A DNA stretch of 64,000 nt. It comes from Nitrosomonas sp. (GTDB lineage: Bacteria; Pseudomonadota; Gammaproteobacteria; Burkholderiales; Nitrosomonadaceae). Made by a program: the position numbers and the translations under genes. How positions within the stretch are numbered: position 1 is the first letter of the stretch; each line of letters begins with the position of its first letter. Below the pieces are notes generated by a model, which saw only the letters and a program-made list of their open reading frames with translations, was not told where the DNA came from and searched no databases. Location of the stretch: contig NZ_JAIEME010000039.1 of NCBI RefSeq assembly GCF_019752415.1, forward strand, positions 5,241-69,240. The letters are read 5' to 3'. Below are positions 1 through 64,000 of this stretch, in pieces.

Positions 1-145
1 AATATCAAATACCCCGTCTAGTTATAAGGTCATCTACTTTGTATAATGAAAAAGTAAACTAGCCCAATTGTTTGATTCTTTTTGGCATATAAATAGTAAA
101 TCAGCATTCGCTAGCTCAAGAAGCGAATGGAAAGAAAGATGAATA

Positions 146-3100
146 ATGAAAATATGCAAGACAATTGCGATTTATTTGTTCTACAGAAAAGTATCGGCAG
201 TGATATTCACTGTTTTTGCGGCGACTTTTTTTGGATCACCTATAGGCAAAGCTTATGCGACAACCTCCTGCCAGCCGGAAGTTGCCCGAGTCGTATCCAT
301 GCAAGGTATTATCGAACTGCGCCGAGCGCAAGAAAAAGTTTGGCAAAAAACTAGCATGGATACAATACTTTGCGCGGGCGACATGATTCGTGCTCGATCG
401 CAAAGTCGGGCAGCACTACGTTTAAGTAACGATAGCATGTTGCGACTTGATCAAAAAACCAGTATTACTTTTCCTGCATTACAAGAAGCTAGAGATACAT
501 CACTGCTGGATTTATTTGAAGGCGCGATCCATATCATTACGCGCACTCCTAAGCCCTTTAAAATAAGAACACCTTTCGTCAATGCGAGTGTCGAAGGGAC
601 GGAATTTTTGGTCGCCCTGCATGAGGACAGTGCAAGAATTGTTGTCTATGAGGGCAAAGTATCTGCCAGCAATGATCGGGGCAGCCTTATTCTAAATGAT
701 CACGAGGCAGCCATTACACCCAAGGATCAAGCGCCGCGTAAAGAAATTATCATTCACCCAACCGATGCCGTGCAGTGGGCACTCTATTACCCAGAGATCT
801 TAGATTACTGGCAGAGCAATGAATTAAAAGATGGGAACGATGTTAGTGCTCTGATCCGCCACGCAAGCCGTTTATTGACTGTCGGGCAGGCTGATAAAGC
901 CAAAGAAAATATCCAGCAAGTGCTTCAACTTGAATCGGACAACAGTGACGCGCATGCACTGCTTGCGATCATCGCCGTAGTGCAAAATGAAAAAGATCAA
1001 GCGCTCGATTTAGCGACAAAAGCAGTTACACTGAACTCAGATTCCGCTGTTGCACACCTGGCACTCTCCTATACCCAACAAGCCCATTTTGAGATCACAG
1101 CAGCATTAGAAAGTGTACAAAAAGCAATTACACTAGATCCAAAAAACGCGCTTGCCTGGGCACGCTCGGCCGAATTACAAATGTCTTTAGGTGATCTGGG
1201 TCGCGCCTTGGATGCAGCGCAGCATGCCGTGAACTTGGATCCTGATCTGGCGAAAACACAAACCATATTAGGTTTTGCACATCTACTGCAAATCGATACT
1301 AAAACAGCAAAAACTATCTTTGCCCAAGCCATTGTGCTGGATCAAGCCGATCCGATGCCGAGGCTTGGTTTAGGACTAGCCTTGATACGCGAAGGTGAAT
1401 TGGAAGCTGGCCGAATAGAACTGGAAATTGCAGCCAGCCTGGATCCGGCCAATTCTTTGATTCGAAGTTACTTGGGCAAGGCCTACTTTGAGGAGAAACG
1501 ATATACCCTTGCAGGTACTCAGTTTGATTTGGCCAAGGAGCGTGACCCCAAAGATCCAACGCCATGGTTCTATGATGCGATTCAAAAACAAACCCAGAAT
1601 CGACCAATTGAGGCTCTGCAAGATATCCAAAAATCCATTGAGTTGAACAATAACCGCGCGGTATACCGATCCAAGTTTTTGCTGGATCGTGATGAAGCCG
1701 CGCGTGGCTCAAGTCTGGCAAGAATTTTTGAGAATTTAGGATTTGAAAAACGTGCGTTAATGGAGACCGCAAAATCATTAAGCTTCGATCCATCCAGTCA
1801 TTCGGCGCACCGTTTTTTATCCGATACCTACGCCAATATCTCTAGACATGAGGCTGCACGCGTCAGTGAATTACTGCAAGCGCAGCTTTTACAGCCCATT
1901 AACGTCAATCCAGTGCAACCGCACATGGTAGTAGCGGATTTAAATATTATCACTAACACAGGCCCATCGAATCCAGGATTTAATGAGTTCACGCCTTTAA
2001 TGGAGCGAAGTAAGCCACAATTGGTTACGTCGGGCGTGGTAGGAAACAATGGTAGCCTGGGCAATGAAGTGGTTTTCTCTAAATTTAACGAACGCACATC
2101 GATTAGTCTGGGGCAATTCCATTATGAAACCAGCGGCTTTCGCACCAACAATGATCAAAACCATGATATTCTCAATGTTTTCGTTCAACATGCCTTAACA
2201 TCCAAATTGAACATACAAGCGGAAATACGCACTCGTTCAACGAATCAAGGTAATTTATTGCTGGATTTTGAAAAAGATTCCATTGATCCTAAGGCACCCC
2301 AAAATCAAACGCACCGAAAAATTAATGAAGATGTCGCACGTATCGGCGCACGATACGACTTGACGCATAATCAGAATATTATCTTTTCAGGTCAATTTCT
2401 TGATGGAGATTTACAAAACGTTCAGGGAATATCTCCAAGCTTTATTCACGCAAGCCATCAGAAAAATGAAGGATATCAAACTGAAGCGCAATATCAGTTT
2501 CGTAGCTCATGGTTCAATATTCTTGCCGGATCAGGTATTTATCGTATTGATGCCAGTCAGAAATCCGGTAAAAAAGATTTGGATACTAACCAAGTTAATT
2601 TCTTTGGGGCTAGCCCTGTACATTTTAATCGTGACAGAACAAATGGTTATATCTACACCAATCTCAATTTTAACGAAAACATAAATACAACGATCGGTTT
2701 TAGTTACGATTCGTTTAAAAGAGGAGAATCCTCGATTAGTGACTTTAATCCAAAATTTGGCCTGCAATGGAATTTTGCTAATCATTTCCGATTCCGCATG
2801 GCCTGGCTTGAAACTATCAAAGCTCCGCTTACGACTCTACAAACGATTGAACCCACCCAAGTTGCTGGCTTTAATCAATTATTTGACGATCCTGACGGCA
2901 CCAAATCTCGCCGGATGGGGATTGGACTAGATGCTCACTATGGAAACAAGTTATTTAGTGGTTTTGAATTATCAAACCGAAATTTGTATGTTCCATCTTT
3001 CACTCTCTCTAGTATCAATTTTCAAGATCAAAAAGAAAACCTTTATCGAGCTTATGTATATGGTTTGCTTCATACCAGCTGGGCAGCAAAAAGTGAAATC

Positions 3101-3466
3101 CAATTTGAGAAATTTTCACGTTTACCAACTAACGACGGGCCTCATCAGATTGATACGTTAAGTATCCCCTCCAGCATCAATTATTTTAATCCCATTGGTT
3201 TCTTCGCCAATGTAACTGGTACTTTTGTTCATCAGGAAGTTGATCGTATGAAAATGATTAACAAAGGAATCGATAAATTTTTTCTTGTCGATGCATCAGT
3301 GGGATATCGGCTTCCAAAACGCAGGGGAATTTTTAGTATAGAAGCGAGAAATATTTTTAATGAGGATTTTTTATTTCGAAATCCTCATTTTGAGACATCA
3401 GAATTATTTAATTCGCGTTTTATTCCTACACGCACAGTTTTTGCCCGATTCACATTAAATTTTTAA
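146..3466 (+). CDS. FecR-domain / TPR-repeat protein with C-terminal beta-barrel-like region
   Basis: 1106-aa ORF. N-terminal hydrophobic signal-like segment ending GKAYA. FecR-like block (ARVVSMQG..GDMIRA..RLDQKTSITF..ASVEGTEFLV..VYEGKV). A/L/D-rich TPR-like repeats at aa ~230-520. C-terminal ~450 aa of alternating aromatic/polar stretches ending ARFTLNF, with a terminal Phe as in outer-membrane barrels. Confidence 0.7.
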   Translation: MKICKTIAIYLFYRKVSAVIFTVFAATFFGSPIGKAYATTSCQPEVARVVSMQGIIELRRAQEKVWQKTSMDTILCAGDMIRARSQSRAALRLSNDSMLRLDQKTSITFPALQEARDTSLLDLFEGAIHIITRTPKPFKIRTPFVNASVEGTEFLVALHEDSARIVVYEGKVSASNDRGSLILNDHEAAITPKDQAPRKEIIIHPTDAVQWALYYPEILDYWQSNELKDGNDVSALIRHASRLLTVGQADKAKENIQQVLQLESDNSDAHALLAIIAVVQNEKDQALDLATKAVTLNSDSAVAHLALSYTQQAHFEITAALESVQKAITLDPKNALAWARSAELQMSLGDLGRALDAAQHAVNLDPDLAKTQTILGFAHLLQIDTKTAKTIFAQAIVLDQADPMPRLGLGLALIREGELEAGRIELEIAASLDPANSLIRSYLGKAYFEEKRYTLAGTQFDLAKERDPKDPTPWFYDAIQKQTQNRPIEALQDIQKSIELNNNRAVYRSKFLLDRDEAARGSSLARIFENLGFEKRALMETAKSLSFDPSSHSAHRFLSDTYANISRHEAARVSELLQAQLLQPINVNPVQPHMVVADLNIITNTGPSNPGFNEFTPLMERSKPQLVTSGVVGNNGSLGNEVVFSKFNERTSISLGQFHYETSGFRTNNDQNHDILNVFVQHALTSKLNIQAEIRTRSTNQGNLLLDFEKDSIDPKAPQNQTHRKINEDVARIGARYDLTHNQNIIFSGQFLDGDLQNVQGISPSFIHASHQKNEGYQTEAQYQFRSSWFNILAGSGIYRIDASQKSGKKDLDTNQVNFFGASPVHFNRDRTNGYIYTNLNFNENINTTIGFSYDSFKRGESSISDFNPKFGLQWNFANHFRFRMAWLETIKAPLTTLQTIEPTQVAGFNQLFDDPDGTKSRRMGIGLDAHYGNKLFSGFELSNRNLYVPSFTLSSINFQDQKENLYRAYVYGLLHTSWAAKSEIQFEKFSRLPTNDGPHQIDTLSIPSSINYFNPIGFFANVTGTFVHQEVDRMKMINKGIDKFFLVDASVGYRLPKRRGIFSIEARNIFNEDFLFRNPHFETSELFNSRFIPTRTVFARFTLNF

Positions 3467-3482
3467 GAGGAGAAAAAGTAAC

Positions 3483-4262
3483 ATGATGAATACTAAGCGG
3501 CTAGTTACAATATTTTTGTTTTATTGCTTCGTTTTTTTATCTATAGGATGCACAGAACAACAAAAAGAAACAAAAAATGACATGAAAGAATTCACAAAAA
3601 ATATCGATGAGGCTGTTGATAAAATAGAGGAAAGTGTTGAGCAGAGATTTCTAGATTTAGCCACTAATTTTATAAAATTAACACCTGAGCTCTCTCATAA
3701 ACTTGAGAAGAAAGCTGGTTTTAAGTTCTCTCAAGTTATTCTTATTAATAGTGAAACCGGGGAAAATAAATTCATGATACATGATGAATTTGGCCTTTCG
3801 GCTAACGAAAATGTTTCTGAAATCAGAAATATTACACCTATTTCAGTTGTCGGAGTTTCCGGCGTAGAGATTGATAAAAAAACCTATGAGTCTTGCAATT
3901 ATGTTAGCTTTGATTCGGAAACCAGATTAATTTGCAAGCGAGGTGCCGATCAGCCATCACCCGGAGATCCAACTGATCCAATTGAGAGTTTCCCAACAGA
4001 ACTTGCTACAGAAATTGAGCGTGCTTCCGGTATCAATAACGTTGGTTTTCTATTGTTTTCTGACTATGCTACAGGAAAACTAAAAATAGTTAGCAGTCAG
4101 AATTACATAAGTTTTCATGACCAGCTACCGAAATCTGTTTCAGCAATTAACAATGGCTTATCTTGGAGTGTTACAACCTACAAACAGAATCCTTGTTGCA
4201 CATCTATTATGATAGGCTCAGAAAAACAGAAAGTATGCAACAATTCGGTTCTTCGTTGCTAA
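3483..4262 (+). CDS. putative lipoprotein, unknown function
   Basis: 259-aa ORF starting 17 nt after the previous stop, with AAGAGGAG upstream. Signal peptide with lipobox-like LSIGC. Cys-rich C-terminus. Confidence 0.55.
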   Translation: MMNTKRLVTIFLFYCFVFLSIGCTEQQKETKNDMKEFTKNIDEAVDKIEESVEQRFLDLATNFIKLTPELSHKLEKKAGFKFSQVILINSETGENKFMIHDEFGLSANENVSEIRNITPISVVGVSGVEIDKKTYESCNYVSFDSETRLICKRGADQPSPGDPTDPIESFPTELATEIERASGINNVGFLLFSDYATGKLKIVSSQNYISFHDQLPKSVSAINNGLSWSVTTYKQNPCCTSIMIGSEKQKVCNNSVLRC

Positions 4263-4336
4263 CGATAGTTGTTGATGTTTCAGAAAACTCAGGTAATCGA
4301 AGTTACCTGAGTTAATTAAATTGTTTGCAACTTGAA

Positions 4337-5080
4337 TCAGGCTGTCGCTAATCCAAGATAACTGTGATCAAGGATCCCGAAAAGATCACCTGTCCAATAT
4401 TTCTCTAAAGTATTAACGGCTGCGTCTGTTACTTTATCTACTAACTGCTCATCGTTCCAAACAATTGGTATGGGCGGCTCTTTTAACGCCGCAAGAAGTA
4501 AAACTTGGAAATCCTCACTATTACCATTTTCGGGAAATGCGATAATTTGATCGAACTCGGATTCATCAAGCGTTGAGAATATATTAATCAGTGTGCCATA
4601 GAATAATGATTCAATATTTTCACTTATAGCTTCGATATTATCAATATGCTCTACACCCAGCTCACCCGAAGTATAAAGACTATCTTTAAGTTGAAGATCT
4701 GGAAAAGATGATACAAAAGTCTCGTCATAATTAGCGTAATCGAGACTATCAATCTTCGGTTTAACAATTGCACGCAAAGAGGCATTCGACAAAATTCCTT
4801 CTCGTGTATTGAAAGCAACAATATCTTCCAATGAGCCTAAATCAGAATTCACCAATTTGCTCTTATCTAATAACTTGCTCCAGTCTGGATTTACGTCGAC
4901 AAAATATTTCTGAACATTGTCTCTTGAATAGCCCGATATTTCACTCAGCATCCTGGTGGTTACGCCATATTCAGATGCTGTTTTGAAGATTCTCTGGGGA
5001 TCCCCAATATTCGCATTAACAAAGTTATTTGCTTGCTCGACTCTAATTCCTAGATCAGTCAAGTATTTTTCTGCCAACAT
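4337..5080 (-). CDS. hypothetical protein
   Basis: 247-aa uninterrupted ORF, acidic, no motif I recognise. Divergent from the Crp-family gene. Confidence 0.45.
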   Translation of the reverse strand: MLAEKYLTDLGIRVEQANNFVNANIGDPQRIFKTASEYGVTTRMLSEISGYSRDNVQKYFVDVNPDWSKLLDKSKLVNSDLGSLEDIVAFNTREGILSNASLRAIVKPKIDSLDYANYDETFVSSFPDLQLKDSLYTSGELGVEHIDNIEAISENIESLFYGTLINIFSTLDESEFDQIIAFPENGNSEDFQVLLLAALKEPPIPIVWNDEQLVDKVTDAAVNTLEKYWTGDLFGILDHSYLGLATA

Positions 5081-5268
5081 GAGACAATCTCCTATGTAAC
5101 TATATAGTTTAATTGTTAATTCTATGCCATTTTAGCATTCAATAGGGCAATTTAATCTAAAAGGCATTTTGCAAAACAAATGCATATCTTAGTAAAGTGC
5201 ATCTTCTTATCTTTTATAATGAACTTATTTTATGTAGTTAGGATTGAAGGAATTGATGAGGAATCCAA

Positions 5269-5994
5269 ATGACCACAAGAAATATTCCACCTGAGCGTGG
5301 TTGTGCCATACTTTCGATCATCAAAGAGTTTAAAGGCCTGTCTTCCTCTGATCTGGAAACGATCGCGCAAGTCTGTCATTGGCATCGCTATGAGGCCGGC
5401 GAGGAGATTGTTAGGTATCATGACGATTCCAATAGTGTTTTCTTTATCACGCAAGGCGAAATGCGTGTGCACTACTATTCGATGTCGGGGCAAGAAGTTA
5501 TTTTATGCGATCTGCCTGCGGGTGAGCTATTTGGTGAGTTAACAGCAATTGATAGTCGTTCACGTTCTGCAACCGTTGTCGCTAAAACAAGTTCATTAGT
5601 AGCGTCAATTTCCTCACCAGATTTCCTCGAGCTGATTTATCACAACCAGAAGATCGCATTTGCTATTTTGCAGCGATTAACCGAGCAGATACGTCGACTG
5701 ACTGAGCGTGTCTTTGAATTCAGCACCTTGGCTGTGCGGAATCGTATCCAGGCTGAGCTACTGCGCCTGGCAAAAAAACAAACTACCGGATCTAATATCG
5801 TCATTATTTCACCCGTACCAACACATGTTGAATTGGCGAATCTGGTTAGTACACATCGTGAAGCAGTCACACGAGAATTAAATAATTTGGAAAGAGCCAA
5901 TTTAATTCTGCGCAAAGACCATGAGCTGCATATTCTTGATATCGCAAAGCTAACAAAGATGGTTGAGAATGTTAATGAAAAGTGTAGCCCATGA
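5269..5994 (+). CDS. Crp/Fnr-family transcriptional regulator
   Basis: 241 aa. Cyclic-nucleotide-binding-like N-terminal domain (GEEIVRYHDDSNSVFFITQGEMRV..GELFGELTAIDSRSRSATVVA). C-terminal HTH (THVELANLVSTHREAVTRELNNL). Confidence 0.8.
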   Translation: MTTRNIPPERGCAILSIIKEFKGLSSSDLETIAQVCHWHRYEAGEEIVRYHDDSNSVFFITQGEMRVHYYSMSGQEVILCDLPAGELFGELTAIDSRSRSATVVAKTSSLVASISSPDFLELIYHNQKIAFAILQRLTEQIRRLTERVFEFSTLAVRNRIQAELLRLAKKQTTGSNIVIISPVPTHVELANLVSTHREAVTRELNNLERANLILRKDHELHILDIAKLTKMVENVNEKCSP

Positions 5995-6089
5995 AATTTT
6001 CTTGTTATCGCTCATTGAGTGAGAACGATTTTAGTCACTATCTGGGTACAGTCTAGCCGGACAAAGAAAGACAGTTCAGATAGTAAAAC

Positions 6090-6117
6090 ATCCCTGCAGC
6101 ATGTATGCTGCAGGGAT
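6090..6117. terminator. perfect 13+13 palindrome (ATCCCTGCAGCAT GT ATGCTGCAGGGAT), possible bidirectional terminator or protein site
   Basis: Read directly and anchored on ORF 6019. Lies about 95 nt downstream of the Crp-family gene. Confidence 0.35.
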
Positions 6118-6275
6118 GTTAATGAAATGTTTTCCAATCTTTCAGTTTCCACCACAAGCATGTGGCCAAATAAATGCGGAATAAACCCGCATAAATTAAA
6201 TATCAAGATGCTTATTTCTGTTCTCTGTCATGGTCTCCTTCCTTGATGGTCAAGATTTCCTTCCTTAAAATGTCC

Positions 6276-6422
6276 TAACAGGCCGTTGAAAAACGTTTTT
6301 GAGGCAGCCGATGCAAGGCAAAAATAGGCGAAAAAGCGTAGTTTATGCTTAATAAATGAGCATTTTTAGCCTGTTTTTTAACACCGCAGCGGCAATGCAG
6401 ATAGTTTTTCAACGGCCTGCTA
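6276..6422. repeat. MITE-like palindromic element, family A, copy 1
   Basis: ~147 bp with terminal inverted repeats (T)A(A/G)CAGGCCGTTGAAAAAC ... GTTTTTCAACGGCCTG(C/T)TA and an internally self-complementary core (AAAAACAGGC...GCCTGTTTTT). Near-identical copies at 46851-46996 and 48246-48391. Confidence 0.8.
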
Positions 6423-6472
6423 AATATCGCAAAGTCTTTTTTCATGCATTCTTAGCAACAACGCGCCCAAGC

Positions 6473-6706
6473 TTACGGGCTTAAAACATTAACGCTTGAA
6501 CGGTTAAACGGGAACAAAGAAGTATGTTCTGAAGAAACTTTCTTATTTTGTAATGCAACAACTTGTTCAGGAAAAGAAGATTCCTTCGCGAATACGATCT
6601 TAGGTAATCCAAATGAAAGAATTGCTAAAATTAAAAATGTGATTAGTAAAATATAGCCATTAAGGCTTTCCGCAAAAAATGTGTGATACAAATTTATATG
6701 CAACAT
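6473..6706 (-). CDS. small hypothetical exported/membrane protein downstream of the MtrB-like gene
   Basis: 77-aa ORF with one hydrophobic segment ending LPKIVFAKE, resembling the signal-peptide end of the decaheme protein (LPKYVFAED). No heme motif. Confidence 0.3.
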   Translation of the reverse strand: MLHINLYHTFFAESLNGYILLITFLILAILSFGLPKIVFAKESSFPEQVVALQNKKVSSEHTSLFPFNRSSVNVLSP

Positions 6707-6847
6707 TATTTACTCACCTTTATTAATTAATGCAGATAAATCGAATTGAATAATAATGCTATGATTTACCTTTGTCTGTGAGAAAATTCACATGAGGTAA
6801 TTTGAGCAATTTCCAGACAGCACTAACGCACGAAAAAACGGATTTAT

Positions 6848-8998
6848 TTATTGCCAGCTATAAAGAACTGAAAGAAAGGCGAAGCTAGCCATTTGGTTGG
6901 TGTCTTGAGTCAGTGTGGTGCCATCGGTATAACGCCATCCCGTCCAAGTCCATTCATTGGTTTTAAAGTGATCAAGAATGTAATCCAAGCGTACACCTAA
7001 GTTCCTGCGGATATCGTATCTGGCGAATAGCCGCAAGTTGGAGTACTGCGTTGTGAGATTCGGTACAATATTTACTTGCGGCTCAAGTGTAACTTTTTGA
7101 TTGAATTTATCGGTGTTATCCGAGAACATGAAATTTGCGCCAGTTTCAAGTTTGTCGGTTGGTTTGGCGGTGACTTCCAAGCCAACAGATGTGCCTATGT
7201 TATGCAGATTGGCCCCCCAAATTTCACGAATTCCGCTGTCCGTAATCGCGTTTCTGGAAGCCTGATTAATATGGGTTTCATTTCGTGAGAGCCATGCTGT
7301 AGCTTGCAGCCGCTCAGAAAATGTATAGGTAGCATCTAGTGAATAATTTCTTGCGGAACCTTTGCGCAACCCCAGATCCGAGCCTGCCCGATGGCCATAA
7401 TTATCAAACGATTCATCAATCGAAACTTGTATTGATAATGAATCAATCGGATCCCAGTTAGCCAGAAAGCGGACTTTATCCCGGGCACGATCAGCAAGAT
7501 TGGACGGTGCGATAAGATTAAAGAACGGATCGCCGGAACCTGTCGTATTCGTTAGAAAACTTGAACCGAAACGATCGCTGTGTATATATGAAATCGTACC
7601 AGTAATTGTCTCAGATAACGAGCGGCGAAGTTCTGCGCGATAGGAAAGCTCATCGGTTCTGAAGCGATGACCGGTATTGGTGGCCGTCCCGGTGCGGTCT
7701 CTGTGTTCATAGTCAACACTGCCTACCAAACGAAAATTATGCGGTAGTGCATAGCTTGCTTCAAATTTGCTGGTTATTGTTCTGAAAGAGCGTGGATTGT
7801 TCAGACCATTCCATCTGTTTCCGTTTAAATCATCATGCCAAGCTGCCATAGGGTTATAAAATAAAACAGGCGTTTTGTCGTCTCGGTCCTCGAAGCGAAA
7901 ATTGGTATTTATCGATAATTTTTGTAGCGGCCGCGCTGTTAATCCGGCCTGTGCGAGCGCAGTATCAACACGTCCGCCTAAATTGGAACCAATGCCGGGT
8001 GCGGTGAATAGCGATGGGGTGAATGTGTCTGTTTGGGTTGCTCGTGTATAAGCAACCTTGAACGTGCCACGAGTTGTCGGCGTAAAACTATATCCGCCCG
8101 ACAGAAACCCCTGATGCGATTGGTTATCTGGTGCAAGGGAAATCGGCGTATATTCACTGGGTGAAAAAATACCCCCAACGGTACTGCCGCCGACAGGAGT
8201 TAGTAATGCATTTTTGTTGTTATACATCGTCCCATAATAACCTCCGGACAATTGCAGATCTTTTCCTACATAATCTAGTGTAGTGCCAAAAATTCGGATG
8301 GTTGAGTTGATGGGCTCTGGAATAAATTCAAAGCCACCTATTGCTCTCGGGCTTGGCATACCATTAAAACCACTAAGCCGAGGCTCACCAAGACGGTTTC
8401 CGCGCCCAAAAATGCGATCCCCATCTTTTTCTTCATTACGAAAATGAAAATGAAGTTCAAGATTGCCAGGAAGGAATTTGTTAAAACCAAATCCAATCGA
8501 GTGGCGCTCGGTACTTAGCTGTGCAGGATTGCCCGTTGTTGGCGAAGTCGGAATGTGGGGATCAGTGGTGCCGATACCTGTAACCGCCGTATTGACAGTG
8601 AATGGCTCATAGCGAGGTGTCTGGCTATAATCGATAAAATAACCCCAGTTGCCTTGTTTGCTATGCTCAAAATGCACATCACGGTTTTGCAATCCTAAAT
8701 TGCGCCCCAGCAATTTAAACCATGTTCCTGTATCGTCATAGCGCTTGGATATATCGACATTAAAGATTCCATAAGGCCCTTCATTGCGCAAACCGGTATA
8801 CTGACCGAATCGCGCATTATCATTGAACAATTGGCCTGCACCGATATTGACGACACTTCTAGGTTTTGCGAGTTCTTTAACAGGATCATTATTTGTTTCC
8901 GACGAATATACCGAGGTTGTGGCCGCTAAGAATGTGAAAAATGCGATTGAATATTGAAACTTTCTTAGGTCAAGAGTAGCAGTAAACATTTTCTTCAC
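6848..8998 (-). CDS. MtrB/PioB-family decaheme-associated outer-membrane beta-barrel protein (MtoB/MtrB-like)
   Basis: 716 aa with a signal peptide. Gly/Tyr/Phe/Asn/Thr-rich alternating beta-strand pattern throughout. Starts 9 nt after the decaheme cytochrome gene, in the canonical mtrA-mtrB / mtoA-mtoB order. Confidence 0.7.
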   Translation of the reverse strand: MKKMFTATLDLRKFQYSIAFFTFLAATTSVYSSETNNDPVKELAKPRSVVNIGAGQLFNDNARFGQYTGLRNEGPYGIFNVDISKRYDDTGTWFKLLGRNLGLQNRDVHFEHSKQGNWGYFIDYSQTPRYEPFTVNTAVTGIGTTDPHIPTSPTTGNPAQLSTERHSIGFGFNKFLPGNLELHFHFRNEEKDGDRIFGRGNRLGEPRLSGFNGMPSPRAIGGFEFIPEPINSTIRIFGTTLDYVGKDLQLSGGYYGTMYNNKNALLTPVGGSTVGGIFSPSEYTPISLAPDNQSHQGFLSGGYSFTPTTRGTFKVAYTRATQTDTFTPSLFTAPGIGSNLGGRVDTALAQAGLTARPLQKLSINTNFRFEDRDDKTPVLFYNPMAAWHDDLNGNRWNGLNNPRSFRTITSKFEASYALPHNFRLVGSVDYEHRDRTGTATNTGHRFRTDELSYRAELRRSLSETITGTISYIHSDRFGSSFLTNTTGSGDPFFNLIAPSNLADRARDKVRFLANWDPIDSLSIQVSIDESFDNYGHRAGSDLGLRKGSARNYSLDATYTFSERLQATAWLSRNETHINQASRNAITDSGIREIWGANLHNIGTSVGLEVTAKPTDKLETGANFMFSDNTDKFNQKVTLEPQVNIVPNLTTQYSNLRLFARYDIRRNLGVRLDYILDHFKTNEWTWTGWRYTDGTTLTQDTNQMASFAFLSVLYSWQ

Positions 8999-9006
8999 CT
9001 CCTAGA

Positions 9007-9972
9007 TCAACGCTGAAACATGCTTTCATTGCGAATGTTTTCAGGCATATTGCTGCCGTGAATTTGTGTGTGGCAATTCAGGCATCCGCGAGCGAGGGTA
9101 TTTCTTGCATAAGCGCCAGTGAGTGTCCCGGAGCTGCCTTGGTGTGTGTTGGGTTCATGGCATTCCTGGCAAATGAATGGTGATCGAGTACGCAATAAAT
9201 TAGGCGCAGTCGTGCCATGAGGATTGTGGCAAATAGCACAATTTTCTTGTACCGGCGGGTGGTTGTAGACAAAAGGTCCGCGTTTTTCCATATGGCAGGT
9301 ATAGCAAGTATCGTTGACGTTATCTCGCACCATTTTGCTTGGACCGGCTGAACCGTGCGGATTGTGACAATCCGAACAAATCACTTTGCCTTCACGAATA
9401 GGGTGGCGATACGGACGGTTGATTAGTTGACGCATTTCTTTGTGGCAGTTAAAGCAAACCTCTGGCTGAGTAATCCGGTTGCGCACTTTGTCTTGCTCGG
9501 TATGAATTGTGTGGCAGGATGTACACGCAACATCGCGGTTAGCATGTGTGCTGCCAGACCAGTGCATACGCTTACCGCCTTGATGACAAGCTAAACAGGC
9601 GTTATTTCTTTCCTCAATAGAATTAACTGATTTTTTACCGAATGTTCTTTGAGGCATGGGTGCTTTGTGTGGAGTATCTTCATGATTTCCACCTTCGCCA
9701 TGGCAGCTGGTGCATGTCGGGGTTCGGTGATCAGCAGTGGTACCATGCTTGGTTTTCCCAATTGCAAGTATTGGATTATCACTACTCTCATCATGACATA
9801 CCGTACACTTACCATCTCCTTTCAGTATTAGATCTTGAGGGGGATCTGCATCGTCGAGATCCTCCGCGAAAACATACTTAGGAAGTATCAAAATACCAAT
9901 AACAAAAGAAATAGCTAATAGCCAAGACAGAATAATCTGTGCAGTCTTTGAATTGTCTAACATGCTTATCAC
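9007..9972 (-). CDS. periplasmic decaheme c-type cytochrome, DmsE/MtrA/MtoA family
   Basis: 321 aa with a signal peptide. Exactly ten CXXCH motifs (CTVCH, CTSCH, CLACH, CTSCH, CFNCH, CSDCH, CYTCH, CAICH, CQECH, CLNCH) at the size typical of MtrA-type proteins. Confidence 0.85.
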   Translation of the reverse strand: MISMLDNSKTAQIILSWLLAISFVIGILILPKYVFAEDLDDADPPQDLILKGDGKCTVCHDESSDNPILAIGKTKHGTTADHRTPTCTSCHGEGGNHEDTPHKAPMPQRTFGKKSVNSIEERNNACLACHQGGKRMHWSGSTHANRDVACTSCHTIHTEQDKVRNRITQPEVCFNCHKEMRQLINRPYRHPIREGKVICSDCHNPHGSAGPSKMVRDNVNDTCYTCHMEKRGPFVYNHPPVQENCAICHNPHGTTAPNLLRTRSPFICQECHEPNTHQGSSGTLTGAYARNTLARGCLNCHTQIHGSNMPENIRNESMFQR

Positions 9973-10314
9973 TCACTAAATTGATTATTAGAAATAAATC
10001 ATCTGTGAGCGCATTATTGATTTTTTCAAAGAAATTCTAAGTGAGTTTTCACACACTAAAAGTGAGATAAAATTCTGCAGGATAGAAAGTAGCCGGACAG
10101 CGTTTTAATGGTGAAGTATGCTGGTTGTTATCTAGTGGGTATGTGAATTGAATCCCCCGGTGATTCTGCTTGTTATTTCTGATACAACTTTATCTTTTAT
10201 ATAAAACTTCTTAGTGTTATAATTCAAAGCTTTTGTTGCGTCCCAATAGGGTGTGGAGCAAAATAGAATTCAATTGTATTTTTTATATAACTAACCAAAG
10301 GATTTTGCCTATTT

Positions 10315-10527
10315 ATGACGACGATTAAGCTTAAGGAAAACGAACCATTTGAAGTTGCGATGCGGCGTTTTAAACGTTCCATTGAGAAAACAGGGATACT
10401 GACAGAATTACGCGCACGCGAGTTTTATGAAAAACCGACTGCGGAACGTAAGCGGAAACTGGCTGCGGCTGTAAAACGTAACTACAAACGTTTGCGTAGT
10501 CAGTTGTTACCTCCTAAGCTTTATTAA
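10315..10527 (+). CDS. rpsU: 30S ribosomal protein S21
   Basis: 70 aa, [48 protein letters not shown]. Heads the rpsU-dnaG-rpoD cluster. Confidence 0.95.
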
Positions 10528-10638
10528 GTCGTAACAAATAGGAATAAGATAAACTTTAGTGTAGCGTAATGCTATTTCCGGGCATTCTCGGAATAATCAT
10601 CAAAGCTAATCAACTAACAATTCGTCGCATGGTGTACG

Positions 10639-11085
10639 ATGAGTCTGAAACAGAGAATTACGGAAGACATGAAAGCAGCTATGCGTTCGGGTGATACCAA
10701 ACTGCGGGATACCATACGCTTGTTACAAGCTGCTATCAAACAGCGTGAAGTCGATGAACGCATCGTGCTTGATGATGCCGCGGTGGTCGCGGTTATTGAA
10801 AAAATGCTCAAGCAACGGAAGGATTCTATCACGCAGTATGAGGCTGCGCAGCGGCTGGATCTGGCCAATATTGAGAAAGATGAAGTCATTGTATTAAGTG
10901 CGTATATGCCGGAAGCGTTTAATGATTCTGAAATAGATGCGTTGATTGCTGATGCAATTTCAGAAACAGGGGCAAAAGGTATGCAGGATATGGGTAAAGT
11001 TATGGCCATATTAAAACCGAAACTTGCTGGGCGTGCGGATATGGCTAGAGTATCAACGCTGATTAAAGGAAAAATATCAGCCTGA
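10639..11085 (+). CDS. yqeY: GatB/YqeY domain protein
   Basis: 148 aa. MSLKQRITEDMKAAMRSGD..LRLLQAAIKQREVD..GMQDMGKVMA is the typical YqeY pattern. Located between rpsU and dnaG. Confidence 0.85.
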   Translation: MSLKQRITEDMKAAMRSGDTKLRDTIRLLQAAIKQREVDERIVLDDAAVVAVIEKMLKQRKDSITQYEAAQRLDLANIEKDEVIVLSAYMPEAFNDSEIDALIADAISETGAKGMQDMGKVMAILKPKLAGRADMARVSTLIKGKISA

Positions 11086-11184
11086 TACTACCCAGCTACT
11101 TTGGCATTGTTTTTTTTAAACGAAACCACAGTTGATGTAATTTATTTATACTTGAAGCTGGGTGTTATTGATTGCTTTCGGTAA

Positions 11185-12984
11185 ATGATTCCTCAGCCTT
11201 TTATTTATGACCTACTCAATCGTGTAGATATTGTTGATGCGATTGATCGTCACGTTCCACTCAAAAAAGCAGGTGCTAACTTTGTTGCTTGCTGCCCGTT
11301 TCATAGTGAAAAAACGCCCTCATTTACTGTTAGCCAGGCTAAACAGTTTTATCATTGCTTTGGTTGTGGCGCGCACGGGAACGCAATTAGTTTTTTAATT
11401 GAATACGGTGGCTTGAGTTTTGTTGAAGCTGTGCATGATCTGGCAGCTTATGTTGGGATGCAGGTACCTGAGCAGCAGGCAGATGCTTTTTCCAAACAGA
11501 CTGCTTCGGATGATTTTTCGCAATATCCAGTTAACTACCTGGGTAATAATTATCCGGAGATATCGCCACAGGATCTGCTAAGTGCTCTGCAAGTTGCTAC
11601 TCGTTTTTATCGAGAGCAACTCAAAATTTCAGAAAAAGCCATTGCCTATCTTAAGAAACGCGGCTTATTCGGGAAGACAGCAGCACAATTTGCAATTGGT
11701 TATGCGCCGACCGGTTGGCAAAATCTCGAGGCCATTTTTACTGATTATAAATCTGAGAAAACCCGGAAAATATTACTGCAAGCCGGATTGGTAATAATCA
11801 ACGACGAAGCCAAGCAATATGACCGATTCAGGGATCGCATTATGTTCCCGATTCTTAATCAGAAAGGTCAGATCATTGGCTTTGGTGGCCGGGTATTAGA
11901 GCAGGAAGAACCGAAATATCTGAATTCTCCGGAAACAATTTTATTTGAAAAGGGACGGGAACTATACAACTTTTTTTCTGCACGTCGAGCCATTCGTGAA
12001 GCAAATTGTGTGATTGTTGTCGAGGGTTATATGGATGTCATCGCACTCTCACAGCACGGAATTGATTATGCAGTGGCTGCGCTGGGTACGGCTACTACCA
12101 GCTTTCATATACAAAAACTTTTACGTCAGACTGATAATATTATTTTTTGTTTCGACGGAGACAAAGCGGGTAGAAAAGCAGCGTGGCGTGCTCTTGAGAA
12201 TAGTTTGGCATTGCTTTCAGATGGGAAGTATCTGAGTTTTCTTTTTCTGCCCGAGGGCGCAGATCCAGATAGTTACGTGAATCAGTATGGAAAGGAATCC
12301 TTTGAGGAGCTGCTCAAACAAGCAATACCCTTATCTGAATTTCTATTCAGAGAATTAGGTTTAAAGACAAACCTTCAAACCAGCGAAGGTCGCGCCAAGT
12401 TAGTCAGTGATGCGAAACCGCTATTGCAGCAAGTAGCAGCGCCAGCATTGTCTTTGATGCTGGTAAGACGTTTGGGGGAATTGAGCGGGATTAGTCAAGG
12501 CGAGCTAGAGGAATTGCTGCAAATAAAACGCGCACCTAGGGTTAGCGCCACGAAGATTGCGCCAAGAAAACAACCCTCTACACCTTACCGTTGGCTAATT
12601 CTAATGTTATTGTATAGCCCGAATTATATTGCGAAACTGGATAGAGACTTGCTTGTCCAATGCAATGAAAACACTGAAGAAGTTGCTGCATTAAAAACGC
12701 TGGTTAATTTTCTTGACGTACATTCTTATCTAATTGATAGTAAATCAGGATCTTCAATATTGACTTATCTACAAAATAGCCCATATAGCGCATTACTGGA
12801 AAGTATAGAAAGCGAAACCTTAGAATGGAGCAATACGGCTGAATTAGAAGCGGAGTTTTTGGGGGCATTAGAAATATTACAGCAAGCACAACGTAAGAAA
12901 CGCATGACTGAATTACAGAGCAAATCTCTGGATAAGCTAACCGACGAAGAAAAAAGAGAGCTACAAGGATTGGCTATGCGATGA
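11185..12984 (+). CDS. dnaG: DNA primase
   Basis: 599 aa. Zinc ribbon (CCPFHSEKTPSFTV..YHCFGCGAHG). TOPRIM (VVVEGYMDVIAL..CFDGDKAGRKAA). Confidence 0.95.
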   Translation: MIPQPFIYDLLNRVDIVDAIDRHVPLKKAGANFVACCPFHSEKTPSFTVSQAKQFYHCFGCGAHGNAISFLIEYGGLSFVEAVHDLAAYVGMQVPEQQADAFSKQTASDDFSQYPVNYLGNNYPEISPQDLLSALQVATRFYREQLKISEKAIAYLKKRGLFGKTAAQFAIGYAPTGWQNLEAIFTDYKSEKTRKILLQAGLVIINDEAKQYDRFRDRIMFPILNQKGQIIGFGGRVLEQEEPKYLNSPETILFEKGRELYNFFSARRAIREANCVIVVEGYMDVIALSQHGIDYAVAALGTATTSFHIQKLLRQTDNIIFCFDGDKAGRKAAWRALENSLALLSDGKYLSFLFLPEGADPDSYVNQYGKESFEELLKQAIPLSEFLFRELGLKTNLQTSEGRAKLVSDAKPLLQQVAAPALSLMLVRRLGELSGISQGELEELLQIKRAPRVSATKIAPRKQPSTPYRWLILMLLYSPNYIAKLDRDLLVQCNENTEEVAALKTLVNFLDVHSYLIDSKSGSSILTYLQNSPYSALLESIESETLEWSNTAELEAEFLGALEILQQAQRKKRMTELQSKSLDKLTDEEKRELQGLAMR

Positions 12985-13017
12985 AATCGGTCACAGGGTG
13001 TCAGCGGTATCGAATTT

Positions 13018-13026
13018 TGGTATAAT
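13018..13026 (+). promoter_or_regulatory. candidate extended -10 promoter element (TGGTATAAT) upstream of rpoD
   Basis: TGnTATAAT match in the dnaG-rpoD spacer, ~48 nt upstream of the rpoD ATG. No experimental support. Confidence 0.35.
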
Positions 13027-13073
13027 CTGACGTTTTCAGCTTTTAATTTATCCAATATTATTGGGAATCCAAT

Positions 13074-15329
13074 ATGCCAAAGACAAAAGCGGTCGAGTCA
13101 AAAGATAATGTAGTTACCAAGAAATCAACAACTAGAAAAAATAATAATATCAATACCGAAACGGTAGAGAAAAAAGAGCCTAATAAATTAGTAGCTAGAA
13201 CTGAAAAAAAGTTAAAAATAACTGCTAAAAAAGCAAAACAAGAAACAATAAGCATAGACGTCGTTGATATGAAAATATCCGCTAGAGGAGCTTATGCTGC
13301 TACTGAGGTTTCTCAATCCATCATTGGAGAAAATGATATTGAATCGACTGATGCCAAGAAAACCAGAGGTAGAGTGCCTAAGAAAAATAAAGCAACGACT
13401 GGAATTGACCAAGTAATTGATGCGGGAGCAATTTCTGTTATATCGAATGGTAGTTCACTCCCGCAAGATATCGAAGCACGTCGCATGCGCCTGAAAATGC
13501 TTATCGGATTGGGCAAAGAGCGCGGGTACCTGACCTATGCCGAAATCAATGATCATTTGCCTGATGATATGCTGGATGCGGAGCAAATAGAAGGCATCAT
13601 CAGCATGATCAATGATATGGGTATATCTGTGCATGATGAAGCACCGGATGCCGAAACATTGCTGATGTCGGATGCAGCAACAACTGTTGCTGATGAGGAT
13701 GTGGCGGAAGAAGCAGAAGCGGCCCTTTCTACTGTGGATTCTGAGTTTGGGCGCACCACCGATCCTGTCCGCATGTATATGCGGGAAATGGGTTCTGTGG
13801 GCTTGCTAACGCGTGAAAGCGAAATTGAAATTGCGAAACGTATTGAAGGTGGTTTGCGCCACATGATTCAGGCAATATCTGCTTGCCCGCCGATTATTGC
13901 AAGAATTGTCGATCTGGCTACTGAAGTTGAAAAAGATATTCTACGTATTGATGAAGTTGTTGATGGGCTATTGGATGCAAACGCTCAGGATATTATTAAT
14001 GAAGAGTTTTCTGAAGAATCACTAGAGCAAGAATTAGCTGCCAACGATCTTGGCGATGAAGACGAAGATGAAGACGGAGACAGCGCTGCTATTGCCAGTG
14101 CAGATTTATTGAAATTAAAAGCTGATGCACTGGAACGTTTCTCAGTTATTCGTGAAATTTATACCGAGATGCAAAACCTTCTTGAAAAGGATGGGCCGTA
14201 TCATCAGGAATATATTGAGTTGCAGGATAAAATATCATCTGAACTGATGGCTATTCGCTTCTCAGCAAAAATGGTAGAGAAGCTTTGTGATACGCAGCGT
14301 GAATTAGTCGGCGATGTACGTAATTATGAACGTAAAATAATGGACCTATGTGTATCCAAAGCAAAAATGCCAAGGAACCATTTTATCAAGACGTTTCCTG
14401 GGAATGAAACAAACCTTGAGTGGATAAAGCAAGAAATCGAAGCTGGAAAGCCATATAGTCAAGCACTTGAGCACTATAGGCCTTCGGTTCTGGAGGAGCA
14501 GCAAAATTTACTCTCGCTCAAAGATAAGATTGGAATTCCAATCAAGGACTTGAAGGAAATAAATCGTAAGATGTCGACGGGTGAAGCAAAGACGCGTCGA
14601 GCCAAACGCGAGATGACCGAAGCAAACTTACGTTTAGTGATCTCTATTGCCAAAAAATATACCAATCGTGGATTGCAATTCCTCGATCTGATTCAGGAGG
14701 GCAATATTGGTTTAATGAAAGCGGTTGATAAATTCGAATATCGGCGCGGCTATAAATTTTCAACTTACGCAACTTGGTGGATTCGTCAGGCGATTACCCG
14801 GTCTATTGCAGATCAGGCACGTACTATCCGGATACCGGTGCATATGATTGAAACAATCAATAAAATGAATCGCATTTCACGCCAAATCCTGCAAGAAACT
14901 GGACAAGAACCAGAGCCTGCAGTGCTGGCACAGAAAATGGAAATGCCAGAAGAAAAGATTCGTAAAATTCTTAAAATCTCCAAAGAGCCAATTTCTATGG
15001 AAACGCCGATTGGGGATGATGAAGATTCTCATCTCGGCGACTTTATCGAGGATGCAGCAACGATGGCACCAGCCGATGCAGCAGTTTATGCTAGCTTACG
15101 TGGCGTAACAAAGGATATACTTGACTCTTTGACGCCGCGCGAAGCCAAAGTGCTACGGATGCGCTTTGGTATTGAGATGAATACCGATCACACTTTGGAA
15201 GAAGTTGGAAAACAATTCGATGTCACCCGTGAACGCATTCGTCAGATTGAAGCCAAGGCATTACGCAAGTTGCGCCATCCGGCGCGCTCGGAGCGTTTAC
15301 GCAGTTTTCTCGATACTGGTAATAATTAA
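13074..15329 (+). CDS. rpoD: RNA polymerase sigma-70 with long Lys-rich N-terminal extension
   Basis: 751 aa. Region 1.1 ([12 protein letters not shown]), acidic linker, region 2 ([37 protein letters not shown]), region 4 ([30 protein letters not shown]). Confidence 0.95.
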
Positions 15330-15342
15330 AATAATAATTTAG

Positions 15343-15419
<77 letters not shown>

Positions 15420-15427
15420 ACAAATCA

Positions 15428-15458
15428 AGAGGTTAGATTAATTTCTAACCTCTTTTTT
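15428..15458. terminator. rho-independent terminator hairpin (AGAGGTTAGA-ttaatt-TCTAACCTCT + T6)
   Basis: Perfect 10-bp stem followed by a T run. The integrase stop codon (15445-15447) lies inside it, so it could serve both the tRNA and the convergent integrase. Confidence 0.6.
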
Positions 15459-16470
15459 CTTTCTGATGTGACAAAATTGTGTCATCAAGGACGTTAGAAA
15501 CTAGCTCGGTATGCTGCATAAGTTGCGGTTTTGATAAATGAGCATACCGCCTCACCATCTCTTCCGATTCCCAACCTCCAAGCTCTTGCAATACATTCAT
15601 AGGTGTACCTAGCTGAGCCAGATAGCTCGCCCATGTATGACGCAGATCGTGCCATCTAAAGTTTTCTATTTCTGCTCGTTTTAATGCTTCTCTCCATGCA
15701 CGAGTATTAGCCCATGCAATCGGGACACTGCGGTATGTAAATACCCTGCTTGAATGCTTGCCGACTTGCCGAAGTAAAACCGCCATTGCTACGGAATTAA
15801 GTGGAACATGAATTGCTTTTCTTGCCTTGGCCTGGTCAGGATGTATCCATGCTGCTTTTCGATCCAAATCAAGCTGGCTCCATTCCAGATTAATCACGTT
15901 TGACTGCCTTAATCCAGTTGATAACGCAAATATCACCATATCCCGTTGATGAGGTGGCAGTTCGTTAAGAAGCCGTTTTACCTGCTCAGGTGGTAACCAG
16001 CGTATACGACGCTTAGGTTCTGGAAAAAGCCTGATTTTTGGAACCTTATCGATCCATTCCCAATCATGGCAAGCTTTCCTAAGAATTGCCCGTATCAAGG
16101 CCAAATGACGGTTGGCAGTTGAAGGACTTGTTGCCTTCGACTTTGCATGTGCAATATGATCAATCAATTCACGGTCAACTCCATGCAGTGGTTTATTACG
16201 CAAAAATTGCTGTAACCACCGCAGCTTTTCTTTATCACGTTCATGTGTTGCTTTGTGCTGTGTTTCCAGTAGAAACTTGCTGGCTGCTTCATCCCATGTA
16301 TATTTTGGCTTTACTCCCAGGCACTGAACACGCCATGATTCGGCTTTTAGCTTGTCGTGGTATTCTTGGGCCTGGGTTTTGTCGGCTGTGCCAGCAGAGC
16401 ATCTAATACGCTCTCCTGCTGGTGTAGTGAATGTGATCCACCACGTATTACCGCGCTTGTAGAGTGGCAT
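15445..16470 (-). CDS. tyrosine-type site-specific integrase
   Basis: 341 aa. C-terminal catalytic signature HDLRHTWASYLAQ..LGGWESEEMVRRYAHL. Adjacent to the tRNA att site. Confidence 0.9.
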   Translation of the reverse strand: MPLYKRGNTWWITFTTPAGERIRCSAGTADKTQAQEYHDKLKAESWRVQCLGVKPKYTWDEAASKFLLETQHKATHERDKEKLRWLQQFLRNKPLHGVDRELIDHIAHAKSKATSPSTANRHLALIRAILRKACHDWEWIDKVPKIRLFPEPKRRIRWLPPEQVKRLLNELPPHQRDMVIFALSTGLRQSNVINLEWSQLDLDRKAAWIHPDQAKARKAIHVPLNSVAMAVLLRQVGKHSSRVFTYRSVPIAWANTRAWREALKRAEIENFRWHDLRHTWASYLAQLGTPMNVLQELGGWESEEMVRRYAHLSKPQLMQHTELVSNVLDDTILSHQKEKRG

Positions 16471-16679
16471 ATGTTTACCTCCTTTTCTGTAACCACTCGC
16501 AACGCTTGCCGAGGGATAGAATACTGCGACCTGATGTATTCAACAAGATCATCAAGAATAAATACCCATCGTTTGCCAAGTTTAGCGCCAGGCAATCGTC
16601 CAGATTTAGCACGCCGCCGCACTTCTTCTGCATGCATCTTTAGAAAATTGGCTGCTTCAGTGAGTGAAAGTGTTTTCAT
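16347..16679 (-). CDS. excisionase/AlpA-like helix-turn-helix DNA-binding protein
   Basis: From the internal Met: MKTLSLTEAANFLKMHAEEVRRRAKSGRLPGAKLGKRWVFILDDLVEYIRSQY, a MerR-like excisionase HTH. Overlaps the integrase start by ~124 nt. Confidence 0.6.
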   Translation of the reverse strand: MKTLSLTEAANFLKMHAEEVRRRAKSGRLPGAKLGKRWVFILDDLVEYIRSQYSIPRQALRVVTEKEVNICHSTSAVIRGGSHSLHQQESVLDALLAQPTKPRPKNTTTS

Positions 16680-16939
16680 AGCGCATGGGTTTGTCGGGAT
16701 TATTAAAACCAAAATTTCTCTTGATATAGCCTTCCTTGGATACTTGCCATAAGGGGGCAGTAAGCATTGAAATTAATGTTTGACGGCAGCGAGTTGAAAT
16801 TTCAAGCGGTTGAAAACATAGAACAGTCCAAGCTTCAGAAAATAATCCGGGATTAAGCTGATGCGGAAGAATACCCACACGATTTGACTTAGCAAACAGA
16901 TTTGCAAGCTCACCCATAGCCCAGTCGAGATCATCCATT

Positions 16940-18019
16940 TCAAAGTTCATCAGAAGACTCACCCTGAGTACGTAAATAATGGTCTGAGAATGCAAGGCGT
17001 TTCGGTATAGCTTGTTTCTTTAGCAGCGCCACCACACGTTCAGCACTACCTTCACGTTGAAGCATGACATTAAACAAGGCACCATAAGAAGTTGAAGCGA
17101 CTTGCTTTAAACGTTCATAGCTAATGCGATCTTGTTCTTTGATTGTATGAATACGAAAAGCGCGTTCAGATACCCATGACATACAAGGGTAAGCACCTGC
17201 AACATATTCACCTGGGTGCAGTAAAACATCCCATGGGATAATGCGGTCTTTTGCATGAAGCTCTACTTCCCAGCGAACCCATGGACTTGAGGGGTCGCCT
17301 AGCTGCTTTCCTTTTTCATAAATCCTAATGAGCTTGCCGTTTTTGCGTCTACCAACTTCAAATGTACGGCCAAGATCATCATGTGTGATCCAATTACCAT
17401 GCTGTTTTGGGTTGGGATTTCTGCCGCCTTGCTTGAAGCCTCCGCTCTTATAAAGTTCAACTGCCTGGTCTACTGAATGCAGTCCTTTAAAATCATCTAC
17501 AGCACCATCCCATCGAGTAATTCGGCTCTGAAGATCATCTTGAAGAAATGAAGCAAATGATTGCCAATCATATATGAACGAACAACCTTCACCAGGTAGC
17601 GATAAAAAAGCAGTATCATTTTGACCGCCGTAGGCAAACATGACACAACCATGATCAAAGCGAAAAGATTTTTTCCAGCCTTGGAGACCACGCTCTTGAT
17701 CGGTCATACCGCCAAATCTAAAGTTAGTTACTTCACTAAAGGATTTGAAGAACTTTAAAGGATTATTATTTTCAGGAGGAAAAGGAAAAGAAACATTCAA
17801 CCAATCTGTTAAAGCTGCCTGTGATTTTTTTCTTTCTTCGGAGGGACTTTCCCCCCGTATTACCGTACGGGGGAGATTGACCGGATGAACCGTATCAGAT
17901 AACTGAATACCATCCGATGATGCGCCAGTGCAATGTGCTGTGTTGGTCGCTGGCGCTCCCAACCGCGCATTGACACTGGCGCTAGTTTGATTAATCAGTT
18001 TTGCAAAAGGTTTTTCCAT
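16940..18019 (-). CDS. replication initiation protein (Rep_trans / phage replication-initiation family)
   Basis: 359 aa. GWKKSFRFDHGCVMFAYGGQNDTAFLSLPGEGCS..ITRWDGAVDD..GRTFEVGRRKNGKLIRIYEKG..VRWEVELH is the typical pattern of rolling-circle-type replication initiation factors of small integrated elements. Confidence 0.65.
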   Translation of the reverse strand: MEKPFAKLINQTSASVNARLGAPATNTAHCTGASSDGIQLSDTVHPVNLPRTVIRGESPSEERKKSQAALTDWLNVSFPFPPENNNPLKFFKSFSEVTNFRFGGMTDQERGLQGWKKSFRFDHGCVMFAYGGQNDTAFLSLPGEGCSFIYDWQSFASFLQDDLQSRITRWDGAVDDFKGLHSVDQAVELYKSGGFKQGGRNPNPKQHGNWITHDDLGRTFEVGRRKNGKLIRIYEKGKQLGDPSSPWVRWEVELHAKDRIIPWDVLLHPGEYVAGAYPCMSWVSERAFRIHTIKEQDRISYERLKQVASTSYGALFNVMLQREGSAERVVALLKKQAIPKRLAFSDHYLRTQGESSDEL

Positions 18020-18071
18020 ACCCCTTAATATAAGGGGTATGTATTATCCTGTCAAGGATATTTAATATCCT

Positions 18072-18437
18072 TTAGCCTGCATCTAATTCTCGACGATGTT
18101 CTATCTTCACATCACCGCTTACAGCTTTCCAGAAGTTACTAACCCCACGGGCTATTTTATAGCCAAGTGATTTATAGGCTAAAGGGCCTTCCGGTGGAAA
18201 CATTTCACGAACATTGATACCGAGAATCTCCTCATATTTACGGATGGTGCGTTTGTTATGAATAATAAGTAATACTTTCCATCCTAAGAGTCGTCCAGTC
18301 ATGAGCATGCCTATAGCGGCCTGAAGCTCATCAGCTTGTCCGCGAAAATTCTCAGCAGCCTTATCTATAATCGCAACATATTGCAATGCTTCTTCTGGAG
18401 ATAGAGGAGGGATAGCTTGTTTTTCAAGATCAGACAT
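18072..18437 (-). CDS. hypothetical island protein
   Basis: 121-aa ORF co-oriented with rep/xis/int. No recognisable motif. Confidence 0.45.
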   Translation of the reverse strand: MSDLEKQAIPPLSPEEALQYVAIIDKAAENFRGQADELQAAIGMLMTGRLLGWKVLLIIHNKRTIRKYEEILGINVREMFPPEGPLAYKSLGYKIARGVSNFWKAVSGDVKIEHRRELDAG

Positions 18438-18910
18438 TATTTAATTTTCCTTAGTAAGTACGATAAGCATAATGGATTAAGGGGTAATAAACAACCTCTG
18501 CAAAGCACATTCTAGAGAAAGCAGAAAAAGACTAAAAATCAGAAACGTTTTGCAGGAAGGGCAGGTAGTAGAAACACGATAGTGGAATGGGATCGGCCAG
18601 CATGCCCATGAATCCGGGCATGGCCTTGCGCCGGGCCGACCGGCGCACCCGGGAAGCGGTTTCTTTTCAATTAAGCTAAATTATTTAGCGCAGGCTTTTT
18701 TTCGAGAAAAACACTTCAATTGTATAATGATTAAAAGCAAGCAAAATAATTGGTAATCGGTAGATCGAGTTTCGATTATTCAAAATCCAAACAAAATTGG
18801 AGAGCATAAAATTACTGCCATACAAGCGCATTTATATTTATATTGCAAGTAGCGATTAGGAAGATTTGAATATATTAAGTCATATTGACGGCTGGATCAA
18901 TAATAGTGTT

Positions 18911-19028
18911 TAAGGAAACTCTGATTAAGTCCTTTGACAGGCTCAGGACGAACGGTAATATATTGATTACGTTGTGGGGGTGAGCTTGTCGAACCATGAA
19001 TGTAATCAACTTAATCAGAGCTTCCTTA
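18911..19028. repeat. MITE-like palindromic element, family B
   Basis: Terminal inverted repeats TAAGGAAACTCTGATTAAGT / ACTTAATCAGAGCTTCCTTA. Nested inner inverted repeat GACAGGCTCA / TGAGCTTGTC. Related ends occur at 61772-61921 and, more distantly, at 57797-57910. Confidence 0.7.
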
Positions 19029-19244
19029 ATTTTTATTTTAAAAAATATTTTTTTTACTTTACCTAGATATAATTAGGTGTTTATAATTAACCATTATCTT
19101 AATCTGGATATGGTATCAAATAAATCGGATCAGCTGATTAAGGTAAGGTAGCAAGTGATATCGGATATTCGCAACATTTATTGGAAACTATGTTTATTGG
19201 TGTATTTAACTTTGCTCTAAAAACTTTATGGAAGGAAGAATAAA

Positions 19245-19742
19245 ATGGCAAGAGGTCTAGTATGCATTGGCAGCATCAACGGTCAACCTATTTTTGCTGC
19301 ACCTCAATCGAGTGGTCTAGCCCCTATGAGAGTGGATGGTTTTACGCCTTTTGTACCATTTTCAAGCGGAGGTAGCGCAACGCCAGCTGCTACAGGTCTA
19401 GTCTGCATTGGCAGCGTTAACGGACAACCTGTTTTTGCCGCACCTCAATTGAGCGGTGCAACCCCTATGTCGTCGGGAGACTTTGGGCCATTTTCAAGCA
19501 GTGGTAGCGCAACGCCAGCTGCTACAGGTCTAGTCTGCATTGGCAGCGTCAACGGACAACCTGTTTTTGCTGCACCTCAATCAAGTGGGGCAACTCCTAT
19601 GTCGGCGGGAGACTTTGGGCCATTTTCAAGCGGTGGTAGCGCAACGCCAGCTGCTACAGGTCTAGTGTGCATTGGCAGCGTCAACGGACAACCTATTTTT
19701 GCTGCACCTCAATCAAGTGGTGTAGCCCCTATGTGTGTCTAG
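19245..19742 (+). CDS. leaderless tandem-repeat peptide protein (4 units containing GLVCIGS(I/V)NGQP(I/V)FAAPQ); candidate multi-core precursor
   Basis: 165-aa ORF with the SD-like GGAAGGAAG upstream. Units at aa 4-50, 51-94, 95-138 and 139-165. Differences between repeats in the 18-aa block are synonymous or I/V only. Confidence 0.6.
   Translation: MARGLVCIGSINGQPIFAAPQSSGLAPMRVDGFTPFVPFSSGGSATPAATGLVCIGSVNGQPVFAAPQLSGATPMSSGDFGPFSSSGSATPAATGLVCIGSVNGQPVFAAPQSSGATPMSAGDFGPFSSGGSATPAATGLVCIGSVNGQPIFAAPQSSGVAPMCV
19254..19739 (+). repeat. in-frame tandem DNA repeat (141 + 132 + 132 + 81 bp)
   Basis: Unit starts GGTCTAGT(A/C/G)TGCATTGGCAGC at 19254, 19395, 19527 and 19659. The 132-bp period is a multiple of three. 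Confidence 0.95.
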
Positions 19743-19744
19743 TG

Positions 19745-19996
19745 ATGAGCGAGGAATTTGTAGTCCGAGCTTTATTAGGAGAGGAAATTGATCCGGGCAG
19801 GGCCAATTTCCTCTCTGCAAGAGACAAGATTCTTATCAATCAGAATGCCAATCTACGTCTCCTGCAACAGCTACCTAATGAAAACTTTCCAACCCGTTTC
19901 CTCGTCGAGGGTGATGAGGTGCATATAAATGAATTATTAGATGAGTTCAAAGCTGGAATTGTAATAGAGCCGAATAAGAAAGTAAGTATTTTGTAA
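19745..19996 (+). CDS. small protein, possibly subtilisin pro-peptide (I9)-like
   Basis: 83 aa from an ATG 2 nt after the repeat-ORF stop. The C-terminus RFLVEGDEVHINELLDEFKAGIVIEPNKKVSIL resembles the end of I9 pro-domains. This fold assignment is by eye only. Confidence 0.45.
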   Translation: MSEEFVVRALLGEEIDPGRANFLSARDKILINQNANLRLLQQLPNENFPTRFLVEGDEVHINELLDEFKAGIVIEPNKKVSIL

Positions 19997-20010
19997 TCTC
20001 AAAATGGGAA

Positions 20011-21759
20011 ATGATCATGTCCTCTAACAAAAAAGATAAGCTATCTGATCAATTAAAAACTGAATCGGATCTTGTCGCAAATCAGGATGTTTCAGAAATA
20101 TCCAGCACACTAGATGCGAAGCCTACAAAAAATGTAGATGATACATTACAAATCGAGGTTATTCAGTCAAGGCCGCAAGAGTTTATCATTTCACCGAAGC
20201 GAACACATGGCCAAGCAGCTATTCAGATGCTTGCAAATGGAGAAAACCTAGTTAAAGACCTAAAAGCTTATGCTGGTCTAGACATCGAAATCGTGAATGT
20301 TCGCAAAAAGATAGGGATAGATACTCAGGCTGTCGATGGAGAAACTGCTGCTTTACTAGTCTCAATTGACCCACAAAAAGGCAGAGAGTTTGTTAATCAA
20401 TCAACCCTGCCGACAAGCCCGATTTGGGTAGATGAAAATTTTCGGATAACTTGCTCGGAGAGTATAACTAGTTTGTTCAGTGCCCAGACCTTTGTACAAG
20501 TATCTGATGGGGGAGCATCCGGTAGATTAGATATTTGCATTCTTGGTGAATCCGGAAAACCTTTGTCTAATTCGTCGGTGAAGCTGTACACCCCTTTGCA
20601 ACTTGTTCCCATTGTTGGAATTACGAATGAAGACGGTGTAGCAAGTTTTCAGTTGCCGGAAGCTATGATTGCCTCGATTGCTGGGCTTGTTATCGAACCA
20701 GAATCCATGCATTGGAGCAAGATAGTCAGAAACCCCATATTTAAAGCTGGAAAAATAAATAATATCAGGGTTCAAAGTTACGCGGATTTTGACAAGAATC
20801 TTTATGCTTCAGGCGCTCTCAGCTGGGGAGTTGGAAAGCTCGGTGTGTTTGATGAGAGTCGCTTGGTTGGTCGAGGGGTGAAAATTGGAATAATCGACTC
20901 TGGGTGTGATGCTACTCATCAGATGCTAAGTCATGTAACAAAAGGCGTTGACTTTAATCGCGGCGGCAGTGCCGAAAGCTGGAAGATTGATGAGATTGGT
21001 CATGGTACCCATGTGGCAGGGATCATTGGTGCAAGATATTCTGATGGAAGCCGACTGTCATTCCGTGGAGTTGCGCCAGAGGCTGAACTGTATATCTATA
21101 AGATTTTTCCTCAGGGTGACTTCTTTACTATGGGGGCTGCACTTGAAGCTGCTATAGCCGATAAGGTTGATATTATAAATATGAGCTTGGGATCAAAAGA
21201 TTTTTCAAATGATATAGCGGAATGCATTAATAAGGCCAAGAATGATGGGATCGCCTGCTTTGTTGCAGCCGGTAACTCTGGGGATGCGGTTCAGTTTCCT
21301 GCCAATTTAACGACATCCATCGCGGTAAGTGCAATTGGGCACAAAGCTTACCTCCCGATAGACTCGGTTTCTGCTAATACTTTCGTTCCGAACTTGTCTG
21401 AAGCTGAAGGGTTCTTTTCGCCATCATTTACATGTTTTGGAAATAGTATCGATTTCGCCGGCCCAGGTGTTGGTATTATTTCCACAGTCCCTAGAGGCGG
21501 AATAAAAGTGCTAGACGGGACCTCAATGGCCGCGCCCCACTTGACTGGTTTGGCCGCTTTATATCTTGGTGAGTCGAATAACATGTCACGTACTGCAACG
21601 AGAGTTGACTATATTTACGATTGTCTAAAGCGTATGGTTAAACCGATGGCGTTCGCATCAGAACGGATCGGGGTGGGAATGCCTTGCCTTGCCGGTGGTT
21701 CATCACCCTTAAGAAGAACCTCTTTTTCAGTTAGCGGTGGTGCATCATGTGGATGGTAG
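20011..21759 (+). CDS. S8 subtilisin-like serine protease, no signal peptide, with ~280-aa N-terminal extension
   Basis: 582 aa. Catalytic D296 (VKIGIIDSGCD), H331 (HGTHVAGIIG), N422 (AAGNSGD), S505 (DGTSMAAPHLTG). The N-terminal region has an I9-like stretch and a prealbumin-like stretch (RLDICILGESGKPLSNSSVKLY..TNEDGVASFQL). Confidence 0.85.
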   Translation: MIMSSNKKDKLSDQLKTESDLVANQDVSEISSTLDAKPTKNVDDTLQIEVIQSRPQEFIISPKRTHGQAAIQMLANGENLVKDLKAYAGLDIEIVNVRKKIGIDTQAVDGETAALLVSIDPQKGREFVNQSTLPTSPIWVDENFRITCSESITSLFSAQTFVQVSDGGASGRLDICILGESGKPLSNSSVKLYTPLQLVPIVGITNEDGVASFQLPEAMIASIAGLVIEPESMHWSKIVRNPIFKAGKINNIRVQSYADFDKNLYASGALSWGVGKLGVFDESRLVGRGVKIGIIDSGCDATHQMLSHVTKGVDFNRGGSAESWKIDEIGHGTHVAGIIGARYSDGSRLSFRGVAPEAELYIYKIFPQGDFFTMGAALEAAIADKVDIINMSLGSKDFSNDIAECINKAKNDGIACFVAAGNSGDAVQFPANLTTSIAVSAIGHKAYLPIDSVSANTFVPNLSEAEGFFSPSFTCFGNSIDFAGPGVGIISTVPRGGIKVLDGTSMAAPHLTGLAALYLGESNNMSRTATRVDYIYDCLKRMVKPMAFASERIGVGMPCLAGGSSPLRRTSFSVSGGASCGW

Positions 21760-22278
21760 TTAAAAAGTAACAATTAAAATGGAGATGGCGGGTCAGCAAT
21801 CGTGAATGCCGAAGGTAGTAATCAAGCTAGATTCCACAATGGCAGCGATGAATTTAGTATTGACTTATTGCTCTCTGCCCGCTCAGTTGGGCAATACTCA
21901 TTCTTGGCAGGTTTGATGATGAGCCTGGTTCAAAAACAACCTATAAGGCCATATATTGAGATTGGACAAAAAAATAATGCAACCACTTCTACTTATTGTT
22001 ATTTTCTCAATATTCTTCTTGCATACAGTTATTTACAGAACTCGAAGTGGTGTCTGTAAAAACGGCAATAACAATTTTCAGTTAAGATGCTTGTTGATTC
22101 CTTAGCTTTAGATTCTACCTATAGTTAAAGGAGAAAATATGGCACAAAATTGATTGTGACAAATTTGTGTCAAGGAATGATACAAATGGCATAAATTATA
22201 GTTGTGTGACATTGATTCTAACTATTGCAAGCGCTGTAAGTGACTGTTATTTAAATATATCTAATGTAGAAATTGTGT

Positions 22279-22332
22279 CTCATAATCCCTTGGTCGCTGG
22301 TTCGAGTCCAGCCAGACCCACCAACAAATCAA
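22279..22332 (+). repeat. att core copy 2: displaced 3' fragment of tRNA(CAU)
   Basis: CTCATAATCCCTTGGTCGCTGGTTCGAGTCCAGCCAGACCCACCAACAAATCAA. Identical to 15375-15428 except for a compensated T-stem pair (A..T versus G..C). Followed by a hairpin (CACTTAGT..ACTAAGTG) plus a T run. Confidence 0.9.
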
Positions 22333-22634
22333 TCACTTAGTGAAACTTACTAAGTGCTTTTTTCTTTTATGGGGCACTAGCGGGACATTTTTCTGCGACA
22401 ATCCACCAATCCCAGCAACAATAAAATTGCCCGGTCATTTCATCCTGTAATTTTGTAAACATACCGATAATATTTACGCTTAACTGATTTTTTGCGCGTG
22501 TAGCGGATAAACCAATAAAGATTATCGAGCTCTGGGTCATATTTTTCGCGCCGGTCGGCGTTGCGCCCATGGTTTTAGCTCCAGGCTAAAAAATATTTTC
22601 AACTTCAGTATCTTATTTCATGATTAGAACATGG

Positions 22635-23579
22635 TTATTTTATTTCTCTAGGTATTATTGAGGAAAGATGTAAAAGTGTACCCTCTAAATCTGGGAATAA
22701 AGTAAGTTCACGTATATTCATTGTTTCTAATTTTACTTTCAGAATGGCATGAAGATGAGCAGGAATGCGAAGTTTAATTATTTTTGCTTTTTGCCATAAA
22801 TCAAAAAGTCCTTGATCGTCGTTAGGTACTTCACGTTCAGGAGTTTCAATTTTTAACATTCGTAACATATGAAACAAATTAAACTCAAAATCATATCGAA
22901 CGTTAAACGGAGCTAAGAAAGCACCTTGCTGAGAAACAAGTCTTCGAGAAATCCAAAAAGGTTCAACAAAAGCTACTCCTGGTTTATCTACAAAACCCCG
23001 CATTGCTGCATCAATCACTTTCAAAGCATTTAATTTATTGGGTATGTAGGGATGTTTGAGAGTTTCGATTGTTGGAGGAGAAAATTGTTTATATGGATTT
23101 TTAGGAAATGGAAACGATGGATCTTGATTATAACTAGCTACAGTATAGATTGTTTTACGTAGCCATGAATCATTGGCTTTATAGTCCCAATTATGATCAT
23201 ATGATCTATTAATTTCCATAGGCGAAAAGATCCACACAGCAGCATCAACATTCGGCTGGGCGTCACGAATAGCGAAATAGCATGCAATATAAAGTGATCG
23301 AGTAACATCAAGTAATCTAGTTGGAACGCCTCTATGTCTAAGAAAAGAAAGCCATGATAAATAATCTTCTTCATCTGGTAACTGAGAAAAAAATTCATGA
23401 AACCTTTGTTGCGCTTCAGTCATGATTTTTAACTCATACCTTTCTAAACCAGTTTCCTTAAGTACAGATTCAGGCACATTTCGTTCAAGATGTGTTTCCA
23501 ATTTCCATGAGTAATTACTTTGCCCTCGATATAAAGGTTTTGGATCTGCAGTATCGTATCGATGTGCAAGTCGATACAA
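22635..23579 (-). CDS. FRG-domain-like protein
   Basis: 314 aa with a TTG start. N-terminal PLYRGQSNYSWKLETHLER matches the (F/Y)RGQ signature and spacing of FRG domains. Confidence 0.5.
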   Translation of the reverse strand: MYRLAHRYDTADPKPLYRGQSNYSWKLETHLERNVPESVLKETGLERYELKIMTEAQQRFHEFFSQLPDEEDYLSWLSFLRHRGVPTRLLDVTRSLYIACYFAIRDAQPNVDAAVWIFSPMEINRSYDHNWDYKANDSWLRKTIYTVASYNQDPSFPFPKNPYKQFSPPTIETLKHPYIPNKLNALKVIDAAMRGFVDKPGVAFVEPFWISRRLVSQQGAFLAPFNVRYDFEFNLFHMLRMLKIETPEREVPNDDQGLFDLWQKAKIIKLRIPAHLHAILKVKLETMNIRELTLFPDLEGTLLHLSSIIPREIK

Positions 23580-23599
23580 ATCCTCCAGCTTTGTAACTG

Positions 23600-23809
23600 T
23601 CAGATATTGAACAAAAATTCCTCAGGCTCTGGTGCGATTTGATATTGATAGCCTGGTATACGAAAAGCATCATCAGGATATTTCGCACCTTTTATGTCTG
23701 AATAGAAATCTTTTCTTTCAGAGCTATCATTATTTTTATAAGTAATCCACATGTGCTCAACGTATGACCAATGTTTCTTTTCTGCGTCACTATTATTATC
23801 CGAACTCAT
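23600..23809 (-). CDS. small hypothetical protein upstream of the FRG-like gene
   Basis: 69-aa ORF ending 20 nt upstream of the FRG-like gene start. Confidence 0.35.
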   Translation of the reverse strand: MSSDNNSDAEKKHWSYVEHMWITYKNNDSSERKDFYSDIKGAKYPDDAFRIPGYQYQIAPEPEEFLFNI

Positions 23810-24657
23810 TTTTATTGATTACTTAATGATGTAAATGATCATTTTAATTTATATAAACAGTCTCATGACAAAATATTAATTTTTTCTTTTTCCAATAATG
23901 GTGACAAAATCAGACTTACTCACGGAGCAATTTCAAAATGTACTTGATGGAATTAAGGAGTTGGATGATGTCATCAATGACCCTTTAAATATGGGAGAGC
24001 CATCAAGGGCAAGAACCATCAAAAAGCGTTCAGCAATAAGAGGTAGCCAGATTAAAGATAATCCGCGCGTTAGGGTTCTGGCAGCATGCCCCCTCTCAAG
24101 TTCGAGAGCATACCCTTCGCGCCGGACGACGGCGGTGCCACGTACTGATAAATTAGGTATTTCTTAACCCTTCTGTGGCTTTTGTGGTCAATTTCTATAG
24201 GTTTAATAAATATTGTAGAAACTGATAGTACAAATTAGATATTGTCTAAAATCAACACAATTAAATTGCCAACCTGCCTGTTACATGACTGGATTCTGTG
24301 GGGCACTAGTAGGACACTCACAGATAAAAAACCAGCAAAAACCACAATAAGCAGGTTATTGATTAAATCTGATTAACAGCGCAGGTTTCTTAGATAAAAA
24401 GAAACAAATACAGGAGGCTGTGCCCCCTTTCTGGATTAAATTTAGTTTGAATTCAATGATAAGTTTTATTTTACGTCGCGACATATAACCAATTAAACCT
24501 AAAAACTAATTAATGATTCCCACACCTACCATCTTCGAAGGTATGCTACCGCACAGATGAAAGTCCTTAATTGAAATATCCTAATCAAGGAAGTTATTCA
24601 TGCACCATAAAGAATGGAGGCTTCCAAAAAATAGTACAATCAACTGGAGATTAAAAA

Positions 24658-24951
24658 ATGATTAAATTTAAGAAATTTTCGACATCAATAACCGCTATTT
24701 TATTAATTATTTTTACCGGTGTGGCTTGTTCTGCAAGCGACCCAGCAGAAAAGGAAGCAGATCGCTTAGAGGATAGAGCCGATCAAATACGAAAGGAAGA
24801 TAAAGATAATAAAAAAGCTATAGAAAAAACCGGTGAAGCAATAGCGGATAAAAAGGAAGATGATGCGGATCGAGTAAGAAAAGCCGCTGAAGATACGGCC
24901 GATCGAATAGAAGATGATGCGGACAGGATTAGAAAAAACACAAAAGATTAA
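24658..24951 (+). CDS. small repetitive lipoprotein
   Basis: 97 aa. Signal peptide plus lipobox (FTGVAC). Charged repeats EDRADQIRK / EDDADRVRK / EDDADRIRK. GGAG upstream. Confidence 0.5.
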   Translation: MIKFKKFSTSITAILLIIFTGVACSASDPAEKEADRLEDRADQIRKEDKDNKKAIEKTGEAIADKKEDDADRVRKAAEDTADRIEDDADRIRKNTKD

Positions 24952-25323
24952 TGCAATATCTGTTATTAATTCAATTTTAATTTTGATAAGCTCATGTATA
25001 CATTCAAAACTCGAGTTACCTCTCTATAAGACATACTATTTTCTGAGTCGGGCAATGCTATATCGACTCGAGGGAATAGTATCGTTCAGCGTACCGAGCG
25101 CTTTTTGTACTGCGGCAATAAAATCTGCCGAATCATACAACATTATTTATGAAAATCAGTGATTCGTAATTGTCTGTAATATGATAAAGCGAATTCATTA
25201 TCATGATCTCTCCACCCAAAACAACCATATGCAAAAGCTCTCCGGTGAAAAGAGTCAGAGATTTTTCAGTTTCTTCGGTGAACTGGTCAGCGGCGCGATT
25301 CTTGAAAGTAAGAAGGATTAAAG

Positions 25324-25827
25324 TTAATGCAGTAATTGGGTAATTGCGTGCCGTTGCTGCGGAAACAAATGGATTATCTCTTCTTTGTGTATTTGAAAAC
25401 TGTGCATGAAAGGGATAATTTTAAATTGAATGAATTGACCCAAGTCATTCTCTTTAGAGAAATTGGCAGCAAAGCGCATGAAAAAATCAAGAACTTTGTC
25501 TTCATCTAATTGATGATATGGTTGCAAGGTATGACTACACAATAAATGACTTGTAGAGCACAAGAAAGGCGTTAAACGCTGAAACTGTTCAAAATCTTCG
25601 GATTCATAGTAACAACATGTCAAAAGATTGGCGAAATTGTTCTCAAGAGCAGCTAAGCGCAAGTTATGAAAAAAAGCAACGGTATGATATTGATAAGAAT
25701 TCTCAGGAATCTGCATAGCAGTTTCATAATCAATCTCTGGAATATGCAAATCAGCAATACATTGCAAATGATTAAACAATGAATAGCACATTCCTCCTAC
25801 TTGTTTATCTGTTTTCATTGGATTCAC
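25324..25827 (-). CDS. hypothetical protein
   Basis: 167-aa ORF with AGGTG upstream. No recognisable motif. Confidence 0.4.
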   Translation of the reverse strand: MNPMKTDKQVGGMCYSLFNHLQCIADLHIPEIDYETAMQIPENSYQYHTVAFFHNLRLAALENNFANLLTCCYYESEDFEQFQRLTPFLCSTSHLLCSHTLQPYHQLDEDKVLDFFMRFAANFSKENDLGQFIQFKIIPFMHSFQIHKEEIIHLFPQQRHAITQLLH

Positions 25828-25885
25828 CTCTAACTATAGAGACAATTTAATTAAAAGTTTGTTTCTGCCTTTCAAATAACAATGT

Positions 25886-26110
25886 TTATTGTCTAACTTC
25901 CTTGAAATGAAACATGGCAGTTCTTGCAGCTTTCCTTGCTGAATCATCAGCCTCATATTTTCCTTTCTCAATGGCTTGATCCAAACTTACAATCCCAACG
26001 GCCATATGAATACGATCTGCCGATGAAATATTTTTTTGGTTTTGAACTAAAAGAGCATGAATTTTTGCTATTTCTGAATGCTTCGAGATGGTTTTCCCAT
26101 CATCAGCCAT
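25886..26110 (-). CDS. small hypothetical protein (frame stays open upstream through a hydrophobic LLFSLLAC segment)
   Basis: 74 aa from the ATG. The upstream in-frame extension encodes ILFLSFNLLLFSLLACLAENH, so a non-ATG start producing an exported or lipoprotein form is possible. Confidence 0.35.
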   Translation of the reverse strand: MADDGKTISKHSEIAKIHALLVQNQKNISSADRIHMAVGIVSLDQAIEKGKYEADDSARKAARTAMFHFKEVRQ

Positions 26111-26641
26111 AATTGCAGCCTCAGAATATCTAATCGCTTGATGTAAATGGTTTTCTGCCAGACATGCTAATAGAGAGAATAATAAAAGATTAAAAGACAG
26201 GAATAAAATATCTTAATAATTTTAATCTTTTTAAAGCAAAATTCAGAAGCTCTTACAGTGTCAGCAAGCATAATTAAAACTTCCGAAATCACAGAGAAAA
26301 AATAAGTATAAAGATATGGATTTATTCTAATGCTTTAAACAAGCTGGCTAAATGCTCTATTCGTAATAATCATGTTTAAAGTTTTTTTAGAAACAACTCA
26401 TTCGTAACTTATTGCAGGGCGCTATTGTGGTTTTTGTGGTCAGTTTTCTATAACTTTAAAAAGTTATCACAAGAAGGGATGGGGCAATTACCCCGCAGTA
26501 AATAATGGGGCACTGGTGGGGCACTCACAGATAAAAAACCAGAAAAAAGCACGACAAGCAGCAATAAGAGTGCTGAATTAACTATTTGATAGAATTGCTT
26601 TAGTTTGTTGTTATGTGTTGTAACTTATTGATTAAATAGGA

Positions 26642-26695
26642 CTCATACTCCCTTGGTCGCTGGTTCGAGTCCAGCCAGACTCACCAATAAATCAA
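26642..26695 (+). repeat. att core copy 3: degenerate 3' fragment of tRNA(CAU)
   Basis: CTCATACTCCCTTGGTCGCTGGTTCGAGTCCAGCCAGACTCACCAATAAATCAA, with a few mismatches to copy 2. Followed by a hairpin (AGTGCTTAG..CTAAGTGCT) and a T run. Confidence 0.8.
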
Positions 26696-27156
26696 GTGCT
26701 TAGAGACTAATAATCCTAAGTGCTTTTTCTTTTCTAAAAATTGTAAACGTTTTGTAGCCACGTTTTATCAATGGCATTTGTTACATCAAGAAAACAACAC
26801 GCAAAAAGAAACCAGCACCTGAGGAGTACTGGCAAAGGAATTTATTCAACCATCCGTCTATGCACTGGTATTTTGTACACTGATTGATGCGGTTAGAATC
26901 AAAAAAGGGAGAGTTGATTCACCCAATTAGAGTGATTAAGCTTTTATTGGTTCCAATTTTTGTTTCGCTGCTTCATTCCAGTAACCATTGATGCGGGATC
27001 ACCCCACGCCCACAAACCCAGAGGGTCCGTTGTACATCAGCGGATTGGCCTCGGCGTAAAGATACGTAGAGCTTGCTCATAAAGCATAAGTATATGACTA
27101 TACTTAATAATATTGTATTTTTGTTACTAGTGCACGTAAACATGTGAATTAACGCC

Positions 27157-27213
27157 AAAACCGTGCACTATGATTCGTTATAGCAGCCAAAAGCAATCAT
27201 AGTGCACGGTTTT
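27157..27213. terminator. perfect 19-bp inverted repeat hairpin (AAAACCGTGCACTATGATT ... AATCATAGTGCACGGTTTT)
   Basis: Read directly. 19-nt loop. A-run and T-run flanks give it a bidirectional-terminator shape. Sits just outside the IS4-type end. Confidence 0.45.
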
Positions 27214-27229
27214 TCGAGTTGGTTCATCT

Positions 27230-27546
27230 CATTAGTGTCCGGCAATTTAGTTGAATAAATTCAGTTGATTATAATTCTCTGAGGTATTCACTTTCACCTC
27301 TTCATTTTTAACCAATTGATCGACAGGTGTTTTCTCGAAAAGAGTCAGGCTTAAAATCTGTAGAATTGTGTAAGCGAAGCTTCGGTATTGAGCTGCTTTT
27401 TCACGATGGCAACCAAGACATAAACCGATATGGCAATCCATATCTGCGTCTTGTGTTAACGGAATATCCGCTTGGCACGCCCATACCGTTACCCAATTGG
27501 TTGTTGCGCCACTACTGGGTAGTGCCCCATCTGTACCAACAACAAT
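27230..27546 (-). mobile_element. IS4-family IS fragment (one terminal IR plus transposase C-terminus)
   Basis: End CATTAGTGTCCGGCAATT. Encodes ..YTILQILSLTLFEKTPVDQLV..NYNQLNLFN. ~215 bp are highly similar to 48530-48745. Truncated by the next IS fragment. Confidence 0.7.
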
Positions 27547-28259
27547 ATGCAATGTATAAAACCAAAACCAGACAGCTGTGATGGTCGCATTGTCAGTAAG
27601 CCGTATCTTCGGCCCATTATCAGGGATAAGCAAGGTAAAACAATGGAATTTGGCGCCGAAATTAGCGTGAGCCTAACGAGCAAAGGGTTGGCGCATGTCG
27701 ACAAGCCGCGCTGGAACGCGCAACATGAAGGCCATGATCTTGAAGCGCAAGATGAAGCCTACAAGAAACGTTATGGCTATTATCCTGAAGTCGTCATTGC
27801 TGACACGCTATATGGTTCACGTGATAATCGCAGCTATCTGGAACGTAATCACATCCGCTTCACAGGCAAGCCACTGGGACGTTCACCAAAGATTACACCT
27901 GAAAACAAAGATGAATTGATGCGCCTAAAAGCACAACGTCGACCGGAATATCGCGAGCGCATTCCGATTGAAGGAAAGTTTAATCAAGGAGAGTATGGAT
28001 ATCGACTTAACAGTATTCGAGCCAAGCACGCTGATACGTCTGCCGCATGGATTAATAGTATCTTCCTGGTTATGAACCTGCTCATCTTGATGCAGGTTTT
28101 TATTTGTCTAAGAAATCTTACTGCCAAAATAGCATTCTGGGTGATAAAAAAAGAGTATGCCCAGAGAAATCCCGCTTGCGCGTGCCTGCCAAATCATCTC
28201 AAACCGGAATTCTTACTTGGCAGCGCATATCTGATTGCTGAATTTCTGAGTAAGCTCTA
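27547..28259 (+). mobile_element. IS5/IS1182-like DDE transposase C-terminal fragment with its IS end
   Basis: ..MEFGAEISVSL..YPEVVIADTLYGSRDNRSYLERNHIRFTGKPLGR..IEGKFNQGEYGYRLNSIRAK..SIFLVMNLLIL. Similarity to the inverted copy at 37823-38035 stops at ..GAATTTCTGAGTAAGCTCTA. Confidence 0.65.
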
Positions 28260-28636
28260 CCTAGCATACTTTGCAACACTTGCCTGTAAACTTCCTTACA
28301 AAAGTTGCGCTTCAAAGTTGAATCCGCCCATCTTACAACTCGAAATAAAATAACTACCCGCAATACGCAACTGCGCCAAATTGTACATTCAATCAAAGAA
28401 CCTCCTTGAGGACAGCTTAAACCTGTTCATCAAAGATGATCCGCCTATATTTTCCGGAAATACCAAGTGACACATCAAAACATCAACATATTGATTCTTA
28501 TTGATATATTCTCAAATCCATATATTCTACGTCGCAAGCGGCGGGGAATATAACCCAAAGAGATTCAAAACATATTTCTCTCAAATTTTTACATTGCTTG
28601 CCGCTATATACAATATAAAAGTTAAGGAGAGATTTC

Positions 28637-28837
28637 ATGGATGTTACAGGTATAGCAAATGTAGCCACGTCAATGGCCGATGCCAGCGCCAATCAGGCAG
28701 TCGGTATTGCAGTTCTTAAAAAAGCAATCGATATAAATGCTGCGGGTGCTCTCGCTTTGATTGAAGCGCTTCCGGATAATAGTTCCACACAGAATTTACC
28801 GGCGCATCTTGGAAAAAATATTAATACCACCGCTTAG
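28637..28837 (+). CDS. YjfB-like putative motility protein
   Basis: 66 aa. MDVTGIANVATSMADASANQAVGIAVLKKAIDINA..HLGKNINTTA matches the YjfB_motility pattern. GGAGAG SD upstream. Confidence 0.65.
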   Translation: MDVTGIANVATSMADASANQAVGIAVLKKAIDINAAGALALIEALPDNSSTQNLPAHLGKNINTTA

Positions 28838-29062
28838 TCGTATATTTTTTTCCGGCCATTACAGCGCTACTTATCGCTTGTAGCTCAATTCTTCTGTTTA
28901 TCAATCCAATAATTGGGCTACTTATCACAGAAGATTGCGGAGATTCAACTGAGGATATTGCTAATTCTTCAATCAAGGCGATTCTTATTTTTTCTTCTGA
29001 TGCCATAGCTATGTCAATTCCACAACCACATCCACCGATTTTCTAAGTAGATTGCCCTCACA

Positions 29063-29794
29063 TTAATGGACACAGTGGAGCAGGCGATCAGTTTCTACTT
29101 TAACCACTTGATAGCACTCACAGGCCCGGTCTTCTATGCCCGCCCGGTCTAGCACGGTAATATGGCCACGGTGGTGTTCAATTAATCCCTCTAACTGTAA
29201 TTTTTGAGTAGCCTCCGTGATACCTTCTCGGCGCACCCCCAGCATATTGGCGATCAGTTCCTGTGTGATGATCAACTCGTCCGAAACCTGCCGATCAATG
29301 GTTGTCAGCAGCCAGCGGCAAAATCTTTGATCTATCGAATGAAACCGATTGCAGACCGCCGTCTGTGCTACCTGTGTAATCAACGCTTGAGAGTAACGTA
29401 GCATTAAATGGTGTAACGACTCATCATTAGGTCTCTCAGGAAGATGCTCGAATTCTTGCAAAAATATATGCTTCCGCAGCCGATAAGCACATCCCTGGCT
29501 ACGCACGACGGCCCAATTCGGCATGCTTTTCCCGCCCATGATGAGGAAGATACCGACGACGCCTTCATTGCCGACCGAGGCTATTTCTGTAGACCCGCCA
29601 TCCTGCGTGTAAATAAACTTGGATACGATACAAGTCGTTGGAAAATAGGCGTAAGGCAATTCTTCACCCGGTTCATAAAGAATTTTACCGTTGAGCAACG
29701 AAAGCCGCTCCAGATGGGGAGAAATACGCTCATAAATATTTGTTGGCAGGGCGTTGAGAAGATAGTTTTGCCGAGGAGTATTCAAGTTATTCAT
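29063..29794 (-). CDS. Crp/Fnr-family transcriptional regulator
   Basis: 243 aa. cNMP-binding-like N-terminal domain and C-terminal HTH (TQELIANMLGVRREGITEATQKLQ). Confidence 0.8.
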   Translation of the reverse strand: MNNLNTPRQNYLLNALPTNIYERISPHLERLSLLNGKILYEPGEELPYAYFPTTCIVSKFIYTQDGGSTEIASVGNEGVVGIFLIMGGKSMPNWAVVRSQGCAYRLRKHIFLQEFEHLPERPNDESLHHLMLRYSQALITQVAQTAVCNRFHSIDQRFCRWLLTTIDRQVSDELIITQELIANMLGVRREGITEATQKLQLEGLIEHHRGHITVLDRAGIEDRACECYQVVKVETDRLLHCVH

Positions 29795-30375
29795 ATCTAT
29801 TCTCCAGATTAGTTGTTATTTTTATTTTAGATTAGACGGAAAATCACTATTAACAGAACGGTTCTTCAAGGTCGTATTTTTAACATGAAGCGCTTTGAGA
29901 AAAAATTAGGGCAACTACTTACTTAAGAGTTAATCTTTGGGTATTGAGGAGAATCGCATCTTGCAGGTTTTATGCGAAATACGAACATGTTCGAGCGATG
30001 GAGACGGCCATTAAACGGTACGGTTCTCCAGTGCGGCGAAGGCCAGAACGGGGAAATTCTAATCAAACTACTTTATGGCCAAATCAACAAATGTTTTGTT
30101 GATTACTTAGAAAGTGGATCGGTGTTTACCAATAAATCGATACTTATTGATATTCTTCACGGTATGGATAAAATTATTGTGCAGACTAGGATAGTTCGAA
30201 TAGAATTCTTTAAATTAAAATCAAATTCATAATAGTCTGAGAAAAAATCCCTTTCTTTCGTAAGTAATTTTTATGTGCATACAACTTTTTGCGATGGATC
30301 GACGTTATCATTTAGCCTAACATCAAATTGAAAATCTTATTTCGGTTATAAAATGAGCATTGCCCCTAAAAATAG

Positions 30376-32249
30376 ATGGCCAAGCAATCAATAACGCAAT
30401 CTGCTTTTCTCTATTTCGATACGCAGCCGCCTTTGTTCCACTACGCTTTGGCGGTGCTGACAGTCACCTTAGCCTTGCTCGCGACGCTCAAAACTCCGGT
30501 CATTGGCGAGCGCACGGCATTCATGTTATTTTTTTTGCAATTATCCAGTCCACATTCTGGCTCGGACGAAATCCTGGAATCTGTGCCATCGCTTTATCTT
30601 TAATTGCGATTAATGCGTTTATATTATTTCCGATTTGGGCTTCTGCACCCTACGATGCTTTTATTTTAAACGCAGGCTTTTGCATTTTGTCTGTTGTTAT
30701 CATCGCCACAACCAATCTCCATCGCAGGTCAACTACGGCGCTGTGGAAAAGCCAGAAACGCTATATCGAGATAGTTGAGTCGGCAAGAGATGCGATAATC
30801 ACAATCGATGCTAATCAAGCTATTCTGGTGTTCAATTTAGCAGCGGAAGATATGTTTGGTTGTACGGAAAATGATGCCATCGGAAAACCCATTGAACGTT
30901 TTATCCCGGAACGCTTTCGCTTCGACCACTGCTGCACGCATATTCATGCTTCTGGTTATTCCGGCTCCACGAACCATAACACACCCGAACTGTATGCTGT
31001 GACAGGTCTCCGTACTAATGGCGAGAAATTTCCTATCGAAGCCACCATATCTTGCTACGAAACAAACGGCAAGAAAACGTTCACTGTCATCCTGCGCGAT
31101 GTTTCTGAGCGATTGCGCACGGAAGTTGCATTGCGTAAAAGCGAAGCGCAGCTTGCCCTAATAGTTGATGAAGTGAAAGCAGGTTATTGGGACTGGGATC
31201 TCATATCACACACATTGTACTTTTCGTCCGAATGGAAGCAGCAAATCGGCATGGACGAAAAGGAAATACCCAACAGCTGGGAAGAATGGAGGAACCGCTT
31301 GCATCCCGACGACCAGGAATCGGTTTTAACAGCTATTGAAAACTATATCGCCGAACGTCAACCAGTCTTTGATATGGAATTTCGCTTACGCCATCAGGAT
31401 GGCTCGTACCGCTGGATTCACTCCCGTGGCGGATTGTTGCGCGATCACAATAACCATCCCTATCGAATGCTGGGTATCAATTTAGACATTACGGACTACA
31501 AGAAGGCAAAAGAGCTGAATTTACGGCGCGATTCGATGGAAAAAGCATTCCGATTATACGTCGCCAGCCAAACAGCCATCGCTATCGCGCACGAACTGAA
31601 CCAGCCACTCACCGCTCTCTCCTCCTATACGGATCTCGCGTTGACTATGCTGCCAAACGCCAACAAAGATTCGCAAAAATTCTCTCACATATTGAAAAAT
31701 TGTTCGCTCCAAGCACTTCGTGCCTGCGAAGTGATACAGCAGCTGATGAGCGTATTGCATAAGGGAGAGACTGTCATCGAAACGATAGATATCAATAATT
31801 CAATCCTTGAAGCGCTCGACTTTATCAAGATGAATGGATATTTAGATTTAGGTGCTTTTAAATTCGAAATGGATCTCGCAGACGGCCTGCCGCTGGTTGC
31901 GGGCAATGGTCTACAAATCCAAAAGATACTGACTATTCTGTTGCAAAATGGCTTAGAGTCTATGCAAGAAAGCGGGAGAAACACTGGAATCATCACCATC
32001 ACATCGCGTTGCTGCGCCGATGATCCGTCTAGGGTGCATGTAACAGTATGCGATAGTGGAATTGGCGTGGAGGACACCGCCGCGCTTAAACTCATTTTCC
32101 AACCCTTCTACACCACCAAATCCGCGGGCTTAGGCATGGGTCTTGCCGTTAGTCGTACCCTGATAGAAGCGCACAACGGAAAGATATGGGCTGAGGAAAA
32201 TGCCGGTTTTGGTATAAGTGTCCACTTTACTTTACCCTTTGTGATATGA
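30376..32249 (+). CDS. PAS-domain sensor histidine kinase (FixL-like), apparent 1-nt frameshift at a T8 run
   Basis: The ATG frame (30376) encodes a DUF4118-like membrane N-terminus (HYALAVLTVTLALLATL..ERTAFMLFF), and the membrane domain continues in the frame of ORF 30360 (AIIQSTFWLGRNPGICAIALSLIAINAFILFP). Then PAS domains, H-box HELNQPLTAL, and an ATPase domain (GLGMGLAVSRTLIEAHNG). Confidence 0.75.
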
Positions 32250-32908
32250 GTACTGAACCTTGCGTTTTTATTGTCGATGACGATTATGCGGTACGCGATG
32301 CACTCAGGCTGGTAATCGAAAATGCCGGTCTTGCCTGTCGGACTTTTGAAAGCGCCGAGCACTTTCTGCAAACTTCCTCTCTGAATGAATACGGCTGCTT
32401 GCTGCTCGACGTTAACATGCCGGGAATGAATGGCGATGAATTGCAAGCCGAACTCAACCGTCGCAATATGCACTTTCCGATTATTTTCCTCACCGCATAT
32501 GGCAGCATACCTCAAACAGTTCGTGCAATGAAAGCTGGGGCAATCGATTATCTAACGAAACCTATTTCAAACGATCTGCTAATAAAACGCATTCAGGCAG
32601 TGTTGCAAGAAACAGCTAAGCTGAAAGAAAAAGATCTGGCAATACAACTGCTAAATAACCGCCTAAATGATCTGACCAGTCGCGAACGAGAGATTTTACC
32701 GTTGATTGCAGTTGGCCACTCCAATAAGGAAATTGGTCTGCAACTTGGAATAAGTTACCGTACCATTGAAGTTCATCGCGCGCGAATATTACGCAAGACC
32801 GGCATGACCAATATCCTGGAATTAGGGCGCCTGTGCGAAGCATGCCAATTGGCGTCAGGCCAAGCTCCTCACGAAATGAATGTAAAATCCAACTTTCCAG
32901 AATCGTGA
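32246..32908 (+). CDS. FixJ/LuxR-family response regulator
   Basis: 220 aa. Receiver (VFIVDDD..LLLDVNMPGMNG). LuxR HTH (LTSREREILPLIAVGHSNKEIGLQLGISYRTIEVHR). 4-nt overlap with the kinase gene. Confidence 0.85.
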   Translation: MSTEPCVFIVDDDYAVRDALRLVIENAGLACRTFESAEHFLQTSSLNEYGCLLLDVNMPGMNGDELQAELNRRNMHFPIIFLTAYGSIPQTVRAMKAGAIDYLTKPISNDLLIKRIQAVLQETAKLKEKDLAIQLLNNRLNDLTSREREILPLIAVGHSNKEIGLQLGISYRTIEVHRARILRKTGMTNILELGRLCEACQLASGQAPHEMNVKSNFPES

Positions 32909-33010
32909 ATTATCATCATTCTGCAAACCTGTATTAACAGGATACCGTATAAAAAATTGGAAAACGCTTAATTGGATTGTCAGTAACACTAACAATCCTC
33001 AGAATTAAAC

Positions 33011-35407
33011 ATGGGCATATTAATCGATAACAGATCGCATGAAGCGCTATTAGCCGAGATAGAGGCTCTACGCCTTCGTCTCGAAAAAACCGAGCAAATG
33101 TTGCAAGGTTACGAAAGTGTATACCGGATTCTGATCGAGACCATGAACGAAGGTGCCGCTATCCTAACAAAGGGCGGTGTGATCCTCTATTGTAATGACC
33201 GCCTGGCTAAACTGCTGCAAGTACCGCTAGATCAACTCATCGGATCTTCGTTTGGAGCTTATGTGCCCCCCTCGGATTACCCATTGATCACATCCCTTCT
33301 GGAAAATCAAACCCAGGGTTGCGATAAACAGGAACTCTCCTTGATAAGTGGAGTGGGTAAATCCATACCAGTGCTATTTTCCTGCTGCACCTTAGGATTT
33401 TCTGGCAACCAGCGGATAAGCGTGATCATCACCGACATTACTGAGCGCAATCAGGGAAAGATGGAGCTTCTTGCCAGTGAGAAGGGATTTCGTCTTTTAG
33501 CCGAAGGTATGCCACAAATTGTCTGGGTCACTCGGGCAGATGGCTGGAACTGTTATTTCAACCAACAATGGGTGGAATATACAGGACTCACACTAGAAGA
33601 AAGCTACGGTCACGGATGGAATAAACCATTTCACCCCAACGACCAACAACGCGCTTGGGATGCCTGGCAGAATGCAGTAACAAACAATGACTCCTATTCA
33701 CTTGAATGCCGGTTGCGTCGCGCTGACGGGATTTATCGCTGGTGGTTGATTCGCGGGGTGCCTGTTTTAAACAACGAGGGAAATATTCAAAATTGGTTTG
33801 GTACTTGTACGGATATCGAAAACATTAAACAAGCAGAGACGCAAATACAAATAGCAGCCGAAAGAGAGCGTGCCGCTGCGGCACTCCGCGAGAGTGAGGC
33901 GTTGTACCGCGCCATCGGAGAATCCATTGATTATGGCGTTTGGGTTTGCGATTCAGAAGGACGAAACATTTATGCAAGCCCCAGTTTTCTCAAGCTCGTC
34001 GGACTCACCCAGGATCAATGCTCGAATTTCGGATGGGGTAACGTGTTGCATCCCGACGATGCCGAAAGCACCCTTTCGGCGTGGCAAGAGTGTATCCGCA
34101 CGGGTGGTGTGTGGGATATTGAGCATCGTTTCCGCGGGGCGGATGGGCAATGGCATCCCATTCTAGCCCGCTGCGTACCGGTGCGGGACAATAACGGAAA
34201 TATCAAATACTGGGCTGGTATCAATCTCGACATCACCGAACAGAAAAAGACTGAAGCGTTACTGCGCGAATCCGACCGGCGCAAAGACGAATTCTTGGCC
34301 ATGCTCGGTCACGAACTGCGCAATCCGCTCACACCCATCAGTAATGTGGCTCAGGTCTTGTCTTCATTCCCTTTCCAGGAATCCACACTGAATTGGGCCA
34401 CTGAGACACTGAATCGTAATGTGACCCATATTACCAAACTTGTCGATGACCTATTGGATGTTTCGCGCATCACCAGAGGCCTAGTGAAGATCCAACGGGA
34501 ACGTGTCGAGCTGGTTAAGCTGCTCAAAGATTTGACAGAATCAATTTTGCCATTAATCCAAACGAAACATCAAACGCTCAATCTCGAATTGCCAACACAG
34601 CCGATCTATCTGCAAGGCGACCCCATCCGCCTCACCCAGGTGTTCACCAATCTGCTTAACAATGCTATTAAATATACCGATGCGGGTGGCTGTATTGACC
34701 TGAGCGCAAGTGTCGAATGTTCATCAATCTTCGTTCACGTCCGGGACAATGGCATGGGCATTGAACCGCAATTGCTGCCTCATATCTTCGATCTATTCAT
34801 CCAAGAAACAATAGGGCTCGACCGCTCCGAAGGTGGCTTGGGACTTGGTCTTACCTTGGCGAAGAAGCTGGTCGAACTACATGGCGGCCAAATCACAGCT
34901 CACAGCCAAGGTGTCAACCAGGGTTCACAATTCTTGATTCAATTACCCGAACTCGTAGAGGAAACAATCCTGACAACACCACTGATTCCGCGGAGCTCAA
35001 CTAAAGAAACTGAACAAGGTTTGCGAGTTTTGCTGATTGATGATAATGAAGATGTTGTGGAAAGTACCGCTTTATGGTTTGAGATGTCAGGACATCAAAT
35101 AGCGATTGCACGCAACGGAACACAGGGCATATCTGCTGCACAGACATTTGAGCCTGATGTCATTTTGTTGGATATCGGACTACCCGACATAGATGGTTAT
35201 CAGGTCGCCAGAAAGCTACGTAAACTGCCTACTACCCGGCGGGTGTTGATTATTGCCTTGAGCGGCTATGTGCTAAATAAGACTTTGCTCGGGGAAGTAA
35301 CTGACTTTGATCATTATCTGTTAAAGCCGCCCGACTTTAACCAATTGAGGCATTTGCTTGCCGAATACGAACGCTCTAATCAGAGTACAAGAGATCTATA
35401 TTCATAA
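33011..35407 (+). CDS. hybrid sensor histidine kinase (multiple PAS domains, HisKA, HATPase, receiver)
   Basis: 798 aa. PAS/PAC blocks (YRWWLIRGVPV, WHPILARCVPV). H-box FLAMLGHELRNPL. G-boxes. C-terminal receiver (VLLIDDNEDV..ILLDIGLPDIDG). Confidence 0.85.
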   Translation: MGILIDNRSHEALLAEIEALRLRLEKTEQMLQGYESVYRILIETMNEGAAILTKGGVILYCNDRLAKLLQVPLDQLIGSSFGAYVPPSDYPLITSLLENQTQGCDKQELSLISGVGKSIPVLFSCCTLGFSGNQRISVIITDITERNQGKMELLASEKGFRLLAEGMPQIVWVTRADGWNCYFNQQWVEYTGLTLEESYGHGWNKPFHPNDQQRAWDAWQNAVTNNDSYSLECRLRRADGIYRWWLIRGVPVLNNEGNIQNWFGTCTDIENIKQAETQIQIAAERERAAAALRESEALYRAIGESIDYGVWVCDSEGRNIYASPSFLKLVGLTQDQCSNFGWGNVLHPDDAESTLSAWQECIRTGGVWDIEHRFRGADGQWHPILARCVPVRDNNGNIKYWAGINLDITEQKKTEALLRESDRRKDEFLAMLGHELRNPLTPISNVAQVLSSFPFQESTLNWATETLNRNVTHITKLVDDLLDVSRITRGLVKIQRERVELVKLLKDLTESILPLIQTKHQTLNLELPTQPIYLQGDPIRLTQVFTNLLNNAIKYTDAGGCIDLSASVECSSIFVHVRDNGMGIEPQLLPHIFDLFIQETIGLDRSEGGLGLGLTLAKKLVELHGGQITAHSQGVNQGSQFLIQLPELVEETILTTPLIPRSSTKETEQGLRVLLIDDNEDVVESTALWFEMSGHQIAIARNGTQGISAAQTFEPDVILLDIGLPDIDGYQVARKLRKLPTTRRVLIIALSGYVLNKTLLGEVTDFDHYLLKPPDFNQLRHLLAEYERSNQSTRDLYS

Positions 35408-35563
35408 AAAGACTCATCTTCCGCTATCATTATCACAGTGTAATATTGCGTTTATGTGCAACCCCGGATGAGGGTAGCGAAAGAATATTAGAAATAAACT
35501 TGCTGTTTAATCCTTTGGGCATGACGATTATCAACCGCCTTCAACTTCACAAAATAACTTCTC

Positions 35564-37081
35564 ATGATTTCTGGATCCAATTTTAACTTGACGGCTTTCG
35601 ATTCGTTCGAATCCCAGAAAAAACGGCTTTGCCTTCTCAGTAAAACAGCCGAAATGGGCGATTGGTCTCATACTTTCAAGACTGATATTACGATCTGGTC
35701 TGAGTATCTTTATGACTTTTACGAATTAGACAGAAACTATAATTACTCAGACCTACTTGAAAGCACGCATTTTTATCAGAGACCTGAGAAAGAAAAAATG
35801 CTCGCATTGATTGCACATGTCACCATAGAAAAAACAGAGCGAACCGAAGAATTTATGATTGTGATGGATGATGGCAGACCCAAATGGCACACCACAACCA
35901 TTTACCCAATGCTTGATGAGCAGGGAGACCTAATCGGTTTGTATGGTATTTTGCAAAATGTCACTGCAAGAAAGAAGAGCGAATTGGAGTTACAGCGAAT
36001 GGCCATTGTTGCTGAGAAAACCAATGGCATCGTGATGATTACCGATCCCGAAAAGCGCGTGATATGGATCAATAATAGTTTTGAAAAAATCTTGGGGTAT
36101 AAATCTGAAGAGGTGATTGGAATTGATCCGGGGATTTTTCTCCAAGGACCGGAAACTTCTATCGAAACAATCCGTGAAATCACCCGCTCGCTAAGGGATA
36201 CAGGTACATTCTCCGGTGAAATTCTGAATTATACAAAAAGCGGCGACAAGATCTGGCTCTATCTTAATATCGCTGCGGTTTATGATGACACCGGTAAATT
36301 GATCAATTATGTCGCTGTTGAAAATGATATTACGCTAATAAAAATGGCGGAACAGCGGCTTCAAAAAGCTATGGAAAAAGAACGCGAACTCAATCGCTTT
36401 AAAACCCAATTCGTCAATCTGGCTTCACACCAGTTCCGTACTCCCCTTGCCACCATTCGTTCCAGCATTGATCTACTGGATCTGAGAACAGAATCAACCA
36501 ACCTTAGTACTCCCTTTATCGAGTTCTTTCAGAAACACAAAGCGATTATGGCAGAGGAAACAACGCGCATGACGGAACTGATGGAAAACATTTTGGATAT
36601 CGGCCGGATTGATGAAGGGAAAATAGAAATATCCAAAAAAAATCACCCATTCAAGCAGTTTATGGATGCATTTATTCAATCGAATATTGAACCAAATGGA
36701 CAGCAAAGAATGCTGAACTACCATTTTGATGCACCAGACCGCATTATCAGCATAGATGAAATTCTGCTACGGAATGTTTTACGCAACGTTGTGTCAAATG
36801 CATTTAAATATTCTGAAAATAAGCAAGCGCCTGAACTTACTGTTATTTTCCATGACAATTCTTATTTAATAACGATAAAGGACTATGGAATCGGTATTCC
36901 GGAAAAAGATCAGCCATTCCTGTTCCAATCATTTTTCCGGGCATCCAATGCCAAAGCTTTTCCCGGGAGCGGACTGGGGCTTATGATTGCCAAAAAATTA
37001 ATCCTAATACATGGCGGTGATATCAGTTTTGCAAGTAAATCCGGGAACGGATGCACGGTAACGATTCAATTGCGCTTATAA
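35564..37081 (+). CDS. PAS-domain sensor histidine kinase
   Basis: 505 aa. PAS domains. H-box FVNLASHQFRTPL. ATPase domain (GSGLGLMIAKKLILIHGG). Confidence 0.8.
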   Translation: MISGSNFNLTAFDSFESQKKRLCLLSKTAEMGDWSHTFKTDITIWSEYLYDFYELDRNYNYSDLLESTHFYQRPEKEKMLALIAHVTIEKTERTEEFMIVMDDGRPKWHTTTIYPMLDEQGDLIGLYGILQNVTARKKSELELQRMAIVAEKTNGIVMITDPEKRVIWINNSFEKILGYKSEEVIGIDPGIFLQGPETSIETIREITRSLRDTGTFSGEILNYTKSGDKIWLYLNIAAVYDDTGKLINYVAVENDITLIKMAEQRLQKAMEKERELNRFKTQFVNLASHQFRTPLATIRSSIDLLDLRTESTNLSTPFIEFFQKHKAIMAEETTRMTELMENILDIGRIDEGKIEISKKNHPFKQFMDAFIQSNIEPNGQQRMLNYHFDAPDRIISIDEILLRNVLRNVVSNAFKYSENKQAPELTVIFHDNSYLITIKDYGIGIPEKDQPFLFQSFFRASNAKAFPGSGLGLMIAKKLILIHGGDISFASKSGNGCTVTIQLRL

Positions 37082-37090
37082 ACAGAAACA

Positions 37091-37744
37091 ATGAACAATC
37101 CGCTGATTCTTTTGATAGAGGATGAAAAAGTGCTATGCGAAAACGTATCCGAGATTATTGCGCATTATGGTTTTCGCGTAATCAGCGCACCTACCGGTGA
37201 GGAAGGGATCACAATGGCATTGGAATATGCTCCAGATATCATCATTTGCGATATCATGCTCCCCGGAATAGATGGCTTCGAAGTACTCTCCAGAGTAAAG
37301 CAGATTCCGCAATTACCACCAACAGCATTTATTTTTCTGACCGCAAAATCGACTCGCTCAGATACCCGAATTGGGATGAATATGGGAGCCGATGACTACC
37401 TCACCAAGCCGTTTACGAAAGAAGAATTGATCAATAGCATCAGGGCTCGACTTGAGAAATTATCCAGAAAAAGTAAGCATCAACTGGAAAAGGATGAACT
37501 AATCGAGGCGACACTTGAGAAAATGACCAGCCTCACTAAAACAGAACGTAAAGTACTCAATGCGATATCCGAAGGATACACTACCCCGCAAATTGCTAAG
37601 AAGTTGTTTGTGAGCAATAAAACAATAGAAAATCATCGGGTCAATATTTCCAGAAAACTCAATCTGAGCGGTCCCAATAGCCTGATTAGTTTTGCGCTGC
37701 GTTTAAGAGCGCAACATCAAGACAACGACTCTCCAGTTAGTTGA
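37091..37744 (+). CDS. NarL/LuxR-family response regulator
   Basis: 217 aa. Receiver (ILLIEDE..IICDIMLPGIDG..K). LuxR HTH (LTKTERKVLNAISEGYTTPQIAKKLFVSNKTIENHR). Confidence 0.85.
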   Translation: MNNPLILLIEDEKVLCENVSEIIAHYGFRVISAPTGEEGITMALEYAPDIIICDIMLPGIDGFEVLSRVKQIPQLPPTAFIFLTAKSTRSDTRIGMNMGADDYLTKPFTKEELINSIRARLEKLSRKSKHQLEKDELIEATLEKMTSLTKTERKVLNAISEGYTTPQIAKKLFVSNKTIENHRVNISRKLNLSGPNSLISFALRLRAQHQDNDSPVS

Positions 37745-37822
37745 CATCAACGGCATCAAATTAACCCTCTTCAAGTTAAATTACTTCCGGCAGAGCCGGA
37801 GGCTTATAACTGGAGCCCCTCA

Positions 37823-38035
37823 TAGAGCTTACTCAGAAATTCAGCGATCAGATATGCACTGCCAAGTTAGAATTTTGGTTTGAGATGACTTAGCAGGCAC
37901 GCGCAAACGGGATTTCTCTGGGCATGCCTTTTTTGTTTCCCAAAATGCTATTTTGGCAGCAAGATTCCTCAGGCAAATAAGAACCCGCAACAAGATGAGC
38001 AGGTTCATAACCAGGAAGATGCAATTGATCCCATC
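37823..38035 (-). mobile_element. inverted partial copy of the IS5/IS1182-like element end
   Basis: The reverse complement aligns closely with ~28045-28259 (..IFLVMNLLIL..CLRNL(A/T)AKIAFW..) and ends at the same ..CTGAGTAAGCTCTA boundary. Confidence 0.65.
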
Positions 38036-38060
38036 ACAACTTCCAATCAAATAACTTCAC

Positions 38061-39334
38061 TTAACTTCTCTCTATAAGACCATAATGCAAGGACATACGA
38101 TAAGCGCTGAGCGATGGAATCAGTCCGAGTATAAATGTACTGAGGATAATGATTCCTACAATATCAGAGGTCTGGCTATTATTATATAAGTGATTGATAA
38201 ATATTCCATAATTTTCTGAAAGTGTTGATTGGGCCAACAAAATCCCAATTGATAAAACCACAATTGCAGCGATTATCCCAACCAAGGCGATCATTAAAGC
38301 TTCTATCTGAATGATCAAAAAAACAAACAGGGGGCTGGCACCAATGGCACGCATCACTGCGATTTCTCGTTGTCTTTCTCGTATTGATGAAAGCAACATG
38401 GTACTGAGCCCTAACAACGACGAGAATAAAACCAGGATGGAAATTAACCTAAGCGTATTTTCCATCGAATTCATCATTTGCCATAGCTCGGTCAGCATGA
38501 TGCCAGGCAAAATGGCAAGTAGCGGCTCTTTGGGATATTGATTAATATGGCGTTGCACAGAAAATATTGCCATTTTTGATTGCAATCCAATCATAAAAGC
38601 AGTAATGCTCTTGGGTGTTAAATCCAGTGCTTCAATGTCACTATCAGAAACCTTTTTACCTGGAATTTTTACCCCATCCCGTCAGTCCAGATGAATTGCT
38701 TCCATACCTTGCAGACTGATATACAACGTTTGATCTGCAGGCGTTCCCGTTGGTCTCAGGATCCCCTTGACTCTGAAAGGCTTACATCATGCATACTAAA
38801 ACTGATCCGACCAAGTCCATGAGCCAATAAGATTGGATCACCCACGCGATAGTTGAGTTTTTTGGCAACCTCAGCACCTAACACGACATCAAATAGCTGA
38901 GAAAAGGCTTCTCCTTCTGAAAAGGATAGCGCGGTATTTTTGCCAAACCGGAACCGCATGAAGAAATCATCTGTGGTGCCCATCACTCGGTATCCCTGAT
39001 GCGAATCTCCTAGAGAAATTGGTATTGTTCAGGCTACCTTAGGATCATCGGCCAGCTCACGGTAGCTCTGCCACGAAATATTGTTTGTTGGATTACCGAT
39101 GTGAAAAACAGAATAAAGCAGCAGGTTAAGCTGGCTAGTACGCGCACCAACAATAAGATCCACACCGGATACCGTTTTGCTGAAACTTTCTTTGGCTTCG
39201 TGCCGGATATGTTCAACACCAAGCAATACAAAGGTGCTGATTGCCACAGAAATTATTGCCAGTATTGTGGTGTATCTGCAATTTAGTAAACTATGCCAAG
39301 CAACTTTAGCGAACATTTGATGAAATCCTTGCAC
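38061..39334 (-). pseudogene. FtsX-type ABC transporter permease, disrupted (three ORF pieces)
   Basis: ORFs 39029-39334, 38756-38986 and 38061-38594 together read as one MacB/FtsX-like permease: N-terminal TM, periplasmic domain, then C-terminal ..RERQREIAVMRAIGASP.. with 3 TMs. They are in different frames and contain stops. Confidence 0.6.
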
Positions 39335-39509
39335 GATTGATCTCAGTCAAATTGACAACATGCTGAAAATCTTGAGCCAGTGCAACGTCATGACTGACAA
39401 AAACCAATGTAATGCCTTGCATCTGACTGATGTTGATCAGTAGTAAGGGCGCGCGCAAATCATGCAATATCCGGGTTAGGTTCATTCTGACAGCGTTCAC
39501 AAAATCCAT
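39306..39509 (-). pseudogene. C-terminal remnant of the cognate ABC ATPase
   Basis: Only ..GITLVFVSHDVALAQDFQHVVNLTEI.. is present. The Walker A, signature and Walker B regions are absent, and the upstream part is occupied by the 3' end of the Fur-family gene. Confidence 0.45.
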
Positions 39510-40053
39510 GCAGTTCCAATTGTCTTTTATTTAATGCGAAGCCTGTGCTTTGAATATCACGCTCCAGCTCTGACATAATCTGCTTTTTGATACCAATTTC
39601 TTTCACTGCATGACAACGGTCGCAAATCAGAAATTGTGGCATTTCATGCGGGTGATCGCAGGTAATATGAGCACAAATCATATACTGACCGGCTGTTTCA
39701 AGTTTATGAACCAGCTTTTCCTGAATCAGGAAATCCAACATGCGATAAACGGACATGACCGGTAGTGCTTCATTAAACCGGGTTTTATATCTCTCGACAA
39801 TTTCATAGGCAGAGAGCGGAATCGATGCGGTCAATAGCACTGTAAGCACATTCTTTCGCTTACTGGTTAGTTTAGCTCCCGTCAACGCACAAGCTTCTTG
39901 TGATTTCGTAAGGATCTGATCAATATCAGTTGGCACTCTAATTGGCTTCCAGTGGCATAGTAAGCATGTAAGAAGATTTGCTACAAGATTATAAATTGCA
40001 ATTGTGCGCCTATAACAGAGATGCACTTTAGTATGGATAGATTCATTACACAA
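39460..40053 (-). CDS. zur: Fur-family regulator, probably Zur
   Basis: ..LTSKRKNVLTVLL..LSAYEIVERY..MSVYRMLDFLIQEKLVHKLE..CDHPHE..LICDRCHAVKEI..LHGFCERCQ. Genomic context is CobW/TBDR with a Zur-box-like palindrome. The true start is probably downstream of the annotated ATG. Confidence 0.7.
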   Translation of the reverse strand: MCNESIHTKVHLCYRRTIAIYNLVANLLTCLLCHWKPIRVPTDIDQILTKSQEACALTGAKLTSKRKNVLTVLLTASIPLSAYEIVERYKTRFNEALPVMSVYRMLDFLIQEKLVHKLETAGQYMICAHITCDHPHEMPQFLICDRCHAVKEIGIKKQIMSELERDIQSTGFALNKRQLELHGFCERCQNEPNPDIA

Positions 40054-40063
40054 CAGTCAAAAT

Positions 40064-40717
40064 TTAAACAAAATCGAGCGTAAGCAGTAACCGCGTTTCA
40101 CTGTCATTAAGAAACGGTGAACGATGAATAACGCCAGACCCTTCATTTCCTTTCCATCCGTCCCCTTTGAGCAAGGCAATATCCCCTTCGCTTAAATGTT
40201 GGATGAGATCGTGCTCAACAATTGGTTCCTCGCTGGTTCCTAGCGCTGAACGATCTATTCCTTCTCTGTCTAGCCATTCTGTTCCTTTGCCCGCATAGGT
40301 CGTCACCAAACGGCACGGCACTTTATCCGCATGAAAACGTGGACACATGGTTTTATTTAACACCAGCAACCGTAAGCCCGCATGATCAAGATCGAAAAGA
40401 CAGGAAAACATATCAATCGCCATTGCAACAACTTCGATAAAGCTAACGCGCATTGAATGCGCAGGCAATGATCCCATTAACACATCAACCACGCTCGGAA
40501 TATTGACCCGCCGTATCAACTGGAAATCGATATATTCTTGCTGCAAAAACGCCGCATACATTCTAACGTCAGGCGCAATAGAACGTTGCAAAATGCACAT
40601 ATTAATCTGCGTATCATAAATTTGCGCCAGCACTTCAGGCGCACAACCGATAACATAAGTGCTTTGCGCAGGCATCACTTGATTGAGTAAATGATCAGTC
40701 GCCGGATATGTTTGCAT
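40064..40717 (-). CDS. DUF1826-like protein (commonly linked to COG0523 zinc GTPases)
   Basis: Start taken at the internal ATG (MQTYPATDHL), 1 nt after the CobW stop. The motif CPRFHADKVPCRLVTTYAGKGTEWL is as I remember for DUF1826. Confidence 0.5.
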   Translation of the reverse strand: MQTYPATDHLLNQVMPAQSTYVIGCAPEVLAQIYDTQINMCILQRSIAPDVRMYAAFLQQEYIDFQLIRRVNIPSVVDVLMGSLPAHSMRVSFIEVVAMAIDMFSCLFDLDHAGLRLLVLNKTMCPRFHADKVPCRLVTTYAGKGTEWLDREGIDRSALGTSEEPIVEHDLIQHLSEGDIALLKGDGWKGNEGSGVIHRSPFLNDSETRLLLTLDFV

Positions 40718-40718
40718 A

Positions 40719-41945
40719 TTAATCAGGATCCCAGGAAGGAAAAGGATCTTCCAAGGTATTCCAGTATTCCTTGCCAGCATGCAGCTCTGCATCGGTCAAC
40801 AGACATTCGTCCAACCATTGACAAACTGCTTGTTGATTAAGATTCTGACCAATAAAAACCAATTCCTGCCGTTTATCCCCAAATGGCTCAACCCACTTCG
40901 CTGCAATAGATGCCAAATAGTCTTTATCGGTAGGCCATTGTTTTTTTGGCACAGATTTCCAAAACATACCGCTATAACTGTATCCTGCAATGCCACCGGC
41001 CTGGTTCCACTGCCCTGCATCATCTGGCCGGGTTGCGAGCCAAAAATACCCTTTCGAGCGAAGTAATCTGCCAGCCGGCCATTCATGGTGAAGAAAATCA
41101 TAGAATTTTTTCGGATGAAATGGTTTCCTTGCAGTGTAAACAAAGCTGCTGATTCCATATTCCTCCGTCTCCGGAATATGTTCCCCACGCAACTCTTTCA
41201 ACCAGCCAGGTGCTTGCTGAGCTTGCTCAAAATTAAATTTCTGGGTATTCATTAGCTTGGACAAATCAACCTGACCATTCTCAATCGCTATGATTTCCGC
41301 CTGCGTATTGAGACAACTTAAAATACCCTGCAGCCGGGTTAGCTCCTCCTGCGTGATCAAATCGATCTTGCTGATCAAGATAACATCGCTAAATTCAACT
41401 TGATCGGTCAATAGATCGGCAACGCTACGCTCATCGTCTTCCCCCAGGCTTTCTCCAGTTTCCTGAAGCATTTTTGCTTCTTCAAAATCTTTAAGGAAAT
41501 TGACCGCATCAACCACCGTCACCATGGTATCCAATCGCGCAATATCGGATAAGCTGATACCCTCTTCATCTTCAAAAGTGAATGTTTCTGCAATCGGTAG
41601 CGGCTCGGATATTCCTGTTGATTCAATCACCAGATAATCAAACTTTCCTTCGGTGGCAAGTTTACGTACTTCAATCAGCAGATCTTCACGCAAAGTGCAG
41701 CAGATGCAGCCATTGCTCATTTCTATCAGTTTTTCTTCGGAACGGTTGAATGATATTTCCTGCTCAATAATTGATGCATCAATATTGATCTCACTCATAT
41801 CATTCACGATGACCGCAACTCGTTTTCCTTCCCGGTTATTAAGAATGTGATTTAGCACAGTCGTTTTACCTGCGCCCAGAAAACCAGAAAGAACAGTCAC
41901 GGGCAAAAGATCAGGTGATGTATTCATAGTGTGAGTTATTCGCAT
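40719..41945 (-). CDS. CobW/COG0523-family metallochaperone GTPase (ZigA/YeiR-like)
   Basis: 408 aa. P-loop GFLGAGKTT. Metal motif [10 protein letters not shown]. Walker B-like [11 protein letters not shown]. CobW C-terminal domain. Confidence 0.85.
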
Positions 41946-41971
41946 TTAATAAACTTTATTACTTGATTAGA

Positions 41972-41989
41972 GTTATGTTATAACATATC
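41972..41989. promoter_or_regulatory. Zur-box-like palindrome (GTTATGTTATAACATATC; core ATGTTATAACAT at 41975-41986)
   Basis: Perfect 12-bp palindrome in the divergent cobW / TonB-receptor intergenic region. Resembles proteobacterial Zur operators (GTTAT..ATAAC). Confidence 0.55.
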
Positions 41990-42029
41990 ATTTGAATGAA
42001 GCAATAAAAATTTATCTTGAGTTTTTAGG

Positions 42030-44453
42030 GTGCGTCTAGATAACTCTACGATTTACATGAGAAGAAACATATTTTTAATGTATTCCCTGAAATTAAAAGA
42101 TTTCGAATCGATCCACACTTATTACATCCGCACGCTGATCGAGAGAAAAGAAGCAAGCAAGCGTCATATGTGCAATCGTTTCCAAAAATTATCTTTCAGA
42201 TATTTATCGAATCGGACACCAGACGCACGCTCCCGGCAGCACCAAATATTGGCAGGAACGTCAAATCAAGCTATAGCAACTGATAAGAAACCAAGTAATT
42301 CCGCTCAAACGAAAGGAGCACCCGTTTCTATCGAGAATGAATCCGTGATCAAACTTGAGCCCATAAAAGTAATTGGCATCGTACCCGATCAGAATCCAAA
42401 ACCAAATACCAGCGTCTTGAAGGGCAGATCTCTGTATTTGCAGCAAAGCGATACGCTAGGTCAAACTCTTGAGACGGAATTGGGTGTGAGCAATGCTTCT
42501 TTTGGCCCAGGAGTTGGCGTCCCTGTAATCCGTGGCTTAACCGGATCCCGGGTGCGTATTTTACAAAATGGCATTGGCACCCATGATGCAACCAGTCTCA
42601 GCCCGGATCATGCCGTGGCAATCGATCCGTTATTTGCCGAAGAAATAAAAGTCATGCGTGGCCCGGAAATAGTTCGCTATGGCGGCAACGCAATTGGCGG
42701 CGTTGTCGATGTTAATGATCAGCGCATACCTGAAAAGCGCGCCAAAAAACCAATCAGCGGTTCTGTTGAGAGCCGCTATGATACAAACGGAGACGGCACA
42801 AATTCCGCCTTTAAATTGAATATGGGAAAAGACCAATTGGCGTTCAATTTGGGCGGTTTCTTTCGCCAGCGGGGTGATACTCAAATTCCCGGCAAGGCAA
42901 TTGATGAAACTTTCGCAGAACAACAGCTCGGTCTGACGGGAATCCAAAATGTCAGTGGCAAAATCCCGAATACCGATAGCAAAGGAACCGGTGGTTTTGC
43001 CGGTGTTTCATGGGTGGGCAATAATGTCATGGCGGGTATGTCGGTCAGTCACACGGATAATCGCTATGGAATACCTAAAGGAAGCCATAATCTGGATCCG
43101 AGTCATCTGGGCGGCCTGGAAACGATCTTGCCCAGATTGAGAGATTTGACTGGCTTTGAAGATATTTTTGGGCCCCAGGCCTTGTTCCCGAATATCCGTA
43201 TCAATATGCAACAAACCCGCTACGATTTTAAATCTGAATGGTACGCGCCGATGCGCGGTATCGAAAGCATCAGTTTTCGTTATGGTTTGGTCGACTACGG
43301 ACATACCGAGGTGGAAGGCGGCTCACCTTTCACCAAGTTCAAAAATGATGTCGGCGAGGGCCGTGTCGAAGCGCGTCACAATGCGCTACCGAACCTGACT
43401 GGCACTTTCGGCGCACACTGGATAGATCGTAAATTCTCCGCCCTCGGCGTCGAAACTTTCGTACCACCGACCAAGCAACAGTCATTGGGTTTTTATACCA
43501 CGCAGGATTACACCTGGAATAAATGGATAGTGCGTGGCGGCCTCCGCTTCGAACAAGCGCACGTAAATCCCAGCGCCAGCGAATTGAAACTGCGCGGCAG
43601 CGCCCTGCCACCTGTGCCTTTGCCCAATGCGCTTGACTATCAGGCACTCTCCGCTTCCTCAGCCGTCCAGTGGAATCCGCTACCGGATGTTGCGCTAACG
43701 CTGACATTGAATCGCGGCAAGCGTCCCCCGGATATACAGGAATTGCTTGCGCTCGGCCCGCATTTATCCACCCGCAGTTTCGAAATCGGGAATGTGCAAT
43801 TAAAGAATGAAACTGTGAACATGGCTGATTTCGGCTTTGACTGGAAATCCGAACGCATCAGTGCGCGAATCAATGGTTATTATAACCGTACCGACAATTA
43901 TATTTATCTGCGCAATACCGGCCTGGTCTACGAAATTGACAACGAAGTGATCCGCCAGCGCTGTGTCAGCGACTCGGAATGCGTATCGATTTTCGCTTAC
44001 GATCAACGCAATGCCGAATTTGCCGGTTTCGAATCCAGGATTGACGCAACCCTCTATAAGATGCCGCGGGGCAATGTGCTGCTGACCGTGTTCTCCGATT
44101 ATGTACGCGGCCGCTTTGTCAATGGCGATCGCGACGATGTGCCGCGCATGCCTCCGCTACGCTACGGCGCCGAGCTGGGATTTGGCAACAGCCTATGGAC
44201 TACCGCGCTGCGTTATACCCGCGGGGAAACGCAAACTCATCCGGGCAAAAATGAAACATCCACGGGGGGATACCATTTATTAACCGCAACGGCGGATTAT
44301 CAAATTAAAACCGGCACATGGGGTGATTTGTGGCTGTTTGCCAAAGCGCACAATCTGTTGGATGAGGAAATACGCAACTCGGTTTCCTTTTTACGAAATT
44401 TCGCACCGGAGCCAGGACGAAGTTTTGTGTTCGGGTTGCGTGCCTCCTTTTAG
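42030..44453 (+). CDS. TonB-dependent outer-membrane receptor (ZnuD-like by context)
   Basis: 807 aa. Plug (GQTLETELGV..GVGVPVIRGL..RVRILQNG..D). Barrel ending FVFGLRASF. The N-terminal ~100 aa lack a recognisable signal peptide. Confidence 0.8.
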   Translation: MRLDNSTIYMRRNIFLMYSLKLKDFESIHTYYIRTLIERKEASKRHMCNRFQKLSFRYLSNRTPDARSRQHQILAGTSNQAIATDKKPSNSAQTKGAPVSIENESVIKLEPIKVIGIVPDQNPKPNTSVLKGRSLYLQQSDTLGQTLETELGVSNASFGPGVGVPVIRGLTGSRVRILQNGIGTHDATSLSPDHAVAIDPLFAEEIKVMRGPEIVRYGGNAIGGVVDVNDQRIPEKRAKKPISGSVESRYDTNGDGTNSAFKLNMGKDQLAFNLGGFFRQRGDTQIPGKAIDETFAEQQLGLTGIQNVSGKIPNTDSKGTGGFAGVSWVGNNVMAGMSVSHTDNRYGIPKGSHNLDPSHLGGLETILPRLRDLTGFEDIFGPQALFPNIRINMQQTRYDFKSEWYAPMRGIESISFRYGLVDYGHTEVEGGSPFTKFKNDVGEGRVEARHNALPNLTGTFGAHWIDRKFSALGVETFVPPTKQQSLGFYTTQDYTWNKWIVRGGLRFEQAHVNPSASELKLRGSALPPVPLPNALDYQALSASSAVQWNPLPDVALTLTLNRGKRPPDIQELLALGPHLSTRSFEIGNVQLKNETVNMADFGFDWKSERISARINGYYNRTDNYIYLRNTGLVYEIDNEVIRQRCVSDSECVSIFAYDQRNAEFAGFESRIDATLYKMPRGNVLLTVFSDYVRGRFVNGDRDDVPRMPPLRYGAELGFGNSLWTTALRYTRGETQTHPGKNETSTGGYHLLTATADYQIKTGTWGDLWLFAKAHNLLDEEIRNSVSFLRNFAPEPGRSFVFGLRASF

Positions 44454-44512
44454 TCAATCTGCTTAATGACAAGACCACGGCAAGAATTGCATAGAATGAA
44501 AATCAAACTTAC

Positions 44513-45853
44513 ATGACCAACCGTATCCGATTTTATTTGCTGATTGTTGCGCTGTTATTGAATCAGGCAGCTTTCTCCCAGCACCTGGATGTCGAAGTCT
44601 GGGGAGAAGGCAATGCAGTATTTGCCGGGTACTGCCGCACGCCCGGTGTTGTCGGGTGTGACTTAGGTAAACTGGCACAAACGCTTGAATTACCTGCCGG
44701 AGCCTTACCTAAAGAATCTACAACAGGAAAGCTTATCTTTCTGGCCAATTTTAGAGATCTTCCCGGTGGGGATTTCCGAACCAAGAATCCGGGGTTTCAA
44801 TCAATTCAAAATGGTTTACTACCCAATGAACTGGTGAGTTATCGCGCACTTGGGGCGCTTAAATATTGGGATCCGGCGTTATCTTCGTGGGGGAATTCGC
44901 CTCACGGTATCCAAATCACCCTGTTCGGCGGACTCGAAGCCAGTGCCGAGGTACTCAACGATTTCTCGAAATGCGCTGGACAATTAGTATGTTTTAGTGA
45001 CGGTAGCTTTGGCATTGACGGCAGTACCATTTTCTCTGCTGAAGGCATTCTGGGCAATCCCGAATTGGTTGTGGACATTACCAACAATAATGGCATTTTA
45101 CACACCCATCTGAGCTTCTTTCTGGAAAATCAACAGGGAGAAATAGGCGGGCCTGTTGGTGCCTATTTGGTTGAAATGCAGCTTATTTCCAATGCACGTT
45201 TCTTTCCTTCAGAACCATTCCTGATTTTGTTTAATACCGGTTTGGATGAGGCAGCATTCGCTGCAGCCTTAGTAGCGCTCGCTGGCAAACCATCGGACAT
45301 TGATCCGGATCCGCCACGACCAATACTCCCTGTGTCAATTCCCGGCGATGTGGATTTAGACAGTGATGTGGATCGAATCGATGTGGCATTGATTCTATTA
45401 GCTGCCCAAAACAATGAACCGGTTAACCCAGGCAATGCCATGCTTGACGTCAATCGCGATGGTGTCATTGATCGTTCCGATGCTTCTCTGGCTAAAGACT
45501 TATGCACACTCCGGCTGTGCAATATCCCGATTATAGCGCCCGCCACTGTATTGAATGTGGCAGCGGTCTACGACCAGAATACCGGCATATTGAATCTGAA
45601 CGATATCCAGGCAAGCAATCAGCATTATCGCGCGCAATTGCAGCTAAAAGATGAAAATATATTTGTGCTCAATACGGTACAAATCGACAAACCCCGCTAC
45701 GCCATACCGGTTCGGTATGACATTGAAAGCGGAATTCTGGAAATCCCTTCAGTCTATACACACGGAAAGAATTTTAAAGCGACCTTGCGCAACATCGGAG
45801 ACGATAAATTCCGCTTGGAGCACTTAGAAGAAATTGGCGGGGTTTTTGAATAA
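44513..45853 (+). CDS. secreted protein with dockerin/EF-hand-like repeat, paralogous to the next gene
   Basis: 446 aa with a signal peptide. HTH motif (GILHTHLSF). GDVDLDSDVDRIDV..DVNRDGVIDRSD. C-terminal NFKATLRNIGDDKFRLEHLEEI. Confidence 0.55.
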   Translation: MTNRIRFYLLIVALLLNQAAFSQHLDVEVWGEGNAVFAGYCRTPGVVGCDLGKLAQTLELPAGALPKESTTGKLIFLANFRDLPGGDFRTKNPGFQSIQNGLLPNELVSYRALGALKYWDPALSSWGNSPHGIQITLFGGLEASAEVLNDFSKCAGQLVCFSDGSFGIDGSTIFSAEGILGNPELVVDITNNNGILHTHLSFFLENQQGEIGGPVGAYLVEMQLISNARFFPSEPFLILFNTGLDEAAFAAALVALAGKPSDIDPDPPRPILPVSIPGDVDLDSDVDRIDVALILLAAQNNEPVNPGNAMLDVNRDGVIDRSDASLAKDLCTLRLCNIPIIAPATVLNVAAVYDQNTGILNLNDIQASNQHYRAQLQLKDENIFVLNTVQIDKPRYAIPVRYDIESGILEIPSVYTHGKNFKATLRNIGDDKFRLEHLEEIGGVFE

Positions 45854-45951
45854 CAGCAATTATCCAAGGAGGACAATGGCATCCATTATCTTAATTAAAG
45901 CAAGCAGAAATTATAAAACAGTAACTTAAATCAACTCATGAGGCCTTATCT

Positions 45952-46734
45952 ATGCTAAAGAAAATTATTAACCTGACTATGACGTTCGTTCTTAGCTTAT
46001 TTTCCATATCTGCTATTGCGCAAGCACACTCGCATGAAGGCGACATCCAACCGTGGAAAATTGGCGCGGAAATATTTCTTAACAGCAATTTGTTCGAACC
46101 GGACTTTGGCGACATCAGCGGAGGACTCTACGCTACGGACGAACCTGGTTTTGATGTCAATATCGCACAAGGAGCATTCACCCCAGGGAATTGGCTGCGT
46201 TTCCAGCCTGTCGGTCAACTGCTATTCTGGAATGGCACTGAATGGAGCACGACTGTGCCAAACGAAGAGCGAATTGAAATTACCGACGCGCTTGGCACTG
46301 CTATTTCGTATCGAACCAGCGGTGTGAGTGATACGGCAGCGGTTATCGGTGAAATTGGCAGCGATGGGGGACTGCACGAACACCTGGAAATGTCTATTTT
46401 TGATGCATCGAATGCATTAGGCGGCAGTGTCGGCGCCTATCGCATTCAACTCAAATTATTCGAATCTAAAGCGAATAGCGATACTTCTGTTTCTATCGCG
46501 ACATCCCCGATTACAATAGTTTTTAATCGTGGTCTTGAACACGACAAATTTGAACTGGCAGTTTCAGCAGCTGCAGATCTTAACGAAAACTCTGTTTTTG
46601 TAGCTGAAACTGGAACATTGGACATCCAGCAAGTAAAGGCATTGGGAACATACTATAAAGTCAAACTTAGACATATCGGTGATGATAAATTTCAACTAAT
46701 TGATGCGCAAGAAATTCCAAGAACGGAAAAATGA
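45952..46734 (+). CDS. secreted protein, paralog of 44513-45853
   Basis: 260 aa. Signal peptide ..AIAQA followed by HSHEGD. HEH motif (GGLHEHLEM). GGSVGAYRIQLKL aligns with GGPVGAYLVEMQL. C-terminal YYKVKLRHIGDDKFQLIDAQEI. Confidence 0.55.
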   Translation: MLKKIINLTMTFVLSLFSISAIAQAHSHEGDIQPWKIGAEIFLNSNLFEPDFGDISGGLYATDEPGFDVNIAQGAFTPGNWLRFQPVGQLLFWNGTEWSTTVPNEERIEITDALGTAISYRTSGVSDTAAVIGEIGSDGGLHEHLEMSIFDASNALGGSVGAYRIQLKLFESKANSDTSVSIATSPITIVFNRGLEHDKFELAVSAAADLNENSVFVAETGTLDIQQVKALGTYYKVKLRHIGDDKFQLIDAQEIPRTEK

Positions 46735-46850
46735 AACAGTAGTTTTCAGGAAGTAATGAGTTTCTCTGGCTATTCTGTTGAAACCGGTTAAATCGCTCCG
46801 TCAAGTACTCTGCAGTCTTTGTGTTATTTGAAGCTTGGAAATATTTCCTT

Positions 46851-46996
46851 TAGCAGGCCGTTGAAAAACGTTTTCGAGGCAGCCGATGCAAGGCAAAAAC
46901 AGGCGAAAAAGCGCAGTTTATGCTTAATAAATGAGCATTTTTAGTCTGTTTTTAACACCGTAGCGGCAACGCAGATAGTTTTTCAATGGCCTGTTA
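46851..46996. repeat. MITE-like element family A, copy 2
   Basis: TAGCAGGCCGTTGAAAAACG...TTTTTCAATGGCCTGTTA. Anchored on the stop at 46734. Confidence 0.8.
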
Positions 46997-47069
46997 GATG
47001 CAACCCAAAGACGTACGCGCATTCATTAATGACGTTGTTAGCTTTGTGCTTGATAGAGATTGATTTTAA

Positions 47070-47276
47070 TAATCGGGAAATCTACTGTAGTTCTCATGAT
47101 ATCTCCTCATGCAGTACATATCAGTGTGGGAAATTATGCATAAATGATTAAGGTTATCGTTTGGATTAAGATAACTGAGCGGAATGTTTTTTGAAGAATC
47201 GGGCATTTCTCAATTATCTCGGCCACTAATGCCGCAAGAACAGTTATTCTTGGTTATAGATCTGGCCCCTTGATTC
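47070..47276. repeat. 207-bp direct repeat, copy A (includes the last 23 nt of ylqF)
   Basis: Near-identical to 49043-49250, with a few substitutions and one indel. Confidence 0.9.
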
Positions 47277-48174
47277 TCCTTGTTTTTGAAGCCTGTTCCT
47301 TTGCTTTAATCAGTGCTTGATCGGCTAACATTACACTGCGGCTTTTTGGTGATTCCAGGCTGATCCGTCCAAGTGCTCCGGTGCGATAATCCTGTAGCAG
47401 CATGAGAGCAGCTTTTTCCAGATCAGGAACACCCCCCTTGAGCAGGTAACCGCGCCGTTTTGCGACTGCTTCGACAATGCCCGCACCATCCAGACCTTCG
47501 ACGGAGAATCCGTAACGGTTCACAAGTAGGCTGGGGTAGCCTGCCAGCAGGATGTCGCCCAGAAAACTGGCCACTTCTTCATCAATTATGGCATTTCTCC
47601 CCACCGCATGGCTTGCGGCCAGCATGAAACCGTCGCTGTCATACTCAATCTTTGGCCACATTAGCCCTGGCGTATCGATCAGCGTCATTCGTTCATTCAG
47701 ATCGAATCCCTGCTGGTTTTTGGTCACTGCCGGCTCGTCGCCTACAGCGGCCACCCGGCGCTTCAGCAGCGCATTTGTCAGTGTGGATTTCCCTACATTG
47801 GGGATGCCCATAATCATCATGCGCAATGGTTTAAGTCGGTTATCACGATGCGGGGCGAGCATCTCGCACAAACCGGGAATCTTGGCGACATCTCCTGGTT
47901 TTTTGCAGGATAGCGCTACGGCCTTGATTCCTTCTTGTTCATTGTAGAAGTTCAGCCACGCTGTAGTGACAGCAGGATCCGCCAGATCGGCTTTATTAAG
48001 GATTTTCAGGCAGGGCCGTTGCCGATGCAAGCGGAGTTCCTTAATGACAGGATTGCTGCCTGATTCCGGCACGCGTGCATCCAGAACTTCTATTATCACA
48101 TCGATGCGTTCCATGGTTTCGGCTGCCTTTTTGCGCGCCGTAACCATGTGCCCAGGAAACCATTGAATGGACAT
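47254..48174 (-). CDS. rbgA: ribosome biogenesis GTPase YlqF/RbgA
   Basis: 306 aa. MSIQWFPGHMVTARKK. Circularly permuted GTPase motifs (ILNKADL..; GIPNVGKST; DTPG). Confidence 0.85.
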   Translation of the reverse strand: MSIQWFPGHMVTARKKAAETMERIDVIIEVLDARVPESGSNPVIKELRLHRQRPCLKILNKADLADPAVTTAWLNFYNEQEGIKAVALSCKKPGDVAKIPGLCEMLAPHRDNRLKPLRMMIMGIPNVGKSTLTNALLKRRVAAVGDEPAVTKNQQGFDLNERMTLIDTPGLMWPKIEYDSDGFMLAASHAVGRNAIIDEEVASFLGDILLAGYPSLLVNRYGFSVEGLDGAGIVEAVAKRRGYLLKGGVPDLEKAALMLLQDYRTGALGRISLESPKSRSVMLADQALIKAKEQASKTRRIKGPDL

Positions 48175-48245
48175 TCGTAATCAATTATCTAACTAAAGTC
48201 GTATTTTACTCTTCGCTGACTGATACGTCATGCTTGTCGTTACTT

Positions 48246-48391
48246 TAGCAGGCCGTTGAAAAACGTTTTCGAGGCAGCCGATGCAAGGCAAAAACAGGCG
48301 AAAAAGCGCAGTTTATGCTTAATAAATGAGCATTTTGAGCCTGTTTTTAACACCGCAGCGGCAACGTAGATAGTTTTTCAACGGCCTGTTA
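48246..48391. repeat. MITE-like element family A, copy 3
   Basis: Anchored on ORF 48319. Same orientation as copy 2, so ylqF is bracketed by two copies. Confidence 0.8.
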
Positions 48392-48512
48392 GAGTACATA
48401 TAAAATCCATGTACATTCAATATGCTAAGTTTGGCGCGTTCGCAACCCCCTCTTTCGATCAGCAGATAGTTGCTTCTCAATTGACCTTCCCGCCTATTAA
48501 TATATCTATTTC

Positions 48513-49042
48513 CATTAGTGTCCGGCAATTCAGTTGAATAAATTCAGTTGATTATAACTTTCTGGCGTATCCATTAGCACCTCGGTATTTTTAACCAATT
48601 GATCAATAGGTTTTTTCTCGAAAAGAGTCAGGCTTAAAATCTGTAGAATTGTTAAAGCGAGGCTTCGGTATTGAGCCGCTTTTTCACAATGGCAACCAAG
48701 ACATAAACCGATATGGCAATCCATATCTGCGTTTTGACTGCGTTCTCAGTAGTTCCGTAGAAACGCTGGGCCATGCACAGAAACTGATCGAGATGCGAAA
48801 AAGTCTTGGTGGGATATTTGAGGGGTAGCGTTGCACACAGCGACAGAATGTGTGAAGGGGTAAATGCTCCATGAGTTGTGCGAATACCAATTTGTCTGAA
48901 TTCATAATGAGAAACCACGTAGAGAAACTTCCAGTTTCGCAAAAAATTCACTTCCAAATCGGTGACACCCAAAAACATACTATTTGATTCTACAGATCAA
49001 TCGCTTATACAATCATCCTGGTTAAATTGCCGGACACTACTG
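48513..49042 (-). mobile_element. internally deleted IS4-family element (both terminal IRs retained)
   Basis: CATTAGTGTCCGGCAATT at 48513-48530 and its inverted partner AATTGCCGGACACTACTG at 49025-49042. Only the C-terminal transposase part is present (..FYGTTENAVKTQIWIAISVYVLVAIVKKRL.. then, frameshifted, ..LTILQILSLTLFEKKPIDQLV..NQLNLFN). Confidence 0.75.
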
Positions 49043-49250
49043 TAATCGGGTAAATCTACTGTAGTTCTCATGATGTCTCCTCATGCGGTACATATCAGTG
49101 TGGGAAATTATGCATAAATGATTAAGGTTATCGTTTGGATTAAGATAACTGAGCGGAATGTTTTTTGAAGAATCGGGCATTTCTCAATTATCGCGGCCAC
49201 TAATGCCGCAAGAACAATTATTCTTGGTTTTAGACCTGGCCCCTTGATTC
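49043..49250. repeat. direct repeat copy B, supplying the 3' end and stop codon of the HNH-NACHT gene
   Basis: Starts exactly at the IS end and stops exactly where the GC-rich DNA begins. Confidence 0.9.
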
Positions 49251-52200
49251 CTTTCACTCACATCCTGGGTAGGCATCATGACCGGCCATCGCTTGCCCGA
49301 TGCCAGATCAGGATGGCGCGGTTCGGAATCCGGCGTGCCATATTCGTCCCTGATCTCATCGATCTGATTCAAGCAACGCGAGGCGGCGTCCGTGGGGCTG
49401 TTGACCATCGTCATAGCGAGCAGTTCCCGTCGCAATTTACCGGCGGGAACGGGAACGATGTTGTATGCGCCTTTCCAGCTCTCGGAAGGAACGTGTTCAG
49501 TCACGACGTTCTCGATCGTGCGCCGCGAGATGAAAGAGAGATTTTTCTCGATCTCGATCTTGACGAGCAGCAGCAAACCATCCACATCGGGGTTTTCAGC
49601 GACGGCTTGCGCAAGCAACGCGAGACCGGGCTTCGTAGCGCCGACTCTTAGGATCTGATAGACGTGCGCACGCAGCTCGGGATGTTCACCTAGCAAACCA
49701 CCGAGTTGGCGCGCCATATGCCAGCGATCCGTTCCATTGGCAGCGAACGCACCGTTCGCTGCCAAATCCACAAATCGCCGCGCGGCTGACAGCGTGCCTC
49801 GGCGTATGGCGGCGTCGCGCCAGGCGTGGCTCGCGTAGAGTTTCGGATCGGCTTCCGCGAGCTGAAACAGGACGTTTTCGGCGGCGTCGCCAGGCGCCGT
49901 TCCGAAACCGGCGATCATTTCTTCCAAGCGGTCCACCCTGCGTTGATCGTCTGGCAAACCGCGTACGACAGCGAACGCTTCGGCAGGAGGGTTGGCGAAA
50001 GGCAGCAGGCGCAGCCATTCCTTCAACTCATAGCCGTTCTCCGACAAAATCCAGTTCTGCGCCTTAGCCGCCTTGAATACCTCCGCGAGGCCGTTCTTGA
50101 CCAGCTCGATGTCGATGCTTTCGCCCGAGAGGATGAGGTTTTGAAGGAGGGCGGCGCGCGCACCGCGCGGGGCCAGTGAAATGAGCTTTTGAATCGTGGC
50201 GTCGCGTTGGCCGTGCGGCAGTCGCGCGGCGACGACGCCGAGGGCAACGGCGTGCTTCTTCTGCTCCTCTGTCGCTCCATCGGCAATCAACGGCTCAATC
50301 GAGTTAAAAATGGCGTCGGCCTCCGCCGACGTTACGGCAGGATCTCTGGCGCGTACATCACGCTTCTCCTCAACACGCGAGAAATCTAATCCTCTCCGAA
50401 AGCGTTCCCCATCGCTGGGTTCATTCGCGGCGGTCCATTGCGTGGCCAATACGAGAGCGGCGAGTTGCCCAAAATGCTCGTCGTGCAGATATTCACGCAT
50501 CAACCTAGCGGTCTCCTCTGCGTTGATTGCGAGAAACGCGCGCTGATACTCGTGTGTGTGTAGAGTCCCGGCTTCGTTCGTCGCTCTTCCTTGACGCCAG
50601 CCTGTCGCCTTTGCTTCTTCCCTGAAGGCGCGGTAGCGGCGCAGATCTTCATCCAGCAACCGCTTGAGCAATCGCAGCAAGCCCACCGATGGGACGCGGC
50701 TAGCGACCCTTGCTATCGAAGCCAATTGCGAACGCGTCGCATCGCCTGAGGCGAGCATCCGGTTGCCCCAGTCTTCCGCAATGGCGCTGATTGTGGAGAC
50801 TGAATCGGCGTCGAAAGGCCTGCCGCGATCGTTCTTGTCGTCCGGGTGGCGAGAGATCAGCTCCGCCAACTCCGCCATTTCTTCGTTCCCCGCCTTTGCG
50901 GAGCTCTCACGGACAGCGGCTACCAGACTTGCGCCCGGCGTATGCCCGATGCGGTCTAGCAAAGAATGATAGCGGTCACCTGCGGCTTCGTCGTATTTGC
51001 CGTTCGGGTCGCGAAGATGCTTCTTCACTTCGAGAATAACTTCGATCATGCGGCCAACAGCTTGGGGTCCTAGCACTGACGCGGCAGCTTCAGCGCGATC
51101 ATCGTGGCGGCTAGTCTCAGAAAGTGCGGCCTCAAGAAGCGTGTCGTCCTCCAGACTAAAACCCGCAGAGGCTAGAAGATCATCTGCGCCGTAGAACAAC
51201 GTGCGGTCCGCGCGCGCACGCTGCAGGAGACCATCGGCGATAGCGCGTGAGTAGCGAGTCTGCGCCGCATAGAGGAGCTGGACTTCCGCATCCCGCTTTT
51301 TATCGATCTCCATTTCGGCGACGATCGCGGTCAGCTCGACGCTCAAGTCTTCGTCTCCTCGCGCATGGATGATCGCACGTAGCCGATCGTAAGCCGAAGC
51401 GCCTTGCTTCCGCCGACGTTCGTGCGCCGCCTCAATTCCTTTCTTGACGTGTTCGTCCGTCGCTTCGTCGACGAGGCCTCTGCGGGCCACCAAGTCGAAA
51501 GTCATTTCGTCCGCGCCGCGCAGCACCTCAGCGACATGGCGGTCCGCGCGGCGAAACGCAAGCGCATCAATCACCGTCGCCTTCACCTCGGGGTCGGGAT
51601 CATCTTTCGTAATGGCGGCCGCGAGGTCGAGGCCATCCATGCCGCTGTTTGATGCGATCTCGGCCAGGACGCTTTTCCGAACATCCGGCGATAATGCGGC
51701 AATACGCTTGGCCGCATCACTTCCCAGGAGGGATGGCCTGAATTGCCTGCCAGCTCGGAGTGCAGAGAGATTCACTTGGTTGTTCTCGTGCGTGATGAGC
51801 GGCCAGACTTGATTGAAAAATTCTGGGCGGCCTGAGGAAATCATGAAGCCTAGAGCACGATCGACTTTCCCAGGGGTATGCCACCGCCTAATAAGCCCTT
51901 GAATGGTCGAGCTAACACGTGCCCAAATGGCCTCAGTCGAACGGAAGATCATCTCGGCGGCGAGAATCGGGTCGACCTCGTACGCGGCAAGAATGGCCGC
52001 ACCGCAGGCTTCCTGCTGTCTTATGTCTCCGCGTGCCAGCCGCTCACACGCGAAGAGAATGGATTCTTCCCATGTCGGTTGATTCAGAACATCCGCCTTC
52101 AGCTTATTGTGGGAGGCAGGATCGCCGATACTCGCCATCATCAGGCGCTCGACGAAGTACGACGCATACCATTCCTGAAATTGCTGGTGCTGAAACGAAT

Positions 52201-53611
52201 AGCCTGCGGGATCGCCGATGCGCAGGAGCATGTGGTGGCTGACCAGCGACTCCAGCACCGTGTTGGGCTGAGGCTTTTCCGTGATCTGCCCTTCCGCCAC
52301 GAGCGCGCCCTCCGTTTCCGAGATGGATTTACGGGCGACAGCCTCTGGGACCGTCGTGTTAGCTGCGCGGGTGGCAATCGCCGCGAGGTCTTCGAGGAAT
52401 CGCTGATGTAAACTGTGCGTTACTTCCGCGAGTGTTTCAGCGCGCCGCGCGTCTTCTTCATGCATCGCAACGAAACGGCGCAGGACTTCTTCCTTCGTAG
52501 TCGGAAAAGGCGCGTCCTCGGGAAGAGTCAGCAGCGCCCTCAAGTAGAGCGGAATCGTGACAAGCTCTCGCACACCAGTCGTTCGCCAAGCCTGATCGAG
52601 CATGCGCACGCCCGCGTCACCACGCAGGGCCTTGGCGATATCAAACTGTTGCGTTTGACTGAGTGGGAGGAGATTGATGCGCGTGCCATCGACCGGTACA
52701 TCGAGCGCCTGCTTGCGCGTTGAGATCAGCAAGCTGAGTTCCGGCGACTCTGCTTGGAGGCGTGCGACTTGAACCGCTAAACGTTTACGCGACGCAGCAT
52801 CGAGCTCGTTCCAGCCGTCGAGCAGCAGGATTACGCCAGGCTTCGCCGCCACGGTGCGCAAGTCGTCTTCCGAGATTCCCCGAAACGCAGGGCGCTTCAA
52901 AACGGATTCGAGAAGCGCCACGCCGTCCGTGGACCAATCGTTGAGCTGGACGACGATTGGTGATCCATTTCCGTTAGCCAAGATCGCTTCTGCAATTTGG
53001 AACAGCGTCGTGGTCTTGCCCATTCCGGGCGGAGCGACAAGGATCAGATCATCGAGCGTGGTGAGCACGGCCGCCAGCGCTGACGTGCTCACGGAATCGC
53101 CCAAGCCGTCCACTTCGAGAGTCAGAGGAATGTGAGTGGACGGCCATTTGTCTAGACGGCGGAAAACCTCAAGATCGGCCGCAGTGGCTGCGCGAAGGCG
53201 CGCGCTTAACTCGCCTTCGGTGGGTGCTTTGACCGCTAGGCCTTGGCGCGCATCATTATGGACAACGCGCTGCCACGAATCCTTTTGCGCCTGCGCCTTC
53301 CACTCGTGGAGCAGTTCGACGGTGAACATCGAGTCCTTGGCGTCTACGGCTGTGCCGTGGTTCCGGCACATCCAGATGCCATTGTCCGGCGAGCTGCGCT
53401 GCGCAGGTGTTTGATTCGGATCGTAGCGGGGGCCGCCAGGTGCAGCGGCGCAAATGTGCGAAGCCGTGCCAATATTGATTTCGCCGTCGCCGTCCGAGTT
53501 GGAACCGATCGTCTCCTGGCGGCACGACGGATTAGAGCAACGCCAGCCAGCGCGCTTTGCGATCTGGAGCTTTGTTTTAGGTGAGAAATTGTCCCGGTTG
53601 TTCTTTGCCAT
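49184..53611 (-). CDS. NLR-like STAND protein: N-terminal HNH nuclease, NACHT NTPase, long helical (HEAT/ARM-like) repeat region; candidate anti-phage defence gene
   Basis: 1475 aa. HNH-like CSNPSC..ASHICAA..GGPRY..NGIWMCRNHGTAVD (aa ~25-90). Walker A LVAPPGMGKTT (aa 191-201). Walker B ILLLDGWNELD (aa 261-271). An A/L/R-rich repeat region of ~1100 aa. Strongly GC-rich relative to its flanks. Confidence 0.8.
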   Translation of the reverse strand: MAKNNRDNFSPKTKLQIAKRAGWRCSNPSCRQETIGSNSDGDGEINIGTASHICAAAPGGPRYDPNQTPAQRSSPDNGIWMCRNHGTAVDAKDSMFTVELLHEWKAQAQKDSWQRVVHNDARQGLAVKAPTEGELSARLRAATAADLEVFRRLDKWPSTHIPLTLEVDGLGDSVSTSALAAVLTTLDDLILVAPPGMGKTTTLFQIAEAILANGNGSPIVVQLNDWSTDGVALLESVLKRPAFRGISEDDLRTVAAKPGVILLLDGWNELDAASRKRLAVQVARLQAESPELSLLISTRKQALDVPVDGTRINLLPLSQTQQFDIAKALRGDAGVRMLDQAWRTTGVRELVTIPLYLRALLTLPEDAPFPTTKEEVLRRFVAMHEEDARRAETLAEVTHSLHQRFLEDLAAIATRAANTTVPEAVARKSISETEGALVAEGQITEKPQPNTVLESLVSHHMLLRIGDPAGYSFQHQQFQEWYASYFVERLMMASIGDPASHNKLKADVLNQPTWEESILFACERLARGDIRQQEACGAAILAAYEVDPILAAEMIFRSTEAIWARVSSTIQGLIRRWHTPGKVDRALGFMISSGRPEFFNQVWPLITHENNQVNLSALRAGRQFRPSLLGSDAAKRIAALSPDVRKSVLAEIASNSGMDGLDLAAAITKDDPDPEVKATVIDALAFRRADRHVAEVLRGADEMTFDLVARRGLVDEATDEHVKKGIEAAHERRRKQGASAYDRLRAIIHARGDEDLSVELTAIVAEMEIDKKRDAEVQLLYAAQTRYSRAIADGLLQRARADRTLFYGADDLLASAGFSLEDDTLLEAALSETSRHDDRAEAAASVLGPQAVGRMIEVILEVKKHLRDPNGKYDEAAGDRYHSLLDRIGHTPGASLVAAVRESSAKAGNEEMAELAELISRHPDDKNDRGRPFDADSVSTISAIAEDWGNRMLASGDATRSQLASIARVASRVPSVGLLRLLKRLLDEDLRRYRAFREEAKATGWRQGRATNEAGTLHTHEYQRAFLAINAEETARLMREYLHDEHFGQLAALVLATQWTAANEPSDGERFRRGLDFSRVEEKRDVRARDPAVTSAEADAIFNSIEPLIADGATEEQKKHAVALGVVAARLPHGQRDATIQKLISLAPRGARAALLQNLILSGESIDIELVKNGLAEVFKAAKAQNWILSENGYELKEWLRLLPFANPPAEAFAVVRGLPDDQRRVDRLEEMIAGFGTAPGDAAENVLFQLAEADPKLYASHAWRDAAIRRGTLSAARRFVDLAANGAFAANGTDRWHMARQLGGLLGEHPELRAHVYQILRVGATKPGLALLAQAVAENPDVDGLLLLVKIEIEKNLSFISRRTIENVVTEHVPSESWKGAYNIVPVPAGKLRRELLAMTMVNSPTDAASRCLNQIDEIRDEYGTPDSEPRHPDLASGKRWPVMMPTQDVSERNQGARSKTKNNCSCGISGRDN

Positions 53612-53902
53612 TGGGAGTGGCTACACGGACTCGCCGCATGCTAACTGGAGTGTTACCGTATTCATTTTGGATCGCAAGCAGCAGTCATTGGTGCTGATCG
53701 TTTTCGTTGCTGGCATCGTGCCGCCTAAAATTAGACTTCAAGAATAACGTAATATAATGCATCAATTTAGCTTTCAATATTACTGACTTTGTTAGATCCA
53801 CAAGTCGATAGGGTACGGCAATCTATAGAAAAAATACCGCGGATTTTAAATCAAGAACCTTGGAGTTACTTAAGAAAGTACTTACCATGTGATTCGTTAT
53901 GA

Positions 53903-53995
53903 TCAGATTTGCCGGTAATTCTCTTGGTGAAGATTGCGGCGAGCGACCAGTACGATCAATTGCTCATCATACACTTCGCCCGTCATATGATAGGA
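53903..53995 (-). pseudogene. possible C-terminal remnant of a RelE/ParE-type toxin
   Basis: ..ISYHMTGEVYDEQLIVLVARRNLHQENY resembles the RelE/ParE C-terminus (..YRIIY.i.de..i.Vl.v.hR...Y). The expected N-terminal ~55 aa are missing and the frame overlaps the antitoxin end. Confidence 0.3.
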
Positions 53996-54212
53996 GATTA
54001 TGCTTTGCAGTTTTCCAATCCAGGATTGGGTCTGCTGGATCGTGCAAGACTTCCACGGCGCGAGAAGTATCTTCAAAATCTTCAAGATAATATTCAACAG
54101 CCTGTCTGATCACATCGGCACGCGTCCGATGCAATTTTGCTGCCGCCTCATCCAGCGCGGTGACCAGTTCATCCGGTAGTCTTGCCGATATTTGACGCAT
54201 TTCAGTTCTCAT
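53967..54212 (-). CDS. ribbon-helix-helix (CopG/RelB-type) antitoxin-like protein
   Basis: 81 aa. ISARLPDELVTALDEAAAKLHRTRADVIRQAVEYYLEDFED is a classic RHH N-terminal domain. Confidence 0.65.
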   Translation of the reverse strand: MRTEMRQISARLPDELVTALDEAAAKLHRTRADVIRQAVEYYLEDFEDTSRAVEVLHDPADPILDWKTAKHNLLSYDGRSV

Positions 54213-54235
54213 AGAGTAGTAGAAAAAGAGATACT

Positions 54236-57200
54236 TCAGTTATTAGTGTTCAACTTCTGAATCAATTCCTTAATCCGCATCACCCGCTTATTCACATCCT
54301 CAATCTTTACCTGAATTTTCAGTCGATCCGGGCCAGATAAAGAATATTCGCGGCTGCTTTGGATCAATTGGATGATTTTTAGCGGGTCGATCGGCGGGTT
54401 GGGGATGAATTGCACTTGGATGCTGTCGGCGCTGGCATCGATGCGTGTGATACCGAGTGGTTTGGCGGCGATGCGCAAACGGTGGCAGTCGAGCAATGCC
54501 CGGGTTGGGTTGGGTAGCAAGCCAAAGCGGTCGACCAATTCGCGTTGCATGTCGTCGAGCTGTTCGTCGTCGCAGCAATTGGCCATGCGTTTATACAGCA
54601 CCAAGCGTTCGTGAATGTCATGGCAATAATCTTCCGGCAATAAAGTCGGCACGTGTAGATTGATTTCTGTGGCAACGCCCAATGGGTGCTGCATATCGGG
54701 CTCTTTGCCTTGTTTTAAGGATTGGATGGCAGAATCCAGCATGGAGCTGTACAGACTGAAACCAATTTCCTGCATTTCTCCGCTTTGTGATTCGCTCAGT
54801 ACCGCACCAGCACCGCGAATTTCCAGATCGTGCATGGCAAGGTAAAACCCGGAACCGAGTTCTTCCATCGCTTGAATTGCTTCCAGGCGCTTTTTGGCTT
54901 GCGCGCCGAGCGCTTCTTCAGGTGGTGTCAGCAAATACGCATAAGCCTGATGATGCGAGCGGCCCACCCGGCCGCGTAGCTGATGCAATTGTGCCAGGCC
55001 GAAATTGTGCGCATTATTGATGAGGATGGTATTGGCGCTGGGAATGTCGATGCCGGTTTCAATGATGGTGGTGCATAACAGGATGTTGAAGCGTTGCTGG
55101 TAAAAATCCCGCATGACATGTTCCAAATCGCGTTCGCGCATTTGCCCGTGGGCAATATTGATGCGTGCCTCGGGTAGCAAACCGGATAGTTTTTCATACA
55201 TCAACTGAATGGTGCTGACTTCATTGTGCAGAAAATAGATTTGCCCGCCACGCTTCAGTTCGCGCAGACAAGCCTCGCGAATAATACCCATCGAGAGACT
55301 GCTGACAAAGGTGCGAATGGCAAGGAGGCGCTGTGGCGCGGTGGCAATGATGGAGAAATCGCGTAGCCCTTCCAGCGACATCGCCAATGTGCGTGGAATC
55401 GGCGTGGCGGTGAGTGTCAGCACATCGACTTCTGCGCGTAGTTTTTTTAATTCTTCCTTCTGCCGCACGCCAAAACGATGCTCTTCGTCAATAATGACCA
55501 AGCCCAGATTCTTGAAGTGAACGTCTTTCTGAATCAGTTTGTGCGTGCCGATAATAATGTCAATCTCGCCTTTGGCCAGACCCGCTAGCGCCAGCGTTTG
55601 TTCTTTGGCGGAGCGGAAGCGCGACAGTTCAGCAATTTTGACCGGCCATTGGTCGGCAATCAGGCTAAAGCGGTCGGAGAAATTCTGGAAATGTTGCTCA
55701 GCCAATAGCGTGGTCGGAACCAGGACAGCAACCTGTTTACCGTCGGCAACGGCAACAAAAGCGGCGCGCAGTGCCACTTCAGTCTTGCCGAATCCGACAT
55801 CGCCGCAAATGAGGCGATCCATCGGTTTCCCTGAGGTTAAATCTGCAATCACCGCTTTGATCGCCGCCGCTTGATCAGCAGTTTCCTCAAAACCGAATCC
55901 CTCGGCAAAAGCATCGTAATCATGCGGCCTAAGCGTAAAAGTATGGCCTTCGCGCGCTGCGCGCTGGGCATACAGATTCAGTAGCTCCGCCGCCGTGTCG
56001 CGCACTTGCTGCATGGCTTTGCGCTTGGCTTTATCCCATTGACCGCTGCCCAGCTTGTGCAGCGGTGCGGATTCCGGGGCAGCGCCGCTGTAACGGCCGA
56101 TCAAATACAGTTGTGAAACCGGCACGTAGAGCTTGTCGCCGCCCGCGTATTCCAGCGACAAAAATTCACTCAGCTCGCCCGGTTCGCCTTCCCCCACATC
56201 CATACTGACCAGCCCCAGATAGCGGCCAATGCCATGCTGCTCATGCACCACCGGATCGCCCGGTTTGATTTCCGACAGGTCACGCAGAATATTATCGGTC
56301 GAGGTAGTCTTGCGCGCTTCGCGTTCACGCCGCCCATAGACATGGGTCGAATACAGCTCACTTTCGGTGATAAACGCACGTTGCGCTGATTCCAGGATAA
56401 AACCGGTGTGCAGCGGTGCAACACTGAGCATGAAGGGCTGAGAACTGCTCAGAAATTGCGCGTAATCCTGACAACTGTCCGGATGCAAGCCATACTGATT
56501 CAGGTATTCCGCAATGAGTTCGCGCCGCCCCATACTTTCCGCCAGCAGCAAGATGCGTCCACCAGTTTGCGTGAAATGGGCGACAAACGCAGCGAGTTTT
56601 TCCAGCGGATTTTCCGCGTGGCGGTTGACTTGAACAGAGGGCAGCGGAGCAGTAGATTTTTTAGCCGCCAGCTTGAGATCTTGTCCATTGGATAGAATCT
56701 CAATGCGCGCATACGGTTTTAATTTGCCGAAGAAGCTATCGCTGGATAAAAATAATTCCTGCGGCGGCAATAGCGGACGGTCGCTATCACCGCGCAACAA
56801 TTGATAGCGCGATTGGGTGTCGCGCCAGAATTCGTCGATGATCGGACGGACATCCTGGTGCAGGCAAAGCAGCGTATTTTCCGGCAAGTAATCAAATAAC
56901 GTTGCCGTCTGTTCAAAAAACAGCGGCAAGTAATACTCGATACCGGCTGGTGTCAGACCTTTGCTGATATCTTTATAGATTTGTTTTTTGGATGGATCGC
57001 CCTCGAATTTCTCGCGAAAATTACCGCGGAAGCTGGTGCGCCCGGCCTCATCCAACGGAAATTCTCGCGCAGGGAGTAGGCGGATTTCGTTGACCGGATA
57101 AATGCTGCGTTGGGTGTCGACATCGAACGTGCGAATGGTGTCGATTTCGTTATCCAGTAAATCGATGCGATACGGCAGCGGGCTGCCCATCGGAAACAAA

Positions 57201-57712
57201 TCAATCAAGCCGCCGCGTACACTGTATTCGCCTGGCGAAAAAACTTGTGTGACGTGCGAGTAACCCGCAAAAGTCAGTTGACTGCGCAACCCGGCCAGAT
57301 CCAGCACCTCACCTTGTTTCAGAAAAAAAGTATGCGCGGCAAGATATTCACGCGGCAGCATGCGATACAGCGCTGTCGTCAAGGGCGCAATCAGCACATC
57401 ACAGGCGCCATTCATTACTTGATACAGTGTCGCGAGCCGTTCCGAAACGAGATCATGGTGCGGTGAAAAGGTATCGTAAGGCAGTGTTTCCCAGTCCGGG
57501 AGTAGATGCGCTCTTAATTCCGGTGCAAAGTAGGGAATTTCTTCCAATAATCTTTGCGCATCCAGTGCATTGGCAGTAATGATCGTGATAGGTTTCGCCT
57601 GCTGGGCGAGTTGCGCGAGAAACAGCGCGTCGCTCGAACCATCGAAATCAGCGAAGCGTAACAGGGTGCCGGGTGTGGGTAGGGTGTGCTGTTTCATTTT
57701 AAGCGGTGTCAC
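54236..57712 (-). CDS. mfd: transcription-repair coupling factor
   Basis: 1158 aa with a GTG start. UvrB-homology N-terminus. CarD-like GDPVVHEQHGIGRY. Helicase motifs (GDVGFGKTEVA, IIDEEHRFG, TATPIPRT, QLHQLRGRVGR). TRG/C-terminal domain. Confidence 0.95.
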   Translation of the reverse strand: MTPLKMKQHTLPTPGTLLRFADFDGSSDALFLAQLAQQAKPITIITANALDAQRLLEEIPYFAPELRAHLLPDWETLPYDTFSPHHDLVSERLATLYQVMNGACDVLIAPLTTALYRMLPREYLAAHTFFLKQGEVLDLAGLRSQLTFAGYSHVTQVFSPGEYSVRGGLIDLFPMGSPLPYRIDLLDNEIDTIRTFDVDTQRSIYPVNEIRLLPAREFPLDEAGRTSFRGNFREKFEGDPSKKQIYKDISKGLTPAGIEYYLPLFFEQTATLFDYLPENTLLCLHQDVRPIIDEFWRDTQSRYQLLRGDSDRPLLPPQELFLSSDSFFGKLKPYARIEILSNGQDLKLAAKKSTAPLPSVQVNRHAENPLEKLAAFVAHFTQTGGRILLLAESMGRRELIAEYLNQYGLHPDSCQDYAQFLSSSQPFMLSVAPLHTGFILESAQRAFITESELYSTHVYGRREREARKTTSTDNILRDLSEIKPGDPVVHEQHGIGRYLGLVSMDVGEGEPGELSEFLSLEYAGGDKLYVPVSQLYLIGRYSGAAPESAPLHKLGSGQWDKAKRKAMQQVRDTAAELLNLYAQRAAREGHTFTLRPHDYDAFAEGFGFEETADQAAAIKAVIADLTSGKPMDRLICGDVGFGKTEVALRAAFVAVADGKQVAVLVPTTLLAEQHFQNFSDRFSLIADQWPVKIAELSRFRSAKEQTLALAGLAKGEIDIIIGTHKLIQKDVHFKNLGLVIIDEEHRFGVRQKEELKKLRAEVDVLTLTATPIPRTLAMSLEGLRDFSIIATAPQRLLAIRTFVSSLSMGIIREACLRELKRGGQIYFLHNEVSTIQLMYEKLSGLLPEARINIAHGQMRERDLEHVMRDFYQQRFNILLCTTIIETGIDIPSANTILINNAHNFGLAQLHQLRGRVGRSHHQAYAYLLTPPEEALGAQAKKRLEAIQAMEELGSGFYLAMHDLEIRGAGAVLSESQSGEMQEIGFSLYSSMLDSAIQSLKQGKEPDMQHPLGVATEINLHVPTLLPEDYCHDIHERLVLYKRMANCCDDEQLDDMQRELVDRFGLLPNPTRALLDCHRLRIAAKPLGITRIDASADSIQVQFIPNPPIDPLKIIQLIQSSREYSLSGPDRLKIQVKIEDVNKRVMRIKELIQKLNTNN

Positions 57713-57796
57713 AGTAGTGCAATGCCATGAAAAGACTGATCTTGAATAAAAACCGCATATTATAGGCCAGTTTTAAGTCATCTTCTGTTCTGCATG

Positions 57797-57910
57797 AGGG
57801 GAACTCTGAACAGTCCTCATATGTCATTCCGAACAAAGTGAGGACTCTTTGGCAATCAATACCATAGATTTCTCGCTACGCTCGAAATGACAGTTATCCA
57901 GAGTTCCTTT
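57797..57910. repeat. nested palindromic MITE-like element (family B-related)
   Basis: Outer inverted repeat AGGGGAACTCTG / CAGAGTTCCTT. Inner inverted repeat TGTCATTCCGAACAAAGTGAGGA / TTCTCGCTACGCTCGAAATGACA. A related half-site GTCAGTTCGAGCATAGTAAGAAATC lies near 58980. Confidence 0.6.
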
Positions 57911-58079
57911 AGCGTTTTCAGGCGGCAGATTTTCTATTAAAGCGCAAATTTTCGCTTTATTCATGGTTTGAATCTGAATCAAATAAGACTATCCTTAGCA
58001 CAGTGTCTTAAAAAGACTGATATTTATCGTAGAATATATAACGCTTAATCGAGAAAACAGCTGATTTAACGGATTAAAT

Positions 58080-58913
58080 ATGCGCGCTTTCATAGAATCA
58101 AACATGCAAAAATTGGAGAGAAGAATTGCCTTGTTCGTAGTCACGGTAATTGCGGTTGCTTGCTTGACCGCACCGGTTTTTTCGCAAAGCATTTCTCCAA
58201 CTTTATTGACTGAAGAGAATAAACAGAAAATTGAACTCGCTGTCTGGCGATATGCCATTGATACGCCGCTGCTTGTGGAAACAATCGATTGGTTTCGCGA
58301 TCTGTCGCGGAATTCTCAGGAATCAGCCGCTATCGCCGAGCTCTCTCGCCTGAAGTTTATGATTGCACAACTCGAAATGGATAAAGAGCGCCGTGTTCAA
58401 CTATTTGAACGGTGCATAGCTGTAGCCGACCGGTCGATTGCTTTGAACCCAAATGATGCAAGAGGTCTTTTTTGGAAGGCCGTTGCAATGGGAAAAATGG
58501 CAGAAGATAGCGGTATCGTGAATGCATTCAGAATGCTCCGGCCGATGGAAAAAATGCTATTGAAAGTAGTCGCTCTGGATGAACAATACGAAAATGCCGG
58601 TGCGCACAGGGCACTGGGCCGTATGTATCACAAACTCCCGGGATTCCCCATTAGTTTTGGCAGTAACCAGAAAGCCCTTGCGCACTTGAAGCGAGCACAC
58701 GAACTGTTTCCCAGAGACGTCATCACGCGCGCTTTTTATGCTGAGGTACTGTATGACGAAGGCAGGAAAGCAGAAGCACGCAGGCATGCGGATTTTGTTC
58801 TGGCGACACCGATTGACGAAGAAGATGCGCTGGAATTCGCTGAATATGTCGATATCGCGCTGGGTGTTGTCAAGAAAACCAGCAGCTCAGATATTAAATT
58901 GGGAAATTACTAA
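58080..58913 (+). CDS. secreted TPR-like protein
   Basis: 277 aa. Signal peptide (..LTAPVFSQS). Helical repeat pattern (ALNPNDARGLFWKAVAMGKMAE..AHRALGRMYHKLP..ALAHLKRAHELFP). Confidence 0.55.
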   Translation: MRAFIESNMQKLERRIALFVVTVIAVACLTAPVFSQSISPTLLTEENKQKIELAVWRYAIDTPLLVETIDWFRDLSRNSQESAAIAELSRLKFMIAQLEMDKERRVQLFERCIAVADRSIALNPNDARGLFWKAVAMGKMAEDSGIVNAFRMLRPMEKMLLKVVALDEQYENAGAHRALGRMYHKLPGFPISFGSNQKALAHLKRAHELFPRDVITRAFYAEVLYDEGRKAEARRHADFVLATPIDEEDALEFAEYVDIALGVVKKTSSSDIKLGNY

Positions 58914-59051
58914 ATACCAATAGTCACTCAAGTTCCCGGAATGAAGCTTTCTGCTTGTTAAGGGAGTCTTGAATAACCGTCAGTTCGAGCATAGTAAGAA
59001 ATCAACGCCATCCGATAAACTACCGCATCAAAATTACCCGGCTGAAATGGT

Positions 59052-59651
59052 ATGACAGAAACTGTTATTGATTTAATCCGCCACGGCGAGCCAGCCGGCG
59101 GGCGCCGTTATCGCGGGCACAACATTGATGATCCCCTCACCGAAAAGGGCTGGTCGCAAATGTGGAACGCCGTTGGCGAATATGCCGCATGGCAGCAAAT
59201 CATCACCTCCCCGCTACAACGCTGCCAGAGGTTTGCGCATGAATTGGGGGAGCGTCATGGAATCAATGTCATTGTTGAGCCGCGTTTTAAGGAAGTCGGG
59301 TTTGGCGCATGGGAAGGGTTAAGTCATGATGAAGTCAAAATTGACCAAACCGATGAATATCATGCTTTCCTGAAAGATCCAGTTAATCAACGCCCGCATG
59401 ATGCGGAGCCGCTCGACGATTTTATCCAACGCGTTGGTTTAGCTTATGAAGAGACCTTAGAACGCTATCGCGGAAACCATGTGCTAATCGTTGCACATGC
59501 CGGTGTGATGCGTGCGGTTATTGCAAAAACAGTGCATGCCTCTCCGTCCGGTCTGTATCGAATCAAAATCAGCAATGGCGGAATCACGCGGATTCGCCAT
59601 GCAGAAACCGGTGGCGTGCTGGAATTGCTGAATGGGAAATTGTCTGATTGA
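59052..59651 (+). CDS. histidine phosphatase family protein (phosphoglycerate mutase / CobC-like)
   Basis: 199 aa. Catalytic IDLIRHGEP (RHG motif) and ..IVAHAGVMRAV.. (second His). Confidence 0.8.
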   Translation: MTETVIDLIRHGEPAGGRRYRGHNIDDPLTEKGWSQMWNAVGEYAAWQQIITSPLQRCQRFAHELGERHGINVIVEPRFKEVGFGAWEGLSHDEVKIDQTDEYHAFLKDPVNQRPHDAEPLDDFIQRVGLAYEETLERYRGNHVLIVAHAGVMRAVIAKTVHASPSGLYRIKISNGGITRIRHAETGGVLELLNGKLSD

Positions 59652-59938
59652 TAGTTTCAATGAGTAACTTGAAAGCTCGCAACGGTAATTTCAATGGCAA
59701 TTAATTCGCCATTAACGCATTTCGCTTTGGGGAGGTTTGTTAGATTGTTATTTTTCTTGCCACAAATCTCAATCCGATGACAACTTCAGTCACTAGGAGT
59801 CTGTCGGACTTAAGCAATCGTAGCGAGCTGCTCTCAAAGACATACCGTCATATCACCATCGCACCTACTTCTCCACTTAGCGATTTTGAAAGTGCGGTAG
59901 AGGTAAATTGCTTTTCTTCTACGGCTTGTAAGCACGAT

Positions 59939-60042
59939 ATCAATTTCATTGCTGTATCCAAATACTAATGTCTCAACTTATTTCTTTAGAAAATTTTTCA
60001 TAGCAGTCATCTCCATTTGTTGTAGATCAAAATAGTATATCC
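59939..60042. repeat. ~105-bp direct repeat, copy 1 (upstream of a secreted-protein gene)
   Basis: ATCAATTTCATTGCTGTATCCAAATACTAATGTCTCAACTTATTTCTT...GATCAAAATAGTATATCC. By-eye alignment shows high similarity to 62073-62177. Confidence 0.75.
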
Positions 60043-60444
60043 ATAAGTAGCTTCTAATTTAGAATTATATTTAACATATAATTATCATTTAGTTAAAAAT
60101 ATCTCCAGAGGATAAGCAATATCTTTTTATGCTTCCTTACTAAGAATATTCGTTCCTTTCTTTACTTCTATGTGGAATTTTTTCACACTTATTTACTTTT
60201 ATGTGGTATTTTTTCACACCTATTTCAATTTCTTCTCAAATTAAGCTGGTATTAGAAGCTCTAAATTAACTGTCGAAAAACGAAAATCTTCACCGTTTTT
60301 TCGAGTTTGGAATTCTCGAAGTAGGTAATACCAAGAAGTAGAAGTGTCTTTTTTCTAACGAGAATGGATTCACTCTGAACAGCTAAGGACCACTCTTAAC
60401 TGAAATTGAAGGAGTTATCTTCAATATTTAAAGGAGCATTTTGC

Positions 60445-61608
60445 ATGAGAATTATTTCCCACACGGAACCCAAGAATAGCACCAGTTTCTCCATGGTAGT
60501 GAGACAAATGCATAGCATACTAGTCGCAATATTATTCCTCATAAGCATGATTTGGATTTCCTTCGGAACAGCGCATGCCGTCGTCGCCGGGACACCCGGA
60601 TCAATCAAATGGCATCCAGGCCATTACTATGCGATTATGAGTTCGGGTAAAAATAAACCGGATTATCTGCAGCAAGTATATAGCGAAATGAAGGCTACGC
60701 CAGCTCTGCGCGGAATGCAAGTGCGTTATAGTTGGGCAGAGCTAGAAAAATCCTTTGGTGTATATGATTTCACATCCATTGAGAAGAGACTTTCTGAGCT
60801 TACCGCGCGAAATAAACGGCTTATAATTCTATTAGAATTAAAATCATGGGGTACTGACACAGACTTAGTGCCAGACTACTTGACAGCGGCAACATACGAG
60901 GGAGGAGTATTCGCTTTTAGTAGCGATGGCAGCGCCACGATTACAGGGAACAACATCAAGCTGTGGAATCCCAAAGTGCGCGATCGTCTGGCTGCACTAA
61001 TTAGTGCATTGGGAAAGCGCTTTAATTCCCACGAATACTTTGAAGGTATCGGCTTCACAGAAACCTCTATGGGGTACCCTCTAAAACCGCTAACCGACAC
61101 TAAGATAGATGGTTTCTACAGCAACCTGCTTGTATTAAACAAAAAGATGCGTGCATCTTTCCCCAACACGATGACATTCCAGCTCGCAAACTCCCCGCGT
61201 CCGTTTTTGACAACATTAGTAGACGATCTCAAAGGAATGGGATCGGCACTGGGTTGTCCGGATGTTTTCATTCAAGATCCGGGATTAAACTATCCAGGAA
61301 GTCAATACTCTCCTCCAGGCCTCTATAAATACTATCCTAAAAATTCTGGTCTGATGCCCCTGATAGTTAAAGTGGAGCCAGCGAATTATCGGGATACGCG
61401 GTGGGATGAGAAAGGTCATCAGCCAACCGTCTCGGAGCTGCTCAATTTTGCACAGGATAATCTGAAAGTTAACTACATTTTCTGGGTACGAGACCTTGCT
61501 TATTATAAGAAAGTGCTGGAAATGTTGAATTGGCAACAACAAAAAATCAGTCCATCCGGCGGACTGCGTACGGCCTGCCCCGAAAACTATACTACCTGCA
61601 TCAACTAG
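60445..61608 (+). CDS. secreted protein, possibly TIM-barrel glycoside-hydrolase-like
   Basis: Start taken at the ATG preceded by AAAGGAG (MRIISH..). Signal peptide ..SFGTAHA. ..GMQVRYSWAELEKSFGVYDFTSIEKRL..LIILLELKSW.. resembles GH-type TIM barrels. The function call is weak. Confidence 0.45.
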   Translation: MRIISHTEPKNSTSFSMVVRQMHSILVAILFLISMIWISFGTAHAVVAGTPGSIKWHPGHYYAIMSSGKNKPDYLQQVYSEMKATPALRGMQVRYSWAELEKSFGVYDFTSIEKRLSELTARNKRLIILLELKSWGTDTDLVPDYLTAATYEGGVFAFSSDGSATITGNNIKLWNPKVRDRLAALISALGKRFNSHEYFEGIGFTETSMGYPLKPLTDTKIDGFYSNLLVLNKKMRASFPNTMTFQLANSPRPFLTTLVDDLKGMGSALGCPDVFIQDPGLNYPGSQYSPPGLYKYYPKNSGLMPLIVKVEPANYRDTRWDEKGHQPTVSELLNFAQDNLKVNYIFWVRDLAYYKKVLEMLNWQQQKISPSGGLRTACPENYTTCIN

Positions 61609-61771
61609 TTTTTAATTGCACTAATTGAAGTTTAAACAACGAACGGCCCCGTGCTAAGACCACGGGGCGTTAGTAAAGCGTAAACTAATGCAGATCTTCT
61701 TTTGGTTTACTTGATTCTTTATATACCGCACAACCAAACACTAATCCGCTCTTTTTTCCACAGTTGCAACC

Positions 61772-61921
61772 TAAGGAAACACTGATTAATTCGGCGAACG
61801 AGATGAAGCACGAGGCGCACGGAACGCAACAACCGAGACATATCAATATGATAGGCGAGGGAGTGAGTACCGCGCAACGAAGTGATTCGCTCGTGCAGTT
61901 AATTAATCAGCATTTTCCTAA
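61772..61921. repeat. MITE-like palindromic element, family B
   Basis: Ends TAAGGAAACACTGATTAATT / AATTAATCAGCATTTTCCTAA, close to the ends of the 18911-19028 element. ORF 61764-61982 lies entirely across it. Confidence 0.65.
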
Positions 61922-62072
61922 TAGCCATCCATCCAAAACTCGTCGCCTCGCAGATCTTGTTTTAAACCCAGCTTCCTCTTAAACAATTTCCGCGTTGTTA
62001 TGCTTTTGAACACTCAAACAATCTGATCCGGTGCAATTTTGGATTTGCCTTACAGATGTTGACACCCTTCGT

Positions 62073-62177
62073 ATCCACTTCATCGCTATATCCGAATACT
62101 AAGGTCTCAACTTATTTCTTATGGAAATTTGTTCATAAAAGTCACTCTCATTTGATCTAGATCAAAATAGTATATCC
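62073..62177. repeat. ~105-bp direct repeat, copy 2
   Basis: ATCCACTTCATCGCTATATCCGAATACTAAGGTCTCAACTTATTTCTT...GATCAAAATAGTATATCC. Confidence 0.75.
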
Positions 62178-62356
62178 GCATGCATTTATATTAAAAATGT
62201 TATGTTTATATATAAATTGTATTTATATATAAACTAATCAATTGATTACAAAGCTTAAGCTATTTCCATTGTTAGTTGTAAGGAACATGCGTCTGAATGC
62301 ATTCAAGCAACTTCATATCATTGTAGAACGATAACTTTTCTGGGGAGCCCATTAAT

Positions 62357-62794
62357 ATGAACACCCAAATATCTAAATTCCTGGTCAGAGGGTTAGTGAG
62401 TTTAATGTTTTTATTTGTATTTTCTAGTCACATACGAGCGGATAACGGCAACGAAATGATCGTTAACGGCCATCATGTTCGTCTGGCGTTTAAGGATACT
62501 GTGCGAGTAGGTGAAAATGAATTCAATCTACAGCTTACAGATGCACACAGTCAGCCTGTGATTATCGATACTCATTTGGAAGTGGGTATTGCTCCGGATA
62601 GTAATGCTGAAAAAAAAGCTAAGCAAACTACCCAATCGGCACAATCGATCGAAGTAGTCTTAACGCCGATAGGCACAGCCGGCGAATATGCAGGAATAGT
62701 ACCGCTTGGGGCATCCGGGCATTGGATTTTGACTGTACATTTCAGCGTGCAAGGTGAGTTGTATGAGGTGAATTTTCCAGTACAGGTGATTTAA
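62357..62794 (+). CDS. small secreted protein, unknown function
   Basis: 145 aa. Signal peptide (..SSHIRA). Beta-rich. GGGGAG upstream. Confidence 0.5.
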   Translation: MNTQISKFLVRGLVSLMFLFVFSSHIRADNGNEMIVNGHHVRLAFKDTVRVGENEFNLQLTDAHSQPVIIDTHLEVGIAPDSNAEKKAKQTTQSAQSIEVVLTPIGTAGEYAGIVPLGASGHWILTVHFSVQGELYEVNFPVQVI

Positions 62795-62857
62795 AACTAC
62801 TCGATGGGGTTAACAATTCGACAAACACGATATTAGTTCAGTCACAGGAGACGGATC

Positions 62858-63988
62858 ATGCGGGCCAAAATACAAAATCATACAAAATACAGCATCCTAT
62901 GCTATTCGCAGAATTGGATTACTCAATCGATATTCATCTTTATCTCGGCATTAATTGTAATCGCCATATTTTCAGCACCAGTAAAAGCGGATCTAAAGGA
63001 TGGATTAGTGGCCTACTATCCATTTAATGGCAATATGCTGGATGAAAGTGGGAATGGCTACAACGGAACAGTGCCTCCTTACTGTGGCACACCGACACCA
63101 ACCACAGATCGCTTTGGTAATCCTGATAGGGCCTATGCATTCAATGACGACTGTATTAGCCTAGGAACGTCTCTTAAGCTTCCGGAATGGCCGTCGAGTG
63201 CTGTGAGTGCATGGTTTTTAAATGATGGGACGGGTTATTTTGGTCAAGGCTATGGTCAAAATATCATTGATAAAACGGATTTCTTCAGCAATTATTGGGT
63301 TTCTCTCTATGCCGAAACACTTCAGTTTGCCAAAACAGAATGCTGTAGAGGGATTGATTACAAGAGAGATTTCCGTGATAACAAATGGCACCACCTGGTG
63401 GCTAATACAAACGGCAGCCATATCGAGCTGTGGATTGATGGCGTACTGAGAGGAACTTTTGATGAAGCCGTTCCCATTGTCAATAATCGCCCCCTGTTGA
63501 TTGGATACAGTAATTCCCCTGATGGATTTAAGCGGATTTTCTGGAGTGGCAAACTCGATGATTTTAGACTTTATGATCGCGCCCTGGCAAAAAATGAAAT
63601 TACTGCTTTGTTTAACGAGAGTCCACCTTCCTGCGTAGGGGTGCTTCCTGTCTTATCGATACTTGTTACCAGTAAGTCAGGTAGTCAGGATGCACGATTG
63701 TGGGCGATAACGCTTGCAAACAAGGGGTTCTGTGGTGCAGAAAATGCACAAATTGACGCCTTAAAGTTGACTCAAACCTATGGCGCAGCCTGTACCCCTG
63801 CGATTACCAGTCCAGTGGCATTCCCGTTAAACATCGGTGATGTCCCAGCGCATGGTCAAGCCAGCAGTGCGGTGACCATCAATTTCTCAGGCTGTCCTAA
63901 CAACGCACGGTTTAGCGCCAAAATTACATACAGTGCCAATGATGGTGCAGTGCACAGCTCCAAAATCTTGAACAACCAGTACCGCTAA
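62858..63988 (+). CDS. secreted LamG (concanavalin-A-like lectin/glucanase) domain protein
   Basis: 376 aa. GLVAYYPFNGNMLDESGNGYNGTV..WHHLVANTNGSHIELWIDGVL..GKLDDFRLYDRAL is the canonical LamG-domain pattern. Confidence 0.7.
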   Translation: MRAKIQNHTKYSILCYSQNWITQSIFIFISALIVIAIFSAPVKADLKDGLVAYYPFNGNMLDESGNGYNGTVPPYCGTPTPTTDRFGNPDRAYAFNDDCISLGTSLKLPEWPSSAVSAWFLNDGTGYFGQGYGQNIIDKTDFFSNYWVSLYAETLQFAKTECCRGIDYKRDFRDNKWHHLVANTNGSHIELWIDGVLRGTFDEAVPIVNNRPLLIGYSNSPDGFKRIFWSGKLDDFRLYDRALAKNEITALFNESPPSCVGVLPVLSILVTSKSGSQDARLWAITLANKGFCGAENAQIDALKLTQTYGAACTPAITSPVAFPLNIGDVPAHGQASSAVTINFSGCPNNARFSAKITYSANDGAVHSSKILNNQYR

Positions 63989-64000
63989 TTCACCGGGGAA

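Follow-up and report, generated by a model that had tools for sequence, protein, structure and literature searches.

A mobile three-gene triad of repeat polyprotein, pro-domain-like protein and signal-less subtilase: a candidate peptide-release cassette in Nitrosomonas

We analysed a stretch of 64,000 nucleotides from Nitrosomonas sp. (the window). An earlier note on this DNA had placed a repeat-peptide operon in a 6.9-kb island with integrase, excisionase and replication genes, and the direct-repeat search confirmed this island: two 54-nt direct repeats (52/54 identical, 96%), 6904 nt apart, bracket it, one of them at the 3′ end of a tRNA-Met gene. They enclose a tyrosine integrase, an HTH_17 excisionase-like gene, a Rep_trans gene, a 121-aa ORF and the triad described here. 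Direct repeats of a tRNA 3′ end flanking an integrase-bearing segment identify it as an integrative island at a tRNA gene. The features are as follows.

15343-15419, plus strand: tRNA-Met gene (ARAGORN, Rfam)
15375-15428, plus strand: attL, first copy of the 54-nt repeat (repeat family D2)
15445-16470, minus strand: tyrosine integrase of the island (Pfam Phage_integrase, E 1.4e-31)
16347-16712, minus strand: excisionase-like HTH_17 protein (Pfam HTH_17, E 5.8e-12)
16940-18019, minus strand: Rep_trans rolling-circle-type replication initiator (Pfam Rep_trans, E 7.4e-30)
18072-18437, minus strand: 121-aa island ORF without a family match (ORF call, family profile searches)
18934-18961 and 19058-19087, plus strand: two sigma-70-like promoter matches 5′ of the repeat ORF (consensus only, weak)
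19230-19238, plus strand: Shine-Dalgarno-like GGAAGGAAG, 6 nt ahead of the repeat-ORF ATG (from sequence)
19245-19742, plus strand: repeat polyprotein, 165 aa, ending ...APMCV (ORF call, repeat searches, homologues)
19254-19394, 19395-19526, 19527-19658 and 19659-19739, plus strand: repeat units 1 to 4 (repeat analysis)
19745-19996, plus strand: free-standing pro-domain-like protein, 83 aa, ending ...IEPNKKVSIL (AF2, hhalign, fused homologues)
20011-21759, plus strand: S8 subtilase, 582 aa (Pfam, AF2, family alignment)
within it, plus strand: residues 1-42, predicted disordered N-terminus
20176-20436, plus strand: cis pro-domain of the protease, residues 56-142 (AF2 model)
within it, plus strand: residues 150-162, low-confidence stretch (AF2 model)
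20518-20769, plus strand: beta-sandwich of the protease, residues 170-253 (AF2 model)
20863-21690, plus strand: catalytic domain with D296/H331/N422/S505, residues about 285-560 (Pfam, alignment)
22279-22332, plus strand: attR, second copy of the 54-nt repeat (repeat family D2)

The cassette is about 2.5 kb in size: the TAG of the repeat ORF lies 2 nt from the ATG of the small ORF, and a 14-nt gap precedes the S8 ORF. The 121-aa ORF is absent from the conserved cassette at other loci. Promoter-like sites numbered 13 against 9.4 expected, which lends the two matches weak support, and an Rfam search of the 800 nt upstream of the operon gave no match. An ORF upstream of tRNA-Met resembles an RpoD-type sigma factor; GC content is about 36–46%.

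The repeat protein has neither leader nor signal peptide. GLVCIGS begins at residues 4, 51, 95 and 139, defining four units of 47, 44, 44 and 27 aa, and the leaderless ORF with these units, first read from the sequence alone, was recovered by the ORF call, by TRF (period 132 nt, 2.9 copies, 93% matches) and by a direct-repeat search that counted 4 copies in the ORF. Every unit contains the block GLVCIGS(I/V)NGQP(I/V)FAAPQ, and the three full units carry an extra Ser/Gly/Pro linker with GPF/TPF. The protein is uncharged, with 2 Lys/Arg in 165 aa and none between units 2–4. The window unit reads as a strand-turn-strand sequence pattern; it is moderately hydrophobic and is not a glycine zipper. 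Family-profile searches agree with the initial impression that the repeat belongs to no described family. A NUDIX-like Pfam match (E 1e-7) was rejected, as no single stretch passes and the score sums four weak matches to 28/96 profile positions; PaaA-like_N, DUF4179 and a streptamidine-related RiPP repeat all fell far under their cut-offs.

The exact 165-aa sequence has no entry in the protein collection searched. Because the same collection holds both partners, the 83-aa small ORF and the protease in a 580-aa form (public record P0014, with a start two codons downstream), the repeat ORF seems to be unannotated there or to have been given another start.

The third gene encodes an S8 subtilase by family HMM, by residues and by fold. 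Pfam Peptidase_S8 (PF00082) covers residues 287–529 (133.6 bits against a cut-off of 21.8, E 1e-38), the PADLOC ‘subtilase’ model also recognises it (E 1.6e-30), and the catalytic residues follow the D-H-S order with an oxyanion Asn. The AF2 model (pLDDT 85) has a subtilisin fold, and Foldseek retrieved subtilisins BPN′ and E and Savinase at TM 0.84–0.90 over the target. The catalytic set, originally described as intact, is so in the window; across a 50-member family alignment, D296 is kept in 50/50, H331 in 42/50, N422 in 48/50 and S505 in 47/50. As 8/50 proteases lack the catalytic His, proteolysis is not universal across the family. No hydrophobic N-terminal segment or export signal was found in the protease, which, with the predicted disorder of its first residues, bears out the earlier reading of a subtilase without signal peptide. 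Its N-terminal extension, previously left without assignment, resolves in the AF2 model into a cis pro-domain and a beta-sandwich. The best PDB match of the whole model is 3whi, unautoprocessed pro-subtilisin E (522 columns, TM 0.79 over the 355-residue target), suggesting that the N-domain sits at the propeptide position.

The small ORF between these two genes has an AF2 model (pLDDT 85.8) with the beta-alpha-beta-beta-alpha-beta open-sandwich order of I9 pro-domains (E3-9, H18-31, E37-43, E51-56, H58-64, E72-76), and it is homologous to the N-domain of the protease itself (hhalign 93.9%, E 1.6e-7). Free small ORFs (n=7) end on L/F/Y, 6/7 exactly 6 residues past the I-E-x-N strand and the remaining 1/7 after 5 residues. 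The window protein, ending ...KKVSIL, thus closes on a hydrophobic P1-like residue, the product-like C-terminus on a preferred P1 residue that marks I9 domains; a cleaved subtilisin propeptide likewise has a hydrophobic or aromatic P1-like C-terminus. Fused small-ORF modules mostly have F/L at the corresponding position, and cis pro-domains mostly F/Y, 5–6 residues past the equivalent Asn/Asp. Attachment to S8 as a pro-region is seen in at least five fused homologues and in the homology to the cis N-domain. Profile searches gave a different picture: Pfam returned neither I9 nor any other match for the small ORF at E<=0.1, the Inhibitor_I9 HMM had no match at E<=1 among 32 cis-domain homologues, a PDB sequence-profile search for the small ORF found nothing, and Foldseek of its model gave weak generic ferredoxin-like matches with no I9 entry in the top 50. 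Since Foldseek did not single out I9, the I9-like call rests on topology, homology to the cis pro-domain and the C-terminal pattern. The small ORF had been called I9-like in the earlier note, and this stands as regards the fold and the kinship with the protease pro-domain; as a Pfam I9 match it does not. Based on these models, the small ORF is most likely a paralogous, ready-cut pro-domain of the subtilase.

The protease thus shares with pro-subtilisin E and BPN′ the S8 catalytic fold and residues and the same N-terminal beta-alpha-beta-beta-alpha-beta pro-domain and, like the Bacillus intracellular subtilisins (7y6m and 2xrm among the Foldseek matches), it lacks a signal peptide. Unlike subtilisin, it combines a cis pro-domain with a second one encoded upstream, either separately or as a fusion, and has a beta-sandwich insert; the pro-domains escape the Pfam I9 HMM, and the enzyme is coupled to a dedicated repeat-substrate gene.

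The same triad was recovered at ~19 loci in Alpha-, Beta- and Gammaproteobacteria and one Bacillota genome, always in the order repeat protein, ~80-aa ORF (free or fused) and S8 protease, and the proteases share the unusual N-terminal architecture. In every family locus whose contig extends upstream of the protease, all three genes co-occur: L001–L009, L089, L090, L093–L100 and L102; the contigs of L092 and L101 are cut before the small ORF, and L091 keeps the small ORF only. In L001, L002, L090, L093 and L096 the small ORF forms the N-terminal part of the protease, and the small-ORF HMM matches family loci only (0/79 generic S8 loci). A genome-contig scan with a single protease query gave no match. 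With the protease alignment, 79/80 loci were generic S8 proteins, set aside because none carries the small ORF; the N-terminal profile, run as a word-indexed protein search, recovered just one fragment, and an exhaustive profile search was used instead. No family member turned up in viral contigs or in the phage and plasmid collections; the matches in the plasmid collection were to a different, shorter S8 cassette. Gene order, its conservation and the fusions are direct observations. They uphold the original proposal of a self-contained three-gene unit, and a census of the kind then suggested finds triads of repeat ORF, small ORF and S8 protease to recur.

This synteny across several bacterial classes means that the adjacency is not due to chance. 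The opposite reading, a spurious ORF in non-coding tandem DNA beside a housekeeping protease, could draw on the absence of the repeat ORF from the public annotation of at least two genomes. Comparative data have effectively refuted it: homologues at 36–45% protein identity retain both motif and frame, both alternative frames are interrupted by stops, and the triad shows cross-class synteny and fusions. In the ORF frame, synonymous differences between units outweigh non-synonymous ones, with pS 0.17 against pN 0.03 for units 2 and 3, a substitution pattern indicating that the repeat units are under purifying selection.

The homologues also showed where the units end. The earlier note had every block ending in Pro and took this Pro as P1, whereas the 18-aa block ends in Gln and, in the 13 core-clade precursors, every hairpin-like unit terminates in P-x-F or x-P-L/M. 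Such ends correspond to the classical subtilisin P1/P2 preference. With overall identity at about 45%, the whole motif G-L-[VI]-C-I-G-S-x-x-G-x-P-x-F is still conserved. Internal units each contain a single Cys, always equally far from the terminal Phe/Leu/Met (C-x4-[ND]-G-x3-F), and a Cys plus 1–2 residues forms the C-terminus in 13/13 core-clade precursors. In a sister clade, the same protease and small ORF accompany polyproteins built from 3–11 glycine-zipper units, each with about 50 conserved residues, and the precursors of this clade contain no Cys. For one of these polyproteins, Pfam returned Romo1 (E 4e-9) as well as Gly-zipper families. Sister units end LPF(E/Q/G/D)A(G/D)P, including LPF(E/Q)AGPQ, an ending that by sequence is close to P(V/I)FAAPQ of the window. 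Precursors contain the motif F-x-A-x-P/Q at a density of 6.5 per 1000 aa, compared with 0.06 for background ORFs; tandem copies are not independent counts, and F-x-A-x-P is found in only some core-clade precursors. This motif pattern is directly observed, and its resemblance to subtilisin sites is what points to cleavage, putatively at these positions; the subtilase most likely separates the repeats.

We then compared the triad with known peptide systems. Cyanobactin operons (PatE with PatA/PatG) likewise have a precursor with multiple cores beside an S8 protease gene, and this parallel had been drawn at the outset. On inspection it does not hold: the repeat protein opens at its first unit (MARG-LVCIGS) with no leader, its sequence contains no PatE recognition elements of the G(L/V)E(A/P)S or AYDG type, and TIGR03895 (PatA/PatG) scores 28.9 bits on the window protease against a cut-off of 421. 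Furthermore, the triad has one protease rather than two, is found on mobile islets of proteobacteria, not in cyanobacterial clusters, and neither the island nor related loci encode a YcaO heterocyclase, an oxidase, DUF domains or other tailoring genes. The label ‘RiPP’ implies modification, and with no modifying enzyme encoded we do not retain it. Modification by the subtilase itself would require a transpeptidase, in which the acyl-enzyme at the unit-final Phe is resolved by the Cys thiol or by an amine to give cyclic peptides (a thiolactone or macrolactam, respectively), like PatG or Agr autoinducers. The single, regularly spaced Cys of internal units, the Cys near the end of all core-clade precursors, their multi-core nature and a faint NCBIfam match to a streptamidine-related repeat RiPP (E 0.013, far below cut-off) are consistent with this chemistry. 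We consider it improbable, however, given the PatA/PatG score, the hydrolytic subtilisins that are the closest structures (no PatG-type macrocyclase in the top 50), the lack of a further tailoring enzyme at any locus and the Cys-free sister-clade precursors that share the same protease architecture.

Spacer-separated tandem peptides released by a subtilisin/kexin-family protease are also found in Kex2 repeat precursors (dikaritins, alpha-factor), and animal antimicrobial-peptide polyproteins have the same tandem layout, which resembles the logic proposed here. The Kex2 parallel, also made earlier, fails on the near absence of basic residues: the repeat protein has no dibasic sites (KR/RR), and the triad, bacterial and cytoplasmic, has no secretory pathway or oxidase partner. 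Glycine-zipper proteins (Romo1/Mgr2, CdzC/CdzD and the Gly-zipper Pfam families) resemble the sister-clade units, which match such models, in contrast to the Cys-containing window unit; the triad also has no type I secretion system or immunity gene.

Another candidate reading is a secreted pheromone or bacteriocin that leaves the cell through a transporter from elsewhere in the genome and is sensed or resisted by means of unlinked genes. At L001, a fragment of a LytS-type histidine kinase and a response regulator of the LytTR type, which peptide quorum systems use, directly precede the cassette, and glycine-zipper peptides serve as bacteriocins, as CdzC/D do in Caulobacter. Yet the LytTR pair occurs at one locus only, the protease has no export signal, and no signal peptide, double-glycine leader, ABC/C39 exporter or immunity gene was found in the ~19 loci, so we regard export as rather improbable. 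The hallmarks of class II bacteriocins and microcins (double-glycine or Sec leader, exporter, immunity gene) are absent from the window island and the related loci inspected, and trigger-sensing domains are absent at all family loci inspected; the original remark that no other maturase, exporter or immunity gene is present thus extends to the relatives.

The genomic surroundings in part recall those of defence systems. The window island adjoins an FRG/PDC-S15 gene, L093 adjoins HEC-01 and HNH genes, L094 lies within an int-xis-DUF3987 island carrying RnlAB, and L100 adjoins RepB-primase and T4SS genes, so the mobile, defence-type setting suggested for the window recurs at several loci. Many others sit among housekeeping genes, without defence neighbours. 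A precedent is provided by the gasdermins of bacteria and fungi, partnered by caspase-like proteases or subtilases, in which an adjacent protease is proposed to make an inert precursor membrane-active; subtilase (PF00082) partners are documented for them. Pfam and PADLOC gave no gasdermin match for the two upstream ORFs and, in contrast to gasdermin systems, the effector here would be many small polyprotein peptides and the protease has no TPR, LRR or NACHT sensors.

We propose that the three genes together make up a self-contained, horizontally mobile cassette for peptide release in the cytoplasm, whose products are probably membrane-active conflict effectors, a reading to which we give about an even chance. 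The folds of the two modelled proteins and the homology between the pro-domains are established. Gene 1 would supply an uncharged polyprotein with four copies of a short Cys-containing unit, and gene 3 a subtilisin-type serine protease without export signal, with its own pro-domain and beta-sandwich. The C-terminal hydrophobic residue of the gene 2 pro-domain would be placed in the protease S1 pocket, by which the small protein could fold the enzyme and/or keep it inactive. Release or degradation of both pro-domains would then free the protease to cut the polyprotein, after the recurring P-x-F / G-P-F sites and, in relatives, x-P-L/M. In the window this would yield peptides of about 17–25 residues with GLVCIGSVNGQP(V/I)F and linker peptides of about 19 residues. 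By analogy with the sister-clade glycine zippers, the released peptides would most likely be small, hydrophobic and membrane-active; as the window unit is no glycine zipper and only moderately hydrophobic, membrane activity is here extrapolated from the sister clade. We infer a role in conflict, in which the peptides may act from within, in suicide or abortive infection, or as a bacteriocin-like agent freed on lysis.

The more specific version of this proposal, a protease-triggered suicide or abortive-infection module, is possible but on the unlikely side. In it, the pro-domain-gated subtilase would shred the cytoplasmic polyprotein, itself harmless, into numerous copies of a small membrane-inserting peptide, a ‘polyprotein holin’ logic that would differ from gasdermins and from RNA-controlled type I toxins. 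Such a module would come in two or more effector flavours, one with Cys-containing hairpin-like units and one with glycine zippers, and would spread via small islands, satellites and plasmids. The roles could also be reversed, with the protease as toxin and the repeat protein as its sacrificial multi-site substrate or competitive inhibitor; a stop in translation, caused for example by a phage, would deplete the decoy and let the protease attack cell or phage proteins. This toxin–antitoxin arrangement would fit the compact, mobile, stand-alone layout without other effector, the islands shared with RnlAB and other defence genes, and the many repeated candidate cleavage sites per molecule. It nevertheless appears improbable to us because two pro-domains already supply inhibition and the units are conserved far beyond the cleavage site, which argues that the peptides themselves are functional.

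The cassette matches no family model and no published description: our literature search turned up no account of the repeat, the glycine-zipper polyproteins or the protease architecture. With precursor genes missed by annotation in at least two genomes, the family is invisible to pipelines that mine for RiPPs or for defence systems. Further chemistry or assembly is suggested by the lone conserved Cys of each unit and by the Cys near the C-terminus of 13/13 core-clade precursors. If the peptide-release model holds, the family would represent a minimal, portable two-to-three-gene route to several peptide copies from one gene, with peptide production that needs no leader, tailoring enzyme or exporter. 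It would be a bacterial, cytoplasmic counterpart of eukaryotic peptide polyproteins and of cyanobactin multi-core precursors, and would reveal a new mode of subtilase regulation, in which a stand-alone, pre-cut pro-domain works alongside a second one in cis.

We conclude that the repeat protein, the small ORF and the S8 protease form a real, conserved and undescribed cassette. Its three genes lie in the window as follows.

19245-19742, + strand: repeat ORF, 165 aa, begins MARGLVCIGS, with GGAAGGAAG 6 nt upstream
19745-19996, + strand: small ORF, 83 aa, its ATG 2 nt from the repeat-ORF stop codon
20011-21759, + strand: S8 protease ORF, 582 aa, starting 14 nt after the small ORF

The ORFs, unit sizes, gene spacings and S8 catalytic residues described in the earlier note are all present in the sequence. 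GLVCIGS recurs at residues 4, 51, 95 and 139, so that the units span 47, 44, 44 and 27 aa, and the underlying DNA repeats itself every 132 nt (93% matches). Between units pS exceeds pN in the ORF frame (units 2/3: pS 0.17, pN 0.03), and the other frames contain stops. The 18-aa block had been said to end in Pro; its final residue is Gln.

The triad lies between two copies of a 54-nt direct repeat (52/54 identical), at 15375-15428 (the tRNA-Met 3' end) and 22279-22332 (attR), spaced by 6904 nt. Since these copies otherwise enclose a tyrosine integrase, an HTH_17 excisionase-like gene, a Rep_trans initiator and a 121-aa ORF without a family match, the triad is the sole recognisable cargo of the island, as had been proposed. 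A 30-nt element at the start of the Rep_trans gene (18014-18043) contains a perfect palindrome (ACCCCTTATATTAAGGGGT-type) and may serve the island as an origin or operator. An FRG-domain gene directly beyond attR (22635-23579, - strand) gives a PADLOC match (E 9e-30) to PDC-S15, a candidate defence system; tRNA-Met may thus be a hotspot at which conflict genes gather.

Only five relatives of the repeat protein (36-45% identity) came out of 5.8 billion proteins searched, and all of them carry G-L-[VI]-C-I-G-S-x-x-G-x-P-x-F units. On their contigs the repeat protein is followed either by an 84-aa ORF and an S8 protease or directly by a longer S8 protease, in which ~80 additional N-terminal residues align with the 83-aa ORF of the window, a classic fusion link. 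Scanning representative genomes of 185,579 species identified the cassette in one alphaproteobacterial MAG (L009); four loci (L089-L092) came from a metagenome scan, and further members from the protease search. An HMM of the small ORF matched all of these family loci and 0/79 generic S8 loci from the same scan. The recurring gene order, the fusions and the confinement of this HMM to family loci uphold the proposal that the triad is a unit.

In Ralstonia pickettii DTP0602 (CP006667.1, locus L093), a three-unit repeat ORF (7120-7494, MARGLICIGS...) lies inside an unannotated 1.4-kb gap, and the protease (7665-9740) is annotated from an internal Met that hides its fused pro-domain. Public annotation omits this repeat ORF; the exact 165-aa window sequence is likewise missing from the protein collection, where the small ORF and the 580-aa form of the protease (record P0014, starting two codons later) are both present. 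Viral contigs, the phage collection and the plasmid collection yielded no family member. Two loci on Rhizobium and Agrobacterium plasmids (L103 3773-7734, L104 3722-7644) hold a different conserved cassette, consisting of a ~450-aa S8 peptidase, an 80-aa hypothetical protein and a ~700-aa DNA/RNA non-specific endonuclease, which may be another protease-gated effector system; a Ti-plasmid copy of this type adjoins a CHAT-domain protein.

The 13 precursors with Cys-containing units (core clade) follow the unit pattern [PA]-[AM]-A-x-G-h-h-C-h-x-S-x-[ND/S]-G-x-x-h-[F/L/M], a strand-turn-strand sequence pattern with one Cys, and their units end in P-x-F or x-P-L/M. They are almost without charge (2 K/R and 3 D/E in the window protein). 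The claim that the precursor is leaderless is correct for the window and DTP0602, which share the MARG-L[VI]CIGS start; it does not extend to other members, which have Gly/Ser/Pro-rich N-terminal extensions of 25-60 residues, with no signal peptide in them. The linker motif GPFSSGG(S/T)A is common to the window and L100, a locus whose 397-aa precursor has seven units.

The window protease is a bona fide S8 enzyme (Peptidase_S8, E 1e-38), with D296, H331, N422 and S505 present. Its N-terminus is not hydrophobic, and the model shows residues 1-42 as disordered. In its AF2 model (pLDDT 85), a beta-alpha-beta-beta-alpha-beta domain (56-142) is followed by a low-confidence segment (150-162), a beta-sandwich (170-253) and the catalytic domain. 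The best PDB match was unautoprocessed pro-subtilisin E (3whi; 522 aligned columns, TM 0.79 over the 355-residue target), followed by mature subtilisins (TM 0.84-0.90). From this match of the whole model to 3whi, the protease's own N-domain is read as occupying the subtilisin-propeptide position. Of the 50 aligned family members, 8 (P0044, P0055, P0058, P0063, P0068, P0074, P0077 and P0078) retain the Asp but have another residue for the catalytic His, namely Gln in six of them, Leu in one and Tyr in another; they may be pseudo-proteases. A Gly-rich C-terminal tail with Trp as its last residue is common to the closest proteases (window region 21700-21756, ...SGGASCGW; L089, ...GGGGGFSGGGASGGW; L093, ...GGGGGFSGGGGSGTW).

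An exhaustive search of 1.84 billion sequences with a profile of the N-terminal architecture matched 141 representatives at E<=1e-30 and 669 at E<=1e-10, counts that include some unrelated giant beta-sandwich repeat proteins. The family is therefore modest in size, and its Cys-containing subclade is rare. The giants (P0133, P0159, P0176, P0181 and others; 1,000-4,800 aa) contain a domain related to the beta-sandwich insert, repeated 10-36 times in tandem, and match profile positions ~105-170 only.

The model of the 83-aa ORF (AF2, pLDDT 85.8) has the same beta-alpha-beta-beta-alpha-beta order as the protease's N-domain. Profile-profile comparison linked the two families (93.9% probability, E 1.6e-7), and the small-ORF HMM weakly matched the N-domain in several proteases. 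Pfam Inhibitor_I9 matched neither, and Foldseek of the small ORF returned only weak, generic ferredoxin-like matches, so that the description "I9-like" holds for topology, position and transitive homology and fails for family membership. The small ORF is thus pro-domain-like and outside the Pfam I9 model. Leu, Phe or Tyr is the last residue of seven free small ORFs; in six it falls exactly six residues past a conserved I-E-x-N strand, and in one, from L097 (...DSLLEY), five residues past it. Other free ends are ...KKVSIL (window), ...KKIVPF (L089), ...APIQPL (L095), ...QTKPL (L102) and ...NADLF (L100); the L009 copy (...ALKPL) ends eight residues past the strand. Longer or fused copies mostly have F/L at the equivalent position, and the proteases' own N-domains mostly F/Y five or six residues past the equivalent Asn/Asp. 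The free ends resemble that of cleaved subtilisin propeptide, whose last residue goes on occupying the S1 pocket after cleavage and inhibits in a product-like way.

Sister proteases (30-37% identity), found for example in Priestia megaterium, Methylocystis sp. 9N, a Geminicoccaceae bacterium and metagenomic contigs, keep the pro-domain, beta-sandwich and S8 domain, with the small ORF upstream or fused. The product of their first gene also consists of tandem repeats but is quite unlike the core-clade precursors, with 3-11 Gly-rich units (e.g. LVPQGLFGNILGGLAPVVGGAVGGDVGRAISGIGQTVGGLLPFQAGPQ), and one such precursor matches Pfam Romo1 (37 bits, above cut-off) and glycine-zipper families. The units end in LPF(E/Q/G/D)A(G/D)P, strikingly resembling P(V/I)FAAPQ of the window; this motif is ~100-fold enriched over background ORFs, with tandem copies that are not independent.

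Subtilisins classically prefer Pro at P2 and Phe at P1 (suc-AAPF-pNA), which agrees with the small-ORF C-termini. On this fit of the unit ends, the inferred cleavage sites follow QP(V/I)F and GPF/TPF. The predicted products would be SSGGSATPAATGLVCIGSVNGQPVF-type peptides (25 aa; the first, MARGLVCIGSINGQPIF, 17 aa) and linker peptides of roughly 19 aa. Across the 13 core-clade precursors, Cys is fixed in each unit and followed by 1-2 residues at every C-terminus (MCV, MCG, MCF, LCA, LCI, LCF, LCGG, MCGG or MCGS); transpeptidase or thiolactone chemistry by the subtilase is a rival to plain cleavage. Another reading of the same protease and multi-unit substrate is decoy-substrate toxin-antitoxin logic. 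Judged on motifs, processing of the polyprotein by the subtilase is probable. The subtilase would be folded and held by two pro-domains, one provided ready-cut in trans, and would become active upon their removal; its cuts at P-x-F/x-P-F sites would then free a short hydrophobic peptide in many copies from the polyprotein.

Like the window copy in its int-xis-rep island, several other cassette loci lie in mobile or conflict-type surroundings. L094 is an int-xis-DUF3987 island beside rpsI that also carries an RnlA/RnlB toxin-antitoxin pair; L093 neighbours an IS605 TnpB, an HNH nuclease and a HEC-01 ATPase/DUF4276 pair, and L100 a RepB primase and VirB/Trb genes. Elsewhere the cassette forms islets of two to three genes amid housekeeping genes (uvrA-ssb, minCDE, efp-earP, rpsF-rplI, glpX). 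One locus, L001, has a LytS-type histidine kinase and LytTR regulator (1-1376) upstream of the cassette; the region downstream (4902-6902) codes for a large protein in which a GGGxK...GxSxG motif resembles that of patatins. No exporter, immunity gene, tailoring enzyme or sensor domain was found in any family locus. A rival reading is a secreted pheromone or bacteriocin whose partners would be unlinked to the cassette. The most economical role would be a membrane-active conflict effector, because sister-clade units are glycine zippers and the cassette has nothing for export; such an effector could work within the cell that makes it (suicide, abortive infection, addiction) or once lysis has set it free.

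Searches of Pfam, NCBIfam, PADLOC and the full-text literature returned no entry for the repeat, the glycine-zipper polyproteins or this protease architecture, bearing out the view that the repeat belongs to no described family. A multi-core peptide precursor cut by a subtilase recalls cyanobactins, Kex2-processed repeats and animal AMP polyproteins. The cyanobactin and Kex2 logic invoked earlier applies to this arrangement but not to membership: the PatA/PatG model falls far below cut-off for the window protease, and the precursor lacks recognition sequences and dibasic sites. The cassette may work like protease-activated pore formers, among which gasdermins with subtilase partners are documented. 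It belongs to none of these groups, and contains neither a gasdermin nor an exporter. The description that suits it best is a variant on the "multi-copy precursor plus dedicated subtilase" logic, unusual in being apparently cytoplasmic and mobile, with a leaderless window copy, two pro-domains and no tailoring or export genes. Overall, the chances are about even that the triad is a peptide-release cassette making a membrane-active conflict effector.

Follow-up and report, generated by a model that had tools for sequence, protein, structure and literature searches.

An HNH-NACHT protein encoded on a horizontally acquired cassette in Nitrosomonas: a probable stand-alone bacterial NLR-related immune protein

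What does the giant, GC-rich gene in a Nitrosomonas contig encode, how did it arrive there, and does it serve in defence against phages? We analyzed a window of 64,000 nt, by which we mean the whole stretch of DNA under study, from Nitrosomonas sp. (GCF_019752415.1, contig NZ_JAIEME010000039.1, positions 5,241-69,240). The 4.4-kb reading frame of the gene is unbroken (Table 1) and encodes, from N to C terminus, an HNH domain of the Cap5/SPARHA type, a NACHT NTPase module, a HEAT-like solenoid and an NCAB2 domain. Full-length homologs of ~1450 aa account for >1300 clusters in the database. In a 75-sequence family alignment covering residues 1-640 (about 40-84% identity), C25, C30, H52, N77, C82, D90, G196, G198 and K199 are invariant, as are D265-G-W-N-E269, R299 and F473-Q-x-x-x-F-x-E-W481; the window protein keeps all invariant family residues, and the functional residues are unchanged across relatives roughly 30-84% identical. 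An earlier note on this DNA had singled out the HNH motifs CSNPSC (C25 and C30), ASHICAA (H52) and NGIWMCRNHGTAVD (N77 to D90), the Walker A and Walker B (D265-E269) motifs, and DPDPEVKATVIDALAFRRADRH as an example of helical repeats (residues 670-691). All were found at the places it gave, and because the key residues are invariant in the 75-sequence alignment, the motifs are not chance matches.

Table 1. Positions of the HNH-NACHT gene, its domains and motifs, and the surrounding features in the window
Feature	Position (nt)	Strand	Remarks
HNH-NACHT gene, intact ORF, 1475 aa, ATG start	49184..53611	-	
HNH (His-Me finger) nuclease domain, Cap5/SPARHA type, aa ~4-117	53261..53602	-	PADLOC, PDB profile search
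NACHT NTPase module (NBD, helical domain, winged helix, following helices), aa ~160-600	51812..53134	-	
Walker A / P-loop LVAPPGMGKTT, aa 191-201	53009..53041	-	G196, G198, K199 invariant
Walker B ILLLDGWNELD, aa 261-271	52799..52831	-	D265-E269 invariant; aligns with NLRC4 'lllDGYNEf'
Winged-helix motif FQHQQFQEW with conserved His475, aa 473-481	52169..52195	-	
All-alpha HEAT/ARM-like solenoid, presumed sensor, aa ~600-1360	49532..51814	-	
NCAB2 (NACHT C-terminal alpha/beta 2) domain, aa 1365-1443	49283..49519	-	Pfam PF22726
C-terminal tail, unconserved, disordered, 21 codons + stop	49184..49248	-	Read-through into shared flank
Strain-specific cassette: gene codons 1 to about 1454 + 144 bp upstream	49249..53755	-	blastn against sister genome L168
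21-bp motif ATCAAGGGGCCAGGTCTAAAA at right junction	49228..49248	-	Near-copy of last 7 ylqF codons (47254-47274)
Internally deleted IS4-type element, 21-nt inverted repeats at ends	48510..49045	.	Flank shared with L168
Orphan RHH/CopG-family gene adjoining mfd	53967..54212	-	Pfam RHH_1 E = 1.4e-10; also in L168

The N-terminal domain was matched by the PADLOC models PDC-M68A (1e-24), CBASS Effector endonuclease (3e-15) and SAVED_HNH (1e-14). A family profile of this domain, compared with the PDB, matched only structures with a Cap5/SPARHA-type HNH, namely 9om4 (E = 5e-17) and the Cap5 entries 7rwk, 8ysq, 7rwm and 8fm1 (1e-9 to 2e-4), and the matches from both searches were restricted to residues ~4-116. 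No HNH model was matched when the protein was searched against Pfam. In the profile searches suggested by the earlier note, the HNH models of PADLOC responded, the Pfam HNH models were silent and the Pfam NACHT profile stayed below threshold. By analogy, C25, C30 and C82, together with H85, are putative metal ligands, and H52, N77 and D90 putative catalytic residues. Homology to Cap5 (the SAVED-HNH effector of CBASS) and to SPARHA HNH-APAZ (PDB 9OM4) concerns the HNH domain; a Cap5/CBASS identity of the whole protein was rejected, because Pfam detects no SAVED domain and no cyclase gene lies nearby. No system-level PADLOC model fits the protein. Lacking SAVED and an APAZ/Argonaute partner, the window protein has a NACHT NTPase on the same chain as its controlling module. 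Nuclease activity of Cap5 and SPARHA is turned on by oligomerisation, and fusions of HNH domains of their clade to NACHT/STAND modules are on record (PMC12738770).

The NTPase module was modelled with AlphaFold2 at a pLDDT of 85.3. Searching the PDB with this model using Foldseek, we found that the top 23 matches were all animal NACHT proteins (NLRC4, NLRP3, NOD2, NAIP5 and NLRP7; E = 2.6e-12 to 1.6e-6), with Cdc6/ORC, CED-4, Avs3 and Apaf-1 appearing from about 6e-6 and mostly at ~1e-5 or weaker. The predicted fold therefore resembles NACHT proteins more closely than it does other STAND/AAA+ clades, which narrows the NACHT/STAND label of the earlier note to a true NACHT module. NLRC4 was also the best match of a module profile against the PDB (E = 0.003). 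The Pfam NACHT profile PF05729 is not passed by the window protein (14.7 bits, or 16.5 for the isolated module, at a cut-off of 26.7), and it matched 25/35 family members at E <= 0.01, also below threshold; the homolog P0286 passes the cut-off with 27.1 bits, and several relatives carry precomputed PF05729 matches. The low score thus looks like a matter of profile sensitivity and not like evidence against the fold.

The motifs within the module were compared with those of NACHT proteins. The P-loop reads PPGMGKTT, in keeping with the GxxGxGK[ST] consensus. Following Walker B, NACHT proteins carry the signature D[GAS]hDE (Kibby et al., bioRxiv 10.1101/2022.07.19.500537); the window protein has LLLD-G-W-N-E, in which Asn replaces the first acidic residue; this is compatible with the signature without matching it literally. 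NLRC4, a bona fide NACHT protein, carries this variant too, as DGYNE, in the HMM alignment. After the NTPase core comes a winged-helix extension of the NACHT type with its conserved His motif. In the 75-sequence alignment F473, Q474, F478, E480 and W481 of this motif are invariant and H475 is kept in >=90%, the whole FQHQQFQEW block is invariant in a 35-sequence alignment, and a weak second stretch of the NLRC4 alignment pairs it with 'YKFFHKSFQEY'. The model places helices and two short strands at residues 449-473, followed by helices. NLRC4 and the window protein hence have in common both the DG[YW]NE variant of Walker B and an FxHxxFQE[YW] winged-helix motif. Animal NLRC4, NLRP3 and NOD2, the best structural matches, are only about 13-15% identical in sequence, and these animal proteins use LRR sensors and CARD/PYD adaptors, whereas the window protein has a HEAT-like solenoid, an NCAB2 domain and a direct nuclease effector.

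The presumed sensor begins where the NACHT module ends. Its AlphaFold2 model (pLDDT 88.7, pTM 0.78) contains about 45 helices, and Foldseek related it to karyopherins, CAND1 and condensin HEAT subunits (E ~1e-4). With TM-scores of 0.2-0.26 and a Pfam HEAT_2 match at residues 639-700 that stays sub-threshold, the likeness is therefore a resemblance of fold class only. The helical repeats described earlier are thus borne out by structure prediction as a HEAT-like solenoid of ~750 aa, to which must be added an NCAB2 domain that had been overlooked. This domain is recognized by PF22726 with E = 8.6e-29 (100.3 bits at a cut-off of 27), holds the near-invariant motif EPRHPD...WP, and is matched by a family HMM of the region in 103/105 full-length representatives. 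The mean frequency of the majority residue per column is 0.51-0.67 in the sensor region versus 0.68-0.76 in the NACHT module, so that the sensor exceeds the NACHT module only moderately in variability and differs in this from the hypervariable C-termini described for bNACHT01. Beyond NCAB2, the tail shows a conservation of 0.05 and a pLDDT <50. Close relatives end at ...MMPDPDMSETE; the window gene has no native stop codon and gained ~21 foreign codons. Tail length varies naturally within the family.

To which group of NACHT proteins does the gene belong? In a tblastn search, query residues 3-1447 aligned to the Rhizobium etli p42d locus of WP_011053289.1 (E = 1e-159), a protein listed in NACHT clade 21 ("NACHT+NCAB2"), as are Myxococcus virescens SDE61099.1 and Azotobacter chroococcum WP_157731458.1 (Kibby et al. 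Table S1). A homolog from M. virescens (P0222) is 32% identical over 1442 aa. By full-length homology and the presence of NCAB2, we assign the window protein to clade 21. The listed members, only about 30% identical to it, agree with it in length, in a NACHT start at ~160-210 and in NCAB2 at ~1370-1460, and the HNH segment falls within the alignments. In the published table the N-terminal ~200 aa of the clade are unannotated and neither HNH nor solenoid is described; both are assigned here, so that the clade-21 effector is for the first time placed in the Cap5/SPARHA HNH type. The earlier note had left open whether such a combination belongs to a characterised clade: it is a catalogued one, with no row labelled as a tested bNACHT in Kibby et al. 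Table S1. Nor did we find, in the searchable literature, a report of a clade-21 member tested against phage, and a full-text search for 'NCAB2' returned no papers.

The family is large and scattered. When grouped at 50% identity, the clade falls into at least 574 clusters, and the family counts ~1700 loci; homologs are patchy across >6 phyla, and the subfamily of the window copy (63-84% identical) occurs in Nitrospira, Gallionella and other Betaproteobacteria. Nine full-length copies are plasmid-borne; conjugative and symbiotic plasmids, R. etli p42d among them, are carriers of full-length copies. No conserved partner gene was found across family loci, and the earlier description as a single-gene system fits, because neighbours are not conserved between loci. 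A conserved two-gene system was considered and set aside: an overlapping upstream nuclease-STAND partner is present in about 16/80 loci, all in one subclade of ~57-59% identity, and is absent from the window locus and its closest relatives. Next to some relatives lie toxin-antitoxin modules, PycTM, an integrase or further nuclease-STAND genes, and one relative adjoins an integrase and small phage-like genes. The neighbourhoods are not uniformly defence-like, as metabolic genes surround one relative.

How the gene reached this chromosome can be read from a near-identical Nitrosomonas genome (L168), which was found through a YlqF homology search and look-up of a 100%-identical YlqF ortholog. It shares the mfd-RHH and ylqF flanks with the window, but 3.6 kb of unrelated DNA separates them. 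Using blastn, window positions 59080-53756 aligned at 93.3% and 49248-47187 at 97.6%, and junction alignments put the breakpoints at 49248/49249 and about 53750-53756, matching the composition switches noted before (~49250 and ~53620-53740). Thus a 4.5-kb cassette is missing from the sister genome, in agreement with the horizontal acquisition that had been proposed, and the comparison shows directly that the gene arrived horizontally, as a one-gene cassette in a slot of variable content flanked by mfd-RHH and ylqF. The composition points the same way. The gene has a GC of 0.595 and a GC3 of 0.661, against averages of 0.444 and 0.415 over the 34 remaining long ORFs (z = 3.3 and 3.2), and is the most GC-rich ORF in a window of GC 0.44. 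Measured over 300 nt at a time, GC is 0.55-0.64 inside the cassette, and it drops to about 0.39-0.41 in the flanks next to it; the foreign composition claimed earlier therefore stands, with its figure of 63-68% being a local maximum. The gap between gene and flanks is the largest among the loci sampled, and unameliorated GC suggests a recent arrival. Taken together, the claims on domains, clade and cassette are ones we hold with high confidence.

The IS fragment and toxin-antitoxin remnant that the earlier note gave as the setting correspond to the IS4-type element and the RHH gene. Both lie in flanks common to the two genomes and are therefore outside the acquired unit; the L168 ORF equivalent to the IS element matches DUF4372 (E = 1.6e-11). 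A promoter and terminator scan of 48900-54300 was uninformative, because counts equalled the shuffled background, and it found no upstream promoter-like site above that background. Metagenome loci with YlqF orthologs (n=80) could not serve as empty sites, being too distant and without synteny past ylqF.

We next compare the protein with characterised defence systems. Bacterial NACHT proteins are antiphage and require the Walker A lysine (bioRxiv 10.1101/2022.07.19.500537). The tested bNACHT01, 11, 12, 25, 32, 64 and others likewise unite a NACHT switch with an effector at the N terminus and a sensor at the C terminus of a single chain, and the tested proteins are single-gene systems dependent on that lysine. 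They sit in other clades (bNACHT01 in clade 14, bNACHT28 and bNACHT64 in clade 20), differ in their effectors or lack one, and in many cases have short C-termini; none has been reported with HNH, a HEAT-like solenoid and NCAB2 together, and what triggers them (DnaJ perturbation, multiple phage proteins) does not carry over to the window protein. Avs/AVAST proteins (Avs1-4 and later families) resemble it in having an effector, a STAND NTPase and a helical-repeat sensor; their sensors bind conserved phage proteins and the cell is killed. However, the Avs sensor is built of TPRs whereas that of the window protein is HEAT-like with NCAB2, and the NTPase fold matches NACHT NLRs at E = 2.6e-12 versus Avs3 at E = 1.9e-5. 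Even at E <= 1, no Avs/AVAST model was among the PADLOC matches. Membership in Avs1-5 was rejected on the PADLOC and fold results, and 'Avs-like' does not hold as a family label for a protein of NACHT clade 21.

An anti-phage role, which the earlier note had proposed, is suggested by analogy with these systems, and we consider it probable that the gene encodes a stand-alone bNACHT immune protein. Drawing on the tested bNACHT and Avs proteins and on Cap5/SPARHA, we propose the following mechanism as the most likely one. In uninfected cells the protein would be an autoinhibited, nucleotide-bound monomer. The HEAT-like solenoid, the NCAB2 cap or both would sense either a phage protein or a change that infection brings about in a host factor, upon which the NACHT module would exchange or bind NTP and oligomerise. 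The oligomer may then gather the N-terminal HNH domains into active dimers or tetramers, which would cut DNA indiscriminately, so that the phage could no longer replicate and the cell would be sacrificed (abortive infection).

The same switch and nuclease might instead be aimed mainly at plasmids or integrative elements, or serve competition between mobile elements (exclusion or stabilisation). SPARHA, which has the closest HNH domain, reacts to both plasmids and phages (PMC12738770), and the full-length copies on conjugative and symbiotic plasmids, such as R. etli p42d, and the relative beside an integrase and small phage-like genes could be read in this way. However, every bacterial NACHT or Avs protein tested so far reacts to infection by phage, and the window gene is chromosomal, in a cassette without mobility genes; we regard a non-phage target as improbable.

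Transcriptional regulators, AfsR for one, occur among the STAND proteins of bacteria, and the gene might accordingly encode a non-immune switch, either a regulator linked to stress or DNA damage or a programmed-cell-death factor that has nothing to do with invaders. One preprint describes non-immune NLR-type regulators in bacteria (bioRxiv 10.64898/2026.09.02.748808); a fairly conserved solenoid and NCAB2, with EPRHPD near-invariant, would suit a constant cellular ligand, and the context at some loci is ordinary and metabolic. Against this, the effector is a predicted nuclease with intact catalytic motifs and not a DNA-binding output domain, and the gene is patchily distributed and missing from a near-identical sister genome, unlike housekeeping regulators, so that such a role seems very unlikely. 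That the cassette is an inactive relic, non-functional or unexpressed in this genome, would agree with the lost native stop codon and 21-codon foreign tail, the lack of a promoter-like site above background and the decayed IS and repeat elements nearby, but we give it hardly any credence, as the frame is uninterrupted with every invariant residue kept, tails vary naturally in length across the family, and a recent arrival, suggested by unameliorated GC, leaves little time for decay.

The window gene, a new member of an already catalogued clade, leaves current ideas standing. It offers a clean, well-delimited instance of an NLR-related immune gene from a catalogued NACHT clade without a tested member. 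A compact 4.5-kb construct including native upstream DNA, with the obvious point mutants K199A and H52A, would bear on whether clade 21 is antiviral, on the ligand of the HEAT-like/NCAB2 sensor, and on whether NACHT oligomers activate an HNH nuclease. More speculatively, and in our view unlikely as a whole, clade 21 may represent a distinct bacterial NLR type that joins a constant-ligand sensor, a 'nuclease resistosome' output and a slot in an exchange hotspot. The conserved solenoid and the EPRHPD...WP motif of NCAB2 could reflect surveillance of a constant ligand, for example a host factor under guard or a phage protein that hardly varies, and not hypervariable recognition; the output could be tetramers or filaments of the Cap5/SPARHA-like HNH, templated by NACHT.

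In an ammonia oxidiser, the comparison of near-identical genomes has caught the cassette in exchange, a hint of defence-gene flow within nitrifying communities. In the speculative reading above, the slot between mfd-RHH and ylqF, with its 21-bp motif derived from ylqF, could be a hotspot of site-specific exchange, where near-identical Nitrosomonas genomes may swap single defence cassettes from co-resident nitrifiers such as Nitrospira. The 34%-identical paralog in the sister genome (L085), considered as an occupant of the same slot, sits elsewhere. In L168 the slot holds VWA, PP2C and kinase-like genes; a reading of this gene content as a TerY-P system is unconfirmed because PADLOC gives only weak matches, to the PD-T4-6 kinase. 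ATCAAGGGGCCAGGTCTAAAA has exactly two matches in the window, where none is expected by chance, and heads a 208-bp direct repeat (49043-49250 / 47070-47276, 96.6% identical); the same pattern of the motif occurs in L168.

We found the HNH-NACHT reading frame, and every motif quoted for it in the earlier note, at the residues assigned to them. In family alignments of 69 relatives (translations from reference genomes; overall identity 15-78%) and 75 database proteins (~40-84% identity over aa 1-640), the HNH residues C25, C30, H52, N77, C82 and D90, the Walker A residues G196, G198 and K199, the Walker B string D265-G-W-N-E269, the arginine of 'STR299' (putative sensor 1) and the block F473-QHQQFQEW481 are invariant or nearly so, and because of this conservation the motifs are not chance strings.

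Coordinates of the HNH-NACHT gene, its domains and related features (L-numbers, genomic loci compared; L168, sister Nitrosomonas locus)
Feature	Location	Strand	Detail	Basis
HNH-NACHT ORF	49184-53611	minus	1475 aa, uninterrupted, ATG start	
Window-specific segment	49249-53755		HNH-NACHT gene and 144 bp upstream	L168 comparison
HNH domain	aa ~4-117			PADLOC HNH-effector models, PDB profile search
NACHT module	aa ~160-600			Pfam, PDB profile, AlphaFold2 and Foldseek
Overlapping upstream gene	L023:2022-6002		also L015, L024, L027, L028, L030, L031, L035, L043, L046, L061, L065, L067 and others	

A Pfam search of the window protein returned no HNH match; the N-terminal domain was matched by the PADLOC models PDC-M68A (1e-24), CBASS 'Effector endonuclease' (3e-15) and SAVED_HNH (1e-14). 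When a family profile of aa 3-125 was run against all PDB sequences, only one HNH type was matched, that of SPARHA/Cap5, represented by the SPARHA HNH-APAZ effector 9OM4 (5e-17) and four Cap5 entries (1e-9 to 2e-4). Fusion of HNH domains of this clade to NACHT/STAND modules is remarked on in passing in the SPARHA paper (PMC12738770). Taken alone, the HNH domain is 48-49% identical to 'lysogenic conversion' genes of phages (AJ512680.1, P2-EC46; OM140653.1, a Yersinia phage) and has matches of 57-58% identity on E. coli plasmids; judging from these sequences, the effector module appears to be in wide circulation as part of other proteins.

Sequence support for the NACHT module is modest: the Pfam score on the window protein is 14.7-16.5 bits (cut-off 26.7), NACHT is the commonest Pfam match in the family (25/35 members), with the database homolog P0286 above the cut-off, and the best PDB profile match is NLRC4 (E = 0.003), which in the profile alignment has the Walker B variant DG[YW]NE and the motif FxHxxFQE[YW] in common with the window family. 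The predicted structure settles the identity: for the AlphaFold2 model of aa 1-640 (pLDDT 85.3), the top 23 Foldseek matches are NLRC4, NLRP3, NOD2, NAIP5 and NLRP7 (E = 2.6e-12 to 1.6e-6), followed, mostly at ~1e-5, by Cdc6/ORC, CED-4, Avs3 and Apaf-1. The earlier interpretation is supported overall, with a correction to its Avs label; with Avs3 matching at 1.9e-5 versus NACHT NLRs from 2.6e-12, we rejected the Avs family, the module being that of NACHT clade 21.

The remainder of the protein (aa 600-1475; AlphaFold2 model, pLDDT 88.7, pTM 0.78) is predicted to form a solenoid of ~45 helices, the nearest solved folds being karyopherins, CAND1 and condensin HEAT subunits; since TM-scores are low, the modelled likeness to HEAT proteins is one of fold class only. 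The chain is closed by a small alpha/beta unit that the earlier domain list had overlooked, NCAB2 ('NACHT C-terminal alpha/beta 2'; Pfam, E = 8.6e-29), and its final ~27 residues are disordered in the model and not conserved in the alignment. In the 69-relative alignment the presumed sensor region exceeds the NACHT module in variability only to a moderate degree.

Homologs abound and share one architecture; word-indexed searches gave >1300 clusters, and an exhaustive search using the window protein region without the HNH gave 574 clusters (50% identity) at E <= 1e-30 and 1744 at E <= 1e-3. An HNH was present in 95/105 full-length representatives and an NCAB2-like end in 103/105; misplaced gene starts seem to account for most of the apparent exceptions. 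Members are dispersed over Alpha-, Beta- and Gammaproteobacteria, Nitrospirota, Desulfobacterota, Myxococcota, Acidobacteriota and Binatia, with full-length copies on nine sequenced plasmids. The copy on the R. etli CFN 42 plasmid p42d, WP_011053289.1, is listed in NACHT clade 21, 'NACHT+NCAB2' (Kibby et al., bioRxiv 10.1101/2022.07.19.500537), and a second homolog (P0222), from M. virescens, a species with a clade-21 entry in the same table, aligns end to end with the window protein at 32% identity, HNH included. On these grounds the window protein is very probably a member of this already catalogued clade, a confidence that extends jointly to our other identity claims for it. The table of Kibby et al. 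leaves the N-terminal ~200 residues of clade-21 proteins without annotation and carries its tested 'bNACHT' label on no clade-21 row, and a literature search found no later functional work on the HNH-NACHT-NCAB2 architecture. Although not surprising to a specialist, the window gene is a cleanly delimited, testable example of a clade of predicted function.

The compositional anomaly pointed out previously was confirmed: GC is 0.595 and GC3 0.661, whereas the other 34 long window ORFs average 0.444 and 0.415 (z = 3.3 and 3.2), and GC falls to ~0.39-0.41 on either side. The housekeeping neighbours Mfd, YlqF and histidine phosphatase fall in protein clusters named Nitrosomonas, and L168, a Nitrosomonas MAG contig whose YlqF, aligned over 98% of the query, is 100% identical, shares the flanks (His_Phos - TPR - Mfd - RHH ... 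IS remnant - YlqF) and holds different DNA in the slot, bearing out the proposed horizontal acquisition. Homology to L168 covers window 59080-53756 (93.3%) and 49248-47187 (97.6%), between which L168 holds 3.6 kb of unrelated DNA, GC-rich too; because homology stops at 53756 and 49248, the intervening segment is window-specific. At the DNA level, the closest copies found elsewhere (in Nitrospiraceae, 82%, and in Gallionella, 80%) resemble the window over 53650-49252 only, so that the exchanged unit, read from sequence, amounts to little more than the gene itself. On the right, the breakpoint is the point where relatives' ORFs end; the native stop codon is absent, and the ORF continues 21 codons into the flank common to L168. 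In other lineages the GC of the gene tracks that of the host (0.43-0.62), and the +0.15 gene-versus-flank mismatch in the window is the largest among the lineages compared, suggesting that the gene came in fairly recently, from a donor with ~57-60% GC. A promoter scan upstream of the gene detected none.

Clustering all flanking ORFs of 80 loci revealed no universally conserved neighbour, and neither the window copy nor its nearest relatives have a partner gene, in agreement with the proposed single-gene system. In one subclade (~16 loci; identity to the window protein ~57-59%), a ~1320-aa upstream gene with weak Cap4-nuclease and AAA_16/nSTAND5 matches overlaps the HNH-NACHT gene start; the two may form a nuclease-STAND pair, in the manner of paired NLRs. 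A Desulfobulbaceae relative (L006:766-7915) lies directly behind a 1018-aa CBASS-type endonuclease + nSTAND5 gene, with PycTM (Pycsar effector) and radical-SAM genes nearby, a defence-island-like setting; other relatives neighbour an integrase and small phage-like genes, ParE/PhD and Fic modules, helicases or ordinary metabolic genes.

The nuclease and NTPase switch are intact, the C-terminal region is large and helical, and the genomics are those of a mobile single gene. By analogy with tested bNACHT/Avs proteins and with Cap5/SPARHA (PMC12738770), the solenoid/NCAB2 region would recognise an infection cue, the NACHT module would oligomerise in an NTP-dependent manner, and HNH domains would be gathered into active dimers of dimers that degrade DNA, leading to abortive infection. 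We consider this anti-phage mechanism likely, though less firmly than the identity of the protein. The rival readings are an anti-plasmid role or inter-element conflict, a non-immune switch and, lastly, an inactive relic.

In the same slot, L168:5307-8924 carries alternative cargo (GC 0.55-0.60), in which a split VWA protein is encoded together with a PP2C_2 phosphatase and with a kinase-like protein that matches PD-T4-6 weakly. This content is reminiscent of the TerY-P triad, a reading that PADLOC did not confirm, and its several broken-looking frames could be decay or long-read sequencing errors. The sister genome, which lacks the window's cassette, has a 34%-identical family member elsewhere on the same 849-kb contig (L085), beside a DEAD-box helicase gene.

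The IS fragment noticed earlier beside the gene, and the gene behind the supposed toxin-antitoxin remnant, sit in flanks common to L168, outside the acquired unit. The former is an internally deleted IS4-type element (48510-49045) flanked by 21-nt inverted repeats, with a second partial copy (90.6%) at 27230-27453; the L168 equivalent, a 125-aa ORF, has an N-terminus of DUF4372 type fused to the C-terminal tail of a transposase, and the public draft contig with the HNH-NACHT gene terminates close to the IS4-type repeat. The latter is an orphan RHH/CopG-family gene (53967-54212, minus strand) directly downstream of mfd with no toxin gene behind it; its conservation in the sister genome assigns it to the flank rather than to the cassette. 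A 208-bp direct repeat (49043-49250 / 47070-47276, 96.6% identical) holds the ylqF 3' end and abuts the right cassette junction. The 21 bp with which it opens (ATCAAGGGGCCAGGTCTAAAA) are found at exactly two sites in the window (49228-49248 and 47254-47274) and, in L168, at the equivalent sites, with a further degenerate copy at that locus's own cassette end; the repeat could represent either a recombination core of att type or what is left of a ylqF duplication. A ~150-bp element, also in the sister genome, recurs in 92-96% identical copies (6276-6424, 46845-46998 and 48240-48396), and with its inner inverted repeat (48241-48264 / 48373-48396) looks REP- or MITE-like. Downstream of a TonB-dependent receptor, adjacent plus-strand ORFs (44513-45853 and 45952-46734) have a similar C-terminal motif, ...K[AV][TK]LR[NH]IGDDKF[RQ]L..., suggesting paralogous secreted proteins.
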